Notes under the pieces: generated by a model | What the model saw: the letters and a program-made list of their open reading frames with translations, nothing else | What the model was told of the DNA's origin: nothing | Database searches by the model: none | Origin: Dehalococcoidia bacterium | Lineage (GTDB): Bacteria > Chloroflexota > Dehalococcoidia > Lucifugimonadales > UBA3495 | Length of the DNA stretch: 64,000 bases | NCBI GenBank assembly: GCA_965216155.1 | Contig: CBDCFD010000005.1 | Coordinates: 149,569-213,568 of the forward strand | Direction of reading: 5' to 3' | In this document: positions 1-64,000 of the stretch, piece after piece | How positions within the stretch are numbered: the stretch's first letter is position 1 | Layout: every line of letters starts with the position of its first letter | Position numbers and translations under genes: made by a program

Positions 1-183
1 TCTATGCACTATTGGCCCCATGCCAACAATAGGATAGGTGTAGCAAATCCAATATATCTCGGTTTGAGATATATTGGCAAGCCCTGATATTCGGTTGTTA
101 AGGTGTAAGGAGAAAATTGCGAAACTCCCTAAAGCCCAGGCCTCCTCCTCATCCGTGTATTTCCTGTTGGATTCCAATTCCAT
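1..183 (-). CDS. partial hypothetical protein (first 61 codons; runs off the left edge)
   Basis: ATG (complement of 181-183) is preceded by a GAGGTGA Shine-Dalgarno (complement of 188-194). The frame stays open to the window edge. The region is low-GC. Confidence 0.3.
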   Translation of the reverse strand, partial: MELESNRKYTDEEEAWALGSFAIFSLHLNNRISGLANISQTEIYWICYTYPIVGMGPIVHR

Positions 184-335
184 ATTTTCACCTCATTTTT
201 TAGTGTTTGTGTAATTAGGGATATAATTCCCCTTCGAACCGTTCGATGAAACCGGCGAGTTCAGCCGTTACACCCGGGACGTTGACGACGCGGAATTGTG
301 ACTGACCAGCATTTGCTCTTCCCTGGAGGTGCGAG

Positions 336-1637
336 GTGAAGAGGACAGTTCGGATAATGGTCTTGGCCGGAGCCGCAGGTCTGGCGGCACTTGCGCTGGC
401 GACGGCAGGTTGCGGCAGTCCGGAGATTAAGGAGACACCACAGAGTATGCCCAATCCCAAGAATATCCCTGTAGCCACCATCTTCTACCAATGGTTCGGC
501 TATGAGCACAATGCCCGGAACAACTGGCCAGCCACCGGCGGCCTGGGGACCTTCCACTGGAACGACATCGTGGATAATCAGTTGATTACCGGGTTTGTGT
601 CCAACCGGCCTGAAATTGGTTATTACGCCAGTGATAGCGAAGCCACCATCGCTTGGCAGCTTCGGAAGATGGAGGAGGCCGGGATAGACACTATCATCGT
701 CTCGTGGTGGGGTTGGGGGGATGCCAACCTGGACGGCGTACATGATGGTTATATCGAGCAGCGAAGTCACGACGCCCTCATTCGCTTGTTGAACTATATC
801 GAGGCTAACAACCTTGGGTTCAAAGTGGCTCTGATGGTCGAGCCGTGGATGGATATCGTTCACGGTTCCCGGCAACAGCCTGGTACGGCCAGAAACCTTC
901 CGAAGGCGCAGAAACAGATGATCTTGGACTACATCTGGGACAATGTCTATAGCGTCTATCCAGACCTGGTCTTCAACTGGCAGGGCAAGCCACTGTTGGC
1001 GGCAGTAGGCGAGCTTTACTTTGACCCTGACGAGGATGTCCCCGATGATCGGTTCACCTTGCGGAGTTTCCGTTTCAAAGAGGAGGATGTTGACCCTGGC
1101 AACTCCTGGGACTGGATTATCACTGAACCTCTCCCCTATTTCCAGGAAGTGGACAATACTGTGATTTTGTCCCCACGTTATGACGAATGGTTCTTAGCTG
1201 CCGCTCATCCTGACTGGTGGCCCGATGCCTGGAGACGTAGAAGCACTGGACCCATTTGGCATGACCCCTATCTGGCGGATAATTTGTATGACTTCGAGTG
1301 GAGTCAGGTCTATAACAAGAGCGATGACGTAGACTTGATAGTCCTCTGGGCCTGGAACTCCTGGATGGAGCAACTCTACATCGAGCCTGACGATGGGGAA
1401 GGCGCAGCCCCCGCAAGGGATACATTGCTTCATAAGACTGCCTGGTATGGCCGGCGGTTTATGAGCGGTGCACCCTTTGAGATGTTTGAGCCAGACTGGG
1501 AAACTGTGCAGGATTTTCGCTCGATGCTCAATCCAATATCCCCAGCCCAGTTGAATCCGGACTCTGATGCAGAAGCGGACCGATTGCTCCAACGCACCAT
1601 CCAACAGGCTCAAAATCATATGGCGGCACACCGATAA
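336..1637 (+). CDS. secreted lipoprotein, putative glycoside hydrolase (GH99/GH71-like, tentative)
   Basis: 433-aa ORF with a signal peptide ending in a lipobox-like LATAG|C. The motifs FYQWFGYEH and IIVSWWGWGD resemble endo-mannosidase-type glycoside hydrolases. Confidence 0.65.
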   Translation: MKRTVRIMVLAGAAGLAALALATAGCGSPEIKETPQSMPNPKNIPVATIFYQWFGYEHNARNNWPATGGLGTFHWNDIVDNQLITGFVSNRPEIGYYASDSEATIAWQLRKMEEAGIDTIIVSWWGWGDANLDGVHDGYIEQRSHDALIRLLNYIEANNLGFKVALMVEPWMDIVHGSRQQPGTARNLPKAQKQMILDYIWDNVYSVYPDLVFNWQGKPLLAAVGELYFDPDEDVPDDRFTLRSFRFKEEDVDPGNSWDWIITEPLPYFQEVDNTVILSPRYDEWFLAAAHPDWWPDAWRRRSTGPIWHDPYLADNLYDFEWSQVYNKSDDVDLIVLWAWNSWMEQLYIEPDDGEGAAPARDTLLHKTAWYGRRFMSGAPFEMFEPDWETVQDFRSMLNPISPAQLNPDSDAEADRLLQRTIQQAQNHMAAHR

Positions 1638-2403
1638 GACGTGGTACCAGGCCCAGTTCCACGATCGTGTCCCAACCGGGCCGGGGTCATTCCCCCGTCG
1701 AGAAATAGCAGACAACGCCGCGGCTTCACGCGCCTACCGGGAAGCTGTCTGGTTCTGGCCCCGATCGTATAGGATGAAAGCCCTCGTAGACACTCTTTGG
1801 CGCGGCTGCGAGGTAGACTTGCAAACAGCCTTCGACATGCTCGATGAGGCTGGATGGGACGTCAGAGGGCCAGGTAAGAGTCTTCTCGGAGATCATGCCG
1901 GCGCCGGTCCGGGTTACAACGGTACTGGCTGGCCTCCCTTTCGGTGGCCTGCAACATTCTATGGAGGTACGCCCAGTTTGCCAACAACACCGGCGTGATG
2001 TCTGCGGTTGAACCGCTCTGCCATGAGACCGCGCAACGAATACTAGACCTCCGCGTGCCGGCTTCCGGTATCTACAGCGAGATGGACGAGGAGGGGAACA
2101 TTTCAGAGAGGATGCACCCTGAACATCGCGGGCTGGATTTTCCACACCTACGACTGGCACTCAGCGGGCCAACGGTATGTCTCCAGAGCGCCGGCATCCC
2201 ACGCGGCTCGAAACGGAGCGAACGTGAGCTACGAAAGCTCTTTGATGTACTGGAAGGCCCTTGATATGTACATCGCCAACTTTGGCGTGTAGTCTCCCAA
2301 CGGCGGCCCGGCAAAAGGGCAGCCAGCATGACCCTGCCCCTTGCCTACGGCCGCTGCGCGAATTAACATGAGCCCCATACACTTCAGGAGCAGGTGGTAT
2401 GCC

Positions 2404-2700
2404 ATGCCCCCCAGAGTCCATGACCGCGGCAGTTGGCCCACCGACGAGCCCATCGACCGCGCGGAACACCAGCACTCCGATTGGGAGTTGCGGGTCGACG
2501 CACTGCACCAGGTGTTGGGCCGCAAGGGCATGTGGTCCACCGACGAGATGCGCCGGGCAATCGAGGGCCTGCCTCCGGAAGAGTACGAGTCCATAAGTTA
2601 CTACGAGCGATGGACCGCCGCCCTGGAAATCCTGCTGGTCGAGAAGGGAATCCTTACCACCGGCGAGATAGACCGGAAGATGGCACAGCAGGAATTATAG
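2404..2700 (+). CDS. nitrile hydratase-family beta subunit, N-terminal-half protein
   Basis: An in-frame ATG at 2404 inside ORF 2341..2700 gives MPPRVHDRGSW, like the MxGxHDxGG start of NHase beta. YYERWTAALEILLVEKGILT is the helical N-terminal half of beta. The ORF stops at 2698-2700. Confidence 0.75.
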   Translation: MPPRVHDRGSWPTDEPIDRAEHQHSDWELRVDALHQVLGRKGMWSTDEMRRAIEGLPPEEYESISYYERWTAALEILLVEKGILTTGEIDRKMAQQEL

Positions 2701-2717
2701 GGTGTTCTGAGGCAGCC

Positions 2718-3014
2718 ATGATTGAATCATCCATGTTCCAGACCGGCGACATTGTGCGGGTGCGGGTGGACTCCCCGCCAGGCCATTACCGGACTCCGGA
2801 CTACGTGAAGGGAAAGACAGGCCGTGTCGCAGCGATTTGCGGGGTTTTCAAAAACCCGGAGTCGCTGGGACACGGCGGGTCAGGACTGCCGGAAAAACCA
2901 CTTTACCGTGTGGAGTTTGACCAGGGAAATGTCTGGAACAACTACGCCGGTCCCAGCGTCGACAAGGTGCTGGTAGACATCTACGAACATTGGTTGGAAC
3001 CCGCCACCCTTTGA
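2718..3014 (+). CDS. nitrile hydratase-family beta subunit, C-terminal-half (SH3-like) protein
   Basis: ATG at 2718 inside ORF 2433..3014, with GAGG about 8 nt upstream. FQTGDIVRVRVDSPPGHYRTPDYVKGKTGRV...LYRVEF matches the beta C-terminal domain. Confidence 0.8.
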   Translation: MIESSMFQTGDIVRVRVDSPPGHYRTPDYVKGKTGRVAAICGVFKNPESLGHGGSGLPEKPLYRVEFDQGNVWNNYAGPSVDKVLVDIYEHWLEPATL

Positions 3015-3026
3015 GAGAGGACATCC

Positions 3027-3674
3027 ATGAGCGACGAGCACAACGGCCACGAATCTCATGACCCCATCGAGGAGACCGATGGGCTCAGCTACTACGCAAG
3101 GCGCGCCAGGGCAATCGAGGCATTGCTCCAGGAGAAGGGCCTCTGCACCCTCGAAGAAGTGCAACGGGCCGTAGACGCCGTAGAGTCGCGGTCCCCCGCC
3201 GACGGCGCAAAGGTGGTCGCGCGGGCGTGGGTTGACCCCGGGTTTAAGTCACGGCTATTGGCCGATGCCCGCTCCGCCCTGGAGGAAATGGGCTACACGC
3301 TGCCGGAAGCCAACACTCAATTGGCCGTGTTGGAGAACACTGAGGACGTCCATTACCTCGTGGTGTGTACCCTCTGCTCCTGCTATCCCCGAAACCTGCT
3401 GGGCCGGCCACCCGACTGGTACAAGAGCCTGGCTTACCGCTCCCGGGCAGTGGTAGACTCTCGCGGCGTCATGCGGGAGTTCGGACTGGACGTGCCGGAG
3501 AGAGTGGAGGTCAGGGTGATGGACAGCACAGCCGACCTGCGCTACCTGGTCCTCCCCCTCCGCCCGGACGGCACCGATGGACTCAGCGAGGAAGAGTTGG
3601 CCAAACTGGTCAACCGGGACAGCATGATCGGGGTTACCGAGCCGTTCATCCCGCAGGCTGCGGCCCCGCCTTAA
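3027..3674 (+). CDS. nitrile hydratase-family alpha subunit (Co-type motif)
   Basis: 215 aa. Carries the metal claw VCTLCSCYP and PPDWYKSLAYRSR. Confidence 0.9.
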   Translation: MSDEHNGHESHDPIEETDGLSYYARRARAIEALLQEKGLCTLEEVQRAVDAVESRSPADGAKVVARAWVDPGFKSRLLADARSALEEMGYTLPEANTQLAVLENTEDVHYLVVCTLCSCYPRNLLGRPPDWYKSLAYRSRAVVDSRGVMREFGLDVPERVEVRVMDSTADLRYLVLPLRPDGTDGLSEEELAKLVNRDSMIGVTEPFIPQAAAPP

Positions 3675-3720
3675 CGGGCCGTACCGGTCCAGAGCCTTCG
3701 GTCTCCGGTCGAGGCTGAGA

Positions 3721-4578
3721 TCATTCGCCTCCGAGCAGGGTCCCGGTGGACGTGTCGGCAGCCGCCGTCCGCCGGGGATTGATAAGGTCGTTGGCGAGAC
3801 CGGAGAAGAACTCCTTGATCTCTGGAATCTGGTCAGGGTTGCCCAGCCCGGTGTGAAGCGGCGTAATGGAGATGTGGTTGTTCCTCACAGCCCAAATGTC
3901 GGTGCCGGGCTCGGGATCACGGGACATGGGGCGGTCGCGAGAAATCCAATACTTCTTCTGATGCCCGGTCCCTTCCTCGCGGACCGATTCTCCGTAAGAG
4001 CGGCCACCCAGCCTGGTAAATTCCACGCCGGCAATCTTGTCCAGAGCCATGCTTGGCACATTGATGTTCAGGAAAACCCCCCGGTTGGAGTCCCACTCCG
4101 ATAGCCGGTCCGCCAGCACTGTCAGCAGTCGTGCAGCCGGAGTGAAATTGGGGTCGCGGATGGAGCCCACGGATATGGCAACGGTTGGATAGCCACGGAC
4201 GTAACCCTGCACCGCACCGCCGACCGTACCAGATACCATAGTATCCCAACCGAGGTTGGAACCGGGGTTTATCCCGGACACCACCAAGTCCACCCTGCCG
4301 GCCAATTTCTCCAAGGCGAGGATACAGCAGTCCGCGGGAGTGCCTTCGACCGCATATCCAGAGAGTGCTCCGGGGGAAGCTCCGTCGTCCGCCGGGTCCG
4401 GGTAAACTGTGACCTGACGCGCCCTCACCGGCATCCGAAGAGTGAGAGAACCGCCGACTCCGCTTTGCTCCCGGTCCGGGGCCAGCAGCACAACGTCGCC
4501 CACTTTCCGCAAGGCGTTGGCGGCTGCCCACAGGCCGGGAGCATGAATTCCGTCGTCGTTAATCAGTAGTATTTTCAA
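3721..4578 (-). CDS. surE: 5'/3'-nucleotidase SurE
   Basis: MKILLINDDGIHAPGL start and the GINPGSNLG motif. Confidence 0.9.
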   Translation of the reverse strand: MKILLINDDGIHAPGLWAAANALRKVGDVVLLAPDREQSGVGGSLTLRMPVRARQVTVYPDPADDGASPGALSGYAVEGTPADCCILALEKLAGRVDLVVSGINPGSNLGWDTMVSGTVGGAVQGYVRGYPTVAISVGSIRDPNFTPAARLLTVLADRLSEWDSNRGVFLNINVPSMALDKIAGVEFTRLGGRSYGESVREEGTGHQKKYWISRDRPMSRDPEPGTDIWAVRNNHISITPLHTGLGNPDQIPEIKEFFSGLANDLINPRRTAAADTSTGTLLGGE

Positions 4579-4661
4579 ATTAGCTATGCGTTAACCACCC
4601 AGCCACGGGTCAGTCACATAAGTCTCCAATTCCGGCGTTGGGCAGGAAAAAGCCCCTTCCG

Positions 4662-5534
4662 TCAGTGGTGCGCAACTCCGGTGGCGTGGAACAGCGCATG
4701 CCTGATTTCCACCACGGCCATCGCCCGCCTGTACTCGGCGGACGCATAGAAGTCACCCAGAATCTCGTCACCCAGGTCTCCGGCCGCCTGGCTCGTAGCG
4801 GCGGTTATGTTCTCGTTGGTCAGTTCCTTGCCTGTCAGCCCAGCCTCCACGGAGGTTACGCGCACCGGGACAGGCGTGGCCCCGCCGACAGCGATGCTGG
4901 CGCGGGTGCAGGTGTGGTGATCGACGTTGACCACGACCGCTGCCCCAACTACGGCATAGCCGGATGCAGGGTGGGACATCTTGGCGTATTCGCCCCTTTG
5001 GTTGGCCGTCAGCACCGGAACATTGATCGCGATCAGAAGCTCGGTGTCACTCAGGCTGGTGGTCAATGGACCGAGAATCAATTCGGTGGGGGTCACAGTA
5101 CGGGACGCGCCTCCGGACCCCTGAATTTCCAGGGTGGCCCCCAGGGCGGTTAGCACCGTTCCCCAGTCCGAGGCCGGGTCTGCGTGGGACAGATTTCCCC
5201 CAATTGTGCCCCGGTTCCTGACCTGGGTGTCACCGATCCCGCCCGCCGCTTCGGCCAGCAGGGAGTTGGCGGACTGCAACTCAGGGGAGGACTCGATCTC
5301 CCAGTGGGTCGTCAACGCGCCTATTCTGATGGAACCGTTGTTGACTGAGATGCCCTTCATCTCCGAGATGCCGCTGATGTCCACAACCGCTCCCGGTCTG
5401 GCCAGCCGCAACTTGAGCAGCGGAATCAGGCTGTGGCCTCCGGCCATCGCCTTTGCCCCCGGGTTGGAGCCAAGCATGTCGATAGCCTCGGCTACCGTGG
5501 TGGCCTTGTAGTAGTCGAACTCTGGAGCAAACAT
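4662..5534 (-). CDS. xanthine dehydrogenase/CO dehydrogenase family FAD-binding medium subunit (CoxM-like)
   Basis: 290 aa. AGGHSLIPLLKLRLARP FAD-binding motif. Lies downstream of the large subunit. Confidence 0.9.
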   Translation of the reverse strand: MFAPEFDYYKATTVAEAIDMLGSNPGAKAMAGGHSLIPLLKLRLARPGAVVDISGISEMKGISVNNGSIRIGALTTHWEIESSPELQSANSLLAEAAGGIGDTQVRNRGTIGGNLSHADPASDWGTVLTALGATLEIQGSGGASRTVTPTELILGPLTTSLSDTELLIAINVPVLTANQRGEYAKMSHPASGYAVVGAAVVVNVDHHTCTRASIAVGGATPVPVRVTSVEAGLTGKELTNENITAATSQAAGDLGDEILGDFYASAEYRRAMAVVEIRHALFHATGVAHH

Positions 5535-5536
5535 GT

Positions 5537-8095
5537 CTATGCCCCCTTGGACTGCTGAATAGCTTGCCAGACTCGCTCCGAGGTCAACGGCATTTCCAGC
5601 CTTGTAATGCCGAATGGCTTCAGGGCGTCGATGACCGCGTTGTAGATGGTGATGGTTGACGCGATGGTGCCGGTCTCACCGATTCCCTTCACGCCCAACG
5701 GGTTGTGCGGGGACGGGGTGACCGTGGATAGGGTCTCGATATGGGGAAGCAGGTGCGCCTTGGGCAGCGCGTAATCCAGCATCGACCCGGTCAATAGCTG
5801 ACCGTCGTCATCGTAGACCGCGCCTTCCCAGAGGGCCTGACCCGCGCCTTGAACGACACCGCCGTGGACCTGTCCCTCGACGATCATCGGGTTGATCTGC
5901 CGGCCGCAGTCGTCCAGCGCCGCGTAGCGAAGCAACACGATATGTCCGTTGTCGGTGTCCACACTGACCACGGCCACGTGGGCCCCGAATGGGAACGTAA
6001 AGTTGGGCGTGTCATAGAAGGCGCTGGCCTCCAGACCCGGCTCCATTCCTTCGGGCATGTTCCACGCCATGTTGGCCATGAGGGCTATGTCCTGAATAGT
6101 TTGGCTCCGGTCGGGCGACCCACGGACAAAGAACTTACCGTCCTCATATTCGATGTCTTCCTCGGCGGCCTCCAGCAAATGGGCCGCCAGTCCGATGGCC
6201 TTATCTTTGATCTTGCGTGAACTGAGCGCCACAGCGGCGCCGCTAATCACCGTGGTCCGGCTGCCGTAGGTGCCCCAGCCCATCGGCGTGTTGTCCGTGT
6301 CGCCGTGGATGACTTCCACGTCGTCCACCGGGACCCCAAGCTCGTCGGAGACGATCTGGGCGAAGGTGGTTTCCTCGCCCTGCCCGTGGGGAGACGTCCC
6401 CACAAATACGTTGACCTTGCCGGTGGCGTAGAAGCGGATTATGGCGCTCTCCCACAGGCCGCCGCCAAATCCCACCGCACCGGCTACCTGGGAAGGACCG
6501 ATGCCGCAGATCTCGCAGTAAGTGCTCACGCCAATGCCGAGTAAGTGACCGGCGGCTGATGGTTGGACGCCGTGTTCTTCACCGTGGGCATGGCCGTGCT
6601 CGTCACCATGGCCATGACCGTGTTCATCACCGTGGCCATGACCGTGTTCATCACCGTGGCCGTGCTCGTCACCGTGGCCGTGGCCGTGCTCGTCACCGTG
6701 ATCATGTCCGTGACCGTGGCCGGGGTGCTCATGGCCATGCTCACCGGCAACCGGCTCTTGGCCACGGCTAATGGCCTGTTCGCGGCGCAGGTTCTGGTAG
6801 TCCACGTGCTCCAGCACTTTGTCCAGGGCGGCATGGTAGTCGCCGCTGTCGTAGGTCAGCCCCAGCGAGATGTCGAACCCGTCCTCGAACTTGGGGATCA
6901 AGTTGATGCGTCTCACTTCAACCGGGTCCATGTCCAGTTCGTTGGCCAGGAGGTCAACCATTCGCTCGACCAGGAAGGTTGCTTCGGGCCTGCCCGCACC
7001 CCGGTAGGCGTCGACAGGCGTGGTGTTGGTGAAGACCCCGTAGATATCCGCCTTGATGTTGGGGATGTCGTAGGGGCCGGAATACATCAGTCCGTGCAGG
7101 ATGGTCGGGATTCCAGGGCCGGCCGTAGAAAGGTAGGCCCCCATGCCAGCGTGGACAACGGACCGCAGACCCGTGATCTTGCCTTCCCTGGTGGCGGCCA
7201 TCTCCACAGCCTGGACGTGGTCCCTGCCGTGGGTGCTCGCCTGGTAGTTCTCCGACCGTGTCTCGGTCCACTTGACCGGGCGCCCCAACTGCATGGAGCA
7301 GAAGGCGGCGATCATCTCCCACGGATAGACCGGTATCTTAGCCCCGAATCCGCCGCCCACCTCGGGAGCTATGACGCGAATCTTGTGCTCCGGCACTCCG
7401 GTGACCAACGAGGTGACGAACCGGGCGATGTGTGGGTTCTGGGTGGTGTTCCAGATGGTCAGTTCGCCCATTGCCGACGCATAACTGGCGACGGCGGAGC
7501 GGGGCTCCATTGCGTTGGGAATCAAGCGCTGCTGCACGATAGTATCGGTAACCGTGACTTCTGCCGCGGCGAACGCGGTATCGGTGTCGCCCCCGGCGGC
7601 CACCCAATGGAACGCCTGGTTGTTGGGGGCATCCTCGTGAAGCTGGGGCACTCCTTCGTTCATCGCCGCTTCAGCGTGCACGTTGGCCGGAAGGGGCTCG
7701 TAGTCCACGTTGATCAGTTCCAGGGCGTCTTCGGCCTGGTAGCGGCTTCCGGCGACCACAACCGCCACGGCGTCGCCGGCGTAGCGCACGGTATTGGTGG
7801 CCATAGCCGGGTATGCGACGGCCTTAACATCCGAGTCGGGGACTACCCAGGCGCACGGAATGGGGTTCAGCACGCCATCCGTGTCCGCTCCGGTATAGAC
7901 TGCCACGACTCCGGTGGCTGACTTGGCGGCGCTGGTGTCGATGCTGCGAATCCTGGCATGGGCGTGGGGGCTACGCAGAATGGCGGCGTAGACCATGCGA
8001 TTCAGGCTGATGTCGTCGGTATACGTTGCTTGTCCGGTGATTAGCCGCGGGTCTTCCCGGCGGCGAATCCCGGAGCCGAATATTCTGGTAGTCAT
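5537..8095 (-). CDS. molybdopterin-binding large subunit, form-II CoxL-like (AYRGAGR), with a His-rich insertion
   Basis: 852 aa. The active-site loop is VDAYRGAGRPEA (form II, not the AYxCSFR of genuine CO dehydrogenase). Contains an HGHGDE repeat insert. Confidence 0.9.
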   Translation of the reverse strand: MTTRIFGSGIRRREDPRLITGQATYTDDISLNRMVYAAILRSPHAHARIRSIDTSAAKSATGVVAVYTGADTDGVLNPIPCAWVVPDSDVKAVAYPAMATNTVRYAGDAVAVVVAGSRYQAEDALELINVDYEPLPANVHAEAAMNEGVPQLHEDAPNNQAFHWVAAGGDTDTAFAAAEVTVTDTIVQQRLIPNAMEPRSAVASYASAMGELTIWNTTQNPHIARFVTSLVTGVPEHKIRVIAPEVGGGFGAKIPVYPWEMIAAFCSMQLGRPVKWTETRSENYQASTHGRDHVQAVEMAATREGKITGLRSVVHAGMGAYLSTAGPGIPTILHGLMYSGPYDIPNIKADIYGVFTNTTPVDAYRGAGRPEATFLVERMVDLLANELDMDPVEVRRINLIPKFEDGFDISLGLTYDSGDYHAALDKVLEHVDYQNLRREQAISRGQEPVAGEHGHEHPGHGHGHDHGDEHGHGHGDEHGHGDEHGHGHGDEHGHGHGDEHGHAHGEEHGVQPSAAGHLLGIGVSTYCEICGIGPSQVAGAVGFGGGLWESAIIRFYATGKVNVFVGTSPHGQGEETTFAQIVSDELGVPVDDVEVIHGDTDNTPMGWGTYGSRTTVISGAAVALSSRKIKDKAIGLAAHLLEAAEEDIEYEDGKFFVRGSPDRSQTIQDIALMANMAWNMPEGMEPGLEASAFYDTPNFTFPFGAHVAVVSVDTDNGHIVLLRYAALDDCGRQINPMIVEGQVHGGVVQGAGQALWEGAVYDDDGQLLTGSMLDYALPKAHLLPHIETLSTVTPSPHNPLGVKGIGETGTIASTITIYNAVIDALKPFGITRLEMPLTSERVWQAIQQSKGA

Positions 8096-8129
8096 CGCGT
8101 ACCCTCCCTTTTCTCCGCTTCGCTCAGCG

Positions 8130-8615
8130 TCACTCCGGCTGTGGCGCTGTCGCTGCGTCGGCGGCGGCCAGCACCGACTTCACGATGTTCTGGTACCCGG
8201 TGCAACGGCAGAGGTTACCCTCCAGCCCTCCCCGGACCTGTTCAGCCGTGGGATGGGGATTTCGTTCCAACAACTCTACTGCGGTCATAATCATTCCGGC
8301 AGTGCAGTAGCCGCACTGGAGCCCGTGATTGTTCCAGAACGCTTCCTGGATTGGGTGGAGGTTCCCCTGCTCCGCCAGACCTTCGATGGTGCCTATGTCT
8401 GCGCCGTCGGCCTGCACGGCAAGGCAGGTACAGGACTTGATTGTGGACCCGTTCATCATCACTACACAGGCGCCGCATTGGCTGGTGTCGCAGCCGATTT
8501 TGGTGCCGGTGAGCCCCAGGTCTTCACGGAGAAAATGGACCAAAAGGGTCCGCGGCTCAACCTCGGCCTCGTGGCTTTGACCATTAACGGTGACCCGTAT
8601 CGGAATCTTCGCCAT
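8130..8615 (-). CDS. (2Fe-2S)-binding small subunit (CoxS-like)
   Basis: Internal ATG (complement of 8613-8615) gives [12 protein letters not shown]. Cys motifs [11 protein letters not shown] and CGYCTAG...CRCTGY are present. Confidence 0.9.
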
Positions 8616-8821
8616 AACACCCCCAAACAGGTTGGAATTGGGTTGTCGCCGCCGGGGGAAAATATCGGCTTCGGCGTCCCGGAGTATATACGTGGCCGTA
8701 GCTCCAGTCAACGGAATCGCCGGTGTTACCAGGCGCCGTCACCTCTGCCAGTAGGCGCAGGGTTACGGTCAACCCGCCTCACCTTAACCCCCTGTTAAAC
8801 GAGGGCTCCGCCCGGTAAGGG

Positions 8822-9277
8822 ATGGTACAATTAGCGTCGTCGGATATGGACGATCACCGTGAGGCAATCTGGGGAATAAACCCGAAAGACCGGCAATGGT
8901 TCCAACTGCTGACATTGATTGGCGGGGCGGCCGGGTCCATCATACTGACCCAACTGGAGCTTGCCTACCACTCCACCAACGCGGGGCCGAACGTAGTGGC
9001 ACGCAACATCCTTTTGGGCATAGGCGCAAGTTTCGTTGCATCCGGTTTCATCGCCTGGGGACTGCTGCAAACCAAGGAGTTGATTGTGGCAATTGCTGAC
9101 TGGATTAGAAAGCATACCGAGCGGGACCTAGAAAGAAGGCACCAGAAGGCGCGCCAAGAAGGTCTTCGTGAAGGTCTTCGTGAGGGTCTTCGTGAGGGCT
9201 ATGAGCATGGCTATACGGACGCTCAAGAAGGAAAACCCAAACAACCCCCCGAGGACGCCTCCAGCGAGTCTTCCTGA
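8822..9277 (+). CDS. hypothetical membrane protein with an (EGLR)n repeat tail
   Basis: 151 aa with two predicted TM segments. The C-terminal QEGLREGLREGLREGYEHGY is encoded by a 12-nt tandem repeat at 9158-9199. Confidence 0.5.
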   Translation: MVQLASSDMDDHREAIWGINPKDRQWFQLLTLIGGAAGSIILTQLELAYHSTNAGPNVVARNILLGIGASFVASGFIAWGLLQTKELIVAIADWIRKHTERDLERRHQKARQEGLREGLREGLREGYEHGYTDAQEGKPKQPPEDASSESS

Positions 9278-9309
9278 ATTTACTGGACCGCGGGTAGGAG
9301 AGGAACGGT

Positions 9310-10617
9310 ATGGTCCCCTTTAACGTATTTCCCGAGACCGCCCGGACCAACGCCCAGGGTGAACTGGAGATCGGCGGTTGCAACCTGATGGACCTGGCCG
9401 ACGAGTACGGCACGTCCCTTTACGTGCTGGACGAGGACACCCTGCGGAACCGTTGCCGCAGCTTCGTCCAGGAGTTTAGACAGAGATATAGTAATTCCGA
9501 CGTTGTGTACGCCTCCAAGGCCTACATCAACCCCGCCCTGGCCAAGCTCTTTCAAGAAGAGGGCCTTGGGTTAGACGTGGTGTCCGGAGGCGAACTGGCC
9601 ATTGCCCAAAGCGTCGACTTCCCCCTGGAGCACGTTTACTTCCACGGCAACAACAAGACCCCTGATGAGCTTGTACAGGCCGTAGGAAGTAACATCGGGC
9701 GGATCGTGATCGACAGCTTCCACGAGTTGGAATTGCTCAACAGGATAGCCGGTGATGCGGGTAAGGTGCAGGAAGTCCTGATCCGAGTCTCACCGGGTGT
9801 GGACCCCCACACTCATGTTCATACCACCACCGGTATCCTGGACTCGAAGTTCGGCTTCAGCATTCAGACCGGCCACGCGGCGGAGGCCGTCCGCCGGGCG
9901 GTGGCCGCCGAAAACCTGAATCTCCGGGGACTGCACTTCCACTTGGGTTCTCCCATATTCGAGTTGGAGCCCTACGGAGTGGCCACCGAAGTTGTGCTGC
10001 GGCTCGCAGCCGACCTGCGGGAAGAGGGCCTGGAAATGGAGGAATTCAGTCCAGGCGGCGGGTTTGCCATTGCCTACACCAGAGACCAGGAGCCTCCAGC
10101 CGTAGGCGAATACGCCGATACCATCGTCTCTGCTTTGACCTCCAATTGCGACGCCCTGGGGCTGCCTTCGCCCAGGCTGATTATCGAGCCCGGCCGGTCG
10201 ATCATCGGCCCGGCTGGCGTGGCCGTGTACCGCATCGGCGCGATCAAGGACATTCCTGGCGTCCGCAAATACGTGAGCGTGGACGGCGGCATGGGAGACA
10301 ACATCCGGCCAGCCCTTTATCAGGCAATTTATGAAGTCGTGGTAGCCAACAAGGCCAGCCAGGAACCGGCGGAGAAGGTCACGATCGCCGGAAAATACTG
10401 CGAGTCCGGTGACCTTCTGGCCACCGACGTCATGTTGCCCGAGGTTGAGTCGGGCGACGTGTTGGCCATTCCCGCCGCGGGCGCCTACTGCCCGTCCATG
10501 GCCAGCAATTACAACCTGAACCCGCGACCGCCCATCGTCCTGGTCAAGGACGGCCAAAGCAGGCTGATACGCCGCCGGGAAAGCTACCAGGACATGATGA
10601 TTGCGGATGTGATTTAG
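9310..10617 (+). CDS. lysA: diaminopimelate decarboxylase
   Basis: 435 aa. YASKAY PLP-lysine region and the CESGD motif. Confidence 0.9.
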   Translation: MVPFNVFPETARTNAQGELEIGGCNLMDLADEYGTSLYVLDEDTLRNRCRSFVQEFRQRYSNSDVVYASKAYINPALAKLFQEEGLGLDVVSGGELAIAQSVDFPLEHVYFHGNNKTPDELVQAVGSNIGRIVIDSFHELELLNRIAGDAGKVQEVLIRVSPGVDPHTHVHTTTGILDSKFGFSIQTGHAAEAVRRAVAAENLNLRGLHFHLGSPIFELEPYGVATEVVLRLAADLREEGLEMEEFSPGGGFAIAYTRDQEPPAVGEYADTIVSALTSNCDALGLPSPRLIIEPGRSIIGPAGVAVYRIGAIKDIPGVRKYVSVDGGMGDNIRPALYQAIYEVVVANKASQEPAEKVTIAGKYCESGDLLATDVMLPEVESGDVLAIPAAGAYCPSMASNYNLNPRPPIVLVKDGQSRLIRRRESYQDMMIADVI

Positions 10618-10662
10618 GAGAACTCGCCCGGAGATTCGTCCATAGCCTGAAGGAGTCGAGGA

Positions 10663-10848
10663 ATGAGCACAGCAAAGGAAGAAGCAATCAGGATCGTCGC
10701 CGAACTTCCTGACGACATCTCATTCGACGACATTGTCCGGGAGTTGGCATTCGCCCGCATGATTGAGTGTGGGCTGGAGGACTCGGATGCCGGAAGGGTA
10801 ATCAGCGATGAAGAACTGGGCCGCCGAATCGAGTCATGGCGGAAGTAG
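10663..10848 (+). CDS. small acidic antitoxin-like protein (no cognate toxin seen)
   Basis: 61 aa with an AAGGAG RBS. The pattern LPDDISFDDIVRELAFARMIECGLEDSDAGRVISDEEL is typical of small addiction-module-like components. Confidence 0.5.
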   Translation: MSTAKEEAIRIVAELPDDISFDDIVRELAFARMIECGLEDSDAGRVISDEELGRRIESWRK

Positions 10849-10869
10849 ACTGGACTAAGGAGTAAAGGC

Positions 10870-11394
10870 ATGAGTGAACCAAATACAGGCATGAGTGAAG
10901 TAAAGGGATGGTTGAGCATGGCCGTCCAAGCACAGCCGGACGACAGCACCTTTGAAGAAATCATCCATGTGTTGGAAATTGCCCATATGTTCGAGCAAGA
11001 CGAAGACGCCCCATCAGCGTGGGAAGAACATATACAACTGCCCGATCGAATCATCGAGCGATTTCGGACAGCCATGTCCTTTAGCCCATCAGAAGAGGGC
11101 GCAATCCAGAGAGCCTTAGAGGAAGTCGCCGCACAGGAAGCGGAAAAAGCTGCACCGAGGGAGGACAACATCCGGAGAGGACTGGAAGGGATCAGCGACG
11201 AGGAAAGAAAGCGGACTGAAGACCTATTGGAGGAGATGGCACCCGAAATTGAAGAGGAGCTAAATAGCCCTGAAGCACTGAACGATAGTCCATTTACTCC
11301 TGAAGAGTGGGAACGGCATCTGGCCAAAACAGACGAACAGCTTGAAGCAGAAGATATGGCATTTCAGGAGAGGGTAGAAGGGCCTCTAGCGTAA
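10870..11394 (+). CDS. acidic hypothetical protein (N-terminus paralogous to 10663..10848)
   Basis: 174 aa. QPDDSTFEEIIHVLEIAHMFEQ echoes the upstream small protein. The rest is a Glu-rich tail. Confidence 0.5.
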   Translation: MSEPNTGMSEVKGWLSMAVQAQPDDSTFEEIIHVLEIAHMFEQDEDAPSAWEEHIQLPDRIIERFRTAMSFSPSEEGAIQRALEEVAAQEAEKAAPREDNIRRGLEGISDEERKRTEDLLEEMAPEIEEELNSPEALNDSPFTPEEWERHLAKTDEQLEAEDMAFQERVEGPLA

Positions 11395-11467
11395 TAGTTA
11401 CCTGGCCAATGTTACACCAACGTGCTCCATCGATCATAAGCGATCGGGCTAGTCCAGCGGACAAACC

Positions 11468-12487
11468 ATGTGGCAGCTAGTCGGACAGGACCACATCATC
11501 CGCCAGTTGGAGGCGGGCATGGCAGTGGACCAGCTTGCCCATGCCTACCTGCTGGTCGGACCCGGCCATGTGGGGAAGATGACCCTGGCCATCGAACTGG
11601 CCAAGGCCCTCAACTGCCTTGAGCAAGCAGGCCCCCCTTGCGGTAGCTGCGTCCAGTGTACCCGCATCGCCGCCGGCAACCACGCCGACGTGCGGACTGT
11701 CGGCATGGCGCAACGGGCGGAAGGGGAAGCCACGCGCACGGTCATTGGCATTCCGGAAGTGAGGGAGGTCCTTCACCAGGTATCTCTGAAGCCTTATGAA
11801 GGCTCTCGGATAGTCGTGATTTTTGACGGCGTGGAGTCGCTGAGCGACGAGGGCGCCAATGCGTTGCTCAAGACCCTGGAAGAACCACCCGATCAGGTCA
11901 CCTTCCTGCTGCTCTCCTCCAACGAGGATTTCCTACTCTCCACTATCCGGTCCCGTTGCAGCCTGCTCTCACTTCTTCCGGTCCCGCATGCGCAAATGGT
12001 AGAGGCCCTGACAGTTAGAGAGTCCGTGGATCCGGGACGCGCGGCTGAACTGGCCCGGCTATCCCGTGGTTGCTACGGTTGGGCGCACAGGGTCATACAT
12101 GGGACTGACGTCTGGGAGGCGAGAGAGCAGGCCTTAGACCGGATTTATGAGGTCTGCCGGGCGGGGTTGGCGGAGCGCTTCGAATACGCCAATGAACTGG
12201 CGGGGCAGTTTTCCAGGGATCGGGAATCCGCGCGTCAAGTGTTGTTCGAGTGGCAGCGCTGGTGGCGTGACCTGCTACTTATCAAGGAAGGCGCTGACAA
12301 ATACTTGCACAACGCCGACCGCAGCGACGAGCTACGCCTTCATGCCACAAGCGTGACCACGGCACAGACCGCCCGTTTCCTGGAGCGCATTCAGAAGACC
12401 CTGGAGGCCCTGGATCGAAACGCCAACCCGCGGTTGGCCTGCGAAGTCCTGATGCTCAACATGCCTGGAACCACCGCCAAACCCTGA
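11468..12487 (+). CDS. holB: DNA polymerase III subunit delta'
   Basis: LLVGPGHVGKMT P-loop and the Zn module CGSCVQCTRIAAGNHADV. Confidence 0.85.
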   Translation: MWQLVGQDHIIRQLEAGMAVDQLAHAYLLVGPGHVGKMTLAIELAKALNCLEQAGPPCGSCVQCTRIAAGNHADVRTVGMAQRAEGEATRTVIGIPEVREVLHQVSLKPYEGSRIVVIFDGVESLSDEGANALLKTLEEPPDQVTFLLLSSNEDFLLSTIRSRCSLLSLLPVPHAQMVEALTVRESVDPGRAAELARLSRGCYGWAHRVIHGTDVWEAREQALDRIYEVCRAGLAERFEYANELAGQFSRDRESARQVLFEWQRWWRDLLLIKEGADKYLHNADRSDELRLHATSVTTAQTARFLERIQKTLEALDRNANPRLACEVLMLNMPGTTAKP

Positions 12488-12502
12488 AGGGGCGGGGGCT
12501 AC

Positions 12503-13231
12503 CTACGCCTCTTGCTCCCGCATCGTCCATGGTATGTATGTGCGCCACTCTTCCAAAATAGGCCGGTTCTGCAAGATCATGTAGGGGTTGGGGTCCGGCG
12601 CCTTCGGCTGCTTGACCAACAACATGCTGGCCTCGGCGGGAGTGCGGCCCGCCTTCCGCAGATTACAACGGTTGCAAGCGGTTACGATATTCTCCCAGGT
12701 GTGGGCCCCGTGCTGACGGCGCGGCACAACATGGTCGAGGGTCAGGTCCGGTGTCTTCTTCCCGCAGTACTGGCAGGTGAACCGGTCTCGCAGAAAGACT
12801 TCTTTTTTGGAGAGCTTGCGCGGCAAGAACGGCTTTCGCACCAGGTACACCAGACGGATGATGGAGGGGACGTCCACTGTGCGGGATACGGTGCGGAGTT
12901 GACTCCGGTGGTTCTCCAAAAGCTCTGCCTTGCCCTTGCCCAGAAGGACCACGGCGCGCCGGGCGGTGCATACGTTGATTGGTACATAGTTGAGATTAAG
13001 AACCAGAACGGGGGAATGCAGGTAGGAGGCTCTGGACGGACCCAGTCCGGGTCCGTCGGTCGTTTGGCCGGATAAACCATCGCCTAATTGTTCTTGTTGG
13101 GTCTTGTCGTTCAACGCGGCTAGGACCTGGTCTAACAGATTAGAGCATCCGCTGCCCCAGACCGGAACTTTCCGACGATGTTCCCCTAACTTGGTGGGAC
13201 TACCCTGATGATTGGAGGTCCAATGGGGCAA
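12503..13231 (-). CDS. HNH endonuclease (McrA-like)
   Basis: CQYCGKK...LDHVVPRRQHGAHTWENIVTACNRCNLRK. The start is uncertain because the ORF overlaps cvpA by 32 nt. Confidence 0.8.
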   Translation of the reverse strand: MPHWTSNHQGSPTKLGEHRRKVPVWGSGCSNLLDQVLAALNDKTQQEQLGDGLSGQTTDGPGLGPSRASYLHSPVLVLNLNYVPINVCTARRAVVLLGKGKAELLENHRSQLRTVSRTVDVPSIIRLVYLVRKPFLPRKLSKKEVFLRDRFTCQYCGKKTPDLTLDHVVPRRQHGAHTWENIVTACNRCNLRKAGRTPAEASMLLVKQPKAPDPNPYMILQNRPILEEWRTYIPWTMREQEA

Positions 13232-13838
13232 GGCCTTCGGTATTATCTATTATTGTAGCATAGGCGGAGTGATTGATTCGGGACCCACCCGGTGGCTCAG
13301 GTCCCGGCACTCCGCGGGCATCGAGCCGTTCCAGGTGGTCGATTATCTCATCCTCCCAATCACCTGGAATCAGCTTGATTCCCCGGATCACGACGTCGAA
13401 TTGGTTTACGAGAAAGCTACCGAACGCGGAGTTGTCTATGTTCTCGTCGACCTCAGCGGACTCCAGTTGTTGGACTCCTACCAATAGACCGGACAGCAAC
13501 ACAAACCCCGCCAGTACTCCGATGGCCATACCTCCCAGGCGGTCGCCCAGGCCGAAGAATGGCACGAATCCCAGCACCCGCCGCAACATAAAGGAGATCA
13601 CTGCGGAGATAATGAACAGGACGGCGAATACCACGATAAACCCTGCGACGGTCTGGACTTCTTCCCGTCCGCTAAGAGGGGTGAAGAAGTCTCCCAGCAT
13701 GGGTCCCACCCGGCTGGCCAGCGCCAACGAGACCGCTAACGTGACGAGGTGGAATAAGATGGCAATTATACCGACCGAGCCGCCCCATGCCGCCATGAGA
13801 GCCCAGACCAAGAGGATAACTATGTCCAACCAATTCAT
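13200..13838 (-). CDS. CvpA family membrane protein
   Basis: MNWLDIVILLVWALMAAWG start and four TM segments, typical of colicin V production protein family members. Confidence 0.75.
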   Translation of the reverse strand: MNWLDIVILLVWALMAAWGGSVGIIAILFHLVTLAVSLALASRVGPMLGDFFTPLSGREEVQTVAGFIVVFAVLFIISAVISFMLRRVLGFVPFFGLGDRLGGMAIGVLAGFVLLSGLLVGVQQLESAEVDENIDNSAFGSFLVNQFDVVIRGIKLIPGDWEDEIIDHLERLDARGVPGPEPPGGSRINHSAYATIIDNTEGLAPLDLQSSG

Positions 13839-14133
13839 TGGACGCCCCGCTGTTGGTAGCTAACCCAGAGTACAAGGCAATTGTACCACGCAGGTTGAAC
13901 GCACCAAATGGACAACCCCGTCGTTCCCAGGGCCAGTTCATCGGCCGTGCGTTGGAGGTTGCGTTGGGCCCTGGGGCGGGCTAGTTTACGTCTGAGGGAG
14001 CGGGTGATGGATTTTAATTGGCGCTGATGGTCATCGGTCTTGCTCCTGGAAAGTCTTGACGGAGCGCGGTTTACCTTGACAGTCGGGTTATGATGGGGTT
14101 GTCTCCTAGCCGACTTTTACGGGAGGTCTTTAC

Positions 14134-15036
14134 ATGGCGTCTCAGCAGGTAGGACTATCGCTTCACGACGCGGCCCGAGGGCTGGGTGTGATTTTCACCC
14201 AGGAAAACGAGCCGGTCGATAGAGACGTTCAGGTAAACGGAATGAACTTCCACTACCTGGAGTGGGGCGATTCGAGTAACCCTACCGTGGTGATGTTGCA
14301 TGGCAACTCCCAACAGGCCCATAGCTGGGACTTCGCAAGCCTGCCACTCTCCGAGCACTACCATGTGATTGCTCTGGACCAGCGGGGTCATGGCGACACC
14401 GACTGGGCGCCCGACGGGGACTATTCGATTGACGCGCAAGTACGCGACTTTGACGGGTTCGTCGAGGCTATGGGTCTCAACGGCTTTACTTTAATAGGGC
14501 ATTCGATGGGAGGGCGCAACTCTTACGTTTGGGCCTCCGATAATTCCGGCAAGCTCAAGGGTCTTGTGATAGTGGACACTGGCCCGCAGACTCAGCGCCG
14601 CGGTTCGGACCGGATACGCCAGTTCCGGGAGTTGCCCGACGAGTTGGACTCCTTTGAGGAGTTCGCCCAGCGGGTGATGGATTACACAGGCCGCACCCAC
14701 GAGCAGGTGGTGGGAGCGTTGAAGTACAGCATCCGGGAGCGGCCAGACGGCAAGTGGACTTGGAAATACGACAAGGCGATGCGGAGTTCCGGCCACCGGC
14801 CCGCGTCGTGGACGTCCGAGCAGCTTTGGGAAGCCGTGGCAAAGATCAACTGCCCTACCCTGATTGTCCGGGGCGACCGCAGCGACCTGTTCGCAGAAGA
14901 GACGATGCAGCGCATGCAGGAAGTTATCCCGGACTGTACGACGGTGACCATAGCGGGGGCCGGCCACCTGGTGCAGGGAGACAACCCTCCCGATTTCAAC
15001 GCGGCGGTCCAGGAGCATTTGCAGCGGACTCACTGA
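14134..15036 (+). CDS. alpha/beta hydrolase
   Basis: HG oxyanion motif (VVMLHGNS), nucleophile elbow GHSMGG, and DQRGHGDT. Confidence 0.85.
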   Translation: MASQQVGLSLHDAARGLGVIFTQENEPVDRDVQVNGMNFHYLEWGDSSNPTVVMLHGNSQQAHSWDFASLPLSEHYHVIALDQRGHGDTDWAPDGDYSIDAQVRDFDGFVEAMGLNGFTLIGHSMGGRNSYVWASDNSGKLKGLVIVDTGPQTQRRGSDRIRQFRELPDELDSFEEFAQRVMDYTGRTHEQVVGALKYSIRERPDGKWTWKYDKAMRSSGHRPASWTSEQLWEAVAKINCPTLIVRGDRSDLFAEETMQRMQEVIPDCTTVTIAGAGHLVQGDNPPDFNAAVQEHLQRTH

Positions 15037-15094
15037 CCCGAAACCCGATCGCGTCACGAGAACAGCCCTGGAATTCCTCCCGGAAGAGACAGAT

Positions 15095-15682
15095 TTGGCA
15101 AAGGGCAGACGAAACAAGCGCACTTACAGATTGCCGAATAACCACGGGTGGAAAGCTGGTCCGGGCAATGCGATTTTCGTCGCCGACCGGGGCGCGATGC
15201 AGTTCGAATACCCGAAGGACTGGATCCTAAGCCCTAGCGCCGGCGGCTCCATCAGGTTTTTCGACCAGGAAGAGGCCGACGCGGACATCCGGCTTGAGGC
15301 CTCGCTGATTTACGTCCAGCCTATAGACTGGACAGGGTTGCCCTTGCCCAAACTGATAGACGACGTAGCCGTTTCCGACGACCCGAGAGGACTGACAAAG
15401 CAAGGTCCTTACCATGAAATGCGGAGGGCCAATCTGGAGGCGGCGTGGCTGGAGGTGGAGTTCACCGACCCGGACGAGGACCGCAAGGCCCATTCGCGCA
15501 TCTGCCTGTCCAGAGGCCCCGGCGTCTATGCCTTCATCACGATGGACTTCTGGCCAGAAGATGCCAGTCGCGCCTATGCTGTCTGGGACAATGTTCTCAA
15601 CACACTTAAGCTCGACCAACGCAACCAGGACCGGCTGACTCTCAGCGGTCACGAGCAGCCCCCCAGGCCCGGCAAGAACTAG
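15095..15682 (+). CDS. hypothetical protein
   Basis: 195-aa ORF co-directional with the hydrolase. No recognisable motif. Confidence 0.5.
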   Translation: MAKGRRNKRTYRLPNNHGWKAGPGNAIFVADRGAMQFEYPKDWILSPSAGGSIRFFDQEEADADIRLEASLIYVQPIDWTGLPLPKLIDDVAVSDDPRGLTKQGPYHEMRRANLEAAWLEVEFTDPDEDRKAHSRICLSRGPGVYAFITMDFWPEDASRAYAVWDNVLNTLKLDQRNQDRLTLSGHEQPPRPGKN

Positions 15683-15736
15683 GCGCCGTTGACATTTGCC
15701 GCGCCGTTCTCCGCCCCGCGGCGGGCCGCATGGCCT

Positions 15737-16981
15737 CTACCCAATCAACCGGGGGATGCCGTAGCCCAGGGCGAATCCTATCGCGGCGGAAACCGCACCG
15801 ATTCCCAGGATTTCCAGCCCTTGAAGTATTGATGGCTTCCTCACCAACCTGCCCTTGATAGACCCCAAGGCAAACAGGCCGATCAATGCCGCCGCCACCG
15901 AGACGGAGATGGCCGCGTACCCGCCCAAGAATACGTGAGGCAGTATCGGCACCAGGGCGGCCAGGATGAAGGACAGCCCCATCGCCACCGCGTCTTTTAT
16001 CGGGCTGGAGGTCTCCTCCATGCTGATTCCCAATTCCTTCTCAGCCATAGTCCGGAGCCATAGGTCCTTGTCCTGGGAAATCTCGTCGGCTATATCCCGC
16101 GCTTCGTCGTAGCTCTTTCCTTCACGTTGGAATGCGACCACTAATTCGGCGTACTCCTCGCCGGGTTTCTCTTCCAATTCCAGGGCCTCGCGCTCGATCT
16201 CCGCGCGTTTAACGTCCAACTCGGCCCGGGAGCCAAGGTATGCTCCGGTGGCCATAGAGATCATGCCCGCCGCCGCGGCAGCCAGACCTGCCACCAGCAC
16301 TACCGTCTGGCTGTCCAGTGCTACCGCTACCGAGGTCACCAACGCCACGGTGCTGAGGATTCCATCCTGGGCGCCGAAGACGACCTCGCGCAGCCTGCCC
16401 AGCGAGGCAACCCGCCACCGCTCCCGGTCCAACTCCATGGCTGCGCTGACGAAGGTATCGAATCCCGTGTCGAGTACCGGCCTCGCGCTGGAGGGCGGGT
16501 TTTGGGCCGCCTCATTGTGAGTTGCCGGCTCCTCAAGCCGGTTGGGACTACGCATCGGTGGGGCATCGACGGCGCTCTGCCTGGCTTCCAGTTCGGCCAA
16601 AGCATTGCTAAACATCTCCAGGTGATGCCGTTCCCTCCCAAGGGCGAGGGCGAATGAGTCTGCCACGTCCTGGCGGCCCTCTTCCAGCGCCTCGTTGATC
16701 ATGCGCGGGTACATGGTGCTGAACTCTTTGGCTTCGCTGATGACGACAGTTTGCAGGTTCTCGATAGTCTGCCCTATACCGTTGGCGACCCGCAGGTGGT
16801 TCAGGCCGTGGATAGTCTCCGCGCCCGCCACCTCCTGGAAGATCTGGGCTACCTCGGGGTGGCCCTCTTCCAACGCTTTGTGGGCGTAGGCGTTGTAGGT
16901 CAAGTTGGCCATCGCTTCGGCCACAATGGCGCTCCAAAGGTTCTTGTCCGTCCGGGTCAGGGACGGAGCATCCTGAGCCAT
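15737..16981 (-). CDS. ferritin-like (rubrerythrin-type) domain fused to a VIT1/CCC1 iron transporter
   Basis: ATG (complement of 16979-16981) has an AAGGAG RBS. The N-terminus has paired ExxH ferritin-like helices. The C-terminus has VFGAQDGILSTVALV and TM helices of the VIT family. Confidence 0.85.
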   Translation of the reverse strand: MAQDAPSLTRTDKNLWSAIVAEAMANLTYNAYAHKALEEGHPEVAQIFQEVAGAETIHGLNHLRVANGIGQTIENLQTVVISEAKEFSTMYPRMINEALEEGRQDVADSFALALGRERHHLEMFSNALAELEARQSAVDAPPMRSPNRLEEPATHNEAAQNPPSSARPVLDTGFDTFVSAAMELDRERWRVASLGRLREVVFGAQDGILSTVALVTSVAVALDSQTVVLVAGLAAAAAGMISMATGAYLGSRAELDVKRAEIEREALELEEKPGEEYAELVVAFQREGKSYDEARDIADEISQDKDLWLRTMAEKELGISMEETSSPIKDAVAMGLSFILAALVPILPHVFLGGYAAISVSVAAALIGLFALGSIKGRLVRKPSILQGLEILGIGAVSAAIGFALGYGIPRLIG

Positions 16982-17267
16982 ATCCGGCTCCTTTCTGAGA
17001 TGGGGTAAGGCGCCCCTCAGCGAGCATGGCCACTGGCCGCCATAGCATGGTGGTAAACTTTCGTATATGAATACTGTATCAGGTTGGTTGCGGTATGCGT
17101 ATGGGGTTTGCGAATTGCGAAACCCAGGCAAGCGGAACGGTGGAGTATCAGAGATGCTCAATGCCGAGCAATGCTACTACGTCGAATTTACATTCTCGCC
17201 CGCAGACACGGAGGCTCGGAGCACTCGGGGGGCTTGAGTCAGTAATCGCGCCAAACCTTGAGATAGC

Positions 17268-17693
17268 CTATCTATGAGGAGACCGGGCAAATCCGATCGC
17301 AACTCCGGCACCACCGATGCCAGTTGCGATGGATGCCAATATCGGTCCTATTAGGCTTATCGCTCCCAATAATATTAGAGTGATTATGAATGCGAACAAC
17401 GCCACGAGGACGATGAGCCCAACCCCCGAGTATAGAATTCGACTATGCCTGCGTTCAGCGAACTCTTGCTCAGTTTCATGAGCTCTGTGGCCCATGTATT
17501 CTGAGATCAATTCAGGGCTGACTTTCTCAGCTATAGGATCGAATGGCCGAGCTTGGACAGTGAGCGATTGACTGGTGATGCGACCATGCACCCCGGCAAG
17601 ACCTGACTGTAAGGCCTCTGCTACCTCCGGGGGGTAGCTGGGCAATGAGTTCGGGAGGGATGGTGATTTCAGAGGGTCTGTTGTTGGCGTCAT
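17268..17693 (-). CDS. hypothetical membrane protein (DUF2335-like, tentative)
   Basis: 141 aa with a C-terminal double TM. The surrounding patch is lower in GC. Confidence 0.4.
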   Translation of the reverse strand: MTPTTDPLKSPSLPNSLPSYPPEVAEALQSGLAGVHGRITSQSLTVQARPFDPIAEKVSPELISEYMGHRAHETEQEFAERRHSRILYSGVGLIVLVALFAFIITLILLGAISLIGPILASIATGIGGAGVAIGFARSPHR

Positions 17694-17751
17694 CCTCGTT
17701 ATTGGCTAAGGGGTCGTTCGGGTTTTCTGGGGGGGTGGCCATTAGGCTGCC

Positions 17752-18105
17752 TTACGCTGCTAACGAGAAATTCGAAGATCTTCTGCCGTTATGATGTCGG
17801 GAACTGCGTGTGGAACGCCTACCGAGGCTCATCATGTTCGTAACCGTAAAGAAATCTTGGACCATTTCGCTAATTTTGGCGGCAACCAAGGGCGCGATGA
17901 GGCGCTTGGTCAATAGATCCAAATCTTCATCCGTGATCTTCCCTTCGGCCTTTGCCTCTATTACCATCTGAATAGCTTGCGCTACTCGCTCAGCAGATGA
18001 CGTTGGTCTATACCCCAGGTACTCTAGTATGTCACTCCACGCTTCTGTGCTCATATGAGGGACTCGCTTTTGATAGTCTCGATCTGGCAAGTCGTGTAAG
18101 GACAC
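17752..18105 (-). CDS. hypothetical protein
   Basis: 117-aa ORF in the same low-GC patch. No motif recognised. Confidence 0.35.
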   Translation of the reverse strand: MSLHDLPDRDYQKRVPHMSTEAWSDILEYLGYRPTSSAERVAQAIQMVIEAKAEGKITDEDLDLLTKRLIAPLVAAKISEMVQDFFTVTNMMSLGRRSTRSSRHHNGRRSSNFSLAA

Positions 18106-18364
18106 AAACCACGCCCAAGCCTGTCAACATTTATGATGTCTGACGAACCAGAGATCAAGATATCGAATATAGTGTACTATCCGAAGCGGATTGGCAACCG
18201 GCTTGGAGTCCGACGGGGATAGGATCATCGCCTGAACCAATCTATCAGATGGCCCAAGTTGATTCAGCCCATCTTTGGGTCATGGCACGTCCCCTGGGAA
18301 ATTAAAGACGTAATCAGCAACCACGAGGAATTGAGAATGGCTGTGCGGAGGAGGGTCTGAATGG

Positions 18365-18790
18365 TTACATGTTGGGGGCGGCGTGGTGGGCGGACATCTT
18401 CCAGCCCTCGGGGGTGCGGACGAAGATGTTGGTTGACAAGATGCCGAAGTTGCTGGCCCGGCCCTGTAGCACGCTGCTGATGTTGGCCCGGCCCTGTAGC
18501 ACGCTGCTGATGTTCTCCACGCAGGTGACCCAGGCCGAGTCCCCATGCACCACAACGTTAACGTAATGGACGTTGAAGTGCATGAGGGTGGTGTTGTCGA
18601 ATATGCCGGCCCAGCTCGTGCGGATAGAGTCCCAGCCAACCAACGGTTGCCAGCCGGGATGAACGCACATGGCGCGGCCGGAGGCTTCCCACACCTCGTC
18701 CATCTCCCGGATGTCCAAAGTACCGAAAGCCTCGTAGAACCGCTGATTGGCCGCTTTTACGGCTTCGATATCCGCCGAATCAGGCTGCAT
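18365..18790 (-). CDS. SnoaL-like/NTF2-fold protein with an internal 10-aa tandem duplication
   Basis: IEAVKAANQRFYEAF...WVTCVE pattern of the ketosteroid-isomerase-like fold. ISSVLQGRAN is followed by ISSVLQGRAS. Confidence 0.75.
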   Translation of the reverse strand: MQPDSADIEAVKAANQRFYEAFGTLDIREMDEVWEASGRAMCVHPGWQPLVGWDSIRTSWAGIFDNTTLMHFNVHYVNVVVHGDSAWVTCVENISSVLQGRANISSVLQGRASNFGILSTNIFVRTPEGWKMSAHHAAPNM

Positions 18791-18852
18791 CTATCTGGTT
18801 GCTCCGTGAGGGTATTCGCCCGGGTCCGGGTGGAACCGGGCGGGATAGGATT

Positions 18853-19473
18853 CTAGTGCATGGGAGAGAAGGAAGACGGCACCAGCATCTTGTTTTCCTG
18901 GCTGAGCAGGAATTCCCGGGTCGGCGGGGGCCAATGCTCGTTCTTGCTGGCCTCGGCGCGAATCTGGTTGCGCTCTTCCATATCCTTGTAGGGCCAGACG
19001 TGCATCCACTTGTTGAGGGACCCGAGGTCGCTGTGCATGGCGGCGGCGCAAGGTGAGTACTCCTCGCGGTGGGGGATGGCTTCGCCCCAGCGCTTGAGCA
19101 CTTCCGGCATCGAGCCGTTCTTGTACGTGTAGATGCGCATTTCGTAGATGTTCCCCAGCTCCTGTCCGCCGCCCATGGGCCGCATGAAGGGAGCGGGTAT
19201 GTAGATGTCGGAGGACAGGCTGACGTACATCTCGGGTGGGTTCTTGGGCGGCCAGTCCGGGTCCTTCGAGGCTTCGGCCCGGATGCTATTGCGCTCATCC
19301 ACGCTCTCGTAGGGCCAAACGTGGATCACCTGGTTCAGCGGACCGATGTCGGTGTGCCAGAAAGCGCCTAGCTTGGAGTATTTTTCCCTTGCGGGGAGGG
19401 CCTTGGCGAAGTTTTCCTCGAATTGGGCTACGGAGCCGGGTTGGAGAGTGTAGGTACGGACTTCGTATATCAC
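18853..19473 (-). CDS. NIPSNAP family protein (two NIPSNAP domains)
   Basis: YEVRTYTLQPGS and YEMRIYTYKNGS repeats. The likely start is GTG (complement of 19471-19473), 5 nt after GGAAGGAG. The ORF track extends the frame to 19581. Confidence 0.8.
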   Translation of the reverse strand: MIYEVRTYTLQPGSVAQFEENFAKALPAREKYSKLGAFWHTDIGPLNQVIHVWPYESVDERNSIRAEASKDPDWPPKNPPEMYVSLSSDIYIPAPFMRPMGGGQELGNIYEMRIYTYKNGSMPEVLKRWGEAIPHREEYSPCAAAMHSDLGSLNKWMHVWPYKDMEERNQIRAEASKNEHWPPPTREFLLSQENKMLVPSSFSPMH

Positions 19474-19714
19474 GGTCACTCCTTCCTCGTTAGTCTCTAT
19501 GGTTTTCTTGGCGCGGGTTGCTAAACGGCGGCCCAGCCGGGCCAACGGGGTCAGTGTAGCAAAATGCCCTTGGCCGGGCAATTGTCTGAACCGCGATTCA
19601 TTCAGACCCCCCTTTTCCGAAATGGGCTATGCGCGAGACGGCTGGAAACGTGATAATCAAAGGACCTTGCCAGGCGTATACTAACTGTAGGCGGTTGATC
19701 TGGCGGTTACTCTA

Positions 19715-20503
19715 ATGGAAGAGACACTTGCGGACATATCCCCCAGCTCTCCAGGATTGACCATCAGGCCCGGTCAATCGGTTTCCCGTGTGGGTCTCCG
19801 GAAAATACTGGACGTTTTTGCTCCCGGACCCGGCGGGGGCGCGTCATCGCTGTATCTCACGGCCGGAACCGGTCAGGACGGGTTGGCTACAGCCGGTCCC
19901 GCGGCGCCTGGTTGGATGGACGCCCTGCGTGGGTTGGACCGATCTGTCCTGGCGTCCGACACCGGGTTGGTGGGCCTGCGTTCAGGAAAGGAAGGGCTGG
20001 TCATCCTTCCTCCGTTCCCCCTATCGGAGGACCGGGCGATTGCCGGGTGGGACCCGGCTCCCTTGCTGGCCAATGTAGACGCCGACTACACGGTGGGCGT
20101 GGTGCTTTTAAGACTCGGCCGCTCTACCGTGGCTGTCTTTACCGGAGACCGTCTTATTTCCGCCAAGACCGACTCCCGTTACGTCAAGGGCAAGCACCAT
20201 GCCGGTGGCACGTCCCAACGCCGGTTCCAGCGCATACGGGAGGGCCAAGCCCGGAAAATGTACGACAAGACCTGCGATACCGTCCGCGCTCAGCTCGAGC
20301 CCCACGCCCGTGAACTCCAGTACCTTTTCCTTGGCGGCGATAGGATTACCTTGAACGAGTTCCAGAAGGTGTGCCCCCAAGTGGAACGGTTCCAGGGAAT
20401 AACGCTCCAACGCAGGCTTAACATACGTGACCCCAAACGTGATACGCTGGAAGAAGTGCCGGAGATAATCAGGGAATGCAGGTTGTATCCCGTCGGGTTT
20501 TGA
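19715..20503 (+). CDS. Vms1/ANKZF1-type (acVLRF1-like) peptidyl-tRNA hydrolase
   Basis: RYVKGKHHAGGTSQRRFQR matches the VLRF1 catalytic loop (yeast Vms1 RRKQGGSQS, GxxQ). The eRF1-like size fits and the gene is co-directional with mutS2. Confidence 0.7.
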   Translation: MEETLADISPSSPGLTIRPGQSVSRVGLRKILDVFAPGPGGGASSLYLTAGTGQDGLATAGPAAPGWMDALRGLDRSVLASDTGLVGLRSGKEGLVILPPFPLSEDRAIAGWDPAPLLANVDADYTVGVVLLRLGRSTVAVFTGDRLISAKTDSRYVKGKHHAGGTSQRRFQRIREGQARKMYDKTCDTVRAQLEPHARELQYLFLGGDRITLNEFQKVCPQVERFQGITLQRRLNIRDPKRDTLEEVPEIIRECRLYPVGF

Positions 20504-20553
20504 GAGCTTAGAAAGCCTACCGCATCTACCTCAGCAATAGACAAAGTCACACC

Positions 20554-22983
20554 ATGTCAACGGAACAAGACACACAGGGCCTTGTGAGTGACAGGCCCCT
20601 AAGCGCTGCGACTGAGCCCGGTGATTCCCGCGAGTCACCGGGCTTTACCCGTGCGGTCCGGCTTCTGGAATTTGACCAGATCCGCCAACGGTTGGCTTCG
20701 TATGCCCGGACGGTGTTGGGCGAAGACGCAGCCTTGGCGTTGAGTCCCAAGCAGGACCTTCTGGCCATTGCGACCGACCTTCAGGAGACCACCGAGGCCA
20801 AGCAGTTCACCGAAAACGGCGGCGCGCTGGAATTTGGCCCGCGTATAGATTTCCGGGACCCGGTCCACCGGGTGATTTTGGGCGGACTGCTGCGTGGTGA
20901 GGAACTGCGTTCGATCCAGGAACTTCTGCAGGCCGCACGGTTCGACCGGTCCCGCTTGGCAGACCGGGACGATTTTCCCCTGCTGGCAGGTTTCGCGGAA
21001 AACATCCCCGACCTTACCAGCATAGAGAGCGCAATCGCTTCCGCGATTAGCCCCGCCGGCGAGGTGCTGGATGATGCCAGCCCGGCGCTGCGCCAGCTTC
21101 GGCAAGAGTCACGGGCGGTCCACCAGAGACTAAACGAGACCATGGAGCGGAACCTGCGGCGTTTCCAACGGATGGAGGTGGTCCAGGAGCCGATCATCAC
21201 GCAGCGGAACGGCCGGTTGGTGCTCCTGATTAAGTCCGAAATGAAACCCCGTGTACCCGGCATCGTCCACGACGTTTCCGATAGCGGCTCTACGGTCTTC
21301 GTCGAGCCCATGGGCGCAATCGAGATGGGGAACCGCTGGCGGGAGGCGCGGTTGGCCGAGGAGCGGGAAGTTGAGCGGGTCCTGCGCCACCTTTCCAACC
21401 AGGTCAGCCATGTGGGCCAGGACCTCTTGCTCACTCTGGATATCCTGTCCCGGCTGGACCTGGATATGGCCAAGGGCCGCTATTCTTCCGCGTTGCGGGC
21501 CGTTTCCCCGTGGGTGTCAGACCAACCAACCGGAGAGCGCCGACTGAGCCTGACCGGAGCGCGTCACCCGCTGCTCTCTGGCCCTGTGGTGCCGGTGAGC
21601 CTGGACCTGGGCGGAGATACCAGGGTCATGTTGATAACCGGTCCCAACGCGGGTGGCAAGACGGTTGCCTTGAAGACGGTGGGCCTGCTGGCGTTGATGG
21701 CTCAATCCGGACTGCACGTTCCTGCCGATGAAGCCTCGCTCCCCCTCTTTGATGGCGTGTTCGTCGACATTGGCGACCAACAGAGCATAGAGCAGGCGTT
21801 GTCCACCTTCAGCTCCCACATCCAAAACCTGATCACGATCATGAATCAGACCACGGCCCAATCCCTGATTCTGGTGGACGAGCTTGGCACGAGCACTGAC
21901 CCTGAAGAAGGATCGGCACTGGCCCAGGCCATTCTGGGTTACTTCTTGCGGCTAGGGCCGCTGCTCGTGGCGACCACCCACCACCGTGGTGTGGCACGCT
22001 ACGTGCAGGAATCGACTGGAATGACCAACGCCAGCGTGGACCTCCACCCGCAGACGTTGCAGCCGACCTACCGCGTCACCCTGGGAGTGCCGGGACGCAG
22101 TTACGCCCTCACCATCGCGGCACGGCTGGGGATTCCTCAGGAGATCATCGAGCAAGCCCGTTCTGCCATATCCCCGGTCGAGCAGGCGACGGAAGACCTG
22201 TTGCATCAGCTTCAGGAGGAGCGCAGAGTCGTCGAGCAACTTCGCCAGGAAGCCGAAGAAGCGTTGACCCAGTCTCGTCAGCAGCAGGCCAACGTCGAGT
22301 CTCAGTTGGCCGACGTGGAGTCGAGGAAAGCCGAGTTGGTGGAAGATGCGCGGCAGGACCTCCAGAGCCGTATCGGGGAACTGTTGGACAAGCTCCGCCA
22401 CGCTGAACGTGTGTTAGACCAGCCGGACACAAGGCAGGTCATCCAGGAGCAACGAACGCAACTGCGGGAAGCGGCCCGGGAAGTGCGGGCGCCTCGTTGG
22501 CAACCCATTGAGGTGAAGCGGACGCCCTGGCAAGAACGTGTGGACAGCGGAGACCGGGTGTTCCTCCGGGGGATACCGCGTCCCGTGGAGGTTATCACGC
22601 CTCCCGACGAGGAAGGGCAGATAGAGGTGTTGCTGGGGACCATGCGGGCCAAGGTGCCTATGTACCAGCTCGAGCGGCCCGCCGCTGGGCACGAGGCTGC
22701 GGCCCAGGCCCGGGTCTTTTTCCATCGTCAAGCGCCCAAACAGTCCAATACCGAGATCGATCTGCGCGGTTGCAGGGTAGACGAGGCTATTGGACGGGTC
22801 GACGAGCTTCTGAACAACGCTTCGCTGGACGGCGTCGAGAACGTCAGGATTATTCACGGCAAGGGCACCGGCGCTCTCAGGCGCGCGATACGGGAGTACC
22901 TTGACCGGCATCCGCTGGCGTCGTCGGTATCCAGTGGGGATGGCAGCGGCGGCGAGGGCGTAACGGTGGTGGAACTGGGGTAG
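20554..22983 (+). CDS. mutS2: endonuclease MutS2 (MutS ATPase plus C-terminal Smr)
   Basis: 809 aa. Walker A TGPNAGGKTV, DELGTSTDP, and the Smr motif IDLRG...RIIHGKGTGALR. Confidence 0.92.
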   Translation: MSTEQDTQGLVSDRPLSAATEPGDSRESPGFTRAVRLLEFDQIRQRLASYARTVLGEDAALALSPKQDLLAIATDLQETTEAKQFTENGGALEFGPRIDFRDPVHRVILGGLLRGEELRSIQELLQAARFDRSRLADRDDFPLLAGFAENIPDLTSIESAIASAISPAGEVLDDASPALRQLRQESRAVHQRLNETMERNLRRFQRMEVVQEPIITQRNGRLVLLIKSEMKPRVPGIVHDVSDSGSTVFVEPMGAIEMGNRWREARLAEEREVERVLRHLSNQVSHVGQDLLLTLDILSRLDLDMAKGRYSSALRAVSPWVSDQPTGERRLSLTGARHPLLSGPVVPVSLDLGGDTRVMLITGPNAGGKTVALKTVGLLALMAQSGLHVPADEASLPLFDGVFVDIGDQQSIEQALSTFSSHIQNLITIMNQTTAQSLILVDELGTSTDPEEGSALAQAILGYFLRLGPLLVATTHHRGVARYVQESTGMTNASVDLHPQTLQPTYRVTLGVPGRSYALTIAARLGIPQEIIEQARSAISPVEQATEDLLHQLQEERRVVEQLRQEAEEALTQSRQQQANVESQLADVESRKAELVEDARQDLQSRIGELLDKLRHAERVLDQPDTRQVIQEQRTQLREAAREVRAPRWQPIEVKRTPWQERVDSGDRVFLRGIPRPVEVITPPDEEGQIEVLLGTMRAKVPMYQLERPAAGHEAAAQARVFFHRQAPKQSNTEIDLRGCRVDEAIGRVDELLNNASLDGVENVRIIHGKGTGALRRAIREYLDRHPLASSVSSGDGSGGEGVTVVELG

Positions 22984-23019
22984 TGGCTGTTGATTAGAAA
23001 CTAACTCGAAACTGGATTT

Positions 23020-23063
23020 CCCCGATGTCTCCCCCTCTTTGGCAAAAGGGGGAGACATCGGGG
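23020..23063. terminator. long GC-rich hairpin between convergent mutS2 and fic
   Basis: ccccgatgtctccccct...agggggagacatcgggg forms a ~17-bp stem. Confidence 0.6.
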
Positions 23064-23177
23064 CGTTGCATCAAATCTATGAATTTTGCAGGACTTATGA
23101 CATGAGCTCCTGCATTACGATATGAGCGTGAGATTTCTAAATGGGACGATTGCAACGTCTCTGATGTACCCAGGCAA

Positions 23178-24406
23178 TTAACTCCGGCGACCCAGCAGCC
23201 GTGACAACTCCGGCATCGCCGGATGATTTGCAGACACGGCCGACGGCATGTTTTCATACCATTCCAAAAGTTCTGACTGGGGAAACTGCTGCGGCCATTC
23301 CAAATTGACCCGGATATGATTGCCATCAAACACCACCGCGCGCAAGTTAAACAGTCCAATCAAGTCTCGTAACTGCGCCCGGTCCGGGTATTTCAGGCTT
23401 TGGTAGTGTGCCAAGGTACGCGCGAGGAAGTCACTCGGGTCTACGGAAGGGCTGTCCAGCAGAGTCTCCAGAATTTGCAACTGCCGTTCCGCCAGGACTC
23501 GCCGCCTTGGGCTACGGAGTTGCCCGAACAAAGACCGCGCGCATTCCCGGAACAGGACCCGTTTATGGTTGACCAGAATTTCCCCTGCAACAGCGTTGCA
23601 TCGCTCGGTCACCGCCGACAGCGCAAACCGGAGGAAAGGCGTGAGGTCGTGTCCACACTGGCGGGACTCGAACAGGGCGCCCAGGTACTCCTCTTTGTGG
23701 TTGTAGTAGTAATTGGACAGGCTGACCATGACCCGGTCGTTGACGCTGGCCTTCCTTAGCATAAAGGCTTCCACGGCCCGGCGGTACGGCCATTGCCGTG
23801 GCCAAAGGGGTGCATTGCACCGATATGGTAATGGATGGCCATGGCCTGAATAATACCGTCGTGCTCCCGGAACTCCCCTCCGATGGCGTTGCAGAGGGCA
23901 TCAAAAGCATCCCGGCAACCGTCTCCACCCTCCGCGCCCCGGCAACGTGGCGACCCGAAGGTGACATTGTGACCGTGCCCCCGGAGCGCTCCGGGCCCGC
24001 AGTGGTCGTCTTCACAACCGGTAACGATGCGCCGGTGGACTTCCAGCACGAACTTACGATTGACGGGACGGTCCGAAGGCTGGGAACCTATCCATTTGTA
24101 GGTCGCTTCGGCAGCCCGTAACTGCCGCTGTGAGTAGGTCAAATCGGTACGGTTCTCAGCGTCGGGAGCCAAGGCTTCGTTCTCTTCTTGAGGGGTGAAC
24201 TCGGCCCCTTCAATGCGGGAAGTGCCGGCGGTCTCCAGCCGCAGTTGCTCTTGGTGCACCGTTTCAATCCACTGGGGCAGATAGGGAAGTTGGCGCAGCA
24301 CTCCCGCCGCGGTTTTAGCTTCTACCAACTGTTCCAGGATGGCAGCTTTATCGTAGTGGATCCACCGTTGGGGGGGCGCATAACGGCTGATGTTTGCCGT
24401 GGTCAT
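23178..24406 (-). pseudogene. Fic family protein, split by a 1-nt frameshift inside the Fic motif
   Basis: ORF 23756..24406 ends HPFGHGNGRTAGPWKPLC*. Shifting one base at about 23775 restores GNGRTARAVEAFML, which continues as ORF 23178..23774. Confidence 0.7.
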
Positions 24407-24538
24407 TTCCGGCCCATTTCCAATTCATTTCGCGGTTTCGTACTTGGATTATAGTATTTAGCAACAATCGTTTCCTGTCCATTTCGAGAGTATGTCTGGA
24501 AAGCAGAAGGGGAGTGACCAGAGATCCCGTGCCGCGGC

Positions 24539-25342
24539 TTACCGGCCCTGGAACCAGGGGCGGCGCTTTTCTGCGAAGGCGCGGATACCGTCTTGAAAGT
24601 CTCCGGTTAGACCGATTCCCTGCATGGCGGTGGTTTCGGCGTCCAGTTGTTCTTCCAGGCTGGACTCCCACGCGCGGTCGAAGAGGGCCTTGACCCGTCC
24701 GTAGGCCACAGTGGGACCCTGGGCCAACCTCATGGCGGTCTCCAGTACGTGTCTGTCCAGGTCACCGGAAGGGCAGACCTGGCTGACCAGCCCGATTTCC
24801 AGAGCCCCGTCGGCGCTGAGGGGCTGGCTGGCCAAATAAAGCTCCATTGCCTTTCCGGCGCCGATCAACCGGGGCAACATGTAGGTAGAGCCGCCGTCGG
24901 CAGTTGCCCCGATGTTGGCGTAGGCCATCAGGAACCGCGCGGTGCTGGATGCGATGCGCAGGTCGCAGGCCAGCATCAGGCTGAACCCTCCCCCCGCCGC
25001 CACTCCGTCGATGCCGGCGATTACCGGCTTTTGCAGTCGGCGAATCTCCAGTACGACGTCACGGTGCAGCGCCCCGGCCAGGTTGTTGAGGTGTTGGGAG
25101 ATTTCTTCCGGGCCCCCATTTTCCAAGTGGTCCACGAAGTCCTTAACGTCTGCGCCGGAGCAGAAAGATCCCCCGGCCCCGCTGAGGACGACCGCGCGGA
25201 TATTCGGCCCGCGGCAGGACCGTAGGGCCTCGCCCAACTGGTCTACCATTTCGGGAGACAGGGCGTTGCGCGCCTCGGGACGGTTGAGCGTAACCTTGGC
25301 TACGCTGCCCTGGATGGTGAACTCTATTCGGTTGGACGCCAT
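24539..25342 (-). CDS. enoyl-CoA hydratase/isomerase (crotonase) family protein
   Basis: VTLNRPEARNAL and GAGGSFCSGADV motifs. Confidence 0.9.
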   Translation of the reverse strand: MASNRIEFTIQGSVAKVTLNRPEARNALSPEMVDQLGEALRSCRGPNIRAVVLSGAGGSFCSGADVKDFVDHLENGGPEEISQHLNNLAGALHRDVVLEIRRLQKPVIAGIDGVAAGGGFSLMLACDLRIASSTARFLMAYANIGATADGGSTYMLPRLIGAGKAMELYLASQPLSADGALEIGLVSQVCPSGDLDRHVLETAMRLAQGPTVAYGRVKALFDRAWESSLEEQLDAETTAMQGIGLTGDFQDGIRAFAEKRRPWFQGR

Positions 25343-25395
25343 TCTGCACCTCGATTGTTGGGGGATTGTTCGGCGGTTTGACTGTCCTGGCCGGC

Positions 25396-25752
25396 CTACT
25401 CCAGCAATGGCTCCAGCTTTTCCAGCAATTGTCGCACGTCGCGCAGCCCCGCCTCAATCATATTCGCGCTTTGCAGGTCTTCATAGAAGTTGACGTGCAA
25501 GCTGTTGGCGGTGTGGTAGAGGCTGAACAATTGGGAGTCCCCGGTTTCCGCCACCAGCGAGTCAATGACCCCGCTCAAGGATGGGTGTCTATTGTGCCGC
25601 CAACCCCTTTGTTCTGCGATTGCCTTAATCATCTGCGCCGCCGCCCCCCAACCCTTTTCCGAGGCTTGCCGCAGGTCACCATCGGCCAATTCCTCGAAGG
25701 CTTTGACGATGAGCTGTTTGCTTGCTTGGGCGTATACGATGTCCCTGTTCAT
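25396..25752 (-). CDS. PaREP1/HEPN-like helical protein, copy 1
   Basis: 118 aa. ASEKGWGAAAQMIKAIAEQRGWRHNRH...ANSLHVNFYE contains an Rx4-6H-type motif (RGWxHNxH). Paralogous to 27618..28007. Confidence 0.65.
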   Translation of the reverse strand: MNRDIVYAQASKQLIVKAFEELADGDLRQASEKGWGAAAQMIKAIAEQRGWRHNRHPSLSGVIDSLVAETGDSQLFSLYHTANSLHVNFYEDLQSANMIEAGLRDVRQLLEKLEPLLE

Positions 25753-25808
25753 ATTTTATCCTTACCGCTCCGAAGGTACGCGGCTGGGGACATTAAGCCC
25801 CAGTCGTC

Positions 25809-26024
25809 CTATTCCAGCAACGGCTCCAGCTTTTCCAGCAGCAGTTGGACGTCCTGGAAACCCGCTTCGACGACTTCGGGAGGGTCCCAATTCTCATAGA
25901 AATTGCTATGGAGGCTGTTGGCCACATGAAATAGGGTGATTAACTGAGTGCAGCCCTTCGGGCGGTTCAAGGTGACCTTGGCCACGCTGCCCTGGTTAGT
26001 GAACTCGATTCTATCTGATGGCAT
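25809..26024 (-). pseudogene. chimeric remnant: crotonase codons 1-22 fused to the C-terminal ~45 aa of a PaREP1/HEPN-like gene
   Basis: MPSDRIEFTNQGSVAKVTLNRP matches MASNRIEFTIQGSVAKVTLNRP of 24539..25342 at 19/22 residues. It is followed by GCTQLITLFHVANSLHSNFYENW...LEKLEPLLE. Confidence 0.6.
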
Positions 26025-26049
26025 CCTGCACCTCGTCGGTCTGCCGGGG

Positions 26050-27612
26050 CTACTCGCCGATCTCTTCCAGGTGGAAATCGGACACGGCCACCTCCGGGGC
26101 CCAGGTTACCTGGTCGGAAGACCAGCGGACTGTGCCCCGTTGATGGCCTGTAATGCCCAGGATGTTGTTGATGACCCGGAGCACGTTGTCATTCATTCGC
26201 AGGGTGTTGGCCCTGATGGGCGCGGCCAGTCTACCGTCTTTGATTAGGTATGAGTCTCCGACGACGGTGCCGCTGAAGTCGCCCGCCGTGATCCCGTTGA
26301 CGGGGTAGGTGTACCAGATCCGTCCTATGTAAACGCCGTCTCCCACCCGGCGGAGGAGTTCATCCGTGGAGAGGTCTTCCTGTCCCTGGACCACCAGGTT
26401 GGTGGGTACGACCGAAGGGGTAGAGGCGAAATCGCGGCCTCCGCCGTTGCCGGGCCGAAACCCGTTTCTTGGGGCGATGGCTCCCGAGATTGTGCGGGGG
26501 TCAACCCCCAGCTTTCGCCGTGCTTCAGAGTCGTTCAGGATTCGCTGATAATTGTAGTGGTCCGACATTAGGCCCGAAAGGACCCCGTTGGTTATCAGGT
26601 TGGTCCGGCCCGTTGGCAGTCCCTCGTCGGTGATTCTCTTCGAGCCCGCCAGATTCGCCGCCGCGCCGTCGTCGGAGATGGACAGTTGCGTCGAGGCTAC
26701 CTGCTGGTCGAGTTTGCCCATGAAGGGCGAAGCGCCAGCCCAAAACATGTCGAGGGAAAAACCTGGCAGCAAGATCCATTCCAGAATTTCCGCGAGCGGC
26801 TGCGGGCCGAGGACTACGCGGTAATCACCGGTGGGTATACGCACGCCGTCGATGGAGGCAATTGCGTTCCGGGCCGCCTCCGCCGCCGATTCCCCGCTAA
26901 ACTCCGCGAGGCCCCGGCTGACCGACCAGCCGCTGCCCTTGGCGGCTTGCGACTCGACCATCGCCGTTGCGAAGGACATCACCAGCGTCGATTCGTCGGT
27001 CTGTACTCTCGGCATGTGGGTGGACGCGACGGCCATCCTCTCTTGCAGGTAGACGAGGTCGCCGCCGAGGATTAGGCCAAGCTCGGCTATGCGCTCGGGG
27101 GACTCGGCCAGGCTGAGCACATTTTCCGATGCCTCGAAGGTCTCAAGGCCGCGCTCTAGCATGTTCCAGCCCGTTTCAACCAGCCGGGAGTTGCCAAGCC
27201 GCATTACGGCAGGGTCGTGGAACCGGACGTCTGGGCCGGTGGTTACGCGGGTCGAAGGCGGGCTGTCTTCCGGCCGGGGCAGTGAAACGAAGTCCAGGTC
27301 ACGGACGGCTCCGGACCGGGCTTTCGCCAGCGCGGCCTGGACTCCGGTCAAGGTCAAATCCACCGGTTCGTTGCCGAAACCCACCTTGGTCCCTTCGGGG
27401 GTCCTGAATGCAACCCGCAGGCCGATTCCATAGGACTCTACCGACTTTGGCTCTTCCACGCCGTTACTGGGGATGTTGGAAGTGTAGTTGAGGCGGACCG
27501 TAAGGTTTGTGTTGGACGAGGCGAACACCTCTACCTCCGCCACGTCCGGTTGGGCGGAGACGTAGGCCAGGGCCTCGCGGGTGGCGGTGCGTAGTTTGTT
27601 CAGGGGTATCAT
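26050..27612 (-). CDS. pmbA: TldE/PmbA family metalloprotease subunit
   Basis: 520 aa with PmbA/TldD-fold signatures (ESYGIGLRV, GRIWYTY) and no HExxxH. Confidence 0.85.
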   Translation of the reverse strand: MIPLNKLRTATREALAYVSAQPDVAEVEVFASSNTNLTVRLNYTSNIPSNGVEEPKSVESYGIGLRVAFRTPEGTKVGFGNEPVDLTLTGVQAALAKARSGAVRDLDFVSLPRPEDSPPSTRVTTGPDVRFHDPAVMRLGNSRLVETGWNMLERGLETFEASENVLSLAESPERIAELGLILGGDLVYLQERMAVASTHMPRVQTDESTLVMSFATAMVESQAAKGSGWSVSRGLAEFSGESAAEAARNAIASIDGVRIPTGDYRVVLGPQPLAEILEWILLPGFSLDMFWAGASPFMGKLDQQVASTQLSISDDGAAANLAGSKRITDEGLPTGRTNLITNGVLSGLMSDHYNYQRILNDSEARRKLGVDPRTISGAIAPRNGFRPGNGGGRDFASTPSVVPTNLVVQGQEDLSTDELLRRVGDGVYIGRIWYTYPVNGITAGDFSGTVVGDSYLIKDGRLAAPIRANTLRMNDNVLRVINNILGITGHQRGTVRWSSDQVTWAPEVAVSDFHLEEIGE

Positions 27613-27617
27613 GTCGG

Positions 27618-28007
27618 CTACGTCTCTGGTGTGACTGGACCCGGGGCATACTGCCCCAACATTGGTTCCAGCTTGTCCAGAAATAGACCAACGTCGTGCA
27701 GGGCTAGCTCTACCAACTCCGGGGGCAACCAGTTCTCGTAGAAGTTTGTATGCAGGTTTCCAGCGACTTGGAATAGATTGGCTACCTGGGTATCGCCGGT
27801 CTCTTGGACCAGCGTCCTCACGATTCCGTAAAATAGACGGTGACTATTGTGTGACCAGCCCCTGCGTTCTGCCACGGCCTTGAGCATTTGCGCGGCCGCT
27901 CCCCAACCCTTCTCCGAGGCTTGCACCACGTCTCCCTGTGCCAGTTCCTGAAACGCTTTGGTCAAGAACTCTCTGCTGGCAATGGCGTATCCATCGCGTT
28001 GATTCAT
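27618..28007 (-). CDS. PaREP1/HEPN-like helical protein, copy 2
   Basis: 129 aa. ASEKGWGAAAQMLKAVAERRGWSHNSH...AGNLHTNFYENW. A GGGAGGAG RBS sits 12 nt after the tldD stop. Its own stop is 5 nt before the pmbA ATG. Confidence 0.65.
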   Translation of the reverse strand: MNQRDGYAIASREFLTKAFQELAQGDVVQASEKGWGAAAQMLKAVAERRGWSHNSHRLFYGIVRTLVQETGDTQVANLFQVAGNLHTNFYENWLPPELVELALHDVGLFLDKLEPMLGQYAPGPVTPET

Positions 28008-28019
28008 TACTCCTCCCTT

Positions 28020-29588
28020 TTAGCCTGACCCCGTTAGGCGGGCGATCCCTCTCATGGTCGGCCCCCCGTTGCTCATACGCTTGGCCTGCATGGGCTGGCC
28101 CTTGCCGCAGTTGGGGATGGGGTTGACCCGCAGATCATTGCCCACCGCGTCGATGGAAGTGAAGTATTTGCGGGAGTCGGACGTAATCCCACCGTCGCGG
28201 TAGAGCCGCCCCAACTGGCCGTTCTCGACCTCGTAGATCCTGACCGCAGTGATGCGGAAATTTTCACGGGCCTCGGAGATGGATGGGGTGCGGTGACCCG
28301 CGATGTAGTAACCTGAGTCCACATCGGCGATTATGTCCGCCGGATCGCTCTCGCCAGGCGCGAAGATGGTGTTGGTCATGCGGACCAGCGGGACCAGGTG
28401 GGCATCGGTAGCGCGGGCGGAGCCGTTGGGGGCCACTCCCATGATGGATGCGGTCTGGCGGTTGTTCAGGAACTCTTCCAGTACCCCATTGCGGATTATG
28501 TATGCTCGATGGGGAGGCGTTCCCTCGTGGTCGTACCGGAACGAACCATAGCCTTCCATCAAAGGGTCGGAAAAGGCGCTGACCAGGGGCGAGGCGATCT
28601 GCCGGCCGACCTGATTGTCCTCAAGGGTGTTGAGGAACCAGGAGCGGCCGGCGTAGGCGGTCTCGTACTTCAGCGCGCGGTCCAACTCGGAGGGGTGGCC
28701 CACCACCTCATGCACCAGCAGGGTGTTGAAGTGAGGGTCGGTGACCACCACCACATCTTTGTCCGGTGGTCTTAATGGGGGCGCGGCCGCTACTTCAACG
28801 GCGTTTGCTCCCAATTCAGTGCAGAAGTCGACGAAGTTGGGCAGTATGATGGGACCGTTGTTGTAGCCCTCGGTCAGGATCTCCCAACCGCGCTGATGGC
28901 CGGTGAAATCGTACAGTTCGTACCCGCCCGCGTCTCCATCGCAGATGACGATTACGAACCCCTCGGTCTGGGCAAAGGACTGGTCGATGTCCGCCCCATC
29001 CGAGCTTAAATATAGCTCGCGGAGCAGGTATGTCACGGCGGAAGCGGCGGAATAGCCGATGCTGCCGCCCTGGCTGTGGGCCGCTTTGCAACCGTCCACG
29101 GCCATAGCGACCACGTCCTGAAGGGGGACTTCCCTGGGGTCGACTGTGAAGACGGGCGGCACGGTGTCCTGAGCGAGAGCCACAGGGGCTAACTCGGAAG
29201 ACGAAAGACTATCTCCAAGCCTTGCAAACCTGCCCCGTGCCAAATTTTTTAGCCTGGCGCTGGTCCTTGCCCGCTGATGGGCCTGCCGGATACCCTCCCA
29301 CACCACATCCTCGATGGTGGCGGCGTCCGTCGCGCCGAGGATACGGCCGTAGTATCCCGACGCGCTGGCCCTGGTCCCTGCGATTACCCGGACCCCGAAG
29401 TCGAACGAATAGTCTTCGGAGCTAGCCTTCTCGTTGCCGTTTTCCGCCACCGCGCCCTTCTCTTCCTTTACCTGAATGCGAAGGTCGCAGTACTTCAGCC
29501 CCGGCAGCCGCCTGGCCTGCTCAGTTACCAGCACGCCCAGGTTGGTCCGCATACGGTCGAGGATGCTTACAGTGATGGGTGATGGCAT
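28020..29588 (-). CDS. tldD: TldD family metalloprotease
   Basis: 522 aa with HEVVGHPSELDR (HExxxH) and the conserved C-terminal GKGQPMQ region. Confidence 0.9.
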   Translation of the reverse strand: MPSPITVSILDRMRTNLGVLVTEQARRLPGLKYCDLRIQVKEEKGAVAENGNEKASSEDYSFDFGVRVIAGTRASASGYYGRILGATDAATIEDVVWEGIRQAHQRARTSARLKNLARGRFARLGDSLSSSELAPVALAQDTVPPVFTVDPREVPLQDVVAMAVDGCKAAHSQGGSIGYSAASAVTYLLRELYLSSDGADIDQSFAQTEGFVIVICDGDAGGYELYDFTGHQRGWEILTEGYNNGPIILPNFVDFCTELGANAVEVAAAPPLRPPDKDVVVVTDPHFNTLLVHEVVGHPSELDRALKYETAYAGRSWFLNTLEDNQVGRQIASPLVSAFSDPLMEGYGSFRYDHEGTPPHRAYIIRNGVLEEFLNNRQTASIMGVAPNGSARATDAHLVPLVRMTNTIFAPGESDPADIIADVDSGYYIAGHRTPSISEARENFRITAVRIYEVENGQLGRLYRDGGITSDSRKYFTSIDAVGNDLRVNPIPNCGKGQPMQAKRMSNGGPTMRGIARLTGSG

Positions 29589-29695
29589 GGCAGTCCACTT
29601 ATCCTGCTATCAAATTCTCAACTTTATTGGTCCATTTCCTGGCAGGGACAGATTTTAACGCCGCCCCTGCGGTATGTCCGGAGTGCGGTTTACGT

Positions 29696-30013
29696 CTATA
29701 TCGACAAGTCCAAGGCAAACCGCAGCGCCTCCTCAATCGCTTTCATCTTCTCCTGGCTCAACCGGGTGATTCTCTGCTCGATATGGCGCTTATCTATAGT
29801 GAGTACCGCGTCAAGGTTGGCCGCACATGGCGCCGGCAGGCCGTCCTCCGGTCCTAACAGCACTTCGACAAGCAACCCGCGGACTCGAGTAGTACAGGCG
29901 ATGACGGTGACGTTTGTGAGGAACACATAGGCCGCCTCTCTGGTTAACAGGACTACGGGCCGAAGTCCCCAGGGGTCGGGAAGGTCGGCCCACCATACTT
30001 CGCCGCGCCTCAC
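29696..30013 (-). CDS. mazF: type II toxin, MazF/PemK family endoribonuclease
   Basis: MRRGEVWWADLPDP...RPVVLL...VIACTT pattern. Confidence 0.85.
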   Translation of the reverse strand: MRRGEVWWADLPDPWGLRPVVLLTREAAYVFLTNVTVIACTTRVRGLLVEVLLGPEDGLPAPCAANLDAVLTIDKRHIEQRITRLSQEKMKAIEEALRFALDLSI

Positions 30014-30255
30014 TCGTCAGTCTCCGCATCCCAGGGTGGCACGTCCACAGCCATTGACATCGCCGCCTGGAGCCAGCCTTCCAGGTCGTCCTCCTCTCCC
30101 GGACGGTCGAAGAATGCCCACGCTTTTTCTTGAAAACGGATGTAATATTCCACGGCCTGCCGGACAAAATCGTCGAGAGTCATCCCACGGCGCAGGTGGG
30201 ACTTCTCCAACTTCGACAGGACATCCTCCGGCAGCGTTATGGTCACTGTTCCCAT
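30010..30255 (-). CDS. ribbon-helix-helix antitoxin (MazE-like)
   Basis: 81 aa. VTITLPEDVLSKLEK RHH start and an acidic tail. Overlaps mazF by 4 nt. Confidence 0.7.
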   Translation of the reverse strand: MGTVTITLPEDVLSKLEKSHLRRGMTLDDFVRQAVEYYIRFQEKAWAFFDRPGEEDDLEGWLQAAMSMAVDVPPWDAETDE

Positions 30256-30292
30256 TTCTGCTCCTCACTGTATGGCTATGGACTCCCGCTCG

Positions 30293-31981
30293 CTAACCCG
30301 TCACCGCGCCCTCGGACGCCGACGACACCAGCTTGGCGTACTTGGCCAGGACTCCGGTGGTGTAGTTGGGAGGGATGGGCTTGAAGTTGGCTCGCCGGTC
30401 GGTGAATTGTTCCTCGGTGAGCTGAACGTCCAGGCGGCGCTGGGGGATGTCCAGCGTGATGATGTCGCCTTCTTGGAGCAGTCCGATGGGGCCGCCTACC
30501 GCGGCTTCGGGCGTCACGTGGCCGACCATCGGCCCGTGGGTCGCGCCGGAGAAGCGTCCGTCGGTCATCAGCGCCACGTCGTCGCCCAACCCCTGGCCCA
30601 CCAACGCGCCGGTTACCGCCAGCATCTCCTGCATTCCGGGGCCGCCCTTGGGACCCTCGTAGCGAATGACCAGGATGTCGCCGGGCTTAATCTCGCGGCG
30701 CTGAATGGCCTGGAATGCGGCCTGTTCCTGGTCGAACACCCGGGCCGGGCCCTGGTAGACCTTCTCCTGGTGACCGGCGACTTTGATTACCGCTCCATCG
30801 GGGGCCAGGTTGCCGTAGAGGATGGCCAGGCCGCCGGTAGGGCTGCGCGGCTGGTCCGTGGGAACTACTACCGGCTGGTCCTCCACCGTGTTCATGGCGT
30901 CGACGTTTTCCTGCAGGGTCTTGCCGGTGATGGTCATCGCATCGCCGTGAAGCAGGCCCGCCCTGAGCAGCCTTTTCACAATGAGCGACACGCCGCCGTA
31001 ACGGTCCAGGTCTGCCATGACGTACCTGCCCGCGGGCCTCATGTCGGCGATGTAAGGCGTGCTCCGGCTGATGCGGTCGAAGTCGCTCAGGCCCAACTCA
31101 ACCTGGGCCTCGTGAGAGATGGCCATGAGGTGCAGCACCGCGTTGGTAGACCCGCCCATTGCGACCACCGCGGTGATGGCGTTCTCAAACGCCTGGCGGG
31201 TCAGAATGTCCCTGGGGCGGACGTCTTCTTCGAGGAGGCGCATGAGGGTCCGGCCCGCTTGCCGGGTGTGCTCGGCCTTGCGGGGGTCTATCGCCGGGAT
31301 GGAAGCGTCGCCGGGCAGGGACATTCCCATGACCTCGATGGCGGTGGACATGGTGTTGGCGGTGAAGAGACCGGCGCAGGAACCCTCGCCGGGGCAGGCG
31401 ACACATTCCAGGGCGTGAAGCTCGTCAAGGGTCATGTTGCCGCTGGCGTATGCGCCCACAGCCTCAAAGACGTCCTGGATGTTGACGTCGTTGCCGTTGT
31501 AGTTGCCCGGCATGATGGTGCCGCCGTATACGAACAGGGCGGGTATGTTCAGGCGCGCAATGGCCATCATGCAGCCTGGCATATTTTTGTCGCAGCCGGC
31601 GACGGTTATGAGGGCGTCCATGCGTTCACCGAAGGCGACGACCTCGATGGAATCGGCAATGACCTCGCGGCTCACCAGGGAAGCCTTCATCCCTTCCGTT
31701 CCCATGGAGATGCCGTCGCTGATCGTGATGGTGCCGAACTCGAAAGGCGTTCCATCGGCCTGGCGGACGCCTTCTTTGGCTGCCTGGGCCAGCCGGTCCA
31801 GGTGCACGTTGCAGGGAGTCACGTCGCTGGCCAGGTTGGCGATTGCGACGAAGGGTTTGTCTATGTCGTCCTGGGTGAGGCCCATTGCCGTGAGCATGGC
31901 TCGGGCGGGGGCGCGGTCGGGCCCCTCGACGATCTCCCGGCTGCGGTGTTTCAGGTTCAGGTTGCGGCTGGTGGTGGTCAT
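30293..31981 (-). CDS. ilvD: dihydroxy-acid dehydratase
   Basis: 562 aa with CDKNMPG and the Fe-S cluster cysteines. Confidence 0.95.
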
Positions 31982-32090
31982 GAGTGTCCTCCTATGCTAA
32001 AAGACCTGTTTGTACCGATCCGATTACGTGTGGAATTGAATCTTGACTGTGGCCTGCTGGTGTGGGAGCCGTGATCGGGTCTCTTTGGAA

Positions 32091-32899
32091 TCAAGCTCGA
32101 ATGAATGGTTGGTTGACTACTCGGGCCAAGGGCATCAAGGGGGTGCCGCTGAAGTCCCATCGTTGTCCCCAACACATTTCGGGCACGATACCATGATAAT
32201 GGCCCTTGAGAGTACGCTCCCAATCCGCCTCGGATTGGAAAGTCGGCCCTCTGTCCAACATGTCCTTGGCATCCAGGAATCCGAGATAAAGCAGAACCAC
32301 GGGGATGCCGAGTGACACCAGCTTCCAAGACCATGCAAACGGTTGGATAGCTGGTAGCATTCGTCCCGGGATATGGCCCAATGGCCACCAATGACAGACT
32401 GTAACTCAGTACGGGCCTGGCGTATCGCGTGGCCTATCCTCGTATGATTTTTCTGGCTATTTTCGCTGGCCCCGCCGTTAAGGTCCTTGCCCGCGTACTC
32501 GAGTTCGTTTTCGTGAGCTTTGGCTTCTACCAGCAGAAGTCCTGGCTTGCCGTCGATTCTGCACGTGCTAGCGATATCCCAGTTCGGGGTTGTTGTTCTC
32601 CCACCCCTTCCCCATACGGCCAACCACCACTCCCGAAGGTGGCGCCGGTTCTCATCCGACATGAGATCGCGCGCCTTATCGAGTTGGGCTTCATTGGCGG
32701 GCGATTTGTCCCACAGGCCATTCCTGCGCACAGGTTTGCCGTAAGGCATCCATTTGTCGTCAGAAGACACGACTACACCCGGAAGATTGACAAGGCGGGT
32801 CAGGCGCTCGGCGACAACATCCGGCTTGCCATCCATGAGCAGTACACAACGAGGCCGACTACCCCGATTATCCTTACCGAGTTGCTCCCACCATGCCAT
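32091..32899 (-). pseudogene. PD-(D/E)XK nuclease-like hypothetical protein, probably frameshifted
   Basis: WDIASTC...GLLLVEAKAH forms a D...ExK core. At ccgtttgca (about 32337-32345) the frame changes from ...ECYQLSNR to FAWSWKLVSLGIPVVLLYLGFLD (ORF 32091..32381). Confidence 0.45.
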
Positions 32900-33110
32900 G
32901 CTTTCACCTTCTTTCCTTCTTGAACCGGCGTTGAAAGGAACCTGATTATATCGACGGCCACAATTGGTTACAACTTTGAGGGCAGCGTACCGATGCCCTT
33001 GGGAGGGCGTCCGGGAATGGGTCTATAGACGTGATTCAAGGTTGCGGATGGGGGGATTTTCTTGTAGTCTGATTCGGGATTTGAAATCTACGAGAAGAGG
33101 TAACGCAAGT

Positions 33111-33572
33111 ATGTTCAAGTGGTTGAGCGTTCCCAGGGCAAAGGCCCACTGTGACATCCCGTGCGGGATTTATGACCCGCTGGTTGCTAAAATCGCGGCC
33201 CAGACCGTGCAGAAGATGGTCTTGCGGATGCAGGCTTTAGAGGCTCCAACCCGCGACGACGGCGCCGATGCGATGCAGGACTATGCCAACAAGGTGGCCC
33301 GCTACATCGCGGTGAAAGAGGACCATGCCGAGAAGTGCAAAGAAGAGCTGCGTATCCTCTGGGCCGACTACGCCTGGCCCAACACCGACGCCAATGAGAT
33401 CGCCGCCACGTTCAACGCCGCCCTCAAGCTGGCCGGCCAGTGCAAGCAGACCGTGAGCATGGACAACGCCGAGAACCTGGTGGCTGCCTGCGACGACATC
33501 GCCGCGGCTTTCTGGAGCACGAAGAACGTGGAGTACAGCGACCCCAACGCCGCCGCCCGCTACGGTGCGTAA
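33111..33572 (+). CDS. sodN: nickel superoxide dismutase precursor
   Basis: ATG at 33111 gives the leader MFKWLSVPRAKA, followed by the Ni-hook HCDIPCGIYDP. Confidence 0.9.
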   Translation: MFKWLSVPRAKAHCDIPCGIYDPLVAKIAAQTVQKMVLRMQALEAPTRDDGADAMQDYANKVARYIAVKEDHAEKCKEELRILWADYAWPNTDANEIAATFNAALKLAGQCKQTVSMDNAENLVAACDDIAAAFWSTKNVEYSDPNAAARYGA

Positions 33573-33612
33573 ACTCTACTTCGCCGGTCTTACCTTCGGA
33601 AGCGAAACATAA

Positions 33613-33646
33613 CGAAGCGGGAGCCGACTCTTCGGCTCCCGCTTCG
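33613..33646. terminator. bidirectional terminator hairpin between sodN and hsp20
   Basis: cgaagcgggagccga-ctct-tcggctcccgcttcg forms a perfect 15-bp stem. Confidence 0.7.
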
Positions 33647-33688
33647 TGTTGTGGGAGGAGACACCTTTTTTCGGGGATCGGGTTTCGG

Positions 33689-34159
33689 TTAGCCGCTGAG
33701 GGAAGTTGATGGCTCGCCGACGTGGACCTGTAGCTGCCTGGCCCTCTTGGCTTCGGCCTTTGGGATTTTGACGGTCAGGACCCCGTTCTGGTAGTGGGGC
33801 TCGGCCTTGTCGGCGTCCACCGAATCGGGTAGCCGCAACGCACGGTGGAAGGACCCGGACCGGCGCTCACGCATCAGGAAAGTGCCGTCACCCTCCTGGT
33901 GTTCCTCCGCGGTGGTCCCTTTGATGGTCAGAACGTTGTCCTCGATGGACACCTGGATGTTGTCGGGGGCAACCCCCGGCATGGAGGTGCGGATGACGGT
34001 GTGCTTTCCGTTCTGGATTACGTCGAGGGGAACAGCCCATGCCTCCACGTGCGGGGTGTCCGGAGAAGCGCCGGAGCCGTTGCCAAATCTTCGCCACACC
34101 CGGTCCATGGTGTCTTGCATCTGCCGTAGGTCGCTGAATGGGTCAAAACGCTGAATCAT
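33689..34159 (-). CDS. Hsp20/alpha-crystallin small heat-shock protein
   Basis: Alpha-crystallin domain ...FHRALRLPDSVDADKAEPHYQNGVLTVKIPK, with an AAGGAGG RBS. Confidence 0.9.
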   Translation of the reverse strand: MIQRFDPFSDLRQMQDTMDRVWRRFGNGSGASPDTPHVEAWAVPLDVIQNGKHTVIRTSMPGVAPDNIQVSIEDNVLTIKGTTAEEHQEGDGTFLMRERRSGSFHRALRLPDSVDADKAEPHYQNGVLTVKIPKAEAKRARQLQVHVGEPSTSLSG

Positions 34160-34234
34160 CGGTTTTCCTCCTTAGTTATTCGCTCTCGATTTAGATTGAG
34201 TCCGGTTGGGTCCATTCGAGCCACGCAATGGAAG

Positions 34235-34426
34235 CTAGAATGAGTAGTAACTGACTCCCGCAAAGGGCACCTGGTAATGCCACTGTCGGGCTTCGGGCTG
34301 CTTGGGCTCCTGTGACCGCCCGGCCTCTTCCGGAATGCTCTGCATCTGCTGGGCCAGCTTGCTACCCATCTCATTGGCGGCCAACTCGGGTTGTTCGGAC
34401 TTGTCTAGAATCTTTACCGTAGCCAC
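34235..34426 (-). CDS. small hypothetical protein, first gene of the hsp20 unit
   Basis: 63 codons. GTG start 7 nt after a perfect AGGAGG (complement of 34434-34439). Confidence 0.45.
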   Translation of the reverse strand: MATVKILDKSEQPELAANEMGSKLAQQMQSIPEEAGRSQEPKQPEARQWHYQVPFAGVSYYSF

Positions 34427-34466
34427 GACTTAACCTCCTGCTGATTAGTATGACACGAGTATAACG

Positions 34467-34487
34467 CTTGATATAAGCTGTATCAAT
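34467..34487. promoter_or_regulatory. HAIR-like inverted repeat (candidate HspR operator) overlapping the hsp20-unit promoter
   Basis: CTTGATA-N7-TATCAAT compared with the HAIR consensus CTTGAGT-N7-ACTCAAG. On the minus strand, TTGATA-17 nt-TATACT forms -35/-10 boxes. Confidence 0.5.
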
Positions 34488-34515
34488 TATATGCAAGTAG
34501 GAAGTCATTATATGG

Positions 34516-34552
34516 ATATGATATTGACATCATATTGCCCCGGGTATATAAA
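34516..34552 (+). promoter_or_regulatory. candidate hspR promoter with an overlapping inverted repeat
   Basis: TTGACA (34524-34529), a 17-nt spacer, then TATAAA (34547-34552). The inverted repeat ATATGAT-N6-ATCATAT spans 34516-34535. Confidence 0.45.
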
Positions 34553-34591
34553 CGCTTTAGACCGACCGGTGCGAGACTTCGGGGGAAACGA

Positions 34592-35047
34592 ATGAGGCAG
34601 ACCCAGGGCATCTACTTGATCAGCGTGGTGGCGAAGACACTGGAGATGCACCCGCAGACGCTTCGCAAATACGAGCGTGCGGGGTTCATCGAGCCGTTGC
34701 GGATGGGCAGTCTTCGGACCTACTCCGACGAGGACATCGCCCGCCTGCGCCTGATCAAGCACTTCGTAGACGACATGGGGTTGAACCTGGCCGGCGTGAA
34801 CCTGGCCCTCCAGCTTACCAGTGAGTTGCTGGAAGTCCGAATGAGGCTATCATCGGATGAGACGCCGTCGGGGCCGGTGGCCGCGTCCATCCGGCAAATC
34901 GACGGGATGCTGGCAACCCTGGGAGTCCGGGTCGTGGCGCGGCCCGATCCCGAAGGCAACCCGCCGCCGGCGCAACCGGGAGAAGGCTGGTTCAAGGTCA
35001 ACCCCGGCGAGACGGTCGAGTTCGATGCCCCGCCGGGCAGCGGTTAG
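34592..35047 (+). CDS. hspR: MerR-family heat-shock regulator HspR
   Basis: ATG at 34592 gives MRQTQGIYLISVVAKTLEMHPQTLRKYERAGFIEP. Divergent from hsp20. Confidence 0.8.
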   Translation: MRQTQGIYLISVVAKTLEMHPQTLRKYERAGFIEPLRMGSLRTYSDEDIARLRLIKHFVDDMGLNLAGVNLALQLTSELLEVRMRLSSDETPSGPVAASIRQIDGMLATLGVRVVARPDPEGNPPPAQPGEGWFKVNPGETVEFDAPPGSG

Positions 35048-36333
35048 CTTAGCCGGGTCAACGCCTCTTCCGCCGTGGCGATGGTCTGGTCGATGTCCGC
35101 TTCCGTGTGGGCGGTGGAAACGAACCCGGCCTCGAATTGGGACGGGGCGATATAGACCCCGCGCTCCAGCATCTCGTGGAAGTAACGCCCGTAGAGCTCG
35201 GCGTCCGACGCCTCGACCTGCTCCAGGCTGTTCACGGGGCCCGGATTCATAAACCCGGTAAACATCGACCCCACGCGGTTGATAGTTGCGGGAACTTCCG
35301 CCCGCTGGAACACGCCGGCCAACCCTTCAGTAAGCCGCTGCGCCATCGCGTCGATTCGCTCGTATACTCCGGGGGCCTGGAGTTCGGTCAGGGTGGCGAC
35401 GCCCGCGCTGACCGCCAGTGGGTTGCCGGAGAGGGTCCCCGCCTGGTACATGTCCCCCAGGGGAGCGACGCGCTCCATGATCTCCCGTCTCCCCCCGTAA
35501 GCCCCCACGGGGAGGCCGCCGCCGATAATCTTGCCCATCGTGGTTATGTCCGGGGTCACGCCGAAAAGCCCTTGGGCCCCGTGAGGGCCAACCCGGAACC
35601 CGGTAATTACCTCGTCGAATATCAACAGGGCGCCGGCCCTGCTCGTAATGTCCCGGAGCCCTTGCAGAAACCCGTCGGCTGGCGGGACCACTCCCATGTT
35701 TCCGGCAACCGGTTCGACGATGATTCCTGCAATAGCTGACGGAAAGGACTCGAAGTACGCTTCCACAGAACCCAGATCGTTGAAGTCCGCCACCAGAGTC
35801 TCGGAGGCATAGGAATCAGGGATCCCCGCGCTGGTGGGGATTCCGTGAGTCAACGCCCCGGAGCCAGCCCGGACCAGCAAACCGTCGGCGTGGCCGTGGT
35901 AGCAGCCGGCAAACTTTATAATCTTGTCGCGCCCGGTGAAGGCCCGCGCCAAGCGAATGGCGCTCATACAGGCTTCGGTGCCGGAGTTGACCATACGCAC
36001 GAGCTCTACCGATGGGAAGGCGCCGCACACCAAGCGGGCAAGGTTCACCTCGTTCTCAACGGGCGCTCCGAAACTGGTCCCGCCTTCAGCAGCCTTGCGC
36101 AGTGCCTCGACAACCGCGGGGTGGGCGTGACCGAGCACCAGGGGCCCCCACGAGCCCAGGAAGTCGATGTATTCGTTGCCATCGACGTCCCAAACATGCG
36201 AGCCCTGTCCTCTGGCGATGAACAGAGGCGTTCCCCCCACGGCCCGGAATGAACGGACAGGGCTGTTGACCCCGCCGGGAATGTATTTCTGCGCCTCGGC
36301 GAAGAGGGTTTCGGATTTGGCGTTTTGCATCAT
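35044..36333 (-). CDS. hemL: glutamate-1-semialdehyde 2,1-aminomutase
   Basis: 429 aa with IPGGVNSPVRSF and the PLP-lysine region. Confidence 0.95.
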   Translation of the reverse strand: MMQNAKSETLFAEAQKYIPGGVNSPVRSFRAVGGTPLFIARGQGSHVWDVDGNEYIDFLGSWGPLVLGHAHPAVVEALRKAAEGGTSFGAPVENEVNLARLVCGAFPSVELVRMVNSGTEACMSAIRLARAFTGRDKIIKFAGCYHGHADGLLVRAGSGALTHGIPTSAGIPDSYASETLVADFNDLGSVEAYFESFPSAIAGIIVEPVAGNMGVVPPADGFLQGLRDITSRAGALLIFDEVITGFRVGPHGAQGLFGVTPDITTMGKIIGGGLPVGAYGGRREIMERVAPLGDMYQAGTLSGNPLAVSAGVATLTELQAPGVYERIDAMAQRLTEGLAGVFQRAEVPATINRVGSMFTGFMNPGPVNSLEQVEASDAELYGRYFHEMLERGVYIAPSQFEAGFVSTAHTEADIDQTIATAEEALTRLS

Positions 36334-36363
36334 AATTCCCTGTAGGCTAAAGATATGATGACC

Positions 36364-36660
36364 TCATCGGAGAAGGTCTCTGGCGCCACGATACGTTGCC
36401 TCTCCTCGTCGCTCAACCCAGGCGACTTCTACCAATTGTGTTGTGTCCTGTACTCCGTAGACTATTCTATAGGGGCCAACTCTAATGCGGTATATGTCCG
36501 GGCCTAACCGAACGGACCTGGCGGGGCGAGGGTTCGCTGCCAAAGCGTCGATTGCCTCATCCACTCTCTGGCGATAGTTCGGGTGGACTCTTCTCAACTC
36601 CCGCTCGACCCGGCGGCTGCCGGTTATGACTCGATAAAGACTTGGATTCGCTTCGGACAT
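36364..36660 (-). CDS. type II toxin, RelE/ParE family
   Basis: 98 aa. LYRVITGSRRVERELRRV...IDALAANPRP...YRIRVGPYRIVY. Confidence 0.8.
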   Translation of the reverse strand: MSEANPSLYRVITGSRRVERELRRVHPNYRQRVDEAIDALAANPRPARSVRLGPDIYRIRVGPYRIVYGVQDTTQLVEVAWVERRGEATYRGARDLLR

Positions 36661-37219
36661 ACTCGGTAAAGTCCCTTTTTTCTTCTTCCGGGCTTTCGAA
36701 CGCTTCCTTGGCCGCGAGAATGTCCTCCAAGTCCTCGAATCCCTCCGGGGAAGTCATGAAGCTGCGCCACTCCTCGTAATTCGATATAAGCTCCCAACGG
36801 TTGCGGAAACCGCACAGATGGTCTGTCAGGGGATTGCCGTACTTCCGTACACCGGAGTCGAGGTTGAGGTCGCGTATTTTGTGTCTACTCTTGGCCCCGG
36901 TGGAGTAGGCATCGAAAACCATTGAAGGAAAGACCCAGACGTCTGTAATGACGCCGTCCAAGCATGTAACACACATGATGAAGAAATTGGGCCGAGGAGT
37001 GAAGTCAGGCATTTGAAACCAGCGCGGGTCTTTCCCCCCAGCGCCACTCGCTGACTTTATTTGCAGTTCGATCACTTGACCGTCGGGAAGACGCGCCAAG
37101 GCGTCCAAACCCTCATCTACCAAGGGTTTATAGACTGAAACGCCCTGCTTCAGCAGTTCACTGAATACGTGCAACTCTGCCAACTGACCGGCGACTTGCT
37201 TTGTTGATATAGTTCTCAT
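36557..37219 (-). CDS. PD-(D/E)XK (PDDEXK_5-like) domain protein with an antitoxin-like acidic C-terminal tail
   Basis: AELHVFSELLKQGVSVYKPLVDEGLDAL...IELQIKS nuclease-fold core. The tail is EDLEDILAAKEAFESPEEEKRDFTEYV. The last 104 nt overlap the RelE ORF in another frame. Confidence 0.6.
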   Translation of the reverse strand: MRTISTKQVAGQLAELHVFSELLKQGVSVYKPLVDEGLDALARLPDGQVIELQIKSASGAGGKDPRWFQMPDFTPRPNFFIMCVTCLDGVITDVWVFPSMVFDAYSTGAKSRHKIRDLNLDSGVRKYGNPLTDHLCGFRNRWELISNYEEWRSFMTSPEGFEDLEDILAAKEAFESPEEEKRDFTEYVRSESKSLSSHNRQPPGRAGVEKSPPELSPESG

Positions 37220-38203
37220 CTACCCCTCGTCCCTCAGCCACTGGGCCACCTCCTTGGCGTGGTAGCTCAGGATGATGTCGGCCCCGGCGCGGCTGATGGC
37301 CGTGAGCAGTTCCAGCGTCACCATCTTCTCGTCCAGCCAGCCGTGGCCGCCGGCGGCCTTGACCATCGAATACTCGCCGCTGACGTTGTAGGCGGCCAGG
37401 GGATGGTCGAAGCGTTCGCTGGCCCGGCGGATTACGTCCAGGTATGCCAGCGCGGGCTTCACCATGACGATGTCCGCGCCCTCGGCGATGTCGCTTTCGA
37501 TCTCGCGCATGGCCATCCGGGCGTTGGCGGGGTCCATCTGGTAGCTGCGCCGGTCGCCGAACTGGGGAGTAGAGTCAGCCGCGACGCGGAAGGGACCGTA
37601 AAAGGCCGAAGCGTACTTGGCGGCATAACCCATGATGGGCATTCCGTCGTAGCCCTCGTTGTTCAGGGCTTCGCGGATGGCCCGCACCTGGCCGTCCATC
37701 ATCGCCGACGGGGCCACCATGTCCGCGCCCGCTTGTACCTGGGTCACGGCGGTCCGCGCCAGCAGTTCCAACGTGGCGTCGTTATCCACGTGCCCATTGT
37801 CGATTACGCCGCAGTGGCCGTGATCGGTGTACTCGCACATGCAGACGTCGGTGATGACCATCATTCCGGGGGCTTCGCGTTTGATGGCGCGAATTGCTTC
37901 CTGGATGATCCCCTCGGGGTCATAGCCCTCGGAACCCAGCGGGTCCTTCTCGGCGGGCAGGCCGAAAAGCAGCACCGCCGGAACGCCCAGGTCGTAAGCT
38001 TCTCCCACCTCTTCGACGAGCCGGTCCAGCGAGAAATGGTAACAGCCCGGCATGGGCTCTATCGGTTGCCGGACGCCGGTCCCGTGGGTGACGAACAGGG
38101 GGTACACGAATTGAGAAGCCGACAGCCGGGTCTCCCTGGTCAGGTTGCGGAGAGGCTGTTGCTCCCGCAGGCGCCGAAGTCGAAGATCGGGAAAGCTCAG
38201 CAT
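37220..38203 (-). CDS. hemB: porphobilinogen synthase (Zn-type)
   Basis: 327 aa with DVCMCEYTDHGHCG and the active-site lysines. Confidence 0.95.
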   Translation of the reverse strand: MLSFPDLRLRRLREQQPLRNLTRETRLSASQFVYPLFVTHGTGVRQPIEPMPGCYHFSLDRLVEEVGEAYDLGVPAVLLFGLPAEKDPLGSEGYDPEGIIQEAIRAIKREAPGMMVITDVCMCEYTDHGHCGVIDNGHVDNDATLELLARTAVTQVQAGADMVAPSAMMDGQVRAIREALNNEGYDGMPIMGYAAKYASAFYGPFRVAADSTPQFGDRRSYQMDPANARMAMREIESDIAEGADIVMVKPALAYLDVIRRASERFDHPLAAYNVSGEYSMVKAAGGHGWLDEKMVTLELLTAISRAGADIILSYHAKEVAQWLRDEG

Positions 38204-38279
38204 GGCTATGACCTCCTCGGATGGTCAGTATGACACCCGGCAGCGTATTCCCGCCAGGCGCCCGCCAGGAATACCGGGC

Positions 38280-39803
38280 CTACGCGTTGGCGCAGTGTTC
38301 CACCAGCGCGTCCACGAGCCCTTGTACGGTATGGACCCGGGCGACCACGTCCACGCGCAACCCCAATCCAATGGCGGTGGCGGCGGTCGTGGGGCCGATG
38401 CAAGCGATGATACTCTGTTCCAGGGTCTTCCGGTCGCCGTCCAACATGTTCAACAGGTTTTCCACGGTCGAAGAACTGGTAAACGTGACAAAATCAACGT
38501 TTTGTTCCAGGGTGGACCGGGCTTTATCAGCCATTCCCTCTGCGGGGATGGTGCGGTATGCGGCTATCCGTTCCACCTTTGCTCCGCGCTCAGACAGACC
38601 GCGGGCAACGGCGTCCCGTCCAATGTCCGCTGCCGGTAGCAGCACAGGCACGCCGGTCCAATCGAGGTTTGCCAACTCGGTCACCACCACTTCGGAGACC
38701 GACCGGCTTGGTTCAAAGTCGGGAATGATCCCCCTCTGAGTGAGAGCGTTCCTGGTTGCAGGGCCGATAGCCCCGACGTTCAACCCACCGAAGGCCCGGC
38801 TGTCTTTACCCAGGAGTGTAAGGCGTTCGAACACCGCGTCGACCGCGTTAATGCTGGCAAATATGACCCACTGGAATTCGCCGAGCCGGGTGAGGGCCGA
38901 GTCCAACTCCGTGTAGTCTTCCAGGCCGACGGTCTGGATGGCCGGTATCTCAACGGGCTGGGCCCCAAGTTCCTCCAGCAGCAACCGGAATTGGGAAGCC
39001 TGGGTGCGGGAGCGGGTGATCAGCACTTTCTTGCCGAAGAGGGGGCGTTGGTCGAACCACGCCAACTCTTGGCGGAGTCCTGCCACCGGGCCAATGACGG
39101 CGGCCACGGGCGGCCTCAGTCCGGCTTCTTTGCCAAGGGTTACGGCGTTCTCCAGGTTGCCGGTGACAGTAGCCTGTTGGGGCCAGGTGCCCCACTGCAC
39201 CAGTGCAACCGGGGTCTCAGGGGGCATGGACTCGTGAATAAGAGTCTCCAGGATTGATTGGAGAGGCTGCCAGCCCATCAACACCACCAGGGTCCCGCCG
39301 GTACGGGCCAAGGCGTCCCACCTGATGACCGAGGAGTTGGGCTTGGAGGGGTCTTCGCTGCCGCTAACGACGGTGAAGGACGACGCCAACCCCCGGTGGG
39401 TTAGCGGTATTCCCGCGTATGCAGGAGCGGCGACCGCCGATGTGACGCCGGGCACGACCTCAAAGGGAATCCCGTTGTTGGCAAGGGCCAGGGCTTCTTC
39501 CCCGCCGCGGCCGAAAACGAAAGGGTCTCCGCCCTTCAAACGGACGACTACGTTGCCCGCCTTGGCCTCATCGACCAAAAACTGGTTTATCTCGCCCTGG
39601 CTCATGGCCTGCCGGTCCCGTTCCTTGCCAACGAACACACGCCGGACCCGGACCGGCGCCAAGTCCAGCAGCGCCGGGTCGAGCAGCCGGTCATACAAGA
39701 CCACCTGCGCCAACGCCAGGCAACGCGCCCCCTTGACGGTTATCAGGCCCGGGTCGCCCGGTCCAGCGCCCACGAGGTAGACTTTGCCAGCCAATTGACT
39801 CAC
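38280..39803 (-). CDS. uroporphyrinogen-III C-methyltransferase / uroporphyrinogen-III synthase fusion
   Basis: GTG start. VYLVGAGPGDPGLITVKG SUMT N-terminal domain plus a HemD-like C-terminal half. Confidence 0.9.
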   Translation of the reverse strand: MSQLAGKVYLVGAGPGDPGLITVKGARCLALAQVVLYDRLLDPALLDLAPVRVRRVFVGKERDRQAMSQGEINQFLVDEAKAGNVVVRLKGGDPFVFGRGGEEALALANNGIPFEVVPGVTSAVAAPAYAGIPLTHRGLASSFTVVSGSEDPSKPNSSVIRWDALARTGGTLVVLMGWQPLQSILETLIHESMPPETPVALVQWGTWPQQATVTGNLENAVTLGKEAGLRPPVAAVIGPVAGLRQELAWFDQRPLFGKKVLITRSRTQASQFRLLLEELGAQPVEIPAIQTVGLEDYTELDSALTRLGEFQWVIFASINAVDAVFERLTLLGKDSRAFGGLNVGAIGPATRNALTQRGIIPDFEPSRSVSEVVVTELANLDWTGVPVLLPAADIGRDAVARGLSERGAKVERIAAYRTIPAEGMADKARSTLEQNVDFVTFTSSSTVENLLNMLDGDRKTLEQSIIACIGPTTAATAIGLGLRVDVVARVHTVQGLVDALVEHCANA

Positions 39804-39837
39804 GCTCTCCTGAAATTAACCGCAGGGCGGCCGCGGG

Positions 39838-40676
39838 TTATTGACCTTCGGGCTGCTCTTGCCAGGGGTCTTTGCCGGTGAGGAAGGCCACGCGCCGGAA
39901 GATTTGCCGGGTGTCGTTCAGGACTTTTTGATAGAGTTCGTTCCGGTCGCCCAGAGGGGCGTATGGTCCATCGTATTTCAGCCTTCCGCTGTAGTCGTTG
40001 AGGCTATGCAGGGGAGACTCCAGCGGGTGGGTGAACCCCCGGTCGACCCGGCGATACGGATTTCCATGTCAACCAAGTCGTGGTGGTGCGGGTAGCGGTT
40101 TATGCGGGCCGAAATCAGGGCTTTCATCGCGTGTTCCAAAGTTTGGTGGGCCTGCTGGCCTACCATGATGCCCGTGCCGCGATTGTCTATGATCACGCGC
40201 AGCGCGTGGAGGTGCGACCTGGTATGGTAGCATCGCTGGTCGGTAACGCTCCACTCGGCGGAATAGTCCTCGTCGTCGTTGGGATATTCGTCCCCGGCGG
40301 GCCGGCCGTCCATCGTAATGCCTTCCTCTGACGCTATCGCGGCCACGCTGTTAATGCTGCGCCGCATCCGGTCGAACTCTTCGGGAGTAAACCAGATGAA
40401 ATCCACAGGAACGAACATCCCGTAAAGCGCTTTGACCTTTGCGTCGGCGGCGCGCCGGGCTTTATCCCGTATTTCGTCATCTTGCCAGCGGGGGTGGACG
40501 AGGAGAATATCCAGGTCGGAATCCTTATGATAGTCGCCCCGCGCCCGCGAGCCGAACAGGATAACGTCCTCGGCAGCCGTATCCCGCAACACGGCCTGGC
40601 CGACGGCCAGTGCGTTGCCATCGTATTGGCCGGGGCTTGCGTCTGCCAGGTAGACTTTGCCTGCCAACTGGTTCAT
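39838..40676 (-). pseudogene. fused MNT nucleotidyltransferase-HEPN protein; its first 11 codons copy cobA; frameshifted near the 3' end
   Basis: LFGSRARGD...DSDLDILLV is the MNT part and ARINRYPHHHDL is the HEPN Rx4-6H. After a G-run (complement of 40047-40049) the sensible continuation VDRGFTHPLESPLHSLNDYSGRLKYD...FLTGKDPWQEQPEGQ* lies in another frame and ends at 39838. Confidence 0.7.
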
Positions 40677-40716
40677 GCTCTCCTATCAGAATCAGGCATT
40701 GCCGAGCATCTCACGC

Positions 40717-41049
40717 TCAGAACAAGGCGGGTTGAGGGTTCCCTGTTTCGGGGAGAGCGCCCAGTAGCGCCTGCAAGTCTGCGTCCGCCAAACATTCTTC
40801 CTCGAAATGGTCGACTTCCACTTTCTCGAATGCCGCAAAATTGTAAGGCGGGTCTTGAATAGCCAGGGAAGCCTTCTCAGCGCCCATCAGCCCTAGCACT
40901 GCGGACTGGTCAGCGGCGTCAAGACACCCGACCCGATGATTACCTTCCGGGTCCTCCCATATCTCACCCTCCCGAATCCTGCAATACTTGAGCAGGCAGG
41001 CGTGTAGATCCGGGTTTCTGTCGAGCCGGGGAATAGGAAAGTTCTTCAC
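40717..41049 (-). pseudogene. N-terminal fragment of an N4/N6 DNA methyltransferase
   Basis: GEIWEDPEGNHRVGCLDAADQ...ASLAIQDPPYNF (motif IV DPPY). The ORF stops about 40 aa later, with no SAM-binding half. Confidence 0.55.
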
Positions 41050-41109
41050 GCCGTTACAACAGTGGCGCCGGTTGCAGTACGCCGCGGCGAATTTTCGACA
41101 AATCGCTGG

Positions 41110-42042
41110 TCATAACTCCTCCCACTCCACCTCCAGCAGCGGGCCGCCGCCCCGTTCCACGACGGCCAAATAGGCGTCGCTGGCTAGTTGCAGCGGGTCG
41201 TGGGTCAGGCCCTCTACCTTGGCGCGGAACGCCTTTTTCCCGTCGGGGGAACTCAGGAACACGGTCAGGAACAGGGACTCTCCCGATGCCCGCCCATAGG
41301 CTCCCACGGGGAGTTGGCAGCCGCCGCCCAGCTTTTCCAGGAATGCCCGTTCCGCGGTGACGGCGAATCTGGTCTCCGGGTGCTCGGCGGGGCGAAGCAG
41401 GTCCATGAGTTCGTTGTCGTCGGCCCTGACCTCGATGCCGAGAGCGCCTTGTCCGGGAGGAGGCACGAACCGCTGGGGAGAAAGGTACTCGGCAATGTGT
41501 TCGCTGAGACCCAGGCGGGCCAGACCGGAAGCCGCCAGGATGGCTCCGTCGTAGTCTTCGCCGGTCGCCTTGCTCAGCCGGGTGTCCACGTTGCCCCGGA
41601 TGGGAAGCACTGTTGCCTGGGGGCACAGGGTCTTCAAAAGGGCCTGACGCCTGGGGCTGCTGGTGCCGATGCGGGCCCCCTCCGGTAGCTCGGACAGGGA
41701 GCATCTCCAGCGGTTGACCAGCACGTCCCGCGGGTCCTTGCGCCGGGGAGTCGCGCCAATGGCCAGGCCCTCGGGTAGCTGGGTTGGCATGTCCTTGAGG
41801 CTGTGAACCGCCATGTCCAGGGTGCCGTCGAGCAACTGCCGTTCGATCTCTTTTACGAAGATACCCAGGCCCATGTTGGCCAAAGGCGCGGTGGGGTTGG
41901 CGTCGCCGTGGGTGCGCACGATCTCCACCTGGAACTCGACGTCCGGGTACATCCGGCGCAGGACGTCCAGGACTTCCTCGGTCTGGCGAAGGGCCAGGCC
42001 GCTGCCGCGGGTGCCGACCTTAATTACATTCCGCTGCGCCAA
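41110..42042 (-). CDS. hemC: hydroxymethylbilane synthase
   Basis: KVGTRGSGLALRQTE start, 310 aa. Confidence 0.95.
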   Translation of the reverse strand: MAQRNVIKVGTRGSGLALRQTEEVLDVLRRMYPDVEFQVEIVRTHGDANPTAPLANMGLGIFVKEIERQLLDGTLDMAVHSLKDMPTQLPEGLAIGATPRRKDPRDVLVNRWRCSLSELPEGARIGTSSPRRQALLKTLCPQATVLPIRGNVDTRLSKATGEDYDGAILAASGLARLGLSEHIAEYLSPQRFVPPPGQGALGIEVRADDNELMDLLRPAEHPETRFAVTAERAFLEKLGGGCQLPVGAYGRASGESLFLTVFLSSPDGKKAFRAKVEGLTHDPLQLASDAYLAVVERGGGPLLEVEWEEL

Positions 42043-42043
42043 G

Positions 42044-42751
42044 CTACGGCCCTCGATTCTGCTTGAGGGTGGCGCAGGGCTGGGAGCCGCACCGGTCCAC
42101 CTCGGAACACAGTTCCGGCGTGTCCGGGTTGGTCAGGTCTGACAGAAGCACAGACACAGCGTCATCCTCACGGCCTGACTGCGCCAGCTTCAGGGCCTTG
42201 GAGGTCATGCCGCACTGCCACCGCTGGCGGTCAATTCTCACCCCCATGCGTTTCACTTCCCGGCGGACCCGGGACAGCACCCTGGCGAGGTCGGACCATT
42301 CAAGGGCCGGGGATTCCTCCAACGACTCCCGCAGTTTACGGGCGAGGGCCGGGCTGGCCCCTCCGGTGGAAATGGCCAGGGTGACATCTCCCCGCTTCAC
42401 AATCGCCGGGGCGATGAAGGAACATAGCGCCGGGTCGTCCACCACATTAAGGAGTGTTCCCAACTGCTCGGCTTCCTGGGATATGCAGCGGTTCACCTCC
42501 CGCTTGTTGGTGGCCGCGATTCCCATGAACGCGCCGTCCAGGTCGCCGGGCCGGTACTTGCGCGCCTGCCACTCCAGCTTGCCTTGATCGGCAAGGGAAC
42601 GGATAGCCGGGGTAGCATCCGGGCTGATTACCGAAATCGCCGCGCCGGAGGACTGTAACTTTATAATCTTATCTTCGGCGACCGTGCCCCCTCCGAAAAC
42701 GACACAGCGCCTGCCCTTCAGGTCCAAATAGACAGGATAGTAGTCAGACAT
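42044..42751 (-). CDS. precorrin-2 dehydrogenase/sirohydrochlorin ferrochelatase (siroheme synthase N-domain type)
   Basis: YPVYLDLKGRRCVVFGGGTVAEDK Rossmann start. Confidence 0.85.
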   Translation of the reverse strand: MSDYYPVYLDLKGRRCVVFGGGTVAEDKIIKLQSSGAAISVISPDATPAIRSLADQGKLEWQARKYRPGDLDGAFMGIAATNKREVNRCISQEAEQLGTLLNVVDDPALCSFIAPAIVKRGDVTLAISTGGASPALARKLRESLEESPALEWSDLARVLSRVRREVKRMGVRIDRQRWQCGMTSKALKLAQSGREDDAVSVLLSDLTNPDTPELCSEVDRCGSQPCATLKQNRGP

Positions 42752-42763
42752 TTTCCTTGCCAG

Positions 42764-43813
42764 TTAAGAAGTTGAAACCGGGTCGGGCTGCTCGGTCACC
42801 CGGTACCGCTCGTAGTCATCCACGAAATAGCGCACCCTGGTCTTCTTGTACTCCCTGGTGCTGTAGAGCATCAGCCGTTCCGATATACCGGTGGCCTGGC
42901 TGATCTCCTGCTCGATCTCCTCGCAGCCTTCCGGCGTGGTTGCATGCACCATGGTGAAATGAGTGTAGGGCCAATCGGGGAAGGTGGGCCGTTGGTAACA
43001 GTGGGTCACTGCCTTGTGTCCGGCCATCGTCATCCCCACTTCCTCGGAACGCTCTTCGGGCACCTTCCATACGATCATCGCGTTGGCGCGGAACCCGGAC
43101 CGGCGGTGGTGCAGCACGGCGCTGTACCTGCGCATGATCCGCCGCTCCTGGAAATCCTCGGCCATGGCGAACAATTCTTCGGTCGTCTTACCCAGTTTCC
43201 GGGCCATAGCGTCGAAGGGCCTGGGGGTCAGCTCGAGGTCTTCCTGCAACTCGCGGATGCCAGCCATGTCCTCGTCCGTGAGCTCGACAGCCTTATTCCA
43301 GCTCTCGGCGGCGGACTTGTCGTAGCCGTCGGGGCTGTAATTGTAGGACGATCCCTTTTGCTGGACCATGTCGAAATTCACGCCAATCTTGAAGAAACGG
43401 ATCGTCGGCATGATGCGGCAATTCAGGGCCTTGGTCTCCCGGGCCATGAACTGGACGGTGGAATCGAGGTCATGGTCCGGCGGCACCGCCAGCGTAAACC
43501 AAAGGTTGTAGTAGGACCCTTCCCTGGCGTAATTGTGGCTGACGCCTGGGTGGTGGTTGATCCAGAGGGCGCTACGGTGAAGGTCCTCCGGATCAAAGGC
43601 CATGGCCACCAAGGTGGTCTTATATCCCAGGCGGCGGGTGTCGAAAATGGCGCTGACCTGCCGGAGGACGTTCTGGCGTTTCAACTCGGCCATACGCGTC
43701 AGCACTTCATCTTCGCGTATATCCAACTCCTCGCCCAACTCGGCATAAGGACGGTCCACCATCGGGAAGCGGCTCTGGATCAGGTTCAGCAGCTTTCTGT
43801 CGGTAAGGTCCAT
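42764..43813 (-). CDS. siroheme decarboxylase, fused AhbA/AhbB (NirDL-like)
   Basis: ATG (complement of 43811-43813) after AAGGAG. Two Lrp/AsnC-like halves (MDLTDRKLLNLIQSRFP... and LTDEDMAGIRELQEDLELTPRPF...). Confidence 0.8.
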   Translation of the reverse strand: MDLTDRKLLNLIQSRFPMVDRPYAELGEELDIREDEVLTRMAELKRQNVLRQVSAIFDTRRLGYKTTLVAMAFDPEDLHRSALWINHHPGVSHNYAREGSYYNLWFTLAVPPDHDLDSTVQFMARETKALNCRIMPTIRFFKIGVNFDMVQQKGSSYNYSPDGYDKSAAESWNKAVELTDEDMAGIRELQEDLELTPRPFDAMARKLGKTTEELFAMAEDFQERRIMRRYSAVLHHRRSGFRANAMIVWKVPEERSEEVGMTMAGHKAVTHCYQRPTFPDWPYTHFTMVHATTPEGCEEIEQEISQATGISERLMLYSTREYKKTRVRYFVDDYERYRVTEQPDPVSTS

Positions 43814-43866
43814 GACTTCACTCACTCCTTTCGGAGAATGGTCCCGGGCAACCAGCGGCGCCGCAA

Positions 43867-44463
43867 TCAGCCGCGGCTCTGGTAAGACTCGGCGACGCCT
43901 ATCAACACGCGGTCCGCCAGTTCCAGTATACGACTCCGGTGCTGAGGTTCGGCGGAGTCTAGCACCAACGAACGGAAGAAAACAAACGCTTCCAGGGTAT
44001 CGCTGAGGGGAACACCGCGTTCGGCCATTGCTGTGCCGTATTCGCGGCCCAGGGAGTTTGACTCGGAAAGTGTGTCCTGGCGTCTCCGGCGCTGTTGGGG
44101 TTCCTGGGCCAGCAGGGACAGCAGCCTGCGGCCAAAGAGCCGCATCCTGACTCGTCCTTCTTCCTCGACGCTCTGGTACCAGGGCTGCCGGGCGACCTTG
44201 TCCTGGTGCAACCGGCGGCGGATACGCTTGAGGGCGGATCCCTCCAATGTGCCGTCGCCGTTGGCCTGGGGCGCTGGAGGGGGAGGACCGGTCAGGGCCA
44301 TGACGTCCCCGCTCCAGAACCGGCGGTGTCCACCGGGTGTGCGGTAGACTCGCAGGTACCCGTTGTCGGCCCATTGGCGGAGGGTGGCTTCGTTGACCTC
44401 CAGCAAGCGGCAAGCGTCGCCCAGGGAGAGCCAACGTGCCTCTTCGACCGGCAATTTAACCAC
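43867..44463 (-). CDS. MerR/excisionase-type HTH regulator with an uncharacterised C-terminal helical domain
   Basis: LSLGDACRLLEVNEATLRQWADNGYLRVYRTPGGHRRF. First gene of the heme cluster. Confidence 0.7.
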   Translation of the reverse strand: MVKLPVEEARWLSLGDACRLLEVNEATLRQWADNGYLRVYRTPGGHRRFWSGDVMALTGPPPPAPQANGDGTLEGSALKRIRRRLHQDKVARQPWYQSVEEEGRVRMRLFGRRLLSLLAQEPQQRRRRQDTLSESNSLGREYGTAMAERGVPLSDTLEAFVFFRSLVLDSAEPQHRSRILELADRVLIGVAESYQSRG

Positions 44464-44647
44464 GAAAAATATCCAGAAATCTAAAGAATTCTAGCTGTTC
44501 ATGAAAACCATCGTGGAGACTACCATAGCAGGGGATTCCAGTCAACGGCTGGAACACTGCGAGAGACGATTGCGAAACTCGGGATTGGGGTGGTTCGACC
44601 GGGTTTTGGAGGCTAGAGGCTACGAAATACGGAGCGGGTAGAATCAT

Positions 44648-44690
44648 TAGAAAGGGGCCTTGCAGAGAGTGATTGCAGGCCCCTTTAGGC
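44648..44690 (-). terminator. GC-rich hairpin downstream of the remnant ORF
   Basis: aaaggggccttgca...tgcaggccccttt forms a ~13-bp stem with one bulge. Confidence 0.45.
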
Positions 44691-44713
44691 ATTATTCCGA
44701 AGGCTTTTGGTCC

Positions 44714-44890
44714 TTACTTGGCCGGCGTTGCCGGCAACGGGGATGCGGTGGTGAACTGAAGGCCGTCTCCGTCGCAGGGAGTGGTTGGCGTGGGTGGGAC
44801 CAGAGTGGGTCCAGCGCCGTACCGGCTCTCGTAGTAGGCGGATAGCTTGGATACGGTGGCGTCGTTAAGAGAGTCGGGGACCGCGATGGC
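44714..44890 (-). pseudogene. possible 3'-terminal remnant of a truncated gene
   Basis: Strongly GC3-rich codons for ...YGAIAVPDSLNDATVSKLSAYYESRYGAGPTLVPP...PATPAK*. The coding signal disappears upstream of about 44895. Confidence 0.3.
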
Positions 44891-44894
44891 GCCG

Positions 44895-45270
44895 TATTTT
44901 GAGTGGCTCCTATTGCTGGAGCCATTTAACCATAGGGGGGATTGGAGGTGCAATAAAGTTCTACTTATTTTACGCCTCCGACCCTGCTATTCTCTCCATT
45001 GCAAGAGGCGTACACGCTACCCCGATTCCTAATGGCAGTCATTGGCTGTCCTTGGAGCATGGGTCTATGGTAGCTGAGACCGGCATGTTTCATGCCCCCT
45101 TGAGGCCCATGCGATATGGGGTTAGGCGTCTCTTGCAAGTGCCGAATCCTGGCCGCAAGGGGGCTCCCTCCTATGTCCTTCCAAGAGCGTTGGCTGAAAC
45201 TACGGGACCAGATCAGGAAAGATGACCTGATAAGATAGGCCCTGCCGGACTGTGATTCCGGCAGGGCCTA
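44895..45270 (+). ncRNA. candidate structured RNA of unknown class, ending in a terminator-like hairpin
   Basis: Nested helices pair 44904-44910 with 44918-44924, 44944-44950 with 44973-44979, 44999-45010 with 45127-45138, 45057-45063 with 45106-45112, and 45082-45087 with 45091-45096. A perfect 12-bp hairpin spans 45238-45268. The G-U pairs are valid only on the plus strand. Confidence 0.4.
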
Positions 45271-45423
45271 TTACGTTAAGCGCCGCCGCCGAGACGGAGA
45301 CGCCCACGGGCCTGAGTAAGGCTGCCCCTATTGTAGCAGCAGGGGCGGTCCTGTAGGGTTACATCAGTAACGAATTGATTGCCTCCCGTTTCGGTGAGTT
45401 TTCACCGGAAGGGAGGTATTTTT

Positions 45424-45846
45424 ATGAGAGACGCATTATCGGCCCGACGCTGGTTAAGGTGGACGATGGGCTTTATGGGTGGTGTGATAGCAATATGGGG
45501 CTTCGTTGGATTTCCAGCCTTTTGGCAATCAGATTCTTTTGCTCCTGGGGAACGTGAGTATCTTCATAAAACTATTAGAGAAGTGGTTGATGAGGGAATG
45601 CAGTCAACAAACGACAATAAGGTGGCCATTGGGGAGTATGAGCAAATATGCTCGGCCCTTCAGGAGAAGAGTTGGGATTCTGAGTTGGTTCGATCCCCAG
45701 ATAATTCGGAAGAGTCATGGCGGTTAGCTCGGAGCCTTTATTATCTTGAGTTGGTATTTGGAAATGTTCAACGTCTTCAGGAAGAACAGAATCTTGCTTC
45801 ATATTCTTTCGAGAAGTTTTGCGAGGATATATGGTCTTCGAGATGA
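45424..45846 (+). CDS. hypothetical membrane-anchored protein (low-GC islet)
   Basis: ATG at 45424 after GGGAGG. One N-terminal TM segment. Confidence 0.5.
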   Translation: MRDALSARRWLRWTMGFMGGVIAIWGFVGFPAFWQSDSFAPGEREYLHKTIREVVDEGMQSTNDNKVAIGEYEQICSALQEKSWDSELVRSPDNSEESWRLARSLYYLELVFGNVQRLQEEQNLASYSFEKFCEDIWSSR

Positions 45847-45943
45847 CAGGTTCTAAGGTTAAATTGCTCAGTGTGGATTCAAAAGACCATAAAGGGGTCT
45901 GTGTGGCTCAAAACTTCTATGGCTGACAGTAAGGATAGGTCTG

Positions 45944-46165
45944 ATGAGGAATAGAAATATCTGTCCGGTCTGCAAACGTCCGAAGAAGCGGCAGTTTCCG
46001 TACTGTTTGAATTGCCATAAGAAGCTATGTGGGCGTCCGGCCCCAAAGCAGTTTGGCGAGTGCAAGTATGGCCGATGTCATCTTCCGGTTGCCAGGGGCT
46101 TCTTAGGTTTGCCGGAAGAGTTTTGTCCTCAGCACCAGAGCCAGAAGAACCGGGGGATGATTTAG
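45944..46165 (+). CDS. small Cys-rich zinc-ribbon protein
   Basis: CPVCKRP...CLNCHKK, 73 aa. Confidence 0.35.
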   Translation: MRNRNICPVCKRPKKRQFPYCLNCHKKLCGRPAPKQFGECKYGRCHLPVARGFLGLPEEFCPQHQSQKNRGMI

Positions 46166-46175
46166 TTGGATTGAC

Positions 46176-47446
46176 TTACGCCACTGTCACGCTCATCTCC
46201 CGCATACGGTCCGGGTCTTCGGCTTTGAGCCGGGTAAGGACCGTTGCCTGGAAGGTGAGGACCGAGATGATCGCAAGCAGCTTAATTTTCTTCATGCTCA
46301 TAACACAGTGCCTTTCCAGTCCTCTGGAGTGCTTCAGGCTGCGGAATATCCGCTCGATGCTCATACGCTGGCTGTAGAGGCGCTCCCAGGCTTTTGTGAA
46401 CCTGGGTAGTGGCCCGAGGACCCGAAGGTTGTCCTCGGGCCGCTCCCAGACTTCGGTGCACAGTGGGTAATGGCCTTGGTTCCTTGGGTTTTCAGTGGGC
46501 ATCCTTGGGGTGAACACTGAAACAAGTGGGCGCCAGTTTCCTGGTCGGTGCGGACGTAGTCCATTTCTTGTTGGCTCATGCAAGTAGGCTTTCCCGACGC
46601 TGTATACATGTTCTCGTAGTAGCCGTCCGCTGCTACTGGCTTCCGTATGTGGATGATCGGGATAATGTCTAAGCCGAATAGGAATTGATGATTGGTCAGA
46701 GAGTCGTAGCCGCGGTCGGCGAGTAAAGCTCTGGGTTCCATCCAGGGGTAATCGTTCAAGGTTTTGTTGACTACTGTTCGGAGTTGAGGAGAATCGTTGG
46801 TGTTGGCCGGGGTAATAGTGAAGGCCAGGGGAACGCCGTGGGTGGCGTCGGAGACCAGGTGCATTTTGTAGCCGAAACCCCATTCTGTTTTGCCGTTTTT
46901 GCTTCGGGAACTATGTTTGATGCCCCATTTGGCATCGGGATCGCTGACTGGTTTCCGGTTGGGATTGGCGTAGCTCTCAAATAGGGTGAAGTCTATGGCG
47001 ATTGTAGCGCCCAAGGGTGGTAATGGCTGGTCCTGTCTGTTCTCCCGGCGTTTTACTGCCGGGACCAGCCCTTTGATTTCGTTGGTGACTTTGATCAGGT
47101 ATGGCTCCATAAGGTTGGTATGGTTTGCCAGACGGGTGGTAAATCTGCTGAAGGCGCTCTCGCTGGGGATGTTATCACCGAAGCCGCAGACTTCCCGGAG
47201 CTTGCGGCTCCCGCGGAGACGCTCCAGGAGGTGGTTGTTGAAGCGTATCTTCAGGAGGAGCTTGGTGAGGAAGGCCCGCCACATGGCTTTTACTGGGTAT
47301 CCGGGCCGTCCGGTGTAGCGGTAGCTTTGGAGGACGTTGATGAGCGGCTGATTATCAAGGTTGTCGAGAGTATTGGCCAGCTCGTCAATACCGCCTTTGG
47401 GCGGTTGATCAGGTTTGGTAGCCTGTATTGAGCTTCCAGTGTCCAC
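46176..47446 (-). mobile_element. IS4/IS5-like DDE transposase gene, frameshifted
   Basis: ORF 46361..47446 carries IAIDFT, GYKMHLVSDA and LLADRGYDS. The C-terminal YSQRMSIERIFRSLKH lies in another frame (ORF 46176..46883). Terminal inverted repeats were not identified. Confidence 0.75.
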
Positions 47447-47521
47447 GAGGAGTTACTGACTCCTGGTGGACTGGAATCCGGTGGCGGCTTTGTGTTCAGC
47501 GTGGATTCATTGTTTTTGTAC

Positions 47522-48037
47522 TCATTCTTTTTCAGTATGACCAGGTGTGCGTGGGTTGGTTGGGTTGGAATGATTCTCATTTGCTGATGGCGATGGATTC
47601 TCCGGTATAGGTTTGTCAGCAAGGCACCAGGTATTGTTGCCGACGTTGATGAACCTAGTCTTGGCTCCATTAAGGGAGTTACGGAGTTGAGTCTTGGGAT
47701 CGGCAGTCCCGTGAAACTCCACTCTCCAGCGTTGCGCCCAGTAAAGGATGTCACTGATGTGCATCGGTCTGTCGTGAAGCTCCAAGATTTCTTGGAAGAT
47801 TTGTACGTTTGGTTTGTCGTTATACTTGTTGTTGGCAAGACTGCGGTTAGCATTCCTTTGGTTCATAATTCCGCCTATGTTTGCCTCTTGATAATACTTC
47901 TCGGCTGTTTCAAGGAGTGAATGGAAGTGTTGTAGCTTCTCGTTGTCGGCAATATTGGTGTTCATTTCCTCTCGGCTGATGTGGACTTCGGCTTCAATTT
48001 CCTTCATGCCTTTGATTATATTGCTTGTGTTTTCCAC
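47522..48037 (-). CDS. hypothetical protein with a HARE-HTH-like C-terminal domain
   Basis: IFQEILELHDRPMHISDILYWAQ...FINVGNNTWCLAD. The gene is low-GC. Confidence 0.45.
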   Translation of the reverse strand: MENTSNIIKGMKEIEAEVHISREEMNTNIADNEKLQHFHSLLETAEKYYQEANIGGIMNQRNANRSLANNKYNDKPNVQIFQEILELHDRPMHISDILYWAQRWRVEFHGTADPKTQLRNSLNGAKTRFINVGNNTWCLADKPIPENPSPSANENHSNPTNPRTPGHTEKE

Positions 48038-48131
48038 TTTCTTCTCCTGTTATAGGCAAGGTGTAGAGTTGGGTTGGAATTGTGACTGTTTGTGTCTTTA
48101 ACTCGGTTGTAGTTCTGGATACGATTGAATT

Positions 48132-48202
48132 GGTGGAGAGAGGGGGACTCGAACCCCCGTCGCACGGATTTGAAGGCCAGCGACCCCACCTGGGCACCCC
48201 AC
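48132..48202 (-). other. tRNA/tmRNA-like 3' fragment (T-arm, acceptor 3' strand, encoded CCA)
   Basis: The minus strand reads ...GCUGGCCUUCAAAUCCGUGCGACGGGGGUUCGAGUCCCCCUCUCUCCACCA. No complementary 5' acceptor strand (GGRGRGR) was found upstream. Confidence 0.5.
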
Positions 48203-48633
48203 AAAAATACCGGGGGGGGATGAACACCTCCTTTCCGGTCATAGATAAAGCGGCCCCGATGCTGTGAGAAGTTAGGCGGGGTCGCTTATTTTGTGTTGCC
48301 TGTATTTTAAGCGATTGGCCGGTTTGGGTCAATGCGCGGTAGACATTTGTGTGGAAAACGTCTTTTGGGAAGGTCTTTCCGGCTATGTCATGCGCGGAGC
48401 CTGTGAAGGCTGTTGGAGCCGTCAACAGGCCCTATGGGTCTGTGAAGTGGCGGGGCACGGATTTGAGGCTGTCTGGGCAATGTGGGAGTGTCGAGAATCG
48501 TAGCTGTTTTGGCTAATTCTGCTGCTAAAACCGGGCAGTCTGAGTTATGCAATTGTCTCCTCGGTCACAATTAGTCCTGGCTATCAGGATTGGCGTCTAA
48601 GGGGAGTCAGCGCCGGGCATGGATGTGAATGGA

Positions 48634-49224
48634 TTACTCGTTCCCCAGTGCTTTCGGGAGGTCCCGGAAGGCTGTGAGCACGGAACGCGACGCCCGAGCG
48701 CGGAATTGGACCGGAGTGTTTTCGATCTCTGGAGTGATGGCCAGGCGGACGAACACCGGGCCCGTGGTGGCCAGTACCTCGTCGATTCCAGTAGCCAGGT
48801 CTTCGATGTTGTCGAAGTCAAAGGTGGCGGCATACCCGGCGGCCCTGGCCATGTCAGCCCAGTCCGCTTTCCCAGCGCCCGGGACCGGCTGGCCGCCAGT
48901 GACAGCGTAGACTCCATTATCGAACAGGAAGTGGTAGACGTTCTTTGGCGCTTTGCTGGTCAACGTGACCATCGCCCCCAGATTCATTAGCAGGCTGCCG
49001 TCTCCGTCGAGTACCATGATTTTCCGCTGCGGCTGGGCCAGCGCCAAGCCGAGGCCCAAAGAAGAGGCCTTGCCCATAGCCCCGGAGAGGGGAAAGTCCA
49101 GGTCCTCATTGGACGTGACGCTGGGAAGTCCGAAGTTGACGTTGTTCGCGTTCATCGTGGCCACGAACACGGAGTCTTCGCGCTTGCTATCCAGTAATTT
49201 AACGGCGTCGGTGTTGTCGATCAT
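48634..49224 (-). CDS. TPP-dependent decarboxylase beta subunit (sulfopyruvate/phosphonopyruvate decarboxylase-like)
   Basis: GDGSLLMNLG TPP-binding motif, 196 aa. Confidence 0.8.
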   Translation of the reverse strand: MIDNTDAVKLLDSKREDSVFVATMNANNVNFGLPSVTSNEDLDFPLSGAMGKASSLGLGLALAQPQRKIMVLDGDGSLLMNLGAMVTLTSKAPKNVYHFLFDNGVYAVTGGQPVPGAGKADWADMARAAGYAATFDFDNIEDLATGIDEVLATTGPVFVRLAITPEIENTPVQFRARASRSVLTAFRDLPKALGNE

Positions 49225-49247
49225 ACTGTGACTCTCCCGAGAATCGA

Positions 49248-49775
49248 TTAGGCCCCGAACTCGGTGCCGACCAGGACTGCCACGGGCTTGCGGGTCCGTT
49301 CGGCCTCTTCGAGTGCGTTGCTGATGCGGCCGGCGTCTTCGTCGGTCTCGATCAGGTAATAACTGATCCCCCAGGCGTGGAGGATATGCTCAATGAAACG
49401 GGCCGCGGAATCGTTGGTTACTCCATGGCGGCTCCAACCCCTGTAACCGACCAACATCACCAATGGTTGGTTCACATCGAGACCCAGGCCGCGGATCGAG
49501 TCGCCAGACTCGAATATCCCGGTGTTTTGGATCAATACGACCGGTTTTTTGCCCCCGACCCAAAGCCCCGCCGCGATGGCCATGGTCTCTCCTTCACGGC
49601 AGACCGGGACCAGGTCCAGGGTGGGTTCTGAGGTGAGCAACTGGTACATGAAATTGGTCTCACTGTCCGGCAGCCATACCACGTGGGTGAAAGCGTTCTT
49701 CTTTAATTCTTCAATAATCGCGGTGGGATGCAGGACCGCTTCTTGCGTCGTCATGAGGTCTCCTCGCGTGTTCAA
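49248..49775 (-). CDS. TPP-dependent decarboxylase alpha subunit (ComD-like PYR domain)
   Basis: VCREGETMAIAAG pyrimidine-binding Glu region, 175 aa. Confidence 0.8.
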   Translation of the reverse strand: MNTRGDLMTTQEAVLHPTAIIEELKKNAFTHVVWLPDSETNFMYQLLTSEPTLDLVPVCREGETMAIAAGLWVGGKKPVVLIQNTGIFESGDSIRGLGLDVNQPLVMLVGYRGWSRHGVTNDSAARFIEHILHAWGISYYLIETDEDAGRISNALEEAERTRKPVAVLVGTEFGA

Positions 49776-49824
49776 CTGGGATCCGTGAAGTCGCGCCCAT
49801 TATATTCGTGGCCCAGAATAAGCG

Positions 49825-51063
49825 TCAACCGGCGATGGTCAGGTCAAAGGCGCGGCGGCCCAAGACCCTGGAAGCGGCAACGTTCTTTAGCAGGAACGTC
49901 CAAAACAGGTCTTCATCCTCCAAGTACAGGCCCACCAGCCTGGCCGCCGTCTGCTCCATGATGGCGGCCGCCTCGGGAGTCAGGGGGTCCGGTACCGGAG
50001 TGCGGAGCTTGGGGGCAAGCAGGTAATTGTGGAAGGCGATCAGCACTGCTTCGGTTGCGGCCCGGTTTCCCTGGGATATGCGGCGTAGCGCCGCTCCATT
50101 CAGGTAGTTCGGCAGCCGCGAGATGAGCCATTCGAGCAATTGGATATCTTCGGCGACCTGACCCGGAAGACGGAACTCTAATTGGGGCCCTCCCACATAA
50201 AAAGTATGTACCGTAGCAGGATTCTGCCCGGACACGGTGTTTTGTTCGGCTGGACTTTGGTAATCAGAGAGGTAGACGGGCAATACCACCGGTGGATGCG
50301 GCCCGGTGACCATGCCGCCCAGGGCGAAAAGGAAATCAACCCGGGCAAGAGACACCGCCAGTGGGTCCATGTCGGTTGCCGCGACCCGGTCAAGGACCAA
50401 GAGCAGCGTGTCGAACTCGTCCAGTCCACGTTCCAGCATTCCCCCGGCGATTGTGCTAACGGTCCGGTAAAGCCCCTCTCCGCTGCCGCATTGGGCGTGG
50501 TATACGCTCTGTTCCGAGTCAACTTCGGACTGCGGGGTCGTTTGAACGGCGCCAGTGGATGCGCCGCCTGGAATCTGCGGCCCTGCCAAATCCCGGTACA
50601 ATTCAGAAAACTCTTCAGGTCCCGGATTCTGCGCACGGTAGTCAAGCGCGGCTTGCGAGAGTGGGGATAACACGTCCAGGGCTTGTTGGGCCAAATCGGG
50701 CGATGTTGGCCACGTGAAGTGATCGTCCTCGGCAAAGTTGTCTATACCCCGCTCGCGGAAGAAGTCGCCCGCCAACACGTCGCGCAATTGCTGAGAGTTA
50801 AGAACCGGAGTTGGTGCGCCCAGGAACTGGCGGGCCATGATCCTGGTGAGCACAGCCAGGTAGGTGTGCCGGGCGAACGCCTCTTCGCCGCTTCCATCCG
50901 GCAGCCCCGCGATGGACCGCTGGTAGCGCCATTCCCGGAAGCGAAGGCCGACCCTGGGCGAGTCGCCAAAGCGCCGGAGTAGGTCAAGCAGGCCTGGATA
51001 GACCTGGTCGTAGGTGGGGCTTCCCGGCCCGAAGGCGGAAGCGAAGTCGGACCCGCGGGCCAC
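49825..51063 (-). CDS. degenerate, C-terminally truncated N6-adenine DNA methyltransferase-like protein (Eco57I/PglX-like)
   Basis: YHAQCGSGEG replaces the DPxCGSG motif I. ATDMDPLAVSLARVDFLFAL is present. The ORF ends ...AFDLTIAG*, exactly where FDxxxGNPPY would follow. Confidence 0.45.
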   Translation of the reverse strand: MARGSDFASAFGPGSPTYDQVYPGLLDLLRRFGDSPRVGLRFREWRYQRSIAGLPDGSGEEAFARHTYLAVLTRIMARQFLGAPTPVLNSQQLRDVLAGDFFRERGIDNFAEDDHFTWPTSPDLAQQALDVLSPLSQAALDYRAQNPGPEEFSELYRDLAGPQIPGGASTGAVQTTPQSEVDSEQSVYHAQCGSGEGLYRTVSTIAGGMLERGLDEFDTLLLVLDRVAATDMDPLAVSLARVDFLFALGGMVTGPHPPVVLPVYLSDYQSPAEQNTVSGQNPATVHTFYVGGPQLEFRLPGQVAEDIQLLEWLISRLPNYLNGAALRRISQGNRAATEAVLIAFHNYLLAPKLRTPVPDPLTPEAAAIMEQTAARLVGLYLEDEDLFWTFLLKNVAASRVLGRRAFDLTIAG

Positions 51064-51072
51064 CCTTAGCGC

Positions 51073-52458
51073 CTAAAACTCAGCGTTCTTGGGGGTCCGG
51101 GGGAAGGGGATCACGTCCCTGATGTTCGGCATTCCGGTTGCGAATTGGACCGTGCGCTCAAAACCCAGACCAAAGCCGGCGTGAGGCACAGTGCCATAGT
51201 TGCGCAAGTCCAGGTACCACCAATAGTTTTCCGCGTCAAGGCCGCTTTCCTTCATTCTCTCGAGGAGCACGTCCCGCCGTTCTTCACGCTGGCTGCCTCC
51301 AATGATCTCGCCGATCCTGGGCACCAAAACGTCCATGGCCCGAACGGTCTGACCGTCGTCACTGAGCCGCATGTAGAAAGCCTTGATCTCCTTGGGGTAG
51401 TCGGTGACGATTACCGGCTTCCCCACGTGTTTTTCCGTCAAGAACCTCTCATGTTCCGATTGCAGGTCCGCCCCCCAATGGACCGGGAATTCAAAACTCT
51501 CGCCCGAGCGTTGCAGTATTTCTACGGCCTCGGTGTAAGTCAACCGCTCGAAGTTGGAGTCGACGATCCCTTCCAATGTCGAGATGACGGTCTTGTCGTA
51601 CCACTGGTTGAAGAAGGCCAGGTCCTCCGGGCAGTGCTCCAATACGTAGCGAAGTATGTACTTGAGAAAGTCCTCAGATAACTCCGCCAAGCCGTCCAAC
51701 TCACAGAAGGCGACCTCCGGCTCGACCATCCAAAATTCCGCGAGGTGCCGGGAGGTGTTGGAGTTCTCAGCCCTGAAAGTAGGGCCGAAAGTGTACACGT
51801 CGGACAGCGCGAGGGCGAAGATTTCGGCTTCAAGCTGACCGCTGACGGTTAGGAACGTGGGTTTCCCGAAGAAGTCTTCCCCCGAGTCCACCTCTCCGTC
51901 CTTCATCGGAAGTTTGTTCAGGTCAAGGGTGGTAACCCTGAACATGGCTCCCGCGCCCTCGGCATCGCTGGCGGTAATCATGGGTGACTGTAGATAGAGG
52001 AACCCGCGCTCTTGGAAGAAGCGATGTATCGCGAAGGCGAGAGCGTTCCTCACGCGGGCCATGGCTCCAAAGGTGTTGGTGCGTGGCCGGAGATGGGCAA
52101 TCTCCCGCAAGAATTCTACGGTGTGCCGTTTTTTCTGCAAGGGATAGGTGTCGGGGTCCGCCAGTCCCAGGACTTCCAGCGATTTAGCCTGTACCTCGAA
52201 CCGTTGACCCTTGCCGGGAGACTCGACCAGGGCGCCGGACACGGAGACGCTGCAGCCGGTGGTCAAGGATTCCACGACTGAGAAGTTGGGAATCGACTCG
52301 TCGGTAACGACCTGGAGGTCTTGGAGTGTCGAGCCGTCGTTGATCTGCAAGAAGGAAACGTTTCTGGACGAGCGGCGGGTCTTGACCCATCCCTGTACCA
52401 AAATGTCCCCACCAGCGGACTCGCGCTGAAGGATATCGCTTATCTTGGTGCGCAGCAT
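51073..52458 (-). CDS. asnS: asparagine--tRNA ligase
   Basis: 461 aa with [19 protein letters not shown] and class II motifs. Confidence 0.9.
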
Positions 52459-52553
52459 CGGCGTGACCCCTTTCTGTCCATTCTAGCATCGGCGCATGTA
52501 GCGGCCAAGCCGCAGTACTGGGACCCAGGTCAGACAGCGAGCCGGGAAACCGG

Positions 52554-52925
52554 TCAGATGCTAACGTCCGCCATCATCAGCGCGTCCGTAGGGACTAATC
52601 GCTGACCCACAGGGTCCACTGCCAACAAGGCTCGTTCCAGCGTGTAGACTCCGAGCAATGCCGTGGTGTCGTCCTCGCCAAACACTACGATCGTGGAAAA
52701 CTCTCTTCCTTCGATTCGGACCTGAGTTTCGCCAATTGACCGTTGGATCGTATTATCGTCCGCTAGCCGGAATCTAACCGTCTCTGTAGCCGTAACGCCG
52801 AGCCGGTCGAGCATTGTCGATGGTACGACGGTGAACGTAGCCCCGGTATCCACGAGCGCATCCACTTGCTCGAACTCGTTGGTGTCCGGTCCTCCCACTC
52901 CCAGGGAATATCTAAAGATGCTCAT
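52554..52925 (-). CDS. retropepsin-like (clan AA) aspartic protease
   Basis: ALVDTGATFTVVP catalytic DTGA, 123 aa. Confidence 0.65.
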   Translation of the reverse strand: MSIFRYSLGVGGPDTNEFEQVDALVDTGATFTVVPSTMLDRLGVTATETVRFRLADDNTIQRSIGETQVRIEGREFSTIVVFGEDDTTALLGVYTLERALLAVDPVGQRLVPTDALMMADVSI

Positions 52926-52933
52926 GTTTTTCT

Positions 52934-54424
52934 CTACTCCATTAACGGCCTGGCCTCATGCCAGGTGGTCGCCTGCTCATAGGCGTAGGCGATGCGCAGC
53001 AGGCGTTGTTCCGACAGATGCGGGCCGATTAGCTGCATCCCAACCGGAAGGCCCTGGGAGAAACCGCAAGGGACGGATATGGCCGGGAGGCCCGCTATAT
53101 TGACGGGCAAGGTACATACGTCGATCAGGTACATCTCCACCGGGTTGTCAGTCTTGGATCCCAGGGGAAACGCCACCACGGGCGACGTGGGAGTGACCAG
53201 CGCGTCCACCTGCTGGAAGACCCGCTCGAATTCTTGCCGGATAAGCGTCCTCACCTGCTGGGCTTTCAAGTAATAGGCGTCGTAATAGCCCGCCGACAGT
53301 GCGTACGCTCCCAGCATAATCCGGCGTTTAACCTCCAGGCCAAACCCGATTCGGCGGGTCTGTTCCATCGCCTCCCACATGTCTTCCGTGTCTTGGAAGG
53401 AATACCCGTATTTCACGCCGTCGTACCGCGCCAGGTTGGCGGAACACTCCGACGGCGCGATGATGTAATAACAGGCAAGGGCGTACCGTGTGGTGGGAAG
53501 GGAAACGGGCTCGACCACCGCGCCCAGGGATTCCAAAGTCTCGATCGCCGCCTGAATTGATTCCCTGACGCCTGCCTCCATACCCTCCACGAAGTATTCT
53601 TCGGGCACTCCCAGGCGTAGCGCACCTTGGGTGCCTCTGGAAGCAAATGGTGTCGAAGAGTCGCCGCCTAGGCCCGCCGCCATGTCTGGAATTGGCACGT
53701 TCAGGCAGGTGGAATCCCTTGGGTCCGGGCCGGCAATTGCATTCAGGACTAGGGCGCAATCGGTGACGTCATGGGTGATGGGGCCGATTTGGTCCAGGGA
53801 CGATGCGTAGGCGATTAAACCGTATCGGCTAACCAACCCGTAGGTCGGCTTGAGGCCCACCGTACCGCACATGGCTGAGGGTTGGCGGATGCTGCCTCCG
53901 GTGTCGGACCCTAAGGCGTACACTGCCTCCCCTGATGCGACCGCCGCTGCCCCGCCGCCGCTGCTGCCTCCGGGGACCCGCTCAGTGTTCCAAGGGTTGC
54001 GGGTTGGGAAAAAGGCCGAATTCTCGCACGAAGACCCCATGCCGAACTCGTCCATGTTCCCTTTGCCAAGCAGTACCGCGCCCTGCCCGAACAACCTGGC
54101 GGCAACCGTGGCATCGTACACCGGGACGTAGTCCTCCAGCATTCGGGAGGAGCAGGACGTAGTGACGCCCTTCGTGCAGATAAGGTCCTTTATCTGCATG
54201 GGTATGCCGGTGAGGGGACCGGCGCCGCCCGCAGCTATGCGCCGGTCGGCTTCTCCGGCTTGCTGGCGGGCCAGTTCGGGGGTGACGGTGACGAAAGCCT
54301 TGAGCCGGTCATCCTGCCTTTGTATTTGCTCCAGGCAAGCCTCGGTCAGTTCCACCGAGCTTAGCTCCCGCCGGGACAAGCTTGCGGCGGCTTCTTGGAT
54401 AGTCAGGGGCAGTCCAGCGAGCAC
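52934..54424 (-). CDS. gatA: Glu-tRNA(Gln)/Asp-tRNA(Asn) amidotransferase subunit A
   Basis: Amidase signature GGSSGGGAAAVA, 496 aa. Confidence 0.95.
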   Translation of the reverse strand: MLAGLPLTIQEAAASLSRRELSSVELTEACLEQIQRQDDRLKAFVTVTPELARQQAGEADRRIAAGGAGPLTGIPMQIKDLICTKGVTTSCSSRMLEDYVPVYDATVAARLFGQGAVLLGKGNMDEFGMGSSCENSAFFPTRNPWNTERVPGGSSGGGAAAVASGEAVYALGSDTGGSIRQPSAMCGTVGLKPTYGLVSRYGLIAYASSLDQIGPITHDVTDCALVLNAIAGPDPRDSTCLNVPIPDMAAGLGGDSSTPFASRGTQGALRLGVPEEYFVEGMEAGVRESIQAAIETLESLGAVVEPVSLPTTRYALACYYIIAPSECSANLARYDGVKYGYSFQDTEDMWEAMEQTRRIGFGLEVKRRIMLGAYALSAGYYDAYYLKAQQVRTLIRQEFERVFQQVDALVTPTSPVVAFPLGSKTDNPVEMYLIDVCTLPVNIAGLPAISVPCGFSQGLPVGMQLIGPHLSEQRLLRIAYAYEQATTWHEARPLME

Positions 54425-54425
54425 G

Positions 54426-54716
54426 CTACTCCTCCAACACCGCTTTCACCCGAAAATATTCCCCTTCTCGGCGGGGCGCATTGCTAAGCGTATCCTCAGG
54501 CGCCTGGGAGTCCTGGGGCTCGTCCTCCCGCAGAACGCCATGCACGTTCACGGCGTGGCCCGTGGGCTGGACGCCCGTTGTGTCCAGCTCGTCTAGGACC
54601 TCGAACTGCTCGAGGATATGGGAGAGTTGCTGCCGGAACATTTCGATTTCTTCTTCCGAGAGTCCAATCCGGGCCAGCGACGCGATGTGCTCTACCTGTT
54701 CGCGGTCGAGGGGCAT
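54426..54716 (-). CDS. gatC: amidotransferase subunit C
   Basis: Internal ATG (complement of 54714-54716) gives MPLDREQVEHIASLARIGLSEEE. Confidence 0.9.
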   Translation of the reverse strand: MPLDREQVEHIASLARIGLSEEEIEMFRQQLSHILEQFEVLDELDTTGVQPTGHAVNVHGVLREDEPQDSQAPEDTLSNAPRREGEYFRVKAVLEE

Positions 54717-54788
54717 ATCAAATCCTCTGTGGCCAGTGGCCGGTTGCCGGTGGTCAGTTTCCGCCGGCCACACGTGCCTGTCCACGTG

Positions 54789-54837
54789 CCACTGGCGACT
54801 GACCACTGGCCACTGGCCACTAGCCACTAGCCACTGA
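54789..54837. repeat. heptanucleotide tandem repeat (CCACTRG) x7
   Basis: ccactgg cgactga ccactgg ccactgg ccactag ccactag ccactga, located between the SDR stop and the gatC upstream region. Confidence 0.85.
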
Positions 54838-54841
54838 CAGC

Positions 54842-55690
54842 CTAGTGCATCTGTGTGCCGCCGGAAACGCTTATTGCGAGACCGGTCAGGAAGTCGGACT
54901 CCGCCGACGCAAGAAACGCGGCTGTGCGGGCGATGTCGTCACCCACGGCGACCCTGCCCAGCGGAGCAGCCTGGGACCGCTCCCTGATCATCAAGGCGCG
55001 GTGCTCTTCCGCGGACTGGCCTTCGGGCGCAAGGGCGGCGGCGATGAAGTCGTAACGCTCGGTATCGACCATTCCGGGGCAGATGGCGTTGACGTTGACT
55101 TTATGGGGCCCCATCTCTTCGGCGAGGGATTGGGTAAAGCCGATGAGCGCAAACTTTGAAGAGCAGTAGGCTGCGAAATGCGAGCGCCCCCTCAATCCGG
55201 CTCCTGAGGAGATGATTATGATCTTACCGCCTCCCCCCCGCTTGATCATGTGCTGGGACACGGCCTTGGAGACCAGGTAGGTCCCCCGCAAGTTGACCCG
55301 GATCACTTCGTCGAAGGCGTCCTCCTCCAAGTCTACCACCAGCACCCTGTCCCGTCCGGGCTGAGAGCCGGCGTTGTTGACCAGGATGTCGATGTGTCCG
55401 AACCGCTCCAGCGTTGTGTTGACCATTTCGGCCACCTGGGCGCTGTCGGACACGTCGGAATATAGACCCAATGCCTGCCGCCCAATGTCTTCAATCTCTT
55501 CGATGACGCTGGGGAGTCCCCGCCAACCAGCCTGGCGGTCTTCCTCTCGCATTCGTTCGACGCTGCGTTGGATGTCGGTAACCACCACATCGGCCCCTTC
55601 CTGGGCCAACCGGAGAGCGATCGCCCTGCCGATGCCGTGGCGTCCGCCTCCGCCGGTCACTAATGCAACTTTGCCCTCTAGGTCGTACAT
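54842..55690 (-). CDS. SDR family oxidoreductase
   Basis: ATG (complement of 55688-55690). TGGGGRHGIG, NNAG and YCSSK motifs. Confidence 0.9.
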   Translation of the reverse strand: MYDLEGKVALVTGGGGRHGIGRAIALRLAQEGADVVVTDIQRSVERMREEDRQAGWRGLPSVIEEIEDIGRQALGLYSDVSDSAQVAEMVNTTLERFGHIDILVNNAGSQPGRDRVLVVDLEEDAFDEVIRVNLRGTYLVSKAVSQHMIKRGGGGKIIIISSGAGLRGRSHFAAYCSSKFALIGFTQSLAEEMGPHKVNVNAICPGMVDTERYDFIAAALAPEGQSAEEHRALMIRERSQAAPLGRVAVGDDIARTAAFLASAESDFLTGLAISVSGGTQMH

Positions 55691-55824
55691 CTCACTATTC
55701 CACCTTTGGCTTAGAGTCTTGCTCGGATACATGGCCCGTCACTGCAAACATGCGGGCCAATTTAATATTCCCGACGTGATTTTACCACCGGCGGGAGCGG
55801 CGCAGCGGGAACACCGGGCCGAGG

Positions 55825-55908
55825 CCAGGGAACCGGGTCTGGTCCTCGGGAGACGGAGGTGGCGCCCAGGGGGGCTTCCCGTTATTCTGGCTAGAGCCGG
55901 TTCCCTGG
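55825..55908. repeat. perfect 12-bp inverted repeat enclosing 60 nt (intergenic stem-loop)
   Basis: ccagggaaccgg (55825-55836) pairs with ccggttccctgg (55897-55908). Confidence 0.6.
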
Positions 55909-56062
55909 ATGTCCTTCCATCACCGCCCTTCCCCATGCCGGATATGTCCGGGTCTCAGCCCTTGCCTGAAGGACGAGTGATGGCGAAGAGTGTTGAGAAC
56001 GAGCGGGACTCCGAATCTGGCCGGATGATTGCCGGGGTGGTCTCGCAGACTCTGGGCGGCGT

Positions 56063-56974
56063 TTACTTGTACCAGGTATCTCCGGCAGGAGGCCAGGGGT
56101 TCTCCGCGTCCAACACCTGGGACAATTGGGTGAACACACCCCGCATCGCCCGAGGATGCAGCCAGATGCTGTTGAATCCCAGATTGGTATAGTTCTCAGT
56201 GACGCGGGAAGAGGTATAGCGGACGCCCTGGTTCTTCAAGCGGTCATCCATCGCCAGGGAGTCGTCGATTTGGTAGATGGTCAGGTATATCCCTTCGCCG
56301 TACCTATCGAGGAAGCGGGCAGAAGTGGTATCGGCGCTGGTTGGCTGGGCCAACTCTATGAAGCTGTCCATACCGGCCATTGGAATCACCGCAATTTCAA
56401 GATCGGTGAAACTGATCTGGAACCGCTGCGTAGCCCGGAGGCCGAACATCTCCTCCCACCGCTGGACTGCCTGGTCGAGGTCCCGCACCAGAATGGCCGA
56501 CTGCCGGAGTTGACGGGTCTGGGGATGCCAGTCCTTCTTGTACCAATCTGGTCCGGCGGCGGGCCAGGGGTTCTCGGGATGGTTGACCTCTATAATTTCG
56601 AGGAACGCGCCGTTGGCCGAGGAGGGGTGGACGAATGCCGACTTATGGCTGTCGCTTCGCGTTTCTCCTGTGATTCGCACATCCAGCGACTTGAGGTGTG
56701 AGATGAGGCCGTCGAAATCTTTTGTCTCGAAAATTAGCAGGTAAGGCGCTTCGCCGCGCCGGGCCAGGAAGCGTCCCCCGGCCGAGTCGGGAGATGTTGG
56801 CTGAAGAAGCTCGACGAAAGTACCCCCACCGGCGGGAAGGACCATGTTGGTGAGGGAAAACTGGGTCAACTCCCCCGAAGTAGAGGGCTCCATGCCCAGG
56901 ACGTTACTGTACAGGCCGGCCGCACTGGCCAGATCGTCTACCAGAAACGCTGCCTGACGCAGCTTATGAAGCAC
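56063..56974 (-). CDS. two-domain VOC (glyoxalase/dioxygenase/epimerase) family protein
   Basis: 303 aa made of duplicated beta-alpha-beta-beta-beta modules (FLEIIE, FIELAQP). Confidence 0.75.
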   Translation of the reverse strand: MLHKLRQAAFLVDDLASAAGLYSNVLGMEPSTSGELTQFSLTNMVLPAGGGTFVELLQPTSPDSAGGRFLARRGEAPYLLIFETKDFDGLISHLKSLDVRITGETRSDSHKSAFVHPSSANGAFLEIIEVNHPENPWPAAGPDWYKKDWHPQTRQLRQSAILVRDLDQAVQRWEEMFGLRATQRFQISFTDLEIAVIPMAGMDSFIELAQPTSADTTSARFLDRYGEGIYLTIYQIDDSLAMDDRLKNQGVRYTSSRVTENYTNLGFNSIWLHPRAMRGVFTQLSQVLDAENPWPPAGDTWYK

Positions 56975-56983
56975 TGGCCGCGC

Positions 56984-57406
56984 CTATTCCTTCGAGGGCA
57001 GGGCGACTATGGCTTTGCCGCCTACGTATCGCTCACCCTCGGTGCCGGTCATCAGTATGTCGCACTCGACCAAGTTTTCGCCATCTTCCTGCCGGGTGTC
57101 GGTGACCGTGGCCGATACTGTAAGGGTCCGATGGTGGGGAACAGGCTGGCGGAAGACCAGGTCCAGGTCTCTGACCGCATCGGGGCCCGCCCAGTCAGTC
57201 AGCAGCCGGGCCATGATGCCCATCGACATAATCCCGGGCACGATTGGCCCCGGAAGACGCGCCTGCTCGGCGGTCTCCCGGTCGGTGAAACGGTTCGGCA
57301 TTTGGCTCTGCCAGACTGTGCAAAATGAGACCACTCCGTCGTCGGTGGCCTCAGTTTCCAGGGGACCGATTTCGTCCCCCAAGTCTACGTCTTCGAAATA
57401 GACCAA
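56984..57406 (-). CDS. MaoC-like hotdog dehydratase
   Basis: 140 aa with the PGIMSMGIMARLLTDW hotdog helix. Confidence 0.85.
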   Translation of the reverse strand: MVYFEDVDLGDEIGPLETEATDDGVVSFCTVWQSQMPNRFTDRETAEQARLPGPIVPGIMSMGIMARLLTDWAGPDAVRDLDLVFRQPVPHHRTLTVSATVTDTRQEDGENLVECDILMTGTEGERYVGGKAIVALPSKE

Positions 57407-57469
57407 TTCTCCTACTCCTGAGGGTATGATCCTGGCTGGCCGGAGCCGGGAGGTGTGCGGGTTTCCCCG

Positions 57470-57919
57470 TCACTCGCGGCGGGCGAAGGACTCCTGGACG
57501 TCGGCAACCACATTGCCGTCCTGGTTCCTGAAGGTGGTCTCCCAGACTACAAACACCATCGTGCCGGACCTTCCCGTCTTGGCGTAAACGTCCTTCAGAT
57601 GGGAAGAGGCGGTAAGGGAGTCTCCCGCAACAATAGGCGCGCGGTACTGCACCCGCTGGCCGGCGTGCATCGAGCTGCGGCCAAACTGGAGGTTGATGTC
57701 CGGCAGCTTGACCTTGTTTACCAGGACCGTGCAGAAAGTGGGCGGTGCGACCACGTCGCGATAGCCCTCGACCTGCGCCGCCGCCTCATCGACGTGGATC
57801 TGGCCGTTTTCGCCCAGCCCCGTGCTGAAGCCCTTGATCTGCTCCCTGGAAATCTCGAAGGGACCGGCCTCGTGCTCAACACCGTATAGGGACCGGTTAT
57901 ATTCCAACTCCATTACCAT
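57470..57919 (-). CDS. MaoC N-terminal-type hotdog protein (partner subunit)
   Basis: ATG (complement of 57917-57919) after GAGGGA, with a YRDVVAPPTF motif. Confidence 0.75.
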   Translation of the reverse strand: MVMELEYNRSLYGVEHEAGPFEISREQIKGFSTGLGENGQIHVDEAAAQVEGYRDVVAPPTFCTVLVNKVKLPDINLQFGRSSMHAGQRVQYRAPIVAGDSLTASSHLKDVYAKTGRSGTMVFVVWETTFRNQDGNVVADVQESFARRE

Positions 57920-57994
57920 GTGTCTAATCCCTCGCTTGCTTCTTGCCGTGGGTCCGGTTTCTGGTGGCAGTCCCGGCACCGGGCCAGGAGATAT

Positions 57995-58717
57995 TTATGC
58001 GGGACCGCTGTCCTTGGTTTCTTCCAGCCAAACAGGGTGGAACTGCTCAGAGAGCAGGGCATCCACCAGGTCGTGCTCGTTCCTTATAGCCTGCGGGAAT
58101 TGGGTGAGACAGGTGGCGATATGGCTGGTCAGGTGGGCGTCACTGCCGCCAATGCCCAGGTAACCGTGGGAGTCGCATAGCTCCCAAGCCCGCTCGTTCT
58201 CTCCCGGCCTGCTGCCCCCATTGAGCCGTTCGACGATATGAACATCGTCGAACACTTCACCCTGCTGGACGTACTCCGTTAGCCCGATGCCGAACCTACC
58301 CGGGTGAGCAGGGAGGGCAATCGCCCCGTGATGGCGGGCCGCCTTCATCAACTCGCGGGAGTCCATCCTCACGTCGCCGAAGTTTATTTCGTTGGTAAGC
58401 GGCTCGGTCACACCGTAAACCAGGAAGTGACCGTACCGGGTATCCAATTCGGACCCCTTTAGGACCATGACGCCGTACTGCTGGGCCAGGGCGGAGTAGT
58501 CGAGGTCGTAATCGAATTTGCGGTGCTCGGTCAGCACTATGCCGTCTACGGTGTGTCCCCTCTTGCGCAGGACCGCGATCCACTTCAGGTATTGCTCCAC
58601 GGTGGCCCTGGAGTCGTCCGAGGACACGGAATGGCTATGCAGATCGAGGTACATGGAAGAGACATCGCCTCCAGGACTGGGATGGGGCTGCCACGAATCA
58701 TAATACGTGCTGGTCAT
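57995..58717 (-). CDS. PHP-domain metal-dependent phosphoesterase
   Basis: MYLDLHSHSVSSDD...LPAHPGR...GGSDAH. The start may instead be at 58654. Confidence 0.8.
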   Translation of the reverse strand: MTSTYYDSWQPHPSPGGDVSSMYLDLHSHSVSSDDSRATVEQYLKWIAVLRKRGHTVDGIVLTEHRKFDYDLDYSALAQQYGVMVLKGSELDTRYGHFLVYGVTEPLTNEINFGDVRMDSRELMKAARHHGAIALPAHPGRFGIGLTEYVQQGEVFDDVHIVERLNGGSRPGENERAWELCDSHGYLGIGGSDAHLTSHIATCLTQFPQAIRNEHDLVDALLSEQFHPVWLEETKDSGPA

Positions 58718-58860
58718 CGATTCATCAACTCAGGACTTGAAAAGCTCAAAAATTGAAAAGGTGGTATGCTCGATAGGCGGAGACTAATCCTCCATCCGCC
58801 TTCGCGACTAATCGTGCGCGTCCGCATAACCCGCCGCAACATACCCGGAGGCAGTGCAAA

Positions 58861-59487
58861 TTGGACAGTGTGTTTATCTATTGGGACAATTCCAATATTT
58901 TCCACGAAGCTCAGCGTCTTGCTGAAGAGCGAAGCGAAGGAATGAACGCGCGGTACCGGGTTCGCATTAACTTCGACAATCTACTCCGTCTGGCACACGC
59001 CGACCGCCCTCTACAGCGGGCGATTGCCGCCGGCTCCGTGCCGCCGGGATTGCGCCAACTATGGAATCGAATGGAGAGCAATGGCGTGGAAGTCCAATTG
59101 TTCGATCGAGGTAGTCCCGAAAGGGGTGAACAAGAAATGCCCGACCGTCTGTTACAGTTGCACATGCTGGAAGACGCTCTGGACTTCAATGGTAACCCTG
59201 GAATCGTGGTCTTGCTGACTGGCGACGGCGCTGGATACTTGGAAGGCGCGGGTTTTCATAGCACGTTGGAGAGGATGCACCGGCGGAGCTGGCGGGTGGA
59301 GATTCTGTCATGGGCGCACTTTTGCAACCAGAGAATGCGCAGATGGGCGGAAGAAAATGGCGTCTTTGTTGCGTTGGACGAATTCTACGAAGCCATTACA
59401 TTTATGGAACCTTCCAGGCCGGGATTTGAATTCGCGGCTGGCCGTGACTCCGCGATACTGGACTTGTCAGCGAGGCCCGCAGCATGA
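58861..59487 (+). CDS. NYN (LabA/DUF88-like) domain protein
   Basis: TTG start 9 nt after GGAGG. VFIYWDNSNIF...VVLLTGDGAG pattern of NYN ribonuclease-fold proteins. Confidence 0.7.
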   Translation: MDSVFIYWDNSNIFHEAQRLAEERSEGMNARYRVRINFDNLLRLAHADRPLQRAIAAGSVPPGLRQLWNRMESNGVEVQLFDRGSPERGEQEMPDRLLQLHMLEDALDFNGNPGIVVLLTGDGAGYLEGAGFHSTLERMHRRSWRVEILSWAHFCNQRMRRWAEENGVFVALDEFYEAITFMEPSRPGFEFAAGRDSAILDLSARPAA

Positions 59488-59511
59488 GACCGGACTGCGG
59501 GCCAGTTCCAT

Positions 59512-60093
59512 TTATATATTCGTGCTGCCCGCCAGCCATTGGTTGAACCGGTAACCGAGCGTGACTGGGTCGTCCAAAAGCAGGGGCACACGCGCGTTTC
59601 CGGGAGCTATTTTCATGTGAATGAAGCACGGCCCTTGAACTTCCGACGCCTCGGTCATGGCCTGTTTCAGCTCCGCTAGACCGGAAGCGCGCCAAGTCCG
59701 AAGCCCGCAACTTTCCGCGATGCCGGCGAGGTCGAGTTTCGTAGAGAAGGTGTATTGGCCGCCGGTGGAGGCGTAGCTCTCATTGTCCAGGACGATGAGG
59801 AGGAAGTATAGCGGCTGCAGGAATCCCACGGTGGCTAGCGCGTTGAGGTTCGTAAGCATTCCGCCGTCGCCCTCGACCCCGACGACCTTGCGTCCGGCTT
59901 CTCCCTCCATCCCAAGGGCGAGGCCCAAGACTACCGGCGTGACGATCCCCATGGTATCCACGATGTAGTAGTGGTTTTCACGACGGTCTACCGCCGCCAT
60001 CTCCCGGCAGGTCGCCCCGCAGGTCAACACCACCGGGTCATCGGGGAAGTGCTGGGAGATGAGGGAGAGGGAATCAATCCTGGAGGCGGGCAC
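59512..60093 (-). CDS. TPP-dependent decarboxylase beta subunit (second pair)
   Basis: GDGGMLTNLN motif, GTG start. Confidence 0.8.
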   Translation of the reverse strand: MPASRIDSLSLISQHFPDDPVVLTCGATCREMAAVDRRENHYYIVDTMGIVTPVVLGLALGMEGEAGRKVVGVEGDGGMLTNLNALATVGFLQPLYFLLIVLDNESYASTGGQYTFSTKLDLAGIAESCGLRTWRASGLAELKQAMTEASEVQGPCFIHMKIAPGNARVPLLLDDPVTLGYRFNQWLAGSTNI

Positions 60094-60116
60094 GGGCGCG
60101 TCACGCTCCTAATTTA

Positions 60117-60179
60117 CATGGATGCACAGGATATACAGGATAAAATAAGCAGAAATCCTGTATATCCTGTGCATCCATG
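60117..60179. repeat. perfect 25-bp inverted repeat (palindromic element copy 1)
   Basis: catggatgcacaggatatacaggat, a 13-nt loop, then atcctgtatatcctgtgcatccatg. It lies between the alpha and beta subunit genes. Confidence 0.9.
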
Positions 60180-60185
60180 TTTGAA

Positions 60186-60695
60186 TTATTCCTTCAAGTT
60201 CAGAAACATTACGATGGGGCGGTTGGTCATGTAGGCGTATTCGAACGCCTGCTCGATGGCCCGGGGCCATGATTCTAAAGGCACCCGGTAGTCCAGGACG
60301 AAGGCCTTGATTTTCATGGTCTCGACCATGTCGATTGCCGATTCGGAGAAGTTAAAATTGGCCGCGTTAAACTCGCCGAAACCGCCCCTGCGAATGGCCA
60401 TAAGCAGCAGAGGAGAGTGGTAGGCCATGGCGTAGGTGGTCAACGCTCCGATGGAGTTCCCTAGCCCCGTATCCTGATAGAAGAGCACAGCCTTCTTGCC
60501 GGTCATAGCCAGGCCGGAGGCGATGCCGATACCCTCTTCCTCCCGGGCCACAGGGAAGGAATGCACGCCGGGGTCATCTTCAAAGTGGGAGATGACCGGA
60601 GCGCCGAAGCTGTCGGGGACATGGATGAAGTAATCGAGGCCGATGGCCTCCAGTCCTTCAATCACCGCATCGCAAGCGTCTTCCGCGTAACCCAA
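60186..60695 (-). CDS. TPP-dependent decarboxylase alpha subunit (second pair)
   Basis: VAREEEGIGIASG PYR domain, probable TTG start. Confidence 0.8.
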   Translation of the reverse strand: MGYAEDACDAVIEGLEAIGLDYFIHVPDSFGAPVISHFEDDPGVHSFPVAREEEGIGIASGLAMTGKKAVLFYQDTGLGNSIGALTTYAMAYHSPLLLMAIRRGGFGEFNAANFNFSESAIDMVETMKIKAFVLDYRVPLESWPRAIEQAFEYAYMTNRPIVMFLNLKE

Positions 60696-60741
60696 TGCTC
60701 AGCTTCCCTATAGAAATCCGAGTCTGTGAGAGTGATTCAAA

Positions 60742-60788
60742 CATGGATACACAGGATTAGGTTTTTGTTTCCATCCTGTGCATCCATG
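60742..60788. repeat. palindromic element copy 2 (16-bp arms, one mismatch)
   Basis: catggatAcacaggat, a 15-nt loop, then atcctgtgcatccatg. It shares the core with copy 1. Confidence 0.85.
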
Positions 60789-60842
60789 TGAATTAGTGGT
60801 ATTCCTCAACCTCAAGGGCAAGGTTGATCGTATGAATTGATT

Positions 60843-61300
60843 GGGGAGAGCCGGGCAGACCTGTAAGCCGGGTTCTGTATCCGCCTGAAGCGGACGGTGA
60901 CCATCTATCTAGCCCTCCCGCTGACCTGTTAGGCCAGGGGATCCCACGACGGTGGAACGATGTTGCCATCGGGGTCAAGCAGCCAACCCGGGGACGGGAC
61001 GGGCGCCCATAGTCCCTCTATTCGGCCTTGCTCCAGGTGGGGTTTAGCCGTCGCTGCGTCACCGCAGACGACCGGACGCTCTTACCGTCCGATTTCACCC
61101 TTATCCGCCCCGGCGCCAAGAGTGCGCGGGGAGGACGGTATGTTTCTGTGCCACTTTCCGTCCCAAACGGCGGCCTCACGGCGGCCGAATGGGCCTGGGA
61201 GTTACCCAGCACCCTTGCCCGGCGGAGCCCGGACTTTCCTCCCCGGCGACCCGTGTTAGGGGACGCCGCGGCGGCCACCCGGAATGCCAGGCCCTCTCCG
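60843..61300 (-). ncRNA. rnpB: RNase P RNA (bacterial type A)
   Basis: Minus-strand GGGGAGGAAAGUCCGGGCUC (complement of 61225-61244), GGGUGAAAUCGGACGGUAAGAGCGUCCGGUC (complement of 61070-61100), and ACAGAACCCGGCUUACAGGUCUGCCC (complement of 60853-60878). P1 pairs GGAGAG with CUCUCC. The ends are approximate. Confidence 0.85.
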
Positions 61301-61383
61301 AGAGGCAATGTAGCATAAGGGTATATGGGGGTCAAGAAAGGGAGAGTATGCGGCAGGGCAGCGGCGGGTCGGGGCCGAGGGAG

Positions 61384-62085
61384 TTAGCTGAGGAACAGCA
61401 GCCTGCCGCAGGTGCTGCATTGGACTATCTGCCGGCCGCTGCGGACTCGCTGCTGTTGTTGGGTAGGCAGGGACATGCGGCACTCCTGGCACAGCCCTCT
61501 TTCCACCTTTGCTACGGCGCGCCCGTTCTTGGCAAGTCTCAGGGCCTCGTAGCGTTGCAGTGCGGCTGGCTCCACGTCGGCGGCCAACGCGGTGCGCTTA
61601 GCGGACGCCAACTCACGTTGCGAGGCGATCTCGAGCAACTGGTTACGCAACTCCGCCTGACGGTTTTCCCAACTCGACTGAGTTTCGGCAATCTTTTGCC
61701 TCAGCTCCGAGCACTTGTTGTCGGATTCTTCCAACCGGACGCTGAGTTCCAGAAGATCGCTATCCTGTTTCTCTAGTTGGCCCCGAACACTATCGGCTTC
61801 CTGCTCCAGACTGCTCAGGTCTCGCGGGTTGGCCACGCCCCCGCCAAAGAGCTGTTCGTCCAAGTGGGCTGAGCGTTGGCGCAGAGTCTCGACGTCCAAT
61901 TGCTGGGTCCGGAGTAGACCTTTGAACTCTTCCAGGCGCTGTTCCTCATCCGAGAGGGCAGACCGAATGGACTCGAGTGCCGGTACACGGTCCAGTTCCT
62001 GCTCCGCCTCGGTACTCTGGCTGACCAGACGGTCCAGGTCCAGGTCCACCTCTTGTATGGAGAAGAGCTGTCTTACTGTGGTCAT
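61384..62085 (-). CDS. C4 zinc-ribbon coiled-coil protein (DUF164/COG1579-like)
   Basis: ATG (complement of 62083-62085). Long coiled coil, then CQECRMSL...CSTCGRLL. Confidence 0.8.
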   Translation of the reverse strand: MTTVRQLFSIQEVDLDLDRLVSQSTEAEQELDRVPALESIRSALSDEEQRLEEFKGLLRTQQLDVETLRQRSAHLDEQLFGGGVANPRDLSSLEQEADSVRGQLEKQDSDLLELSVRLEESDNKCSELRQKIAETQSSWENRQAELRNQLLEIASQRELASAKRTALAADVEPAALQRYEALRLAKNGRAVAKVERGLCQECRMSLPTQQQQRVRSGRQIVQCSTCGRLLFLS

Positions 62086-62374
62086 TGCGCCTACGCTTCG
62101 CGCCTTTAGTAGGCCACGCTTGAATCGTGCTTTTGATTCTAGGAACACCCGGAGCCCTTGTCAACTTAACTGGCGGCCGCTTACGACCGGATTACCGCGG
62201 ACCGGGCGTGCTTTACGGCAACGTGGACGGCACGCAACAAGGGTCCGTGGGACAAGACCGGCCCTTTCGGACTGGAGCCGGCATCCTGTATATTGGACCC
62301 CCGGCTACCACGCCACCCGATGCCGGGGCACATGCGCATTCTGGGACATTGTGCGAAGGTTAGAGGCGGAGTTT

Positions 62375-63622
62375 ATGCGCATTCTGCATTTTTCCGACCT
62401 GCACATCGGTGTTGAGAACTACGGCCGCACCGATCCGGCAACCGGCCTTTCCACCCGGCTCAATGACTTTCTCCAGTCTTTGGATGAGGTCGTCGAATAT
62501 GCCTTGACTCAAAGCGTTGACCTCGTTCTGCTCGCCGGGGACGCATACAAGGGGCGTGATCCTTCACAGACCCACCAGCGGGAGTTCGCCAGGCGGTTGG
62601 CCAAGCTCTCTTCCGCCGGTATCCCGACGTTCCTGGTAGTAGGTAACCACGACCTGCCCAACGCGGTGAGCCGGGCCACGGCGGTGGAGATATTTCCAAC
62701 CTTGGGAGTTCCCAATATCTACGTTGGCAGCAGCCTGGAGACCCACACGATTCCCACAAGATCAGGTCCACTGCAACTTCTGCCGGTCCCCTGGCCGCGG
62801 CGTAGCGGAATCCTAAGCCGGGAAGAGACGCGGGGTCTCTCGGTGGACGAGGTGAGGGAGGAAGTGCAGCGCCGGATGACCGCCTACATTCTGGACCGGT
62901 GTCAACACCTGGACCCGGGGATTCCGGCCGTGCTGTCGGGCCACGTGACGGTCAATGGGGCAACCGTGGGCACGGAGCGGTCGATGATGTTGGGCAACGA
63001 TCACGTGCTGATGGCGGGCAACTTGGCCAGGCCGGAGCTGGACTACGTGGCCCTGGGCCATATCCACAAACACCAGGTGCTCCGCTGGGACCGGCCAATG
63101 ATGGCTTACTCGGGCAGTCTGCAGCGGGTGGACTTCTCAGAAGAGGCGGACGACAAAGGCTTCTGCGTCATAGACCTGGACCCGGCGGCGCCCCAGGGAC
63201 AACGGTTGGTGGACTTCCAATTCCACAAGCTTGATGCGCGTCCCTTCGTCACCGTTGACGCCAAAGTCGAGACGGGAGATGACGATCCCACCGCCACCGT
63301 GCTGCGTTGTATCGAGTCCAAGGACGTGTCCGGAGCGATAGTCCGTGTCCGGATTGCCTTGCCTGGGGATGCCGCGCCGCGGCTGCGGGACGCGGAGATC
63401 AGGGAAGCGCTGCACTCGGCCCACTACGTAGCGTCAATCAGCAGGGAGTCCACCGATGGTCCGCGCCGTACCCGTCTCTCCCCCGAATCGGCCCGGGACC
63501 TGGAACCGATGCAGGCGCTCGGCATGTACCTGGAGAGCCGGGACATCGACCCCCAGCGGCGTGCCAAGATACTAGGTCGAGCAGCGGCCTTGATGGAGCA
63601 GGAGATGGCGGGGCCGGAGTAG
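62375..63622 (+). CDS. sbcD: SbcD/Mre11-family metallophosphoesterase nuclease
   Basis: ATG at 62375 gives MRILHFSDLHIG, followed by LAGDAYK, GNHD and GHIH motifs. Confidence 0.85.
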   Translation: MRILHFSDLHIGVENYGRTDPATGLSTRLNDFLQSLDEVVEYALTQSVDLVLLAGDAYKGRDPSQTHQREFARRLAKLSSAGIPTFLVVGNHDLPNAVSRATAVEIFPTLGVPNIYVGSSLETHTIPTRSGPLQLLPVPWPRRSGILSREETRGLSVDEVREEVQRRMTAYILDRCQHLDPGIPAVLSGHVTVNGATVGTERSMMLGNDHVLMAGNLARPELDYVALGHIHKHQVLRWDRPMMAYSGSLQRVDFSEEADDKGFCVIDLDPAAPQGQRLVDFQFHKLDARPFVTVDAKVETGDDDPTATVLRCIESKDVSGAIVRVRIALPGDAAPRLRDAEIREALHSAHYVASISRESTDGPRRTRLSPESARDLEPMQALGMYLESRDIDPQRRAKILGRAAALMEQEMAGPE

Positions 63623-63640
63623 GTGTATCGGGCGGGTCCG

Positions 63641-63823
63641 TTAAGCCGGGGGAATTATTATCGGCAGCGGCTCGACGCTGTCCAACCCGGGTGGATTGAT
63701 GGAGTCCAAGGATTCCAGCAGTGCATTCAAGGTAAAGGTGACCTCGGTCAGGTCAGGGTCTTCGATCTCCAGGCCCACGGCGTGGCCCATGGCCTTCACT
63801 TCATCCTTGGTCAGGTCTGGCAT
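63641..63823 (-). CDS. small GatC/AtzG-like amidase accessory protein (tentative)
   Basis: 60 aa, MPDLTKDEVKAMGHAVGLEIEDPDLTEV...; ACGGAG RBS. Confidence 0.35.
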   Translation of the reverse strand: MPDLTKDEVKAMGHAVGLEIEDPDLTEVTFTLNALLESLDSINPPGLDSVEPLPIIIPPA

Positions 63824-64000
63824 GACGAACTCCGTGCGAATATGGCGTTGTTGAGCGGCTGACCTGCCTGGAGTATACTACCAAAAACCCACGGGCGGCG
63901 GTCGCCCCGGCACACCATGACCCAAATCTTCACCAAGTGAGCAAATGACATGGAACTTGGCCCCGAAACGAAGTTCACCAAATTCCCGGCGACCGTACAC

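Follow-up and report, generated by a model that had tools for sequence, protein, structure and literature searches.

The end of the RQC pathway is its least understood step in bacteria: only Pth has been implicated in Bacillus subtilis, and no dedicated factor other than Pth is described for the release step of bacterial RQC (PMC11317155). In that organism, the pathway runs from MutS2/RqcU through Ala-tailing by RqcH–RqcP/YlmH to housekeeping Pth, which releases the tailed chain. B. subtilis MutS2 carries a KOW/SH3-like domain that precedes the Smr domain and binds uS10. The combination of DLR and HGxG motifs in its Smr domain defines a type that splits ribosomes without mRNA cleavage (PMC10897456). 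Further systems with related parts are eukaryotic Vms1/ANKZF1 (eVLRF-1), Pelota (Dom34) or aRF1 with ABCE1, and ArfB (YaeJ)/ICT1. Bacterial VLRF1 homologues have so far been computational predictions of unknown context. Burroughs & Aravind (2019; PMC6514570) called the bacterial VLRF-1 proteins standalone, included Actinobacteria among the hosts of acVLRF-1 and gave GGxSQ as its loop motif; the same study assigns an RNase H fold to the catalytic domain of aeRF1. The searchable literature holds no functionally characterized member of the acVLRF-1 family.

The locus and its two genes

We analysed a 64,000-nucleotide stretch (hereafter, the window) of contig CBDCFD010000005.1 from a Dehalococcoidia bacterium, in which an acVLRF1-family gene directly precedes mutS2. 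The features of the locus are as follows.

18853–19581, minus strand: divergent NIPSNAP gene (Pfam NIPSNAP match)
19582–19714, plus strand: intergenic region separating acVLRF1 from the divergent NIPSNAP gene, presumed promoter of the pair
19715–20503, plus strand: acVLRF1-family gene, 262 aa (ORF list, Pfam, NCBIfam, AF2, Foldseek and PDB profile search)
20204–20218, plus strand: codons of the GGxSQ loop, G164-G165-T166-S167-Q168, presumed catalytic loop (alignment and the motif in PMC6514570)
20504–20553, plus strand: spacer between acVLRF1 and MutS2, exactly 50 nt (ORF list)
20554–22983, plus strand: MutS2 gene, 809 aa (TIGR01069, Pfam MutS_V and Smr)
21640–21663, plus strand: Walker A motif GPNAGGKT, residues 363–370, of the MutS2 ABC-type ATPase (motif scan)
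22549–22662, plus strand: putative MSSS/KOW-like SH3 domain, residues 666–703 (PF20297 at 23.9 bits, under the cutoff of 26.8)
22756–22977, plus strand: Smr domain, residues 735–808, with IDLRG and IHGKGTG motifs (Pfam Smr, 78.8 bits)
23020–23063, no strand assigned: perfect 17-bp hairpin between convergent genes, 37 nt past the MutS2 stop codon (RNA fold)

The ORF at 19715–20503 encodes an acVLRF1-family protein. In a Pfam scan, it scored 95.9 bits against PF18859 (acVLRF1; cutoff 27.1), with weaker matches to the sister models baeRF_family10 (54.4 bits) and eRF1_2 (42.2 bits) and no match to the C-terminal domain model eRF1_3 within its 262 residues. Against NF041024 (acVLRF1_NCBI) of NCBIfam, it reached 121.5 bits over profile positions 48–203 of 208, for a cutoff of 125; because proteins from three further Chloroflexi clades likewise scored 84–123, this cutoff seems to leave out every Chloroflexi clade tested and not the window protein in particular. 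The family comprised 156 clusters (50%-identity representatives) at E ≤ 1e-30, and no acVLRF1–MutS2 fusion was found among the best 150 cluster representatives. The AF2 model (pLDDT 91.9) showed an aRF1/eRF1/Vms1-type fold consisting of an N-terminal α/β domain (residues ~20–122) followed by an aeRF1 M-type, RNase H-fold domain (residues 126–262). Foldseek searches with this model returned aRF1 (E = 1e-10), eRF1 (1e-8) and Vms1 (8e-4), along with the eRF1 M domain alone (2hst, 4crm), Balon and Dom34/Pelota; aRF1 entry 8hku aligned with an rmsd of 2.9 over 125 columns, and Vms1 on the 60S subunit (6r84_R) with a TMq of 0.43 over 190 columns. A PDB profile search retrieved aRF1 (E = 4e-18), with the alignment reaching into the aRF1 N domain (3agk residues 7–109). 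The architecture expected of the acVLRF-1 family combines absence of the C-terminal eRF1/Pelota domain and loss of the stop-codon-binding domain with a short, distinctive extension at the N terminus. In the window protein the C-terminal domain is missing; its N-terminal ~100 residues, modelled as a confident α/β domain, may represent a reduced aRF1 N domain and not a novel extension.

The GGTSQ loop lies within the segment ...DSRYVKGKHHAGGTSQRRFQRIREGQ..., and an Arg-rich helix bearing R169, R170, R173 and R175 starts directly after it. Across 147 sequences from three clades, G164, G165, S167, R170, R173 and R175 were invariant, and Q168 varied. In the alignment with aRF1, the position of the canonical GGQ glutamine is occupied by Thr, and the glutamine that is kept, Q168, sits three residues past the GG. 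The loop of a second, Dehalococcoidales-type clade reads GGSSA or GGSSS and lacks the glutamine, which argues against a strictly Gln-dependent hydrolase; its absence from this whole clade is also a caveat for the release role proposed below.

The ORF at 20554–22983 is a MutS2 with intact Walker A and B motifs and an Smr domain of the B. subtilis type. It scored 778.9 bits against TIGR01069 (NCBIfam mutS2; cutoff 400), with residues 33–808 covering profile positions 3–790 of 790, and 126 bits against Pfam MutS_V; no Pfam matches to MutS_I or MutS_II were obtained for this protein. GPNAGGKT was present in all 66 clade-A MutS2 ORFs scanned, and the Walker B motif of the window protein, LILVDELG, starts at residue 441. 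The DLR motif was present in the Smr domain of 64/66 MutS2 proteins from clade A and 18/19 from clade B, and PF20297 was also a weak match in the MutS2 of one other locus (L171). By analogy, the window MutS2 presumably shares the collision-sensing and splitting role of its B. subtilis counterpart.

These results bear out the first-pass annotation, which had called the 262-aa ORF acVLRF1-type and the 809-aa ORF, co-directional and 50 nt downstream, a MutS2 with a C-terminal Smr domain. Its likening of the loop to the GxxQ loop of Vms1/ANKZF1 calls for a correction: the nearest sequence match is archaeal aRF1 (GGQSQRRYER aligned with GGsSQrRFeR), not Vms1.

The spacer between the two genes contained no terminator-like site, gave no Rfam match and folded no better than shuffled sequences (z = +0.57), and a consensus scan of 19582–19714 detected no sigma-70-like site. 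Downstream of MutS2, the RNA fold of 22975–23090 reached −48 kcal/mol (z = −4.98; 0/200 shuffles as good), with no T-tract at the hairpin, which likely marks the end of the transcription unit and may function as a terminator. Because the spacer is just 50 nt long and free of terminator or structure, and the hairpin lies past MutS2, the sequence is compatible with a single acVLRF1–MutS2 transcript, from which we infer co-transcription. No partner GTPase gene was found in the locus, and neither an NFACT (RqcH) match nor RqcP among about two dozen ORFs scanned in the 64 kb of the window, most of those longer than 430 aa included.

Comparison with described rescue systems

The window acVLRF1 shares the aeRF1 superfamily with Vms1/ANKZF1; the Pfam model and Burroughs & Aravind (2019) also place the two together in the VLRF-1 clade. 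Both proteins have a small-residue loop that ends in Gln and is followed by an Arg-rich helix, and the task proposed for acVLRF1 would likewise be to free the chain from a large subunit made by a collision-triggered splitting ATPase. Unlike Vms1/ANKZF1, however, the window protein has just 262 residues and, in the Pfam scan, no Rei1 zinc finger, ankyrin repeats, VIM motif or treble-clef domain; its loop reads GGTSQ and not GGSQ, its sequence and fold are nearer to archaeal aRF1, its partner is MutS2 in place of the RQT/Cdc48/Ltn1 machinery, and an entire sister clade lacks the Gln. An assignment as a Vms1 orthologue was rejected on account of the missing Vms1 domains and the GGTSQ loop. The window acVLRF1 may nevertheless work like Vms1 while not being its orthologue.

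B. subtilis RQC is matched in MutS2 architecture, in the DLR/HGxG Smr domain and in the Walker motifs; it differs in that the tailed chain is released there by housekeeping Pth, whereas in the window MutS2 is genetically coupled to a homologue of release factors. Of 1306 Chloroflexota genomes, just ~26% encode RqcH and ~74% lack it. Another survey recorded mutS2 in 35 and rqcH in 26 of 41 Chloroflexota; therefore, MutS2 without RqcH exists in this phylum.

As in Pelota–ABCE1 and aRF1–ABCE1, an aeRF1-superfamily protein is paired with a subunit-separating ABC-type ATPase, and among solved structures aRF1 is the nearest relative of acVLRF1. MutS2, however, is a MutS-clade ABC ATPase of an architecture unrelated to ABCE1, acVLRF1 is devoid of the C-terminal domain used for contacts with ABCE1 and the GTPase, and the locus encodes no such GTPase. 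With ArfB/ICT1, acVLRF1 shares small size, a standalone character and the predicted delivery of a Gly-Gly loop to the peptidyl-transferase centre (PTC) of a stalled ribosome without stop codon reading, although the folds are unrelated (bacterial RF-PH versus an RNase H-fold aeRF1 domain), and acVLRF1 has no equivalent of the C-terminal tail with which ArfB senses the empty mRNA channel on the 70S ribosome.

Conservation of the gene pair

In the clade of the window, sampled as species-level genomes with acVLRF1 proteins 46–74% identical, 76 of the 79 evaluable genomes had MutS2 downstream of acVLRF1 and on its strand, and three lacked the link. Together with the 156 clusters of the family, this recurrence speaks for more than a chance arrangement. 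The gap was ≤265 nt in 70 of those 76 genomes. The larger gaps examined contained inserted genes, several of them transposase-like as judged by sequence alone, without a profile scan, and the pair kept its place and orientation around the insertions in the loci examined. Unbiased neighbour clustering recovered MutS2 in 75/80 loci, with the next family in 41/80; when the window genes were used as queries on 80 loci, NIPSNAP was found in 49, SnoaL in 47 and VIT1 in 42.

The order is reversed in the Dehalococcoidales-type clade, whose acVLRF1 is ~30% identical to the window protein: MutS2 preceded acVLRF1 in 56 of 66 evaluable metagenome loci, which were not dereplicated, and the link was missing in the other 10. 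The gap was ≤160 nt in 49 of the 56 reverse-order loci, and the genes often abut or overlap, as in L085/L086 with a 4-nt overlap of the called genes. After MutS2, the most frequent neighbour family reached just 24/80 loci, and the top families other than MutS2 differed between the two linked clades.

No MutS2 was found within 5–6 kb of acVLRF1 in clade b (four genomes: L082, L167/168, L169 and L170) or in clade d (L083/84 and L174), and a survey of Actinobacteria reported MutS2 in 0/3213 genomes. The acVLRF1–MutS2 link is confined to two Dehalococcoidia clades and is not general for the family; as all linked loci belong to this one class, shared ancestry contributes to the adjacency counts. 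Adjacency beyond this genome, as considered in the first-pass annotation, was thus found in two clades with opposite gene orders and was absent from two others, with Actinobacteria devoid of MutS2 altogether. Its statement that the pairing has not been tested experimentally agrees with the searchable literature, in which no paper on an acVLRF1–MutS2 pairing was found, and its interpretation of the two genes as a collision-rescue pair is supported.

Proposed role and rival explanations

Because two distant Dehalococcoidia lineages both keep the adjacency, one with the gene order of the other reversed, acVLRF1 and MutS2 probably constitute a two-gene system for rescuing stalled ribosomes. We assign a probability of about 0.75 to the two proteins sharing a pathway, and give roughly even chances to the specific order and mechanism, in which MutS2 splits and acVLRF1 frees the chain and for which we infer ribosome binding, order and chemistry. 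Under this scheme, the two proteins would be co-expressed as a "split and release" module for stalled, collided ribosomes. MutS2 would recognize the collided disome and split the leading ribosome in an ATP-driven step, which would leave a 50S subunit with the peptidyl-tRNA still bound. Thereafter, acVLRF1, as a two-domain relative of aRF1/eRF1/Vms1 devoid of the C-terminal domain, would enter the vacated A-site side of the 50S subunit and insert its GGTSQ loop into the PTC, freeing the nascent chain. The chemistry might be either eRF1-like hydrolysis of the ester bond or cleavage at the 3′ end of the tRNA, which has been reported for Vms1/ANKZF1, and the 50S subunit and tRNA would then be recycled.

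It is less probable that acVLRF1 serves the same pathway while the leading ribosome is still an intact 70S particle or is being split, either as an A-site release factor independent of the codon, in the manner of ArfB or of an aRF1 without codon reading, or as a non-catalytic Dom34/Pelota-like A-site wedge that helps the MutS2 ATPase to prise the subunits apart, comparable to Pelota with ABCE1. Profile and fold matches point in this direction: those to aRF1/eRF1 are the stronger ones (E = 4e-18 and 1e-10) and reach the aRF1 N domain, with Vms1 matching weakly (E = 8e-4); the whole-ribosome binders Balon and Dom34/Pelota also match structurally, and the eRF1 family is known to include both catalytic and inactive, subunit-separating members (Park et al. 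2023). The Dehalococcoidales clade keeps its MutS2 linkage without the loop glutamine, as expected of a Dom34-like non-catalytic partner, but the GG, Ser and Arg of the loop and helix remain invariant even in the Gln-less members, which resembles a constrained active site and not a decayed one. Moreover, acVLRF1 lacks the C-terminal domain by which eRF1 and Pelota engage the GTPase and ABCE1, and B. subtilis MutS2 splits disomes in vitro unaided by any acVLRF1-like partner (PMC10897456).

Inherited synteny without shared function, with acVLRF1 as a standalone specialized release factor, the role that Burroughs & Aravind proposed for bacterial VLRF-1, beside a housekeeping mutS2 in Dehalococcoidia, is improbable. 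It would fit the restriction of the linked loci to one class, the moderate conservation of other neighbours in the clade of the window (41–49 of 80 loci), the acVLRF1 clades without MutS2 linkage and the description of bacterial VLRF-1 as standalone (PMC6514570). Against it, no other neighbour in either clade comes near MutS2 in conservation, and MutS2 always reads in the direction of acVLRF1, mostly no more than ~150 nt away; the adjacency outlasts a reversal of gene order between clades with acVLRF1 proteins just ~30% identical, the commonest other neighbour families differ between them, and in the loci examined, gene insertions left the position and orientation of the pair unchanged. Most improbable of all is an action on non-ribosomal nucleic acids, with MutS2 as a recombination-suppressing DNA nuclease/ATPase and acVLRF1 as an accessory nuclease. 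The RNase H fold of the aeRF1 catalytic domain (PMC6514570) would be in keeping with it, as would the early work in Thermus and Helicobacter, in which MutS2 was first characterized as an anti-recombination protein that binds DNA. However, the Smr motif is DLR instead of the nuclease-type DxH and lacks the His needed for nuclease activity, no aeRF1-superfamily member in PMC6514570 or among the fold-search matches acts on DNA, the conserved GG loop and Arg-rich helix are rRNA- and PTC-contacting elements of release factors, and PADLOC gave no defence-system match.

For the rescue system favoured here, the conserved operon-like link to MutS2 gives the bacterial VLRF1 proteins a concrete, testable role, and suggests which process follows MutS2 in the numerous lineages with MutS2 but no RqcH. 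Such a two-protein system could also settle the hydrolase-versus-nuclease question, which is still contested for Vms1/ANKZF1. More tentatively, and with some doubt on our part, Dehalococcoidia may possess a minimal, RqcH-independent RQC branch in which MutS2 splits and a VLRF1-type factor releases the untagged chain from the 50S subunit. If so, the two-gene cassette would be a bacterial counterpart, and possibly an evolutionary forerunner, of the eukaryotic Vms1 step, and the Gln-less GGSSA version in Dehalococcoidales would imply that VLRF1 release is independent of the glutamine side chain, proceeding by backbone-mediated hydrolysis or tRNA 3′-end cleavage. By extension, since a survey of 1956 genomes from the FCB group recorded MutS2 far more often than RqcH (1781 versus 404), bVLRF-1 of Bacteroidota may have the same role.

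The two gene products

The acVLRF1 and MutS2 genes had been put forward in the first-pass annotation as a candidate ribosome-collision rescue pair. Three features define the locus:

19715–20503, + strand: acVLRF1 ORF, 262 aa, containing DSRYVKGKHHAGGTSQRRFQRIREGQ
20554–22983, + strand: MutS2 ORF, full-length, 809 aa (NCBIfam TIGR01069, 778.9 bits against a cutoff of 400)
23020–23063, between convergent genes: perfect 17-bp GC-rich hairpin, 37 nt past the MutS2 stop (z = −4.98)

The loop-bearing ORF was present in the ORF list as claimed, and its proposed membership of the acVLRF1 family was confirmed with Pfam profile PF18859 (95.9 bits against a cutoff of 27.1), with lower scores for baeRF_family10 and eRF1_2. 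The NCBIfam acVLRF1 model yielded 121.5 bits, slightly below its cutoff of 125; members of three other Chloroflexi clades scored 84–123 bits, likewise below it, so the cutoff looks too strict for all Chloroflexi clades tested rather than for this protein specifically. An alignment of 147 sequences from three clades was used to assess conservation, which revealed G84, P99 (part of a PPFP motif), R133, G164, G165, S167, R170, R173, R175, C187, G207, G208, C220 and P240 as invariant, and Q168 as not invariant. Two of these positions are cysteines, encoded at 20273–20275 (C187) and 20372–20374 (C220), which may have a structural, redox or metal-binding role.

The AlphaFold2 model computed from the same alignment was confident (pLDDT 91.9, pTM 0.87) and comprised an N-terminal α/β domain (residues ~20–122) and a C-terminal domain (126–262). 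Foldseek searches against the PDB matched this model to archaeal aRF1 (E = 1e-10) and many eRF1 structures (E ~1e-8), followed by the bacterial hibernation factor Balon and Dom34/Pelota, and to yeast Vms1 on the 60S subunit (6r84_R; E = 8e-4, TMq 0.43, 190 columns). At the level of sequence profiles, archaeal aRF1 proteins were also the closest solved relatives (E = 4e-18). Residues 1–125 (window positions 19715–20090) were aligned by the family profile into the N (stop-codon) domain of aRF1 (3agk residues 7–109), and the N-terminal ~100 residues may represent a reduced version of that domain.

The downstream gene was described as an 809-aa MutS2 with a C-terminal Smr domain, which TIGR01069 and Pfam bear out, the latter through MutS_V, a below-threshold MSSS/KOW-like match and the Smr domain itself. 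Both Walker motifs are intact: A reads GPNAGGKT (residue 363) and B reads LILVDELG (residue 441). With its IDLRG and IHGKGTG, the Smr domain is in the DLR/HGxG state, exactly that of Bacillus subtilis MutS2, whose KOW and Smr domains bind collided disomes and whose ATP hydrolysis splits them, leaving the mRNA uncut (Park et al. 2023, PMC10897456). Among MutS2 proteins encoded next to acVLRF1, 64 of 66 from the window's clade and 18 of 19 from the Dehalococcoidales clade have DLR.

Conservation of the pair and its limits

The two genes are separated by exactly 50 nt on the same strand, and the ORF coordinates agree with the first-pass annotation on this point. When GTDB was scanned at one genome per species, 268 genomes had an acVLRF1 relative, and the best 80 were analysed; all were Dehalococcoidia, SAR202 or Chloroflexota MAGs, with 46–74% identity to the window protein. 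Seventy-nine of these 80 loci had downstream room, and tblastn with the window MutS2 placed a MutS2 gene downstream on the same strand in 76, at a gap of ≤265 nt in 70; in the other three genomes, none was found within 10 kb. The wider gaps examined reflect inserted genes, despite which the pair kept its order and its orientation (loci L024, L062, L072 and L080). Judged by sequence only, some of these inserts resemble small IS200/RayT-type genes and one, a 463-aa reverse-strand ORF, is transposase-like. With other window genes as control queries, NIPSNAP was recovered at 49 loci, SnoaL at 47, VIT1 at 42 and the multi-copy crotonase family at 64, and when all ORFs lying within 4 kb were clustered against each other without bias, MutS2 turned up at 75 of 80 loci, with the next family at 41. 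Background synteny exists, and the acVLRF1–MutS2 pair is well above it. Tandem acVLRF1 paralogues, hinted at by one clustering artefact, were ruled out by BLAST.

A profile search of cluster representatives showed that several acVLRF1 clades exist, and the contexts of distant ones were inspected. In one of these, named the Dehalococcoidales clade from its NCBI records and ~30% identical to the window acVLRF1, MutS2 lies immediately upstream, with the called genes overlapping by 4 nt at loci L085 and L086 and separated by 55 nt on a 1.47-Mb MAG contig. Metagenomes scanned with members of this clade as seed gave 80 loci, 66 of them with 600 nt or more of sequence upstream; MutS2 was upstream on the same strand in 56 of these 66 loci, which were not dereplicated, and the gap was ≤160 nt in 49 of the 56. 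The adjacency expected beyond this genome was thus found in both gene orders. In the Dehalococcoidales clade, the next commonest neighbour family reached only 24 of 80 loci, and the top neighbour families are not the ones that lead in the window's clade. Since adjacency and co-orientation are kept while the order reverses and the commonest other neighbours differ, selection, not inheritance alone, appears to hold the pair together. This pattern is the strongest argument for selection on the pair, with the caveat on independence that both linked clades belong to one class.

The link does not extend to every relative. Clade b (Chloroflexota; loop GGSSQ, helix RSRERLIR; L082, L167–L170) stands by itself, flanked by rpiB and an SDR gene, in four genomes, and clade d (loop GGQSQ; L083, L084, L174) immediately follows an MR_MLE enolase-superfamily gene in two distinct organisms, a class IV aminotransferase being encoded further downstream; in neither was MutS2 found within 5–6 kb. 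For clade c, one contig proved too short for an informative neighbourhood, and MutS2 is not nearby on it. The family was also placed in actinobacteria (Burroughs & Aravind 2019, PMC6514570), and in a survey of 15,259 genomes both mutS2 and rqcH were recorded in 0 of 3213 Actinobacteriota, so actinobacterial acVLRF1 must work without MutS2. Among 1.84 billion cluster representatives searched by profile, the best 150 matches are 146–345 aa long, and hence include no acVLRF1–MutS2 fusion.

Within the 50-nt spacer, a consensus scan found no terminator-like site, and the spacer folded no better than shuffled sequence (z = +0.57). Across the locus, the scan found no promoter-like site and no more terminator-like matches than expected from shuffling, and Rfam gave nothing credible as a regulatory RNA or leader, with weak matches only at the hairpin after MutS2. 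These matches are palindromic and fall on both strands, and the hairpin has no T-tract; it plausibly ends the transcription unit. The featureless spacer and the hairpin following MutS2 make co-transcription of the two genes likely, as judged from the DNA itself.

Beyond the hairpin, a Fic/DOC-family gene (23178–24406, −) appears split into two overlapping ORFs (23756–24406 and 23178–23774), perhaps by a frameshift or as a pseudogene; with homologues at just 2 of the 80 related loci, it has the look of an insertion that separates MutS2 from the crotonase gene. A local partial duplication follows, in which the crotonase 5′ end (25273–25353) recurs at 25955–26035 with 78% identity. Two PaREP1-family genes (25396–25752 and 27618–28007, −) have in their 3′ ends a 64-nt repeat (27647–27710) shared with 25805–25868, and together the crotonase and PaREP1 repeats yield a small chimeric ORF (25809–26024, −).

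The loop glutamine

Profile alignment of the acVLRF1 loop with GGQSQRRYER of aRF1 places Thr166 at the canonical GGQ glutamine position, and the retained Gln168 is the counterpart of the second Q of aRF1, a position that is Ala in eukaryotic eRF1 (GGQSA). For both aVLRF-1 and acVLRF-1 the motif has been described as GGxSQ, with the final Q taken as catalytic (Burroughs & Aravind 2019, PMC6514570), an assignment that is inferred. The loop varies among clades as follows.

Loop motifs by acVLRF1 clade, with counts
Window's clade: GGTSQ 97, GGSSQ 17, GGSSA 5, GGTSE 1
Clade b: GGSSQ 89, GGQSQ 20, GGTSQ 6
Dehalococcoidales clade (n = 115): GGSSA 97, GGSSS 16, GGSSQ 2

By these counts, the clade most tightly coupled to MutS2 mostly has no loop glutamine: the GGSSA and GGSSS members of the Dehalococcoidales clade (L085–L166, L171; P0214, P0393–P0507) have Gln at neither loop position, and GG, Ser and the Arg-rich helix stay invariant despite this loss. 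In bacterial release factors, the side chain of the GGQ glutamine makes a modest contribution to hydrolysis, the glycines and backbone being critical, and for Vms1/ANKZF1 there are reports of hydrolase activity as well as of nuclease activity on the tRNA 3′ end. A Gln-less loop is therefore no proof of inactivity, and it keeps open both Gln-independent chemistry and a Dom34-like, non-catalytic role.

A candidate split-and-release module

The original observation was correct, and its interpretation passed those of the proposed computational tests that were run, namely the profile match and conserved adjacency. Of the readings considered, a co-expressed split-and-release module has the best support; in it, MutS2 would split collided ribosomes and acVLRF1 would free the nascent chain. 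That the two proteins share a pathway is probable (roughly 0.75); for the specific Vms1-like action of acVLRF1 on the 50S subunit after splitting, we regard the odds as even. The main rival, which we consider rather unlikely, keeps the shared pathway and has acVLRF1 acting on the 70S ribosome as an aRF1/ArfB-like or Dom34-like partner, the last of these being left open by the Gln-less Dehalococcoidales loop.

Two other explanations rank below this 70S alternative. Pure synteny with no shared function would be in keeping with the background synteny and with the confinement of both linked clades to one class, but the adjacency survives order reversal, the other top neighbours change and MutS2 stands well above the next family, so that we deem it improbable. 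A DNA-related role of the pair seems very improbable indeed. An anti-phage defence system was rejected, as PADLOC returned no match for acVLRF1 and a negligible one for MutS2.

The searchable literature contained no account of an acVLRF1–MutS2 link, and only two of its records name both Vms1 and MutS2. Neither MutS nor Smr is mentioned in Burroughs & Aravind 2019 (PMC6514570), and a MutS2 paper on which that group are co-authors is silent on gene neighbourhoods and operons. The searchable literature likewise yielded no mention of RqcH together with Dehalococcoidia. Published survey data, at phylum level, place RqcH in ~26% of 1306 Chloroflexota genomes, and another survey records mutS2 in 35 and rqcH in 26 of 41 genomes of this phylum; these phylum-level numbers fit a niche of MutS2 without RqcH. 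In model bacteria, combined loss of rqcH and ssrA (B. subtilis) or of ssrA and arfA (E. coli) leaves cells inviable or sick. Both the acVLRF1 and MutS2 families were already known; what is new is their conserved, order-independent pairing and the existence of a Gln-less acVLRF1 subfamily.

Follow-up and report, generated by a model that had tools for sequence, protein, structure and literature searches.

Conserved PaREP1-family genes as probable passengers in a variable slot of a Dehalococcoidia tldD-pmbA operon

The small gene between tldD and pmbA in this Dehalococcoidia bacterium, here termed X1, is in our judgement a passenger, conserved and under selection, that occupies a hypervariable slot within an operon. 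X1 and a paralogue, X2, probably belong to a multi-copy expansion of the PaREP1 family, X1 occupying the slot and X2, with an adjoining 71-aa chimera, representing a recombined array tail. The original prediction was that X1 may be a HEPN-type effector with the TldD/E protease as its partner or regulator, or a HEPN-like substrate or adaptor of that protease. Comparative genomics provided no positive evidence for a functional link between TldD/E and X.

Results

Organization of the locus

We analyzed a stretch of 64,000 nucleotides (the window). ORF calling showed six tightly packed ORFs on the minus strand, namely tldD, X1, pmbA, the 71-aa ORF, X2 and a crotonase gene. The features of the region are as follows.

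29696..30255, minus: RHH antitoxin (30010-30255) and MazF/PemK toxin (29696-30013) genes in the variable gap between ilvD and tldD
29652..29680, minus: sigma-70-like promoter match upstream of tldD, a consensus match only (9/12 consensus matches)
28020..29588, minus: tldD, catalytic subunit of a divergent TldD/PmbA metalloprotease pair, 522 aa (PF19289, E 2e-41)
28008..28019, minus: tldD-X1 spacer AAGGGAGGAGTA, 12 nt, with the X1 Shine-Dalgarno site GGGAGGAG (read directly)
27618..28007, minus: X1, PaREP1-family HEPN-fold protein, 129 aa (PF05942, E 3.2e-19)
27613..27617, minus: X1-pmbA spacer CCGAC, 5 nt (read directly)
26050..27612, minus: pmbA (tldE), non-catalytic partner subunit, 520 aa (PF19289, E 1.7e-37)
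25949..26035, minus: duplication copy 1, crotonase ribosome-binding site and 5' end (local alignment)
25809..26024, minus: 71-aa chimeric remnant (local alignment)
25396..25752, minus: X2, second PaREP1-family paralogue, 118 aa (PF05942, E 4.4e-18)
25267..25353, minus: duplication copy 2, the start of the working crotonase gene (local alignment)
24539..25342, minus: enoyl-CoA hydratase (crotonase), conserved last gene of the tldD-pmbA-crotonase backbone (PF00378, E 1.2e-58)
23178..24406, minus: Fic gene, interrupted by a frameshift near 23780, in the variable gap between the crotonase gene and mutS2

Direct reading of the junctions showed that the tldD stop codon TAA is followed by AAGGGAGGAGTA, which contains GGGAGGAG, and then by the ATG of X1, and that the X1 stop codon TAG is followed by CCGAC and the ATG of pmbA. 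The pmbA stop codon lies 25 nt before the ATG of the chimera. The six ORFs, the gaps of 12, 5 and 25 nt and the GGGAGGAG site were thus all as originally described. X1 possesses its own strong ribosome-binding site, and the 5-nt spacer, identical in length in the related loci L161 and L162, leaves no room for a separate one for pmbA. No convincing terminator was found in the minus-strand intergenic regions of the operon. Because X1 lies inside the operon, it is presumably co-transcribed from the tldD promoter, and pmbA, which starts 5 nt past the X1 stop codon, may be translationally coupled to X1.

TldD carries the metal site (HEVVGH at residue 293 and NCGKG at 493), and the PmbA sequence contains neither HExxxH nor CGxG; the PmbA_TldD C-terminal domain (PF19289) is present in both. 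NCBIfam equivalog cut-offs were not reached (113 bits against 635, the TldD score, and 18.6 bits against 438), and by sequence the two proteins belong to a divergent clade of the family. The crotonase gene follows pmbA in most related loci. The outer gaps of the backbone also vary: L161 carries a GmrSD_N gene between ilvD and tldD in place of the RHH and MazF/PemK genes, and the Fic gene is intact (409 aa) in L161 and missing from L162.

X1 and X2 are HEPN-fold members of the PaREP1 family

X1 and X2 scored 69.4 and 65.7 bits, respectively, against Pfam PF05942 (gathering score 24.4 bits), and the domain was present in every X homologue among those listed (at least 120). The two are paralogues with 54% identity (tblastn E 1e-37 to 7e-41, far beyond chance); X1 consists of a 118-aa core and a disordered 11-aa tail. 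The AlphaFold model of X1 (pLDDT 91.9) has five helices, among them 3-23, 27-49, 74-91 and 96-117, with an insert at 50-70. Foldseek ranked 2q00_A first (TM 0.74/0.79, rmsd 2.2 over 117 columns), and ranks 2-10 were HEPN domains, including 2hsb, 1ufb, 1wol, 3o10 and 1o3u. By helix layout and Foldseek ranking, the model has the fold of the HEPN superfamily. Further, the X profile detected 2jpu (E 6e-4), and some family members matched the HEPN model PF05168. The PaREP1/HEPN similarity anticipated for both small proteins was therefore borne out by profiles and fold. No PADLOC 2.0 defence model matched X1, X2, TldD or PmbA at E <= 0.01.

X1 is under purifying selection (dN/dS 0.10-0.19 over dS of about 1 or more) and is a working gene. 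That X1 and X2 might instead be decaying remnants or mis-called ORFs is suggested by the truncated chimeric copy adjoining X2 and by the frameshifted Fic gene, which shows that pseudogenes exist in the region. This explanation is effectively refuted by the dN/dS ratio, by 16 invariant columns across 45 sequences, by the confident fold and by the strong ribosome-binding site.

Conserved residues of X

The motifs shared by the two small proteins proved real and nearly invariant. Among 107 family members, R49 was conserved in 104, H53 in all 107, H56 in 106 and H86 in 103, and N88, Y90 and E91 in 105, 103 and 105, respectively; N54 of the 'HNxH' string was not conserved. RGWxHNxH had been read as the Rx4-6H signature of HEPN RNases. 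As text, R49-x6-H56 fits this pattern, but in the AlphaFold model it falls where helix 2 ends and within the insert that leads to the next helix, whereas the canonical HEPN motif lies at the end of core helix 3 (PMC3710099). By its position in the model, RGWxHNxH thus does not correspond to the catalytic motif of canonical HEPN proteins. At the canonical position X has only a histidine (H86, in LH86xNFYE), which aligns with the histidine of 'TLHVEGFHE' in 2jpu; no basic residue occurs 4-6 positions upstream (F-Q-V-A-G-N-L-H). H86 alone at that position falls short of a canonical HEPN RNase motif and matches the published PaREP1 pattern, in which the motif histidine is conserved and the arginine is absent (PMC3710099, Table 1).

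Judged from helix topology, H86 at the end of core helix 3 and R49, H53 and H56 from the insert between helices 2 and 3 may form one polar site, which by analogy would resemble the 'alternative' site proposed for AF0298-like HEPN-T proteins. X would work as a HEPN-type dimer, and its most likely activity would be metal-independent RNA cleavage, or RNA or nucleotide binding, in stress or conflict, independently of the TldD/PmbA protease. We know of no biochemical activity for any PaREP1 protein.

X might also be neither a nuclease nor a toxin, and be a non-catalytic or metal- or ligand-binding helical bundle (for example with a metal site of H53, H56, H86 and E91) whose benign accessory role would explain why many partner-less copies are tolerated. 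We consider this unlikely, although it accounts for several observations: the canonical HEPN-site arginine is missing (PMC3710099), the topology would place three near-invariant histidines and a glutamate at one pole of the bundle, each genome carries at least 3-5 copies with no antitoxin-like neighbour, and no relative was found when IMG/VR viral contigs were scanned with the X profile or PLSDB plasmids were searched with X1 by tblastn. However, the top structural matches are HEPN domains and not metalloproteins (hemerythrin-type matches reached a TM of only about 0.5), and R49 and the histidines fit the alternative active site mentioned above. Further, one family member is fused to an Xre-type HTH, as in antitoxin-like regulators, and some copies adjoin restriction-modification methylases. 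The multi-copy, partner-less state of X argues against a constitutively toxic RNase.

Distribution and neighbours of X genes

More than 550 genome matches to X were obtained, nearly all in Dehalococcoidia with several copies per genome, and also in SAR202 and a few Acidimicrobiia. This extends the range of a family described as archaeal and does not bear on its structural definition. Clustering at 50% identity divides the family, which counts two-domain fusions among its members, into about 2,200 clusters, and X genes form tandem arrays of up to 4 copies. Among the 80 best X genome loci, TldD/PmbA was nearby in 7 and absent within 6 kb in 73. After clustering of the 159 flanking genes of these loci, 106 were singletons and no recurrent family other than TldD/PmbA emerged; the orientation of X relative to its neighbours was about 50:50. 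The expected lack of an MNT partner was borne out, as the neighbours in the window are TldD, PmbA and crotonase and no other neighbour family recurred among those 159 genes.

Two candidate arrangements were rejected. A mobile cassette with conserved ends did not fit, since the 150-nt flanks of 105 X copies, compared using blastn-short, were similar only between syntenic or tandem copies and shared no common terminal repeat. A retropepsin-like protease as a fixed partner of X likewise failed; the two share the slot in 4 loci, in either order, and are not adjacent elsewhere. In keeping with a passenger role of X1, the genome of the window has another small multi-copy gene, for a retropepsin-like protease, set between gatA and the gene of a class II D/K/N tRNA synthetase (Pfam tRNA-synt_2).

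The gap between tldD and pmbA is hypervariable

X was found between tldD and pmbA at 11 distinct loci (the window, L161, L162, L001, L004, L007, L010, L011, L050, L067 and L117). Its presence there can therefore not be put down to a one-off accident. In a TldD-anchored survey of 68 informative metagenome loci, a sample that may under-represent X-carrying lineages, the gap contained RmuC in 31; a further 9 loci had a small GIY-YIG gene there, 7 had redoxin and 1 had X, and in 9 the gap was empty. Single loci carried a TIR-STAND(-TPR) protein, a cyclase with CRP and OsmC, a DnaJ-domain protein or a retropepsin-like protease. The cargo was 1-3 genes, co-directional throughout the cases examined. 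Minus-strand cargo ORFs in L134, L144 and L152 were rejected as antisense artefacts of plus-strand GIY-YIG genes. The empty gaps showed no significant trace of a former X, RmuC or retropepsin-like protease gene. On neighbour-joining trees, constructed without support values, X, RmuC and empty gaps interleaved among close TldD relatives in the TldD tree, and in the X tree the TldD-linked X copies grouped together, from which we infer a specialised TldD-linked subfamily.

Between the window and L161, dS was 0.90 for tldD and 0.21-0.24 for X1, pmbA and the crotonase gene, a jump at the tldD/X1 border that we interpret as a recombination scar. Between the window and L162, dS was about 1 or more, and X is still in the slot under purifying selection. 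Neither an integrase nor repeats around X1 were found in the window; in a distant clade, each cassette is followed by a repeat of the final ~76 nt of tldD.

TldD/PmbA might nevertheless control X, for example through degradation of a labile inhibitor or of X, or X might be its adaptor or substrate; more broadly, the gap might be a protease-gated effector slot. The packing is tight and co-directional with probable translational coupling, X is retained in 11 loci under purifying selection, and the TldD-linked copies cluster. Other cargo includes the RmuC nuclease, GIY-YIG, TIR-STAND and the retropepsin-like protease, and E. coli TldD/E degrades the CcdA antitoxin. We nonetheless regard such coupling as improbable. 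The slot was empty at 9 of the 68 loci, and elsewhere it holds redoxin, OsmC, cyclase, CRP, a DnaJ-domain protein or RmuC, which is probably a housekeeping protein. Further, more than 90% of sampled X genes have no protease neighbour, no PADLOC defence model was matched by X, TldD or PmbA, the conserved backbone runs on into a metabolic crotonase gene, and no paper in the literature searched links TldD with HEPN or PaREP1. Since the gap in relatives holds quite different genes or none, a protease-toxin partnership is not supported, nor is a specific role of TldD/E as partner or regulator of X.

X2 and the 71-aa chimera

The description of the 71-aa ORF as a chimeric remnant was upheld by alignment: a crotonase start is fused to the C-terminal part of an X gene. 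Residues 1-23 and the 13 nt upstream, including the ribosome-binding site, copy the crotonase start, and residues 26-71 (46 residues) copy the X-gene C-terminal part, including bases just past the X stop codon. The direct duplication of ~88 nt (roughly 80% identity; 25949-26035 and 25267-25353), which flanks the X2 insert, created the chimera. Simple tandem duplication was rejected as its origin, since this would predict the order X, chimera, crotonase, whereas we observed chimera, X2, crotonase. In the closest relatives, L161 and L162, the chimera and X2 are absent and pmbA is followed directly by the crotonase gene. The spacer upstream of X2 matches, at 87% identity over 45 nt, a spacer within a 3-copy X array in L001. 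These comparisons indicate that X2 was inserted recently, in this lineage only, at the junction of pmbA and the crotonase gene. The chimera is likely a decaying remnant without function.

Discussion

The explanation that we favour, and hold to be probable, is that X1 and X2 are passengers from a large bacterial lineage of PaREP1 (HEPN-T) genes, multi-copy and expanded in Dehalococcoidia. X1 would fill a hypervariable cargo slot that is empty or holds unrelated genes in sister lineages. X2 and the chimera would be the tail of a tandem X array that recombined more recently into the pmbA-crotonase junction, duplicating the crotonase 5' end. Retention of X in the slot across deep divergence, the tight 12-nt and 5-nt packing and the TldD-linked subfamily speak against the passenger explanation.

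Nuclease, TIR, HEPN or mobile-type genes make up about half of the annotated cargo types, which could be read as an effector slot. In its most novel form, this reading would make the gap in the divergent Chloroflexota protease clade a slot devoted to cassettes, within a conflict or stress system gated by the protease. Interchangeable effectors, with the PaREP1-HEPN protein, RmuC nuclease, TIR-STAND, GIY-YIG and the retropepsin-like protease as candidates, would be expressed together with the TldD/PmbA chamber protease and come under its control. We give this speculation little credence, slightly less than functional coupling in general; if true, it would be a new logic of toxin control without a dedicated antitoxin.

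As passengers, the X genes would be a warning for inference from gene neighbourhoods, since even a tightly packed, co-directional and presumably translationally coupled operon gene may be no more than a passenger. The slot could offer a small natural system in which to study how operons accommodate and exchange inserted genes. We found no description of a hypervariable 1-3-gene gap between the two subunit genes of a heterodimeric protease in the literature searched. PaREP1, described as archaeal, has a very large and highly conserved bacterial expansion in Dehalococcoidia/SAR202-type genomes, and its own near-invariant R/H/H/H/N/Y/E site makes this expansion a good target for learning PaREP1 function. 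Searches for TldD with HEPN, TldD with RmuC, PaREP1, and TldD with PmbA in Chloroflexi returned nothing relevant beyond two comparative-genomics papers.

Comparison with known systems

Like E. coli TldD/TldE (PmbA), the window pair consists of two paralogous subunits with HExxxH and Cys metal ligands in TldD only. Unlike that pair, it belongs to a divergent clade far under the NCBIfam equivalog cut-offs, has subunits of ~520 aa each, and is encoded by adjacent genes that a variable gap separates and behind which a crotonase gene lies.

X shares the HEPN fold, the small size and an expected dimer with the HEPN-MNT (HepT/MntA) toxin-antitoxin systems, but has no adjacent nucleotidyltransferase gene or recurrent partner of any kind, and no RX4HXY motif at the canonical position. 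AF0298-like HEPN-T proteins (PDB 2hsb) are its second-best fold match (TM 0.72); they keep the basic residue and lose the canonical histidine, whereas X keeps the canonical histidine without the arginine.

The closest relatives are PaREP1/PaREP8 proteins (PF05942; HEPN-T clade; 2q00/2jpu of Sulfolobus solfataricus). X matches their HMM well over threshold and has its top structural match among them. Like them, X keeps the histidine without the arginine at the canonical position and occurs in multiple copies, tandem arrays and operons without an MNT gene (PMC3710099, PMC2701414). X differs in being bacterial (Dehalococcoidia, a few Acidimicrobiia), in being only about 20% identical to 2q00, in the extra near-invariant R49-G-W-x-H53-x-x-H56 of the insert, and in having no RHH fusion, with one HTH fusion seen.

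Finally, the slot differs from integration hotspots and variable islets in lying inside an operon, between two subunit genes of one enzyme, and in holding only 1-3 co-directional cargo genes without an integrase. It resembles them in that the same conserved gene pair brackets different cargo in close relatives, in a cargo rich in toxin-antitoxin, nuclease, defence and mobile genes, and in its recombination scars.

Organization of the tldD-pmbA operon

ORF calling recovered six co-directional minus-strand ORFs at exactly the positions of the original prediction: tldD, X1 (the 129-aa copy of the PaREP1-family gene X), pmbA, a 71-aa ORF, X2 (the 118-aa copy of X) and a gene of the enoyl-CoA hydratase (crotonase) family (Pfam). 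Direct reading showed that the tldD stop codon TAA is followed by the 12-nt AAGGGAGGAGTA, which includes GGGAGGAG, and then by the X1 ATG. The X1 stop codon TAG is separated from the pmbA start by 5 nt (CCGAC), too short for a separate ribosome-binding site, and 25 nt separate pmbA from the 71-aa ORF. A promoter-like match was found upstream of tldD (29652-29680) and no intergenic terminator was found within the operon. The tldD promoter probably drives transcription of X1, and translation of pmbA would probably be coupled to that of X1 via the 5-nt gap.

The products of tldD and pmbA both belonged to the PmbA/TldD metallopeptidase family (Pfam). HEVVGH and NCGKG were present in TldD and neither was present in PmbA, a motif pattern that matches the usual division into a predicted catalytic and a predicted non-catalytic subunit. 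Both proteins scored far below the NCBIfam equivalog cut-offs and thus represent a divergent clade of the family.

Conservation of X1 and origin of the chimera

The two closest relatives of this locus, L161 (X1 91% identical) and L162 (79%), retained tldD-X1-pmbA with unchanged spacing. The dN/dS of X1 in comparison with these loci was 0.10-0.19, indicating purifying selection. Between the window and L161, dS was 0.90 for tldD but dropped to 0.21-0.24 for X1, for pmbA and for the crotonase gene, which points to a recombination breakpoint at the tldD/X1 border or close to it.

The 71-aa ORF, originally described as a chimeric remnant, proved to be a real chimera of the following parts.

25809-26024, minus strand: chimera; the ribosome-binding site and codons 1-23 are a copy of the crotonase start, and the remaining codons correspond to an X gene's C-terminal third
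25949-26035 versus 25267-25353: crotonase-start duplication (~88 nt, roughly 80% identity)

Neither the chimera nor X2 was present in L161 and L162, in which pmbA directly abuts the crotonase gene; the chimera-X2 block was therefore inserted recently, in the lineage of the window. Further, the spacer upstream of X2 was similar to a spacer inside a three-copy X array in another locus (L001), so that the X part of the chimera together with X2 looks like the end of a tandem array, brought into the crotonase start by recombination.

X is a bacterial PaREP1 branch with a HEPN fold

X1 and X2 were 54% identical and matched PF05942 (PaREP1; Pfam) with E-values of 3e-19 and 4e-18, respectively. The AlphaFold model of X, built with 45 homologues, was confident (pLDDT 91.9) and consisted of five helices (3-23, 27-49, 56-70, 74-91 and 96-117). 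Its top PDB match was 2q00 (TM 0.74-0.79), a solved PaREP1-family protein of Sulfolobus, followed by HEPN domains (2hsb, 1ufb, 1wol, sacsin 3o10 and 1o3u), and some X family members also matched the Pfam HEPN model itself. These matches bear out the PaREP1/HEPN resemblance pointed out in the original prediction. X is a new bacterial branch of the known PaREP1 family.

In their HEPN survey, Anantharaman et al. assign PaREP1/8 to the HEPN-T clade, with the description 'lacks R but H is conserved'; they locate the Rx4-6H motif where core helix 3 ends and report that helices 2 and 3 are often separated by an insert (PMC3710099). In the model of X, helix 56-70 corresponds to this insert and helix 74-91 to core helix 3. 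The canonical HEPN position is LH86-x-N88-F-Y90-E91, in which the His is kept and no Arg lies 4-6 residues upstream. The RGWxHNxH motif (R49...H53...H56), previously taken for the HEPN Rx4-6H signature, fits that pattern as a string of letters without being homologous to it, because it maps to the end of helix 2 and the insert and not to the end of core helix 3. Its residues were near-invariant among 107 family members (R49 in 104, H53 in 107 and H56 in 106), and the canonical site was conserved in the same set (H86 in 103, N88 in 105, Y90 in 103 and E91 in 105). Helix topology would bring both groups of residues to the same pole of the bundle, where they could form a composite site resembling the 'alternative' site suggested for HEPN-T proteins of the AF0298 type (PMC3710099), the second-best fold match of X.

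The role most consistent with this fold and the invariant R/H/H/H/N/Y/E would be that of a dimeric RNA-cleaving or RNA/nucleotide-binding module, with a metal- or ligand-binding protein as a serious rival.

Distribution of X

At 90% identity, the protein search returned over 1,000 clusters, and an exhaustive search returned 2,200 representatives at 50% identity (1,157 with E <= 1e-10). These included ~250-aa proteins with two tandem X domains, which would fit a dimeric action of X. One relative carries an N-terminal Xre-type HTH, resembling the RHH fusions in Pyrobaculum (PMC2701414). Both kinds of fusion occur among P0121-P0126 and P0204 and may be gene-call artefacts.

The genome scan detected more than 550 X copies, nearly all in metagenome-assembled Dehalococcoidia/SAR202 genomes, with a small number in sponge-associated Acidimicrobiia; no relatives were found in viral contigs and plasmids. 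Genomes harbored several dispersed copies and tandem arrays of up to four. Around dispersed copies no neighbour recurred (of 159 flanking genes, 106 were singletons, and the range included MetE-like enzymes, luciferase-like monooxygenases and restriction-modification methylases), and these copies had no orientation preference relative to their neighbours and no flanking DNA in common. That one genome carries several copies without a partner speaks against a constitutively toxic protein.

The gap between tldD and pmbA is a hypervariable slot

Among the 80 best genome loci anchored on X, seven (L001, L004, L007, L010, L011, L050 and L067) contained TldD, one to three X copies and PmbA, usually followed by the crotonase gene. 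In L004, L007, L010 and L011, X shared the gap with a retropepsin-like protease gene, in either order, and in L050 with RmuC. The tldD-X-pmbA arrangement was conserved in some lineages, among them those of the seven loci, L161 and L162. Searching metagenomes with a TldD profile yielded 80 loci, of which 68 were informative.

Contents of the tldD-pmbA gap in the 68 informative TldD-anchored loci
RmuC: 31 loci
No cargo (-128 to 178 nt): 9 loci
Small GIY-YIG gene, with or without further genes: 9 loci
Redoxin: 7 loci
Adenylate cyclase, CRP and OsmC: 2 loci
X: 1 locus

One GIY-YIG locus additionally contained an 850-aa TIR-STAND-TPR protein and another a DnaJ-domain protein; a retropepsin-like protease was the cargo of one further locus, and proteins without an assigned family were found in several. 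Cargo was co-directional in all cases examined. X-bearing, RmuC-bearing and empty loci were intermixed among close relatives in a TldD neighbour-joining tree, and TldD-linked X copies clustered together in the X tree (both without support values). This clustering suggests that X arrived once or twice long ago and was then inherited, lost and swapped. X1 is probably a selected, functional PaREP1/HEPN-T gene carried in the hypervariable slot of a tldD-pmbA-crotonase operon.

Details of three kinds of gap content are as follows.

L084 7591-8643, and 30 other marine metagenome loci: RmuC (~350 aa), the commonest occupant in the marine clade; matches the PADLOC model 'RTasRmuC' (E 3e-24) and may simply be housekeeping rmuC
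L138 8046-10598: the TIR + STAND-NTPase + TPR protein, directly after a GIY-YIG cassette; matches PADLOC TIR-NLR (E 1.5e-10)
L088 3907-4230 and L089 7569-7892: 322-nt gap encoding just one short ORF, hydrophobic at its N-terminus (MESLIIIILAVLALVLTGALVAA...), which may be what is left of a deleted RmuC (weak match, E ~1)

GIY-YIG cassettes and other variable gaps

In loci of distant TldD relatives (~54% identity; L137 1684-2446, L138 7489-8030 and L145 7489-7983), the final ~76 nt of tldD was directly repeated after every inserted gene; L145 contained three 165-nt units in tandem. The small GIY-YIG gene (107-135 aa) was flanked by the inverted repeat CCTGTCATTCCGAG / CTCGGAATGACAGG. Together with the repeats, it looks like a small mobile cassette that would target the 3' end of tldD.

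The ilvD-tldD gap was also variable, and the crotonase-mutS2 gap contained Fic or nothing.

29696-30255, minus strand: RHH and MazF/PemK in the ilvD-tldD gap, also found in L162
L161 1789-3134: GmrSD_N (DUF262) in the ilvD-tldD gap
23178-24406, minus strand: Fic gene with a frameshift near 23780, giving 216-aa and 198-aa ORFs; intact (409 aa) at the same site in L161 and absent from L162
52554-52925, minus strand: 123-aa retropepsin-like aspartyl protease gene, co-directional between gatA and a tRNA synthetase gene; its homologues are those that share the slot with X
52934-54424: gatA, 8 nt from the retropepsin-like gene
51073-52458: class II tRNA synthetase, D/K/N type (Pfam tRNA-synt_2)

The retropepsin-like protease is a second small multi-copy passenger family, and the insertion of small multi-copy genes into unrelated gene strings is a general habit of the genome.

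Relation of X to the protease and to known systems

The original prediction proposed that TldD/PmbA may be the partner or regulator of X, or that X may be a substrate or adaptor of the protease. Nothing found points specifically to TldD/PmbA as a partner, regulator or substrate-handler of X: PADLOC defence models did not match X, TldD or PmbA, and the literature searched contained no paper connecting TldD/PmbA with X. The observation behind the original prediction is confirmed, and its interpretation is in part supported. We consider it improbable that the gap is an 'effector slot' gated by the protease, since some slots are empty and others carry housekeeping-type cargo (redoxin, OsmC, a cyclase, DnaJ and probably RmuC); the idea is kept in play by the nuclease, TIR, HEPN or mobile-type genes that make up about half of the annotated cargo types and by the long retention of X. 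As a site of variable gene content, the slot is a variant of the known variable islets between core genes, and it is unusual in that the genes on either side of it encode the two subunits of a single enzyme.

Follow-up and report, generated by a model that had tools for sequence, protein, structure and literature searches.

The prophages e14 and phage 21 of E. coli are found in a protein-coding gene, icd, and carry a substitute end for that gene. Restriction-modification (R-M) gene units are reported to insert with long target duplication (Nobusato et al. 2000, Gene 259:99). The class 'insertion with long target duplication' is defined by direct repeats of more than 30 bp, an empty site in a related genome and an insert shorter than 20 kb, and gene fusions at the junctions have been described (Furuta, Abe and Kobayashi 2010, NAR 38:2428, PMC2853133). 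Homology-facilitated illegitimate recombination (de Vries and Wackernagel 2002; Prudhomme et al. 2002) is thought to have built the arrays of displaced genes in the T6SS effector-immunity arrays of V. cholerae (Kirchberger et al. 2017, PMC5361080). The PaREP1/HEPN-T family has been described as archaeal (PMC3710099; structure 2q00). How small defence and toxin-antitoxin (TA) genes move without transposases is poorly understood.

The locus described here belongs to a SAR202-type bacterium and lies in a window of 64,000 nt, the whole stretch of DNA that was analysed. We consider it probable, with some reserve, that a lineage-specific, transposase-free insertion took place into the 5' end of the crotonase gene of a tldD-PaREP1-pmbA-crotonase unit, leaving the footprint of an insertion with long target duplication.

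The direct repeat and the inserted block

The features of the conserved tldD-PaREP1-pmbA-crotonase unit, of which tldD is the first gene, are collected in Table 1. The genome studied is referred to as G000, and the three closest genomes of the same genus (G001, G003 and G005) as class I.

Table 1 Features of the tldD-PaREP1-pmbA-crotonase unit, in the direction of transcription
Feature	Coordinates	Strand	Basis and remarks
tldD	28020..29588	-	Pfam PmbA_TldD_3rd, E 2e-41; 89% amino acid identity to G001, G003 and G005, same position
PaREP_A, resident PaREP1/HEPN gene between tldD and pmbA	27618..28007	-	Pfam PF05942, E 3e-19
pmbA	26050..27612	-	Pfam PmbA_TldD_3rd, E 2e-37; 84-86% amino acid identity to class I orthologues
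Spacer, pmbA to chimera, ancestrally pmbA to crotonase	26025..26049	-	Colinear with G001, G003 and G005
Direct repeat, upstream copy	25955..26035	-	Resident crotonase RBS, ATG, codons 1-22 and a few more bases; 57/66 coding nt as in the class I crotonase start
Chimeric ORF of 71 codons	25809..26024	-	Crotonase codons 1-22, junction codons 23-26, PaREP1 helices H4-H5, stop
Fusion junction, codons 23-26 (K-G-C-T)	25947..25958	-	From alignments; approximate position
Inserted non-duplicated block, 601 bp	25354..25954	-	Absent from G001, G003 and G005
Spacer, PaREP1 remnant to PaREP_B	25753..25808	-	Unique in the genome; blastn finds only itself
PaREP_B, complete incoming PaREP1 (HEPN-T) gene	25396..25752	-	Pfam PF05942, E 4e-18; own AAGGA RBS
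Spacer, PaREP_B to crotonase	25343..25395	-	42/53 nt as in L089; last 11 nt within the repeat
Direct repeat, downstream copy	25273..25353	-	Working crotonase RBS, ATG, codons 1-22 and a few more bases; type arriving with PaREP_B
Enoyl-CoA hydratase/isomerase (crotonase) gene, intact	24539..25342	-	Pfam ECH_1, E 1e-58

An ungapped direct repeat of 81 nt was found by repeat search, its two copies being 682 nt apart and identical at 63 of 81 positions (78%), and alignment of both copies with MAFFT gave the same register. The repeat contains CGAGGTGCAG, with the GAGGTG ribosome-binding site (RBS), the ATG and codons 1-22 of the crotonase gene, which read MPSDRIEFTNQGSVAKVTLNRP in the upstream copy and MASNRIEFTIQGSVAKVTLNRP in the crotonase gene itself. 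An earlier reading of the window from its letters (the sequence-only reading) had described a diverged duplication of about 78 nt covering the same RBS, ATG and 22 codons, and this is borne out by the ORF and the alignment, the repeat being slightly longer. In a blastn search of the whole 4.5-Mb genome with the chimera region, the crotonase start was the sole other match for the copied part (79 nt, 79.7% identity, E value 3e-12). None of the approximately 20 crotonase paralogues of the genome matched the copied 5' part in this search, and a paralogue was therefore rejected as the origin of the copied start.

The 601-bp block carries the 3' half of a PaREP1 gene and, beyond a spacer, a complete PaREP1 gene with a further spacer behind it. 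The succession of a displaced gene end, an insert and a substitute gene end of different sequence fits the architecture of a prophage-like, site-specific integrative element with the crotonase start as its attachment site. However, in the ORF list and with Pfam no integrase was found in or beside the block and no transposase within it, the insert begins on its left with a truncated gene rather than with the end of an element, and the other repeat-flanked modules of the genome have unrelated repeats of varied length, so that such an element is hardly credible here.

The site in related genomes

Orthologues of the crotonase gene were found in 37 of 61 relatives. In all three class I genomes tldD-PaREP1-pmbA is followed directly by the crotonase gene. 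Measured from GGCGAG, codons conserved in pmbA, the next ATG lies 28 nt away both in class I, where this ATG is that of the crotonase, and in G000, where it is that of the chimeric ORF, the first 13 nt of which (ATGCCATCAGATA) are identical to the class I crotonase start. Because the spacing is identical, the junction between pmbA and the chimera is considered ancestral, and the 601 bp and the second start inserted. pmbA and crotonase are adjacent also in approximately 13 of 29 other family loci. The ancestral state was pmbA with the crotonase gene 25-28 nt further on. In 29 other genomes of the family the 1.5 kb around the crotonase contained no PaREP1 gene, and there was no start duplication at other insertions into the pmbA-crotonase junction (G014 and others).

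The comparison with related genomes, also suggested by the sequence-only reading, agrees with its view that the junction of pmbA with a start codon had been preserved and that a block had entered the 5' end of the crotonase gene, so that it is flanked on either side by the start region: the junction is colinear, with the 28-nt spacing, in three congeners that have pmbA and crotonase directly adjacent and no block. The upstream copy is the resident start, which now opens a 71-codon ORF running into a PaREP1 remnant, and in the downstream copy the start has another version, which travels with PaREP_B and keeps the crotonase intact. The further claim that both the incoming and the host gene keep a functional start holds for the crotonase, since the incoming block brought a start with it (of the MASN type, with a 53-nt spacer, common to the metagenomic relative L089), but the captured resident start drives only the truncated PaREP1 remnant, and PaREP_B has a start of its own.

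The genome consists of 7 contigs, with 91% completeness and 5% contamination, and is therefore probably a metagenome-assembled genome. Both junctions of the chimera occur in this assembly alone, which would be expected of a chimeric read or of a hybrid consensus of two co-occurring species. However, copies that are 78% identical, with no long exact run, cannot mislead an assembler, the two flanks show synteny with class I and the same degree of divergence from it, and the fused parts share frame and orientation at a single locus. The junction between PaREP_B and crotonase, moreover, was assembled independently in two other samples with 99% identity. The chance that the locus is an artefact of assembly or sample is thus very small.

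The PaREP1 genes and the chimeric ORF

The predicted product of PaREP_B matched PF05942 with 65.7 bits (cut-off 24.4) over profile positions 3-114 of 115, and the gene starts with AAGGA-N8-ATG. The AlphaFold model (pLDDT 95) has five helices forming a HEPN helical bundle, with TM scores of 0.81 to 2q00_A and 0.89 to 2hsb. H86, in the motif LHVNFYE, is invariant in 50 homologues and aligns to the LHV of 2jpu and 2q00; it is the conserved His of a degenerate Rx4-6H motif, the Arg of which is not conserved in the PaREP1 family. No MNT or other known antitoxin gene was found beside PaREP_B. An orthologue was found in none of six congeners, 203 family genomes and the JGI metagenome contigs, the best matches being 58-67% identical and, in the family genomes, corresponding to PaREP1 genes linked to tldD-pmbA. 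ENA contigs carry copies with 98% and 75% identity. The resident PaREP_A has orthologues of 77-79% identity in class I, and the same position is occupied in other genera. The PF05942 family has 42 matches in this genome, a large lineage-specific expansion that includes tandem arrays.

The crotonase codons of the upstream copy run in frame into the C-terminal part of a PaREP1/HEPN-like sequence, as the sequence-only reading had noticed, and form an intact ORF of 71 codons. Residues from approximately 27 to 71 match positions 66-117 of the PaREP1 profile (67 bits, E value 2e-19), and nearly all residues conserved in the family are kept in this tail (LHxNFYE, LEKLEPLL); the ORF had no Pfam match at E 0.01. 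The tail had been matched to PaREP_B and does align with the C-terminus of its 118 amino acids, but it is not especially close to it, with 51% amino acid identity to PaREP_B and 58% to PaREP_A. In a collection of 5.8 billion protein clusters it was at most 71% identical to any protein, and no second copy of the chimera was found. The chimera has H4-H5 only and not the complete PaREP1/HEPN-T domain (H1-H5), nor does it have a crotonase fold with the oxyanion-hole segments, its first 22 residues alone being derived from the crotonase. Single-sequence folding gave, with low confidence (pLDDT 60), a beta-hairpin and two helices.

No terminators were found in a scan of the minus strand from pmbA to crotonase and, since the ORF has a native RBS and no terminator nearby, it is predicted that the chimera is probably translated. 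Most likely it is a by-product without the HEPN helices H1-H3. Annotators should mark the 71-codon ORF as what remains of a fusion, and as neither a PaREP1 gene nor a crotonase. The locus shows how an inserted fragment can come to be expressed from the captured RBS and first codons of an operon gene, and small chimeric ORFs may arise simply in this way.

A local tandem duplication extending from mid-PaREP1 to crotonase codon 22, with later deletions of extra copies, would yield exactly the observed junction between crotonase codon 22 and mid-PaREP1, and PaREP1 genes do form tandem arrays, with three copies at tldD-pmbA in G026 and five to six copies at C5:461107-463102. Such a duplication predicts a full PaREP1 gene upstream of the chimera, whereas the observed order is the opposite, and the model was rejected on this gene order. 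It would also need a further deletion that restored the spacing between pmbA and the start to the base, and the chimera tail and PaREP_B are only 53-58% identical to PaREP_A, although PaREP_A is 78% identical to its class I orthologues. Tandem duplication is consequently a very improbable origin.

Origin of the two start copies

In L089 a PaREP_B of 75% identity precedes the crotonase gene, without pmbA or a chimera, and the working crotonase start of G000 (MASN...) and the preceding 53-nt spacer match this sequence. The first 17 coding nt of the downstream copy are identical to L089, which it resembles in the first 5 codons, and it departs from class I at 16 of its 66 coding nt. Class I is what the upstream copy resembles, with 9 differences in 66 nt, compared to 16 in 66 from the crotonase start of its own genome. 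The alignment of L089 with the window, at 16-23% divergence, ends at the ATG of PaREP_B (25752), and the contigs L087 and L088, from a strain with 99% identity, themselves both end at 25766. The L087/L088 strain and the L089 lineage come from the ENA samples ERZ23495128, ERZ6111260 and ERZ23495289. The 386 nt upstream in L089 showed no homology to pmbA, the chimera or anything else in the genome.

The two copies differ at 12 of 15.3 synonymous sites, compared to 4 of 50.7 non-synonymous sites, and the synonymous proportion of 0.78 compares with 0.55 when G000 orthologues are set against those of class I. A hand count on the alignment gave 4 synonymous and at most 1 non-synonymous change private to the chimera copy (binomial p ~0.01 against neutral), so that over most of its history this copy evolved as the coding start of a crotonase. 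The tests that use the repeat are all based on 66 nt, with p-values of approximately 0.01-0.06. As the displaced start has mostly synonymous changes, either a young insertion brought together copies from diverged lineages, which is the preferred reading, or the chimera is under selection.

The latter would be the case if an old insertion had occurred in place with target duplication, as the published long target duplications were made. The copies would then have been identical at birth in the common ancestor of G000 and the L089 lineage and have diverged by 22% since, the L089 lineage having later lost the chimera, and the 71-amino-acid product would have been kept by selection as functional, for example as a HEPN-fragment partner or a regulator of neighbouring PaREP1 proteins. 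The linkage between PaREP_B and crotonase is indeed old, being common to L089 at the divergence given above, and the chimeric ORF is intact and in frame, with its native RBS and the conserved PaREP1 residues, including the family His. V17 is found in both G000 copies and in no other genome, which fits duplication in place or a later gene conversion, and an MNT-HEPN gene at 39978-40676 likewise begins with a captured start, that of cobA. However, no other assembly among the 5.8 billion protein clusters has the chimera, the chimera has no H1-H3, and selection would have to keep 22 residues that form a beta-hairpin in the crotonase although their context is now another. The chimera copy is also nearer to class I than to its supposed twin (9 and 16 differences), and the synonymous divergence between the copies exceeds that between the species, whereas a lower value is expected if the duplication postdates the class I split (p ~0.04). 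An old insertion in place is therefore considered rather unlikely.

In the preferred reading, a young insertion from a diverged lineage, the donor of the block would have been a tandem PaREP1 array that already stood before the crotonase gene in a diverged relative. Entry would have been by recombination with the crotonase start region as the homology, either of a linear fragment joined by homology at one end and illegitimately at the other, or of a circle that had been excised at such repeats and was taken up again through a single crossover. Most of the 22% divergence between the copies would be that between donor and recipient, and the insertion would be younger than it appears. Apart from V17, several observations speak against this reading. 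No donor genome with PaREP1x-PaREP_B-crotonase was found, and the L089 sequence upstream of PaREP_B is unrelated. The crossover point is invisible: no mosaic breakpoint was seen across tldD, pmbA, crotonase and mutS2 relative to class I (G000 approximately 80% identical throughout), and the scan of the crotonase against L089 gave no clear crossover. Published repeats are nearly identical, compared to 78% here.

It is conceivable, although doubtful, that PaREP1 and other small TA-type modules of SAR202 spread between related genomes as recombinase-free cassettes carrying a copy of the host-gene start, being released as a circle via the flanking repeats and re-inserted at the same gene in another lineage by the homologous recombination of the host. 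If so, two diverged start copies would be left and the displaced start would express the edge of the cassette, here a 71-amino-acid HEPN fragment, which may act on its full-length neighbours. This would correspond to the 'virus-like life cycle' proposed by Kobayashi's group for R-M units, with a different cargo.

Comparison with known systems

At least eight other small TA/HEPN-type modules of the genome lie between direct repeats of 50-200 nt that are 77-98% identical. In the 98%-identical case (C6:492262) relatives have a single copy of the target, and their upstream flank does not align. A genome-wide scan for candidate start copies gave 175 local pairs, compared to 6 in a shifted control, but these are mostly paralogues or internal repeats and are not a measure of start capture.

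Like the e14 and phage 21 prophages, the incoming DNA carries its own diverged end of the target gene, so that the gene remains intact and the displaced end is left as a remnant. Those prophages depend on an integrase acting at a defined att core, which lies at the gene's 3' end, whereas here a 0.6-kb insert without a recombinase affects the 5' end.

PaREP_A and PaREP_B resemble the PaREP1/HEPN-T family in their Pfam scores above the cut-off, in the 2q00 fold and in the conserved His without the Arg of Rx4-6H. In contrast to the archaeal description, here it is a SAR202-type bacterium that has the expanded family, which is also part of a tldD-pmbA operon, and the 71-amino-acid chimera is only a two-helix fragment of the domain.

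Homology-facilitated illegitimate recombination combines one homologous anchor with one illegitimate joint, as is proposed here, and in the arrays attributed to it intact small genes stand next to the truncated 3' parts of genes that were displaced, with foreign genes added next to a conserved anchor. Here, however, the illegitimate joint would fall within the stretch that is homologous to the anchor, and the start is consequently duplicated rather than replaced; furthermore, SAR202 is not known to be naturally competent, and no donor was found in which to look for microhomology.

In its footprint the locus matches the R-M insertions with long target duplication. As in those, a small unit of selfish type, well below 20 kb and without a transposase, integrase or other mobile-element gene, lies between direct repeats longer than 30 bp (81 nt here) that align to a single-copy target at the empty site of a relative, and repeat length varies by site. 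The cargo, in contrast, is not an R-M system but a PaREP1/HEPN unit with one copy truncated, the repeats are 78% identical rather than the usual more than 90%, with copies resembling two lineages, and the target is the translation start of an operon gene, of which the resident RBS and 22 codons were captured. With an unambiguous empty site in relatives, a second lineage with the same cargo before the same gene, and two start copies resembling different lineages, the locus offers a usable natural test of whether homologous recombination on part of the target gene is how such units move. It is a clear example of a known but little-studied, transposase-free route of insertion, and not a new kind of system.

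Direct repeat and chimeric open reading frame

The crotonase start region is present twice, as an ungapped direct repeat of 81 nt with 78 % identity, the copies lying 682 nt apart (repeat search); a MAFFT alignment of the copies gave the same register. The sequence-only reading, which had reported a duplication of about 78 nt, was thus correct in its observation and essentially right in its interpretation. The repeat comprises CGAGGTGCAG, the ATG and codons 1-22. A search of all 4.5 Mb of the genome with the repeat part of the chimera gave one further match, the crotonase start (E 3e-12), and none of the approximately 20 crotonase paralogues resembled the copied start. Past codon 22 the upstream copy runs in frame into a match to positions 66-117 of the PaREP1 profile (67 bits), the PaREP1/HEPN-like tail that had been described from the sequence.

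The predicted structure of PaREP_B, the complete PaREP1 protein (pLDDT 95; helices 3-23, 27-49, 56-70, 74-91 and 96-116), shares its fold with 2q00, a PaREP1-type protein of Sulfolobus (TM 0.81), and with the HEPN protein 2hsb (TM 0.89). From the profile positions covered and the positions of these helices, only helices H4-H5 are left in the chimera, including the conserved His of the family, in LHxNFYE. Folded alone, the chimera was modelled with low confidence as a beta-hairpin and two helices.

All genes of the region are on the minus strand (ORF list, Pfam), and a scan of this strand between pmbA and crotonase gave no terminator-like site.

Positions of features, in the window unless another contig of the genome (C5, C6, C7) is named
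Feature	Position	Strand	Remark
tldD	29588-28020	minus	
PaREP_A	28007-27618	minus	129-aa PaREP1 gene
pmbA	27612-26050	minus	25-nt gap to chimeric ORF
Chimeric ORF	26024-25809	minus	71 codons; 56-nt spacer to PaREP_B
PaREP_B	25752-25396	minus	118-aa PaREP1 gene; 53-nt spacer to crotonase
Enoyl-CoA hydratase (crotonase) gene	25342-24539	minus	267 codons
Fic/DOC-family gene	23178-24406	minus	overlapping ORFs 24406-23756 and 23774-23178
Direct repeat	25273-25353, 25955-26035		81 nt, 78 %
Insertion, apart from second start region	25354-25954		601 bp
MNT-HEPN module	39756-39811, 40629-40684		repeat 56 nt, 77 %
MNT-HEPN gene	40676-39978		
PIN fragment + unknown ORF	C6:492262/493646 (to 493842)		repeat 197 nt, 98 %
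RHH + ParE	C5:548016/548917 (to 549042)		repeat 126 nt, 95 %
DUF433 + DUF5615	C6:488410/489317 (to 489400)		repeat 84 nt, 88 %
MNT + HEPN	C7:1407783/1409344 (to 1409469)		repeat 126 nt, 90 %
DUF6883 + DUF4926	C7:1737448/1738236 (to 1738361)		repeat 127 nt, 87 %
Two Phd + PIN pairs	C6:1439723/1440623/1441422 (to 1441494)		three repeat copies
PaREP1 gene at cofE start	C6:298687/299392 (to 299460)		repeat 69 nt, 84 %
Tandem PaREP1 array	C5:461107-463102		

The locus in related genomes

By the names given to homologues, the genome belongs to a SAR202-type Dehalococcoidia bacterium. Orthologues of the crotonase were found in 37 of 61 relatives. In the three closest genomes of the genus (G001, G003, G005; class I) the gene order is ilvD-like, tldD, PaREP1, pmbA, crotonase and then the convergent mutS2, and the locus has no chimera, PaREP_B or Fic gene. 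Since pmbA also directly precedes crotonase at about 13 of 29 other loci of the family, this adjacency is the ancestral arrangement. The distance from GGCGAG (conserved pmbA codons) to the ATG is 28 nt for both the class I crotonase and the chimera, whose first 13 nt match that of the class I crotonase without a difference; the start of the chimera therefore represents the resident junction. The proposal that the pmbA-start junction was preserved, with a block placed inside the crotonase 5' end, is borne out by this colinearity, and the insertion, as delimited from the alignments, consists of the 601-bp block plus a second start region. No PaREP1 gene occurs within 1.5 kb of crotonase in any other family genome (29 checked).

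In two loci, one of a relative (G014) and one on a JGI contig, a gene for a secreted cohesin-like protein of about 250 aa lies between pmbA and crotonase, or upstream of crotonase, with no start duplication; variation at this junction takes other forms too. The Fic/DOC-family gene between crotonase and mutS2, broken into two ORFs in different frames, is missing in all six congeners, in which the crotonase-mutS2 gap is about 20 nt, pointing to lineage-specific defence-type insertions on both sides of crotonase.

PaREP1 matches number 42 in this genome and 3 to about 30 in congeners. The PaREP1 gene between tldD and pmbA, a HEPN-T gene inside the TldD/PmbA protease operon, is conserved in several genera of the family (G212, G215, G144 and G026), with three tandem copies in G026. 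Outside the window, five to six PaREP1 genes, some of them fragments, stand in tandem at a spacing of about 380 nt.

Metagenome contigs and assembly support

No PaREP_B orthologue was found among the six congeners, 203 family genomes or JGI metagenome contigs; PaREP_B was found on three ENA metagenome contigs (L087, L088, L089). L087 and L088, from two samples, have 99 % identity to the window over a stretch that begins 14 nt before the PaREP_B ATG and extends into crotonase, independently confirming the PaREP_B-crotonase junction. They share one haplotype (five common differences from the window) and end at the identical base, 25766. The alignment of L089 ceases at the PaREP_B ATG itself. These ends suggest that natural populations vary in structure immediately upstream of PaREP_B.

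From that ATG on, L089 has 81 % identity to the window, with a PaREP_B-like gene (75 % protein identity), a 53-nt spacer (42/53 identical) and a crotonase beginning ATGGCGTCCAACCGAAT, identical to the working start of the window. The 386 nt that precede PaREP_B in L089 show no relationship to either pmbA or the chimera, so a second lineage has the unit of PaREP_B, spacer and crotonase with this MASN-type start but lacks the chimera. Another contig, L090 (ENA ERZ6104093, 1367 nt, coverage about 3), has 99.7 % identity to the window crotonase from nt 38 onward, reaching the Fic spacer; its 5' side carries a HAD-type hydrolase gene and then another crotonase N-terminus (MSALVLREDHEGVATL), the switch falling at the conserved TLNRPEARNA motif. 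Either the contig is a genuine recombinant at the same hotspot, or it was assembled as a chimera at low coverage.

The junctions that join the chimera to pmbA and to PaREP_B were seen in this assembly only; a mis-assembly is unlikely because the repeat identity is low and the flanks are syntenic and equally diverged.

Divergence and timing

Orthologues of this genome and class I have about 80 % nucleotide identity throughout (synonymous difference proportion about 0.55). Over the 66 nt on which the timing tests are based, 12 of 15.3 synonymous sites but only 4 of 50.7 non-synonymous sites differ between the two copies of the repeat, and the chimera copy differs at 9/66 positions from class I versus 16/66 from the crotonase start of its own genome. 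Of the changes found in the chimera copy alone, four are synonymous and no more than one is non-synonymous (hand count; binomial p about 0.01 for neutral change), and the PaREP1 tail of the chimera keeps nearly all conserved positions. Neutral decay since the split from L089 was rejected, as it would give about 25-30 changes in the 66 nt and a lost frame.

The preferred reading of these comparisons is a young insertion, the divergence of the copies probably being older than the insertion; an old event, with the chimera held by purifying selection, remains beside it. A young insertion would mean that DNA from a diverged relative recombined into the locus, as a linear fragment of which one end joined illegitimately or as a circle integrating through one crossover in the start region. 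No crossover point was found from tldD to mutS2 against class I or in crotonase against L089, and no donor of the block was found.

Other repeat-flanked modules

Self-comparison of the genome, followed by ORF and Pfam checks of the cargo, revealed at least eight further small modules that, as judged by repeats and cargo, are flanked by direct repeats of 50-200 nt. The seven beyond the window have 84-98 % repeat identity, and the start of the adjoining gene lies inside the repeat at least at C6:492262 and C6:298687. The MNT-HEPN gene of the window starts with MNQLAGKVYL, which copies the cobA start (MSQLAGKVYL); the repeat of this module is a second start-region duplication in the window.

Comparison with known systems

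PaREP1 is described as an archaeal HEPN-T family that occurs in tandem and lacks the Arg of Rx4-6H, with the His retained (PMC3710099). 'Insertion with long target duplication' was defined for restriction-modification units by repeats of >30 bp, an insert that is small and carries no mobility genes, and a relative whose site is empty; fusions of genes at these junctions were also reported, and a cycle of insertion, amplification via the repeats and release was proposed (Furuta, Abe and Kobayashi, PMC2853133). The insertion described here has these operational features, whereas its cargo differs and its repeats are far more diverged. The closest mechanistic model is homology-facilitated illegitimate recombination, which has been invoked for V. 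cholerae gene arrays where displaced genes have left 3' remnants (PMC5361080). The locus adds a well-resolved case to a known mode of insertion; its cargo is unusual, and a translation start has been captured.
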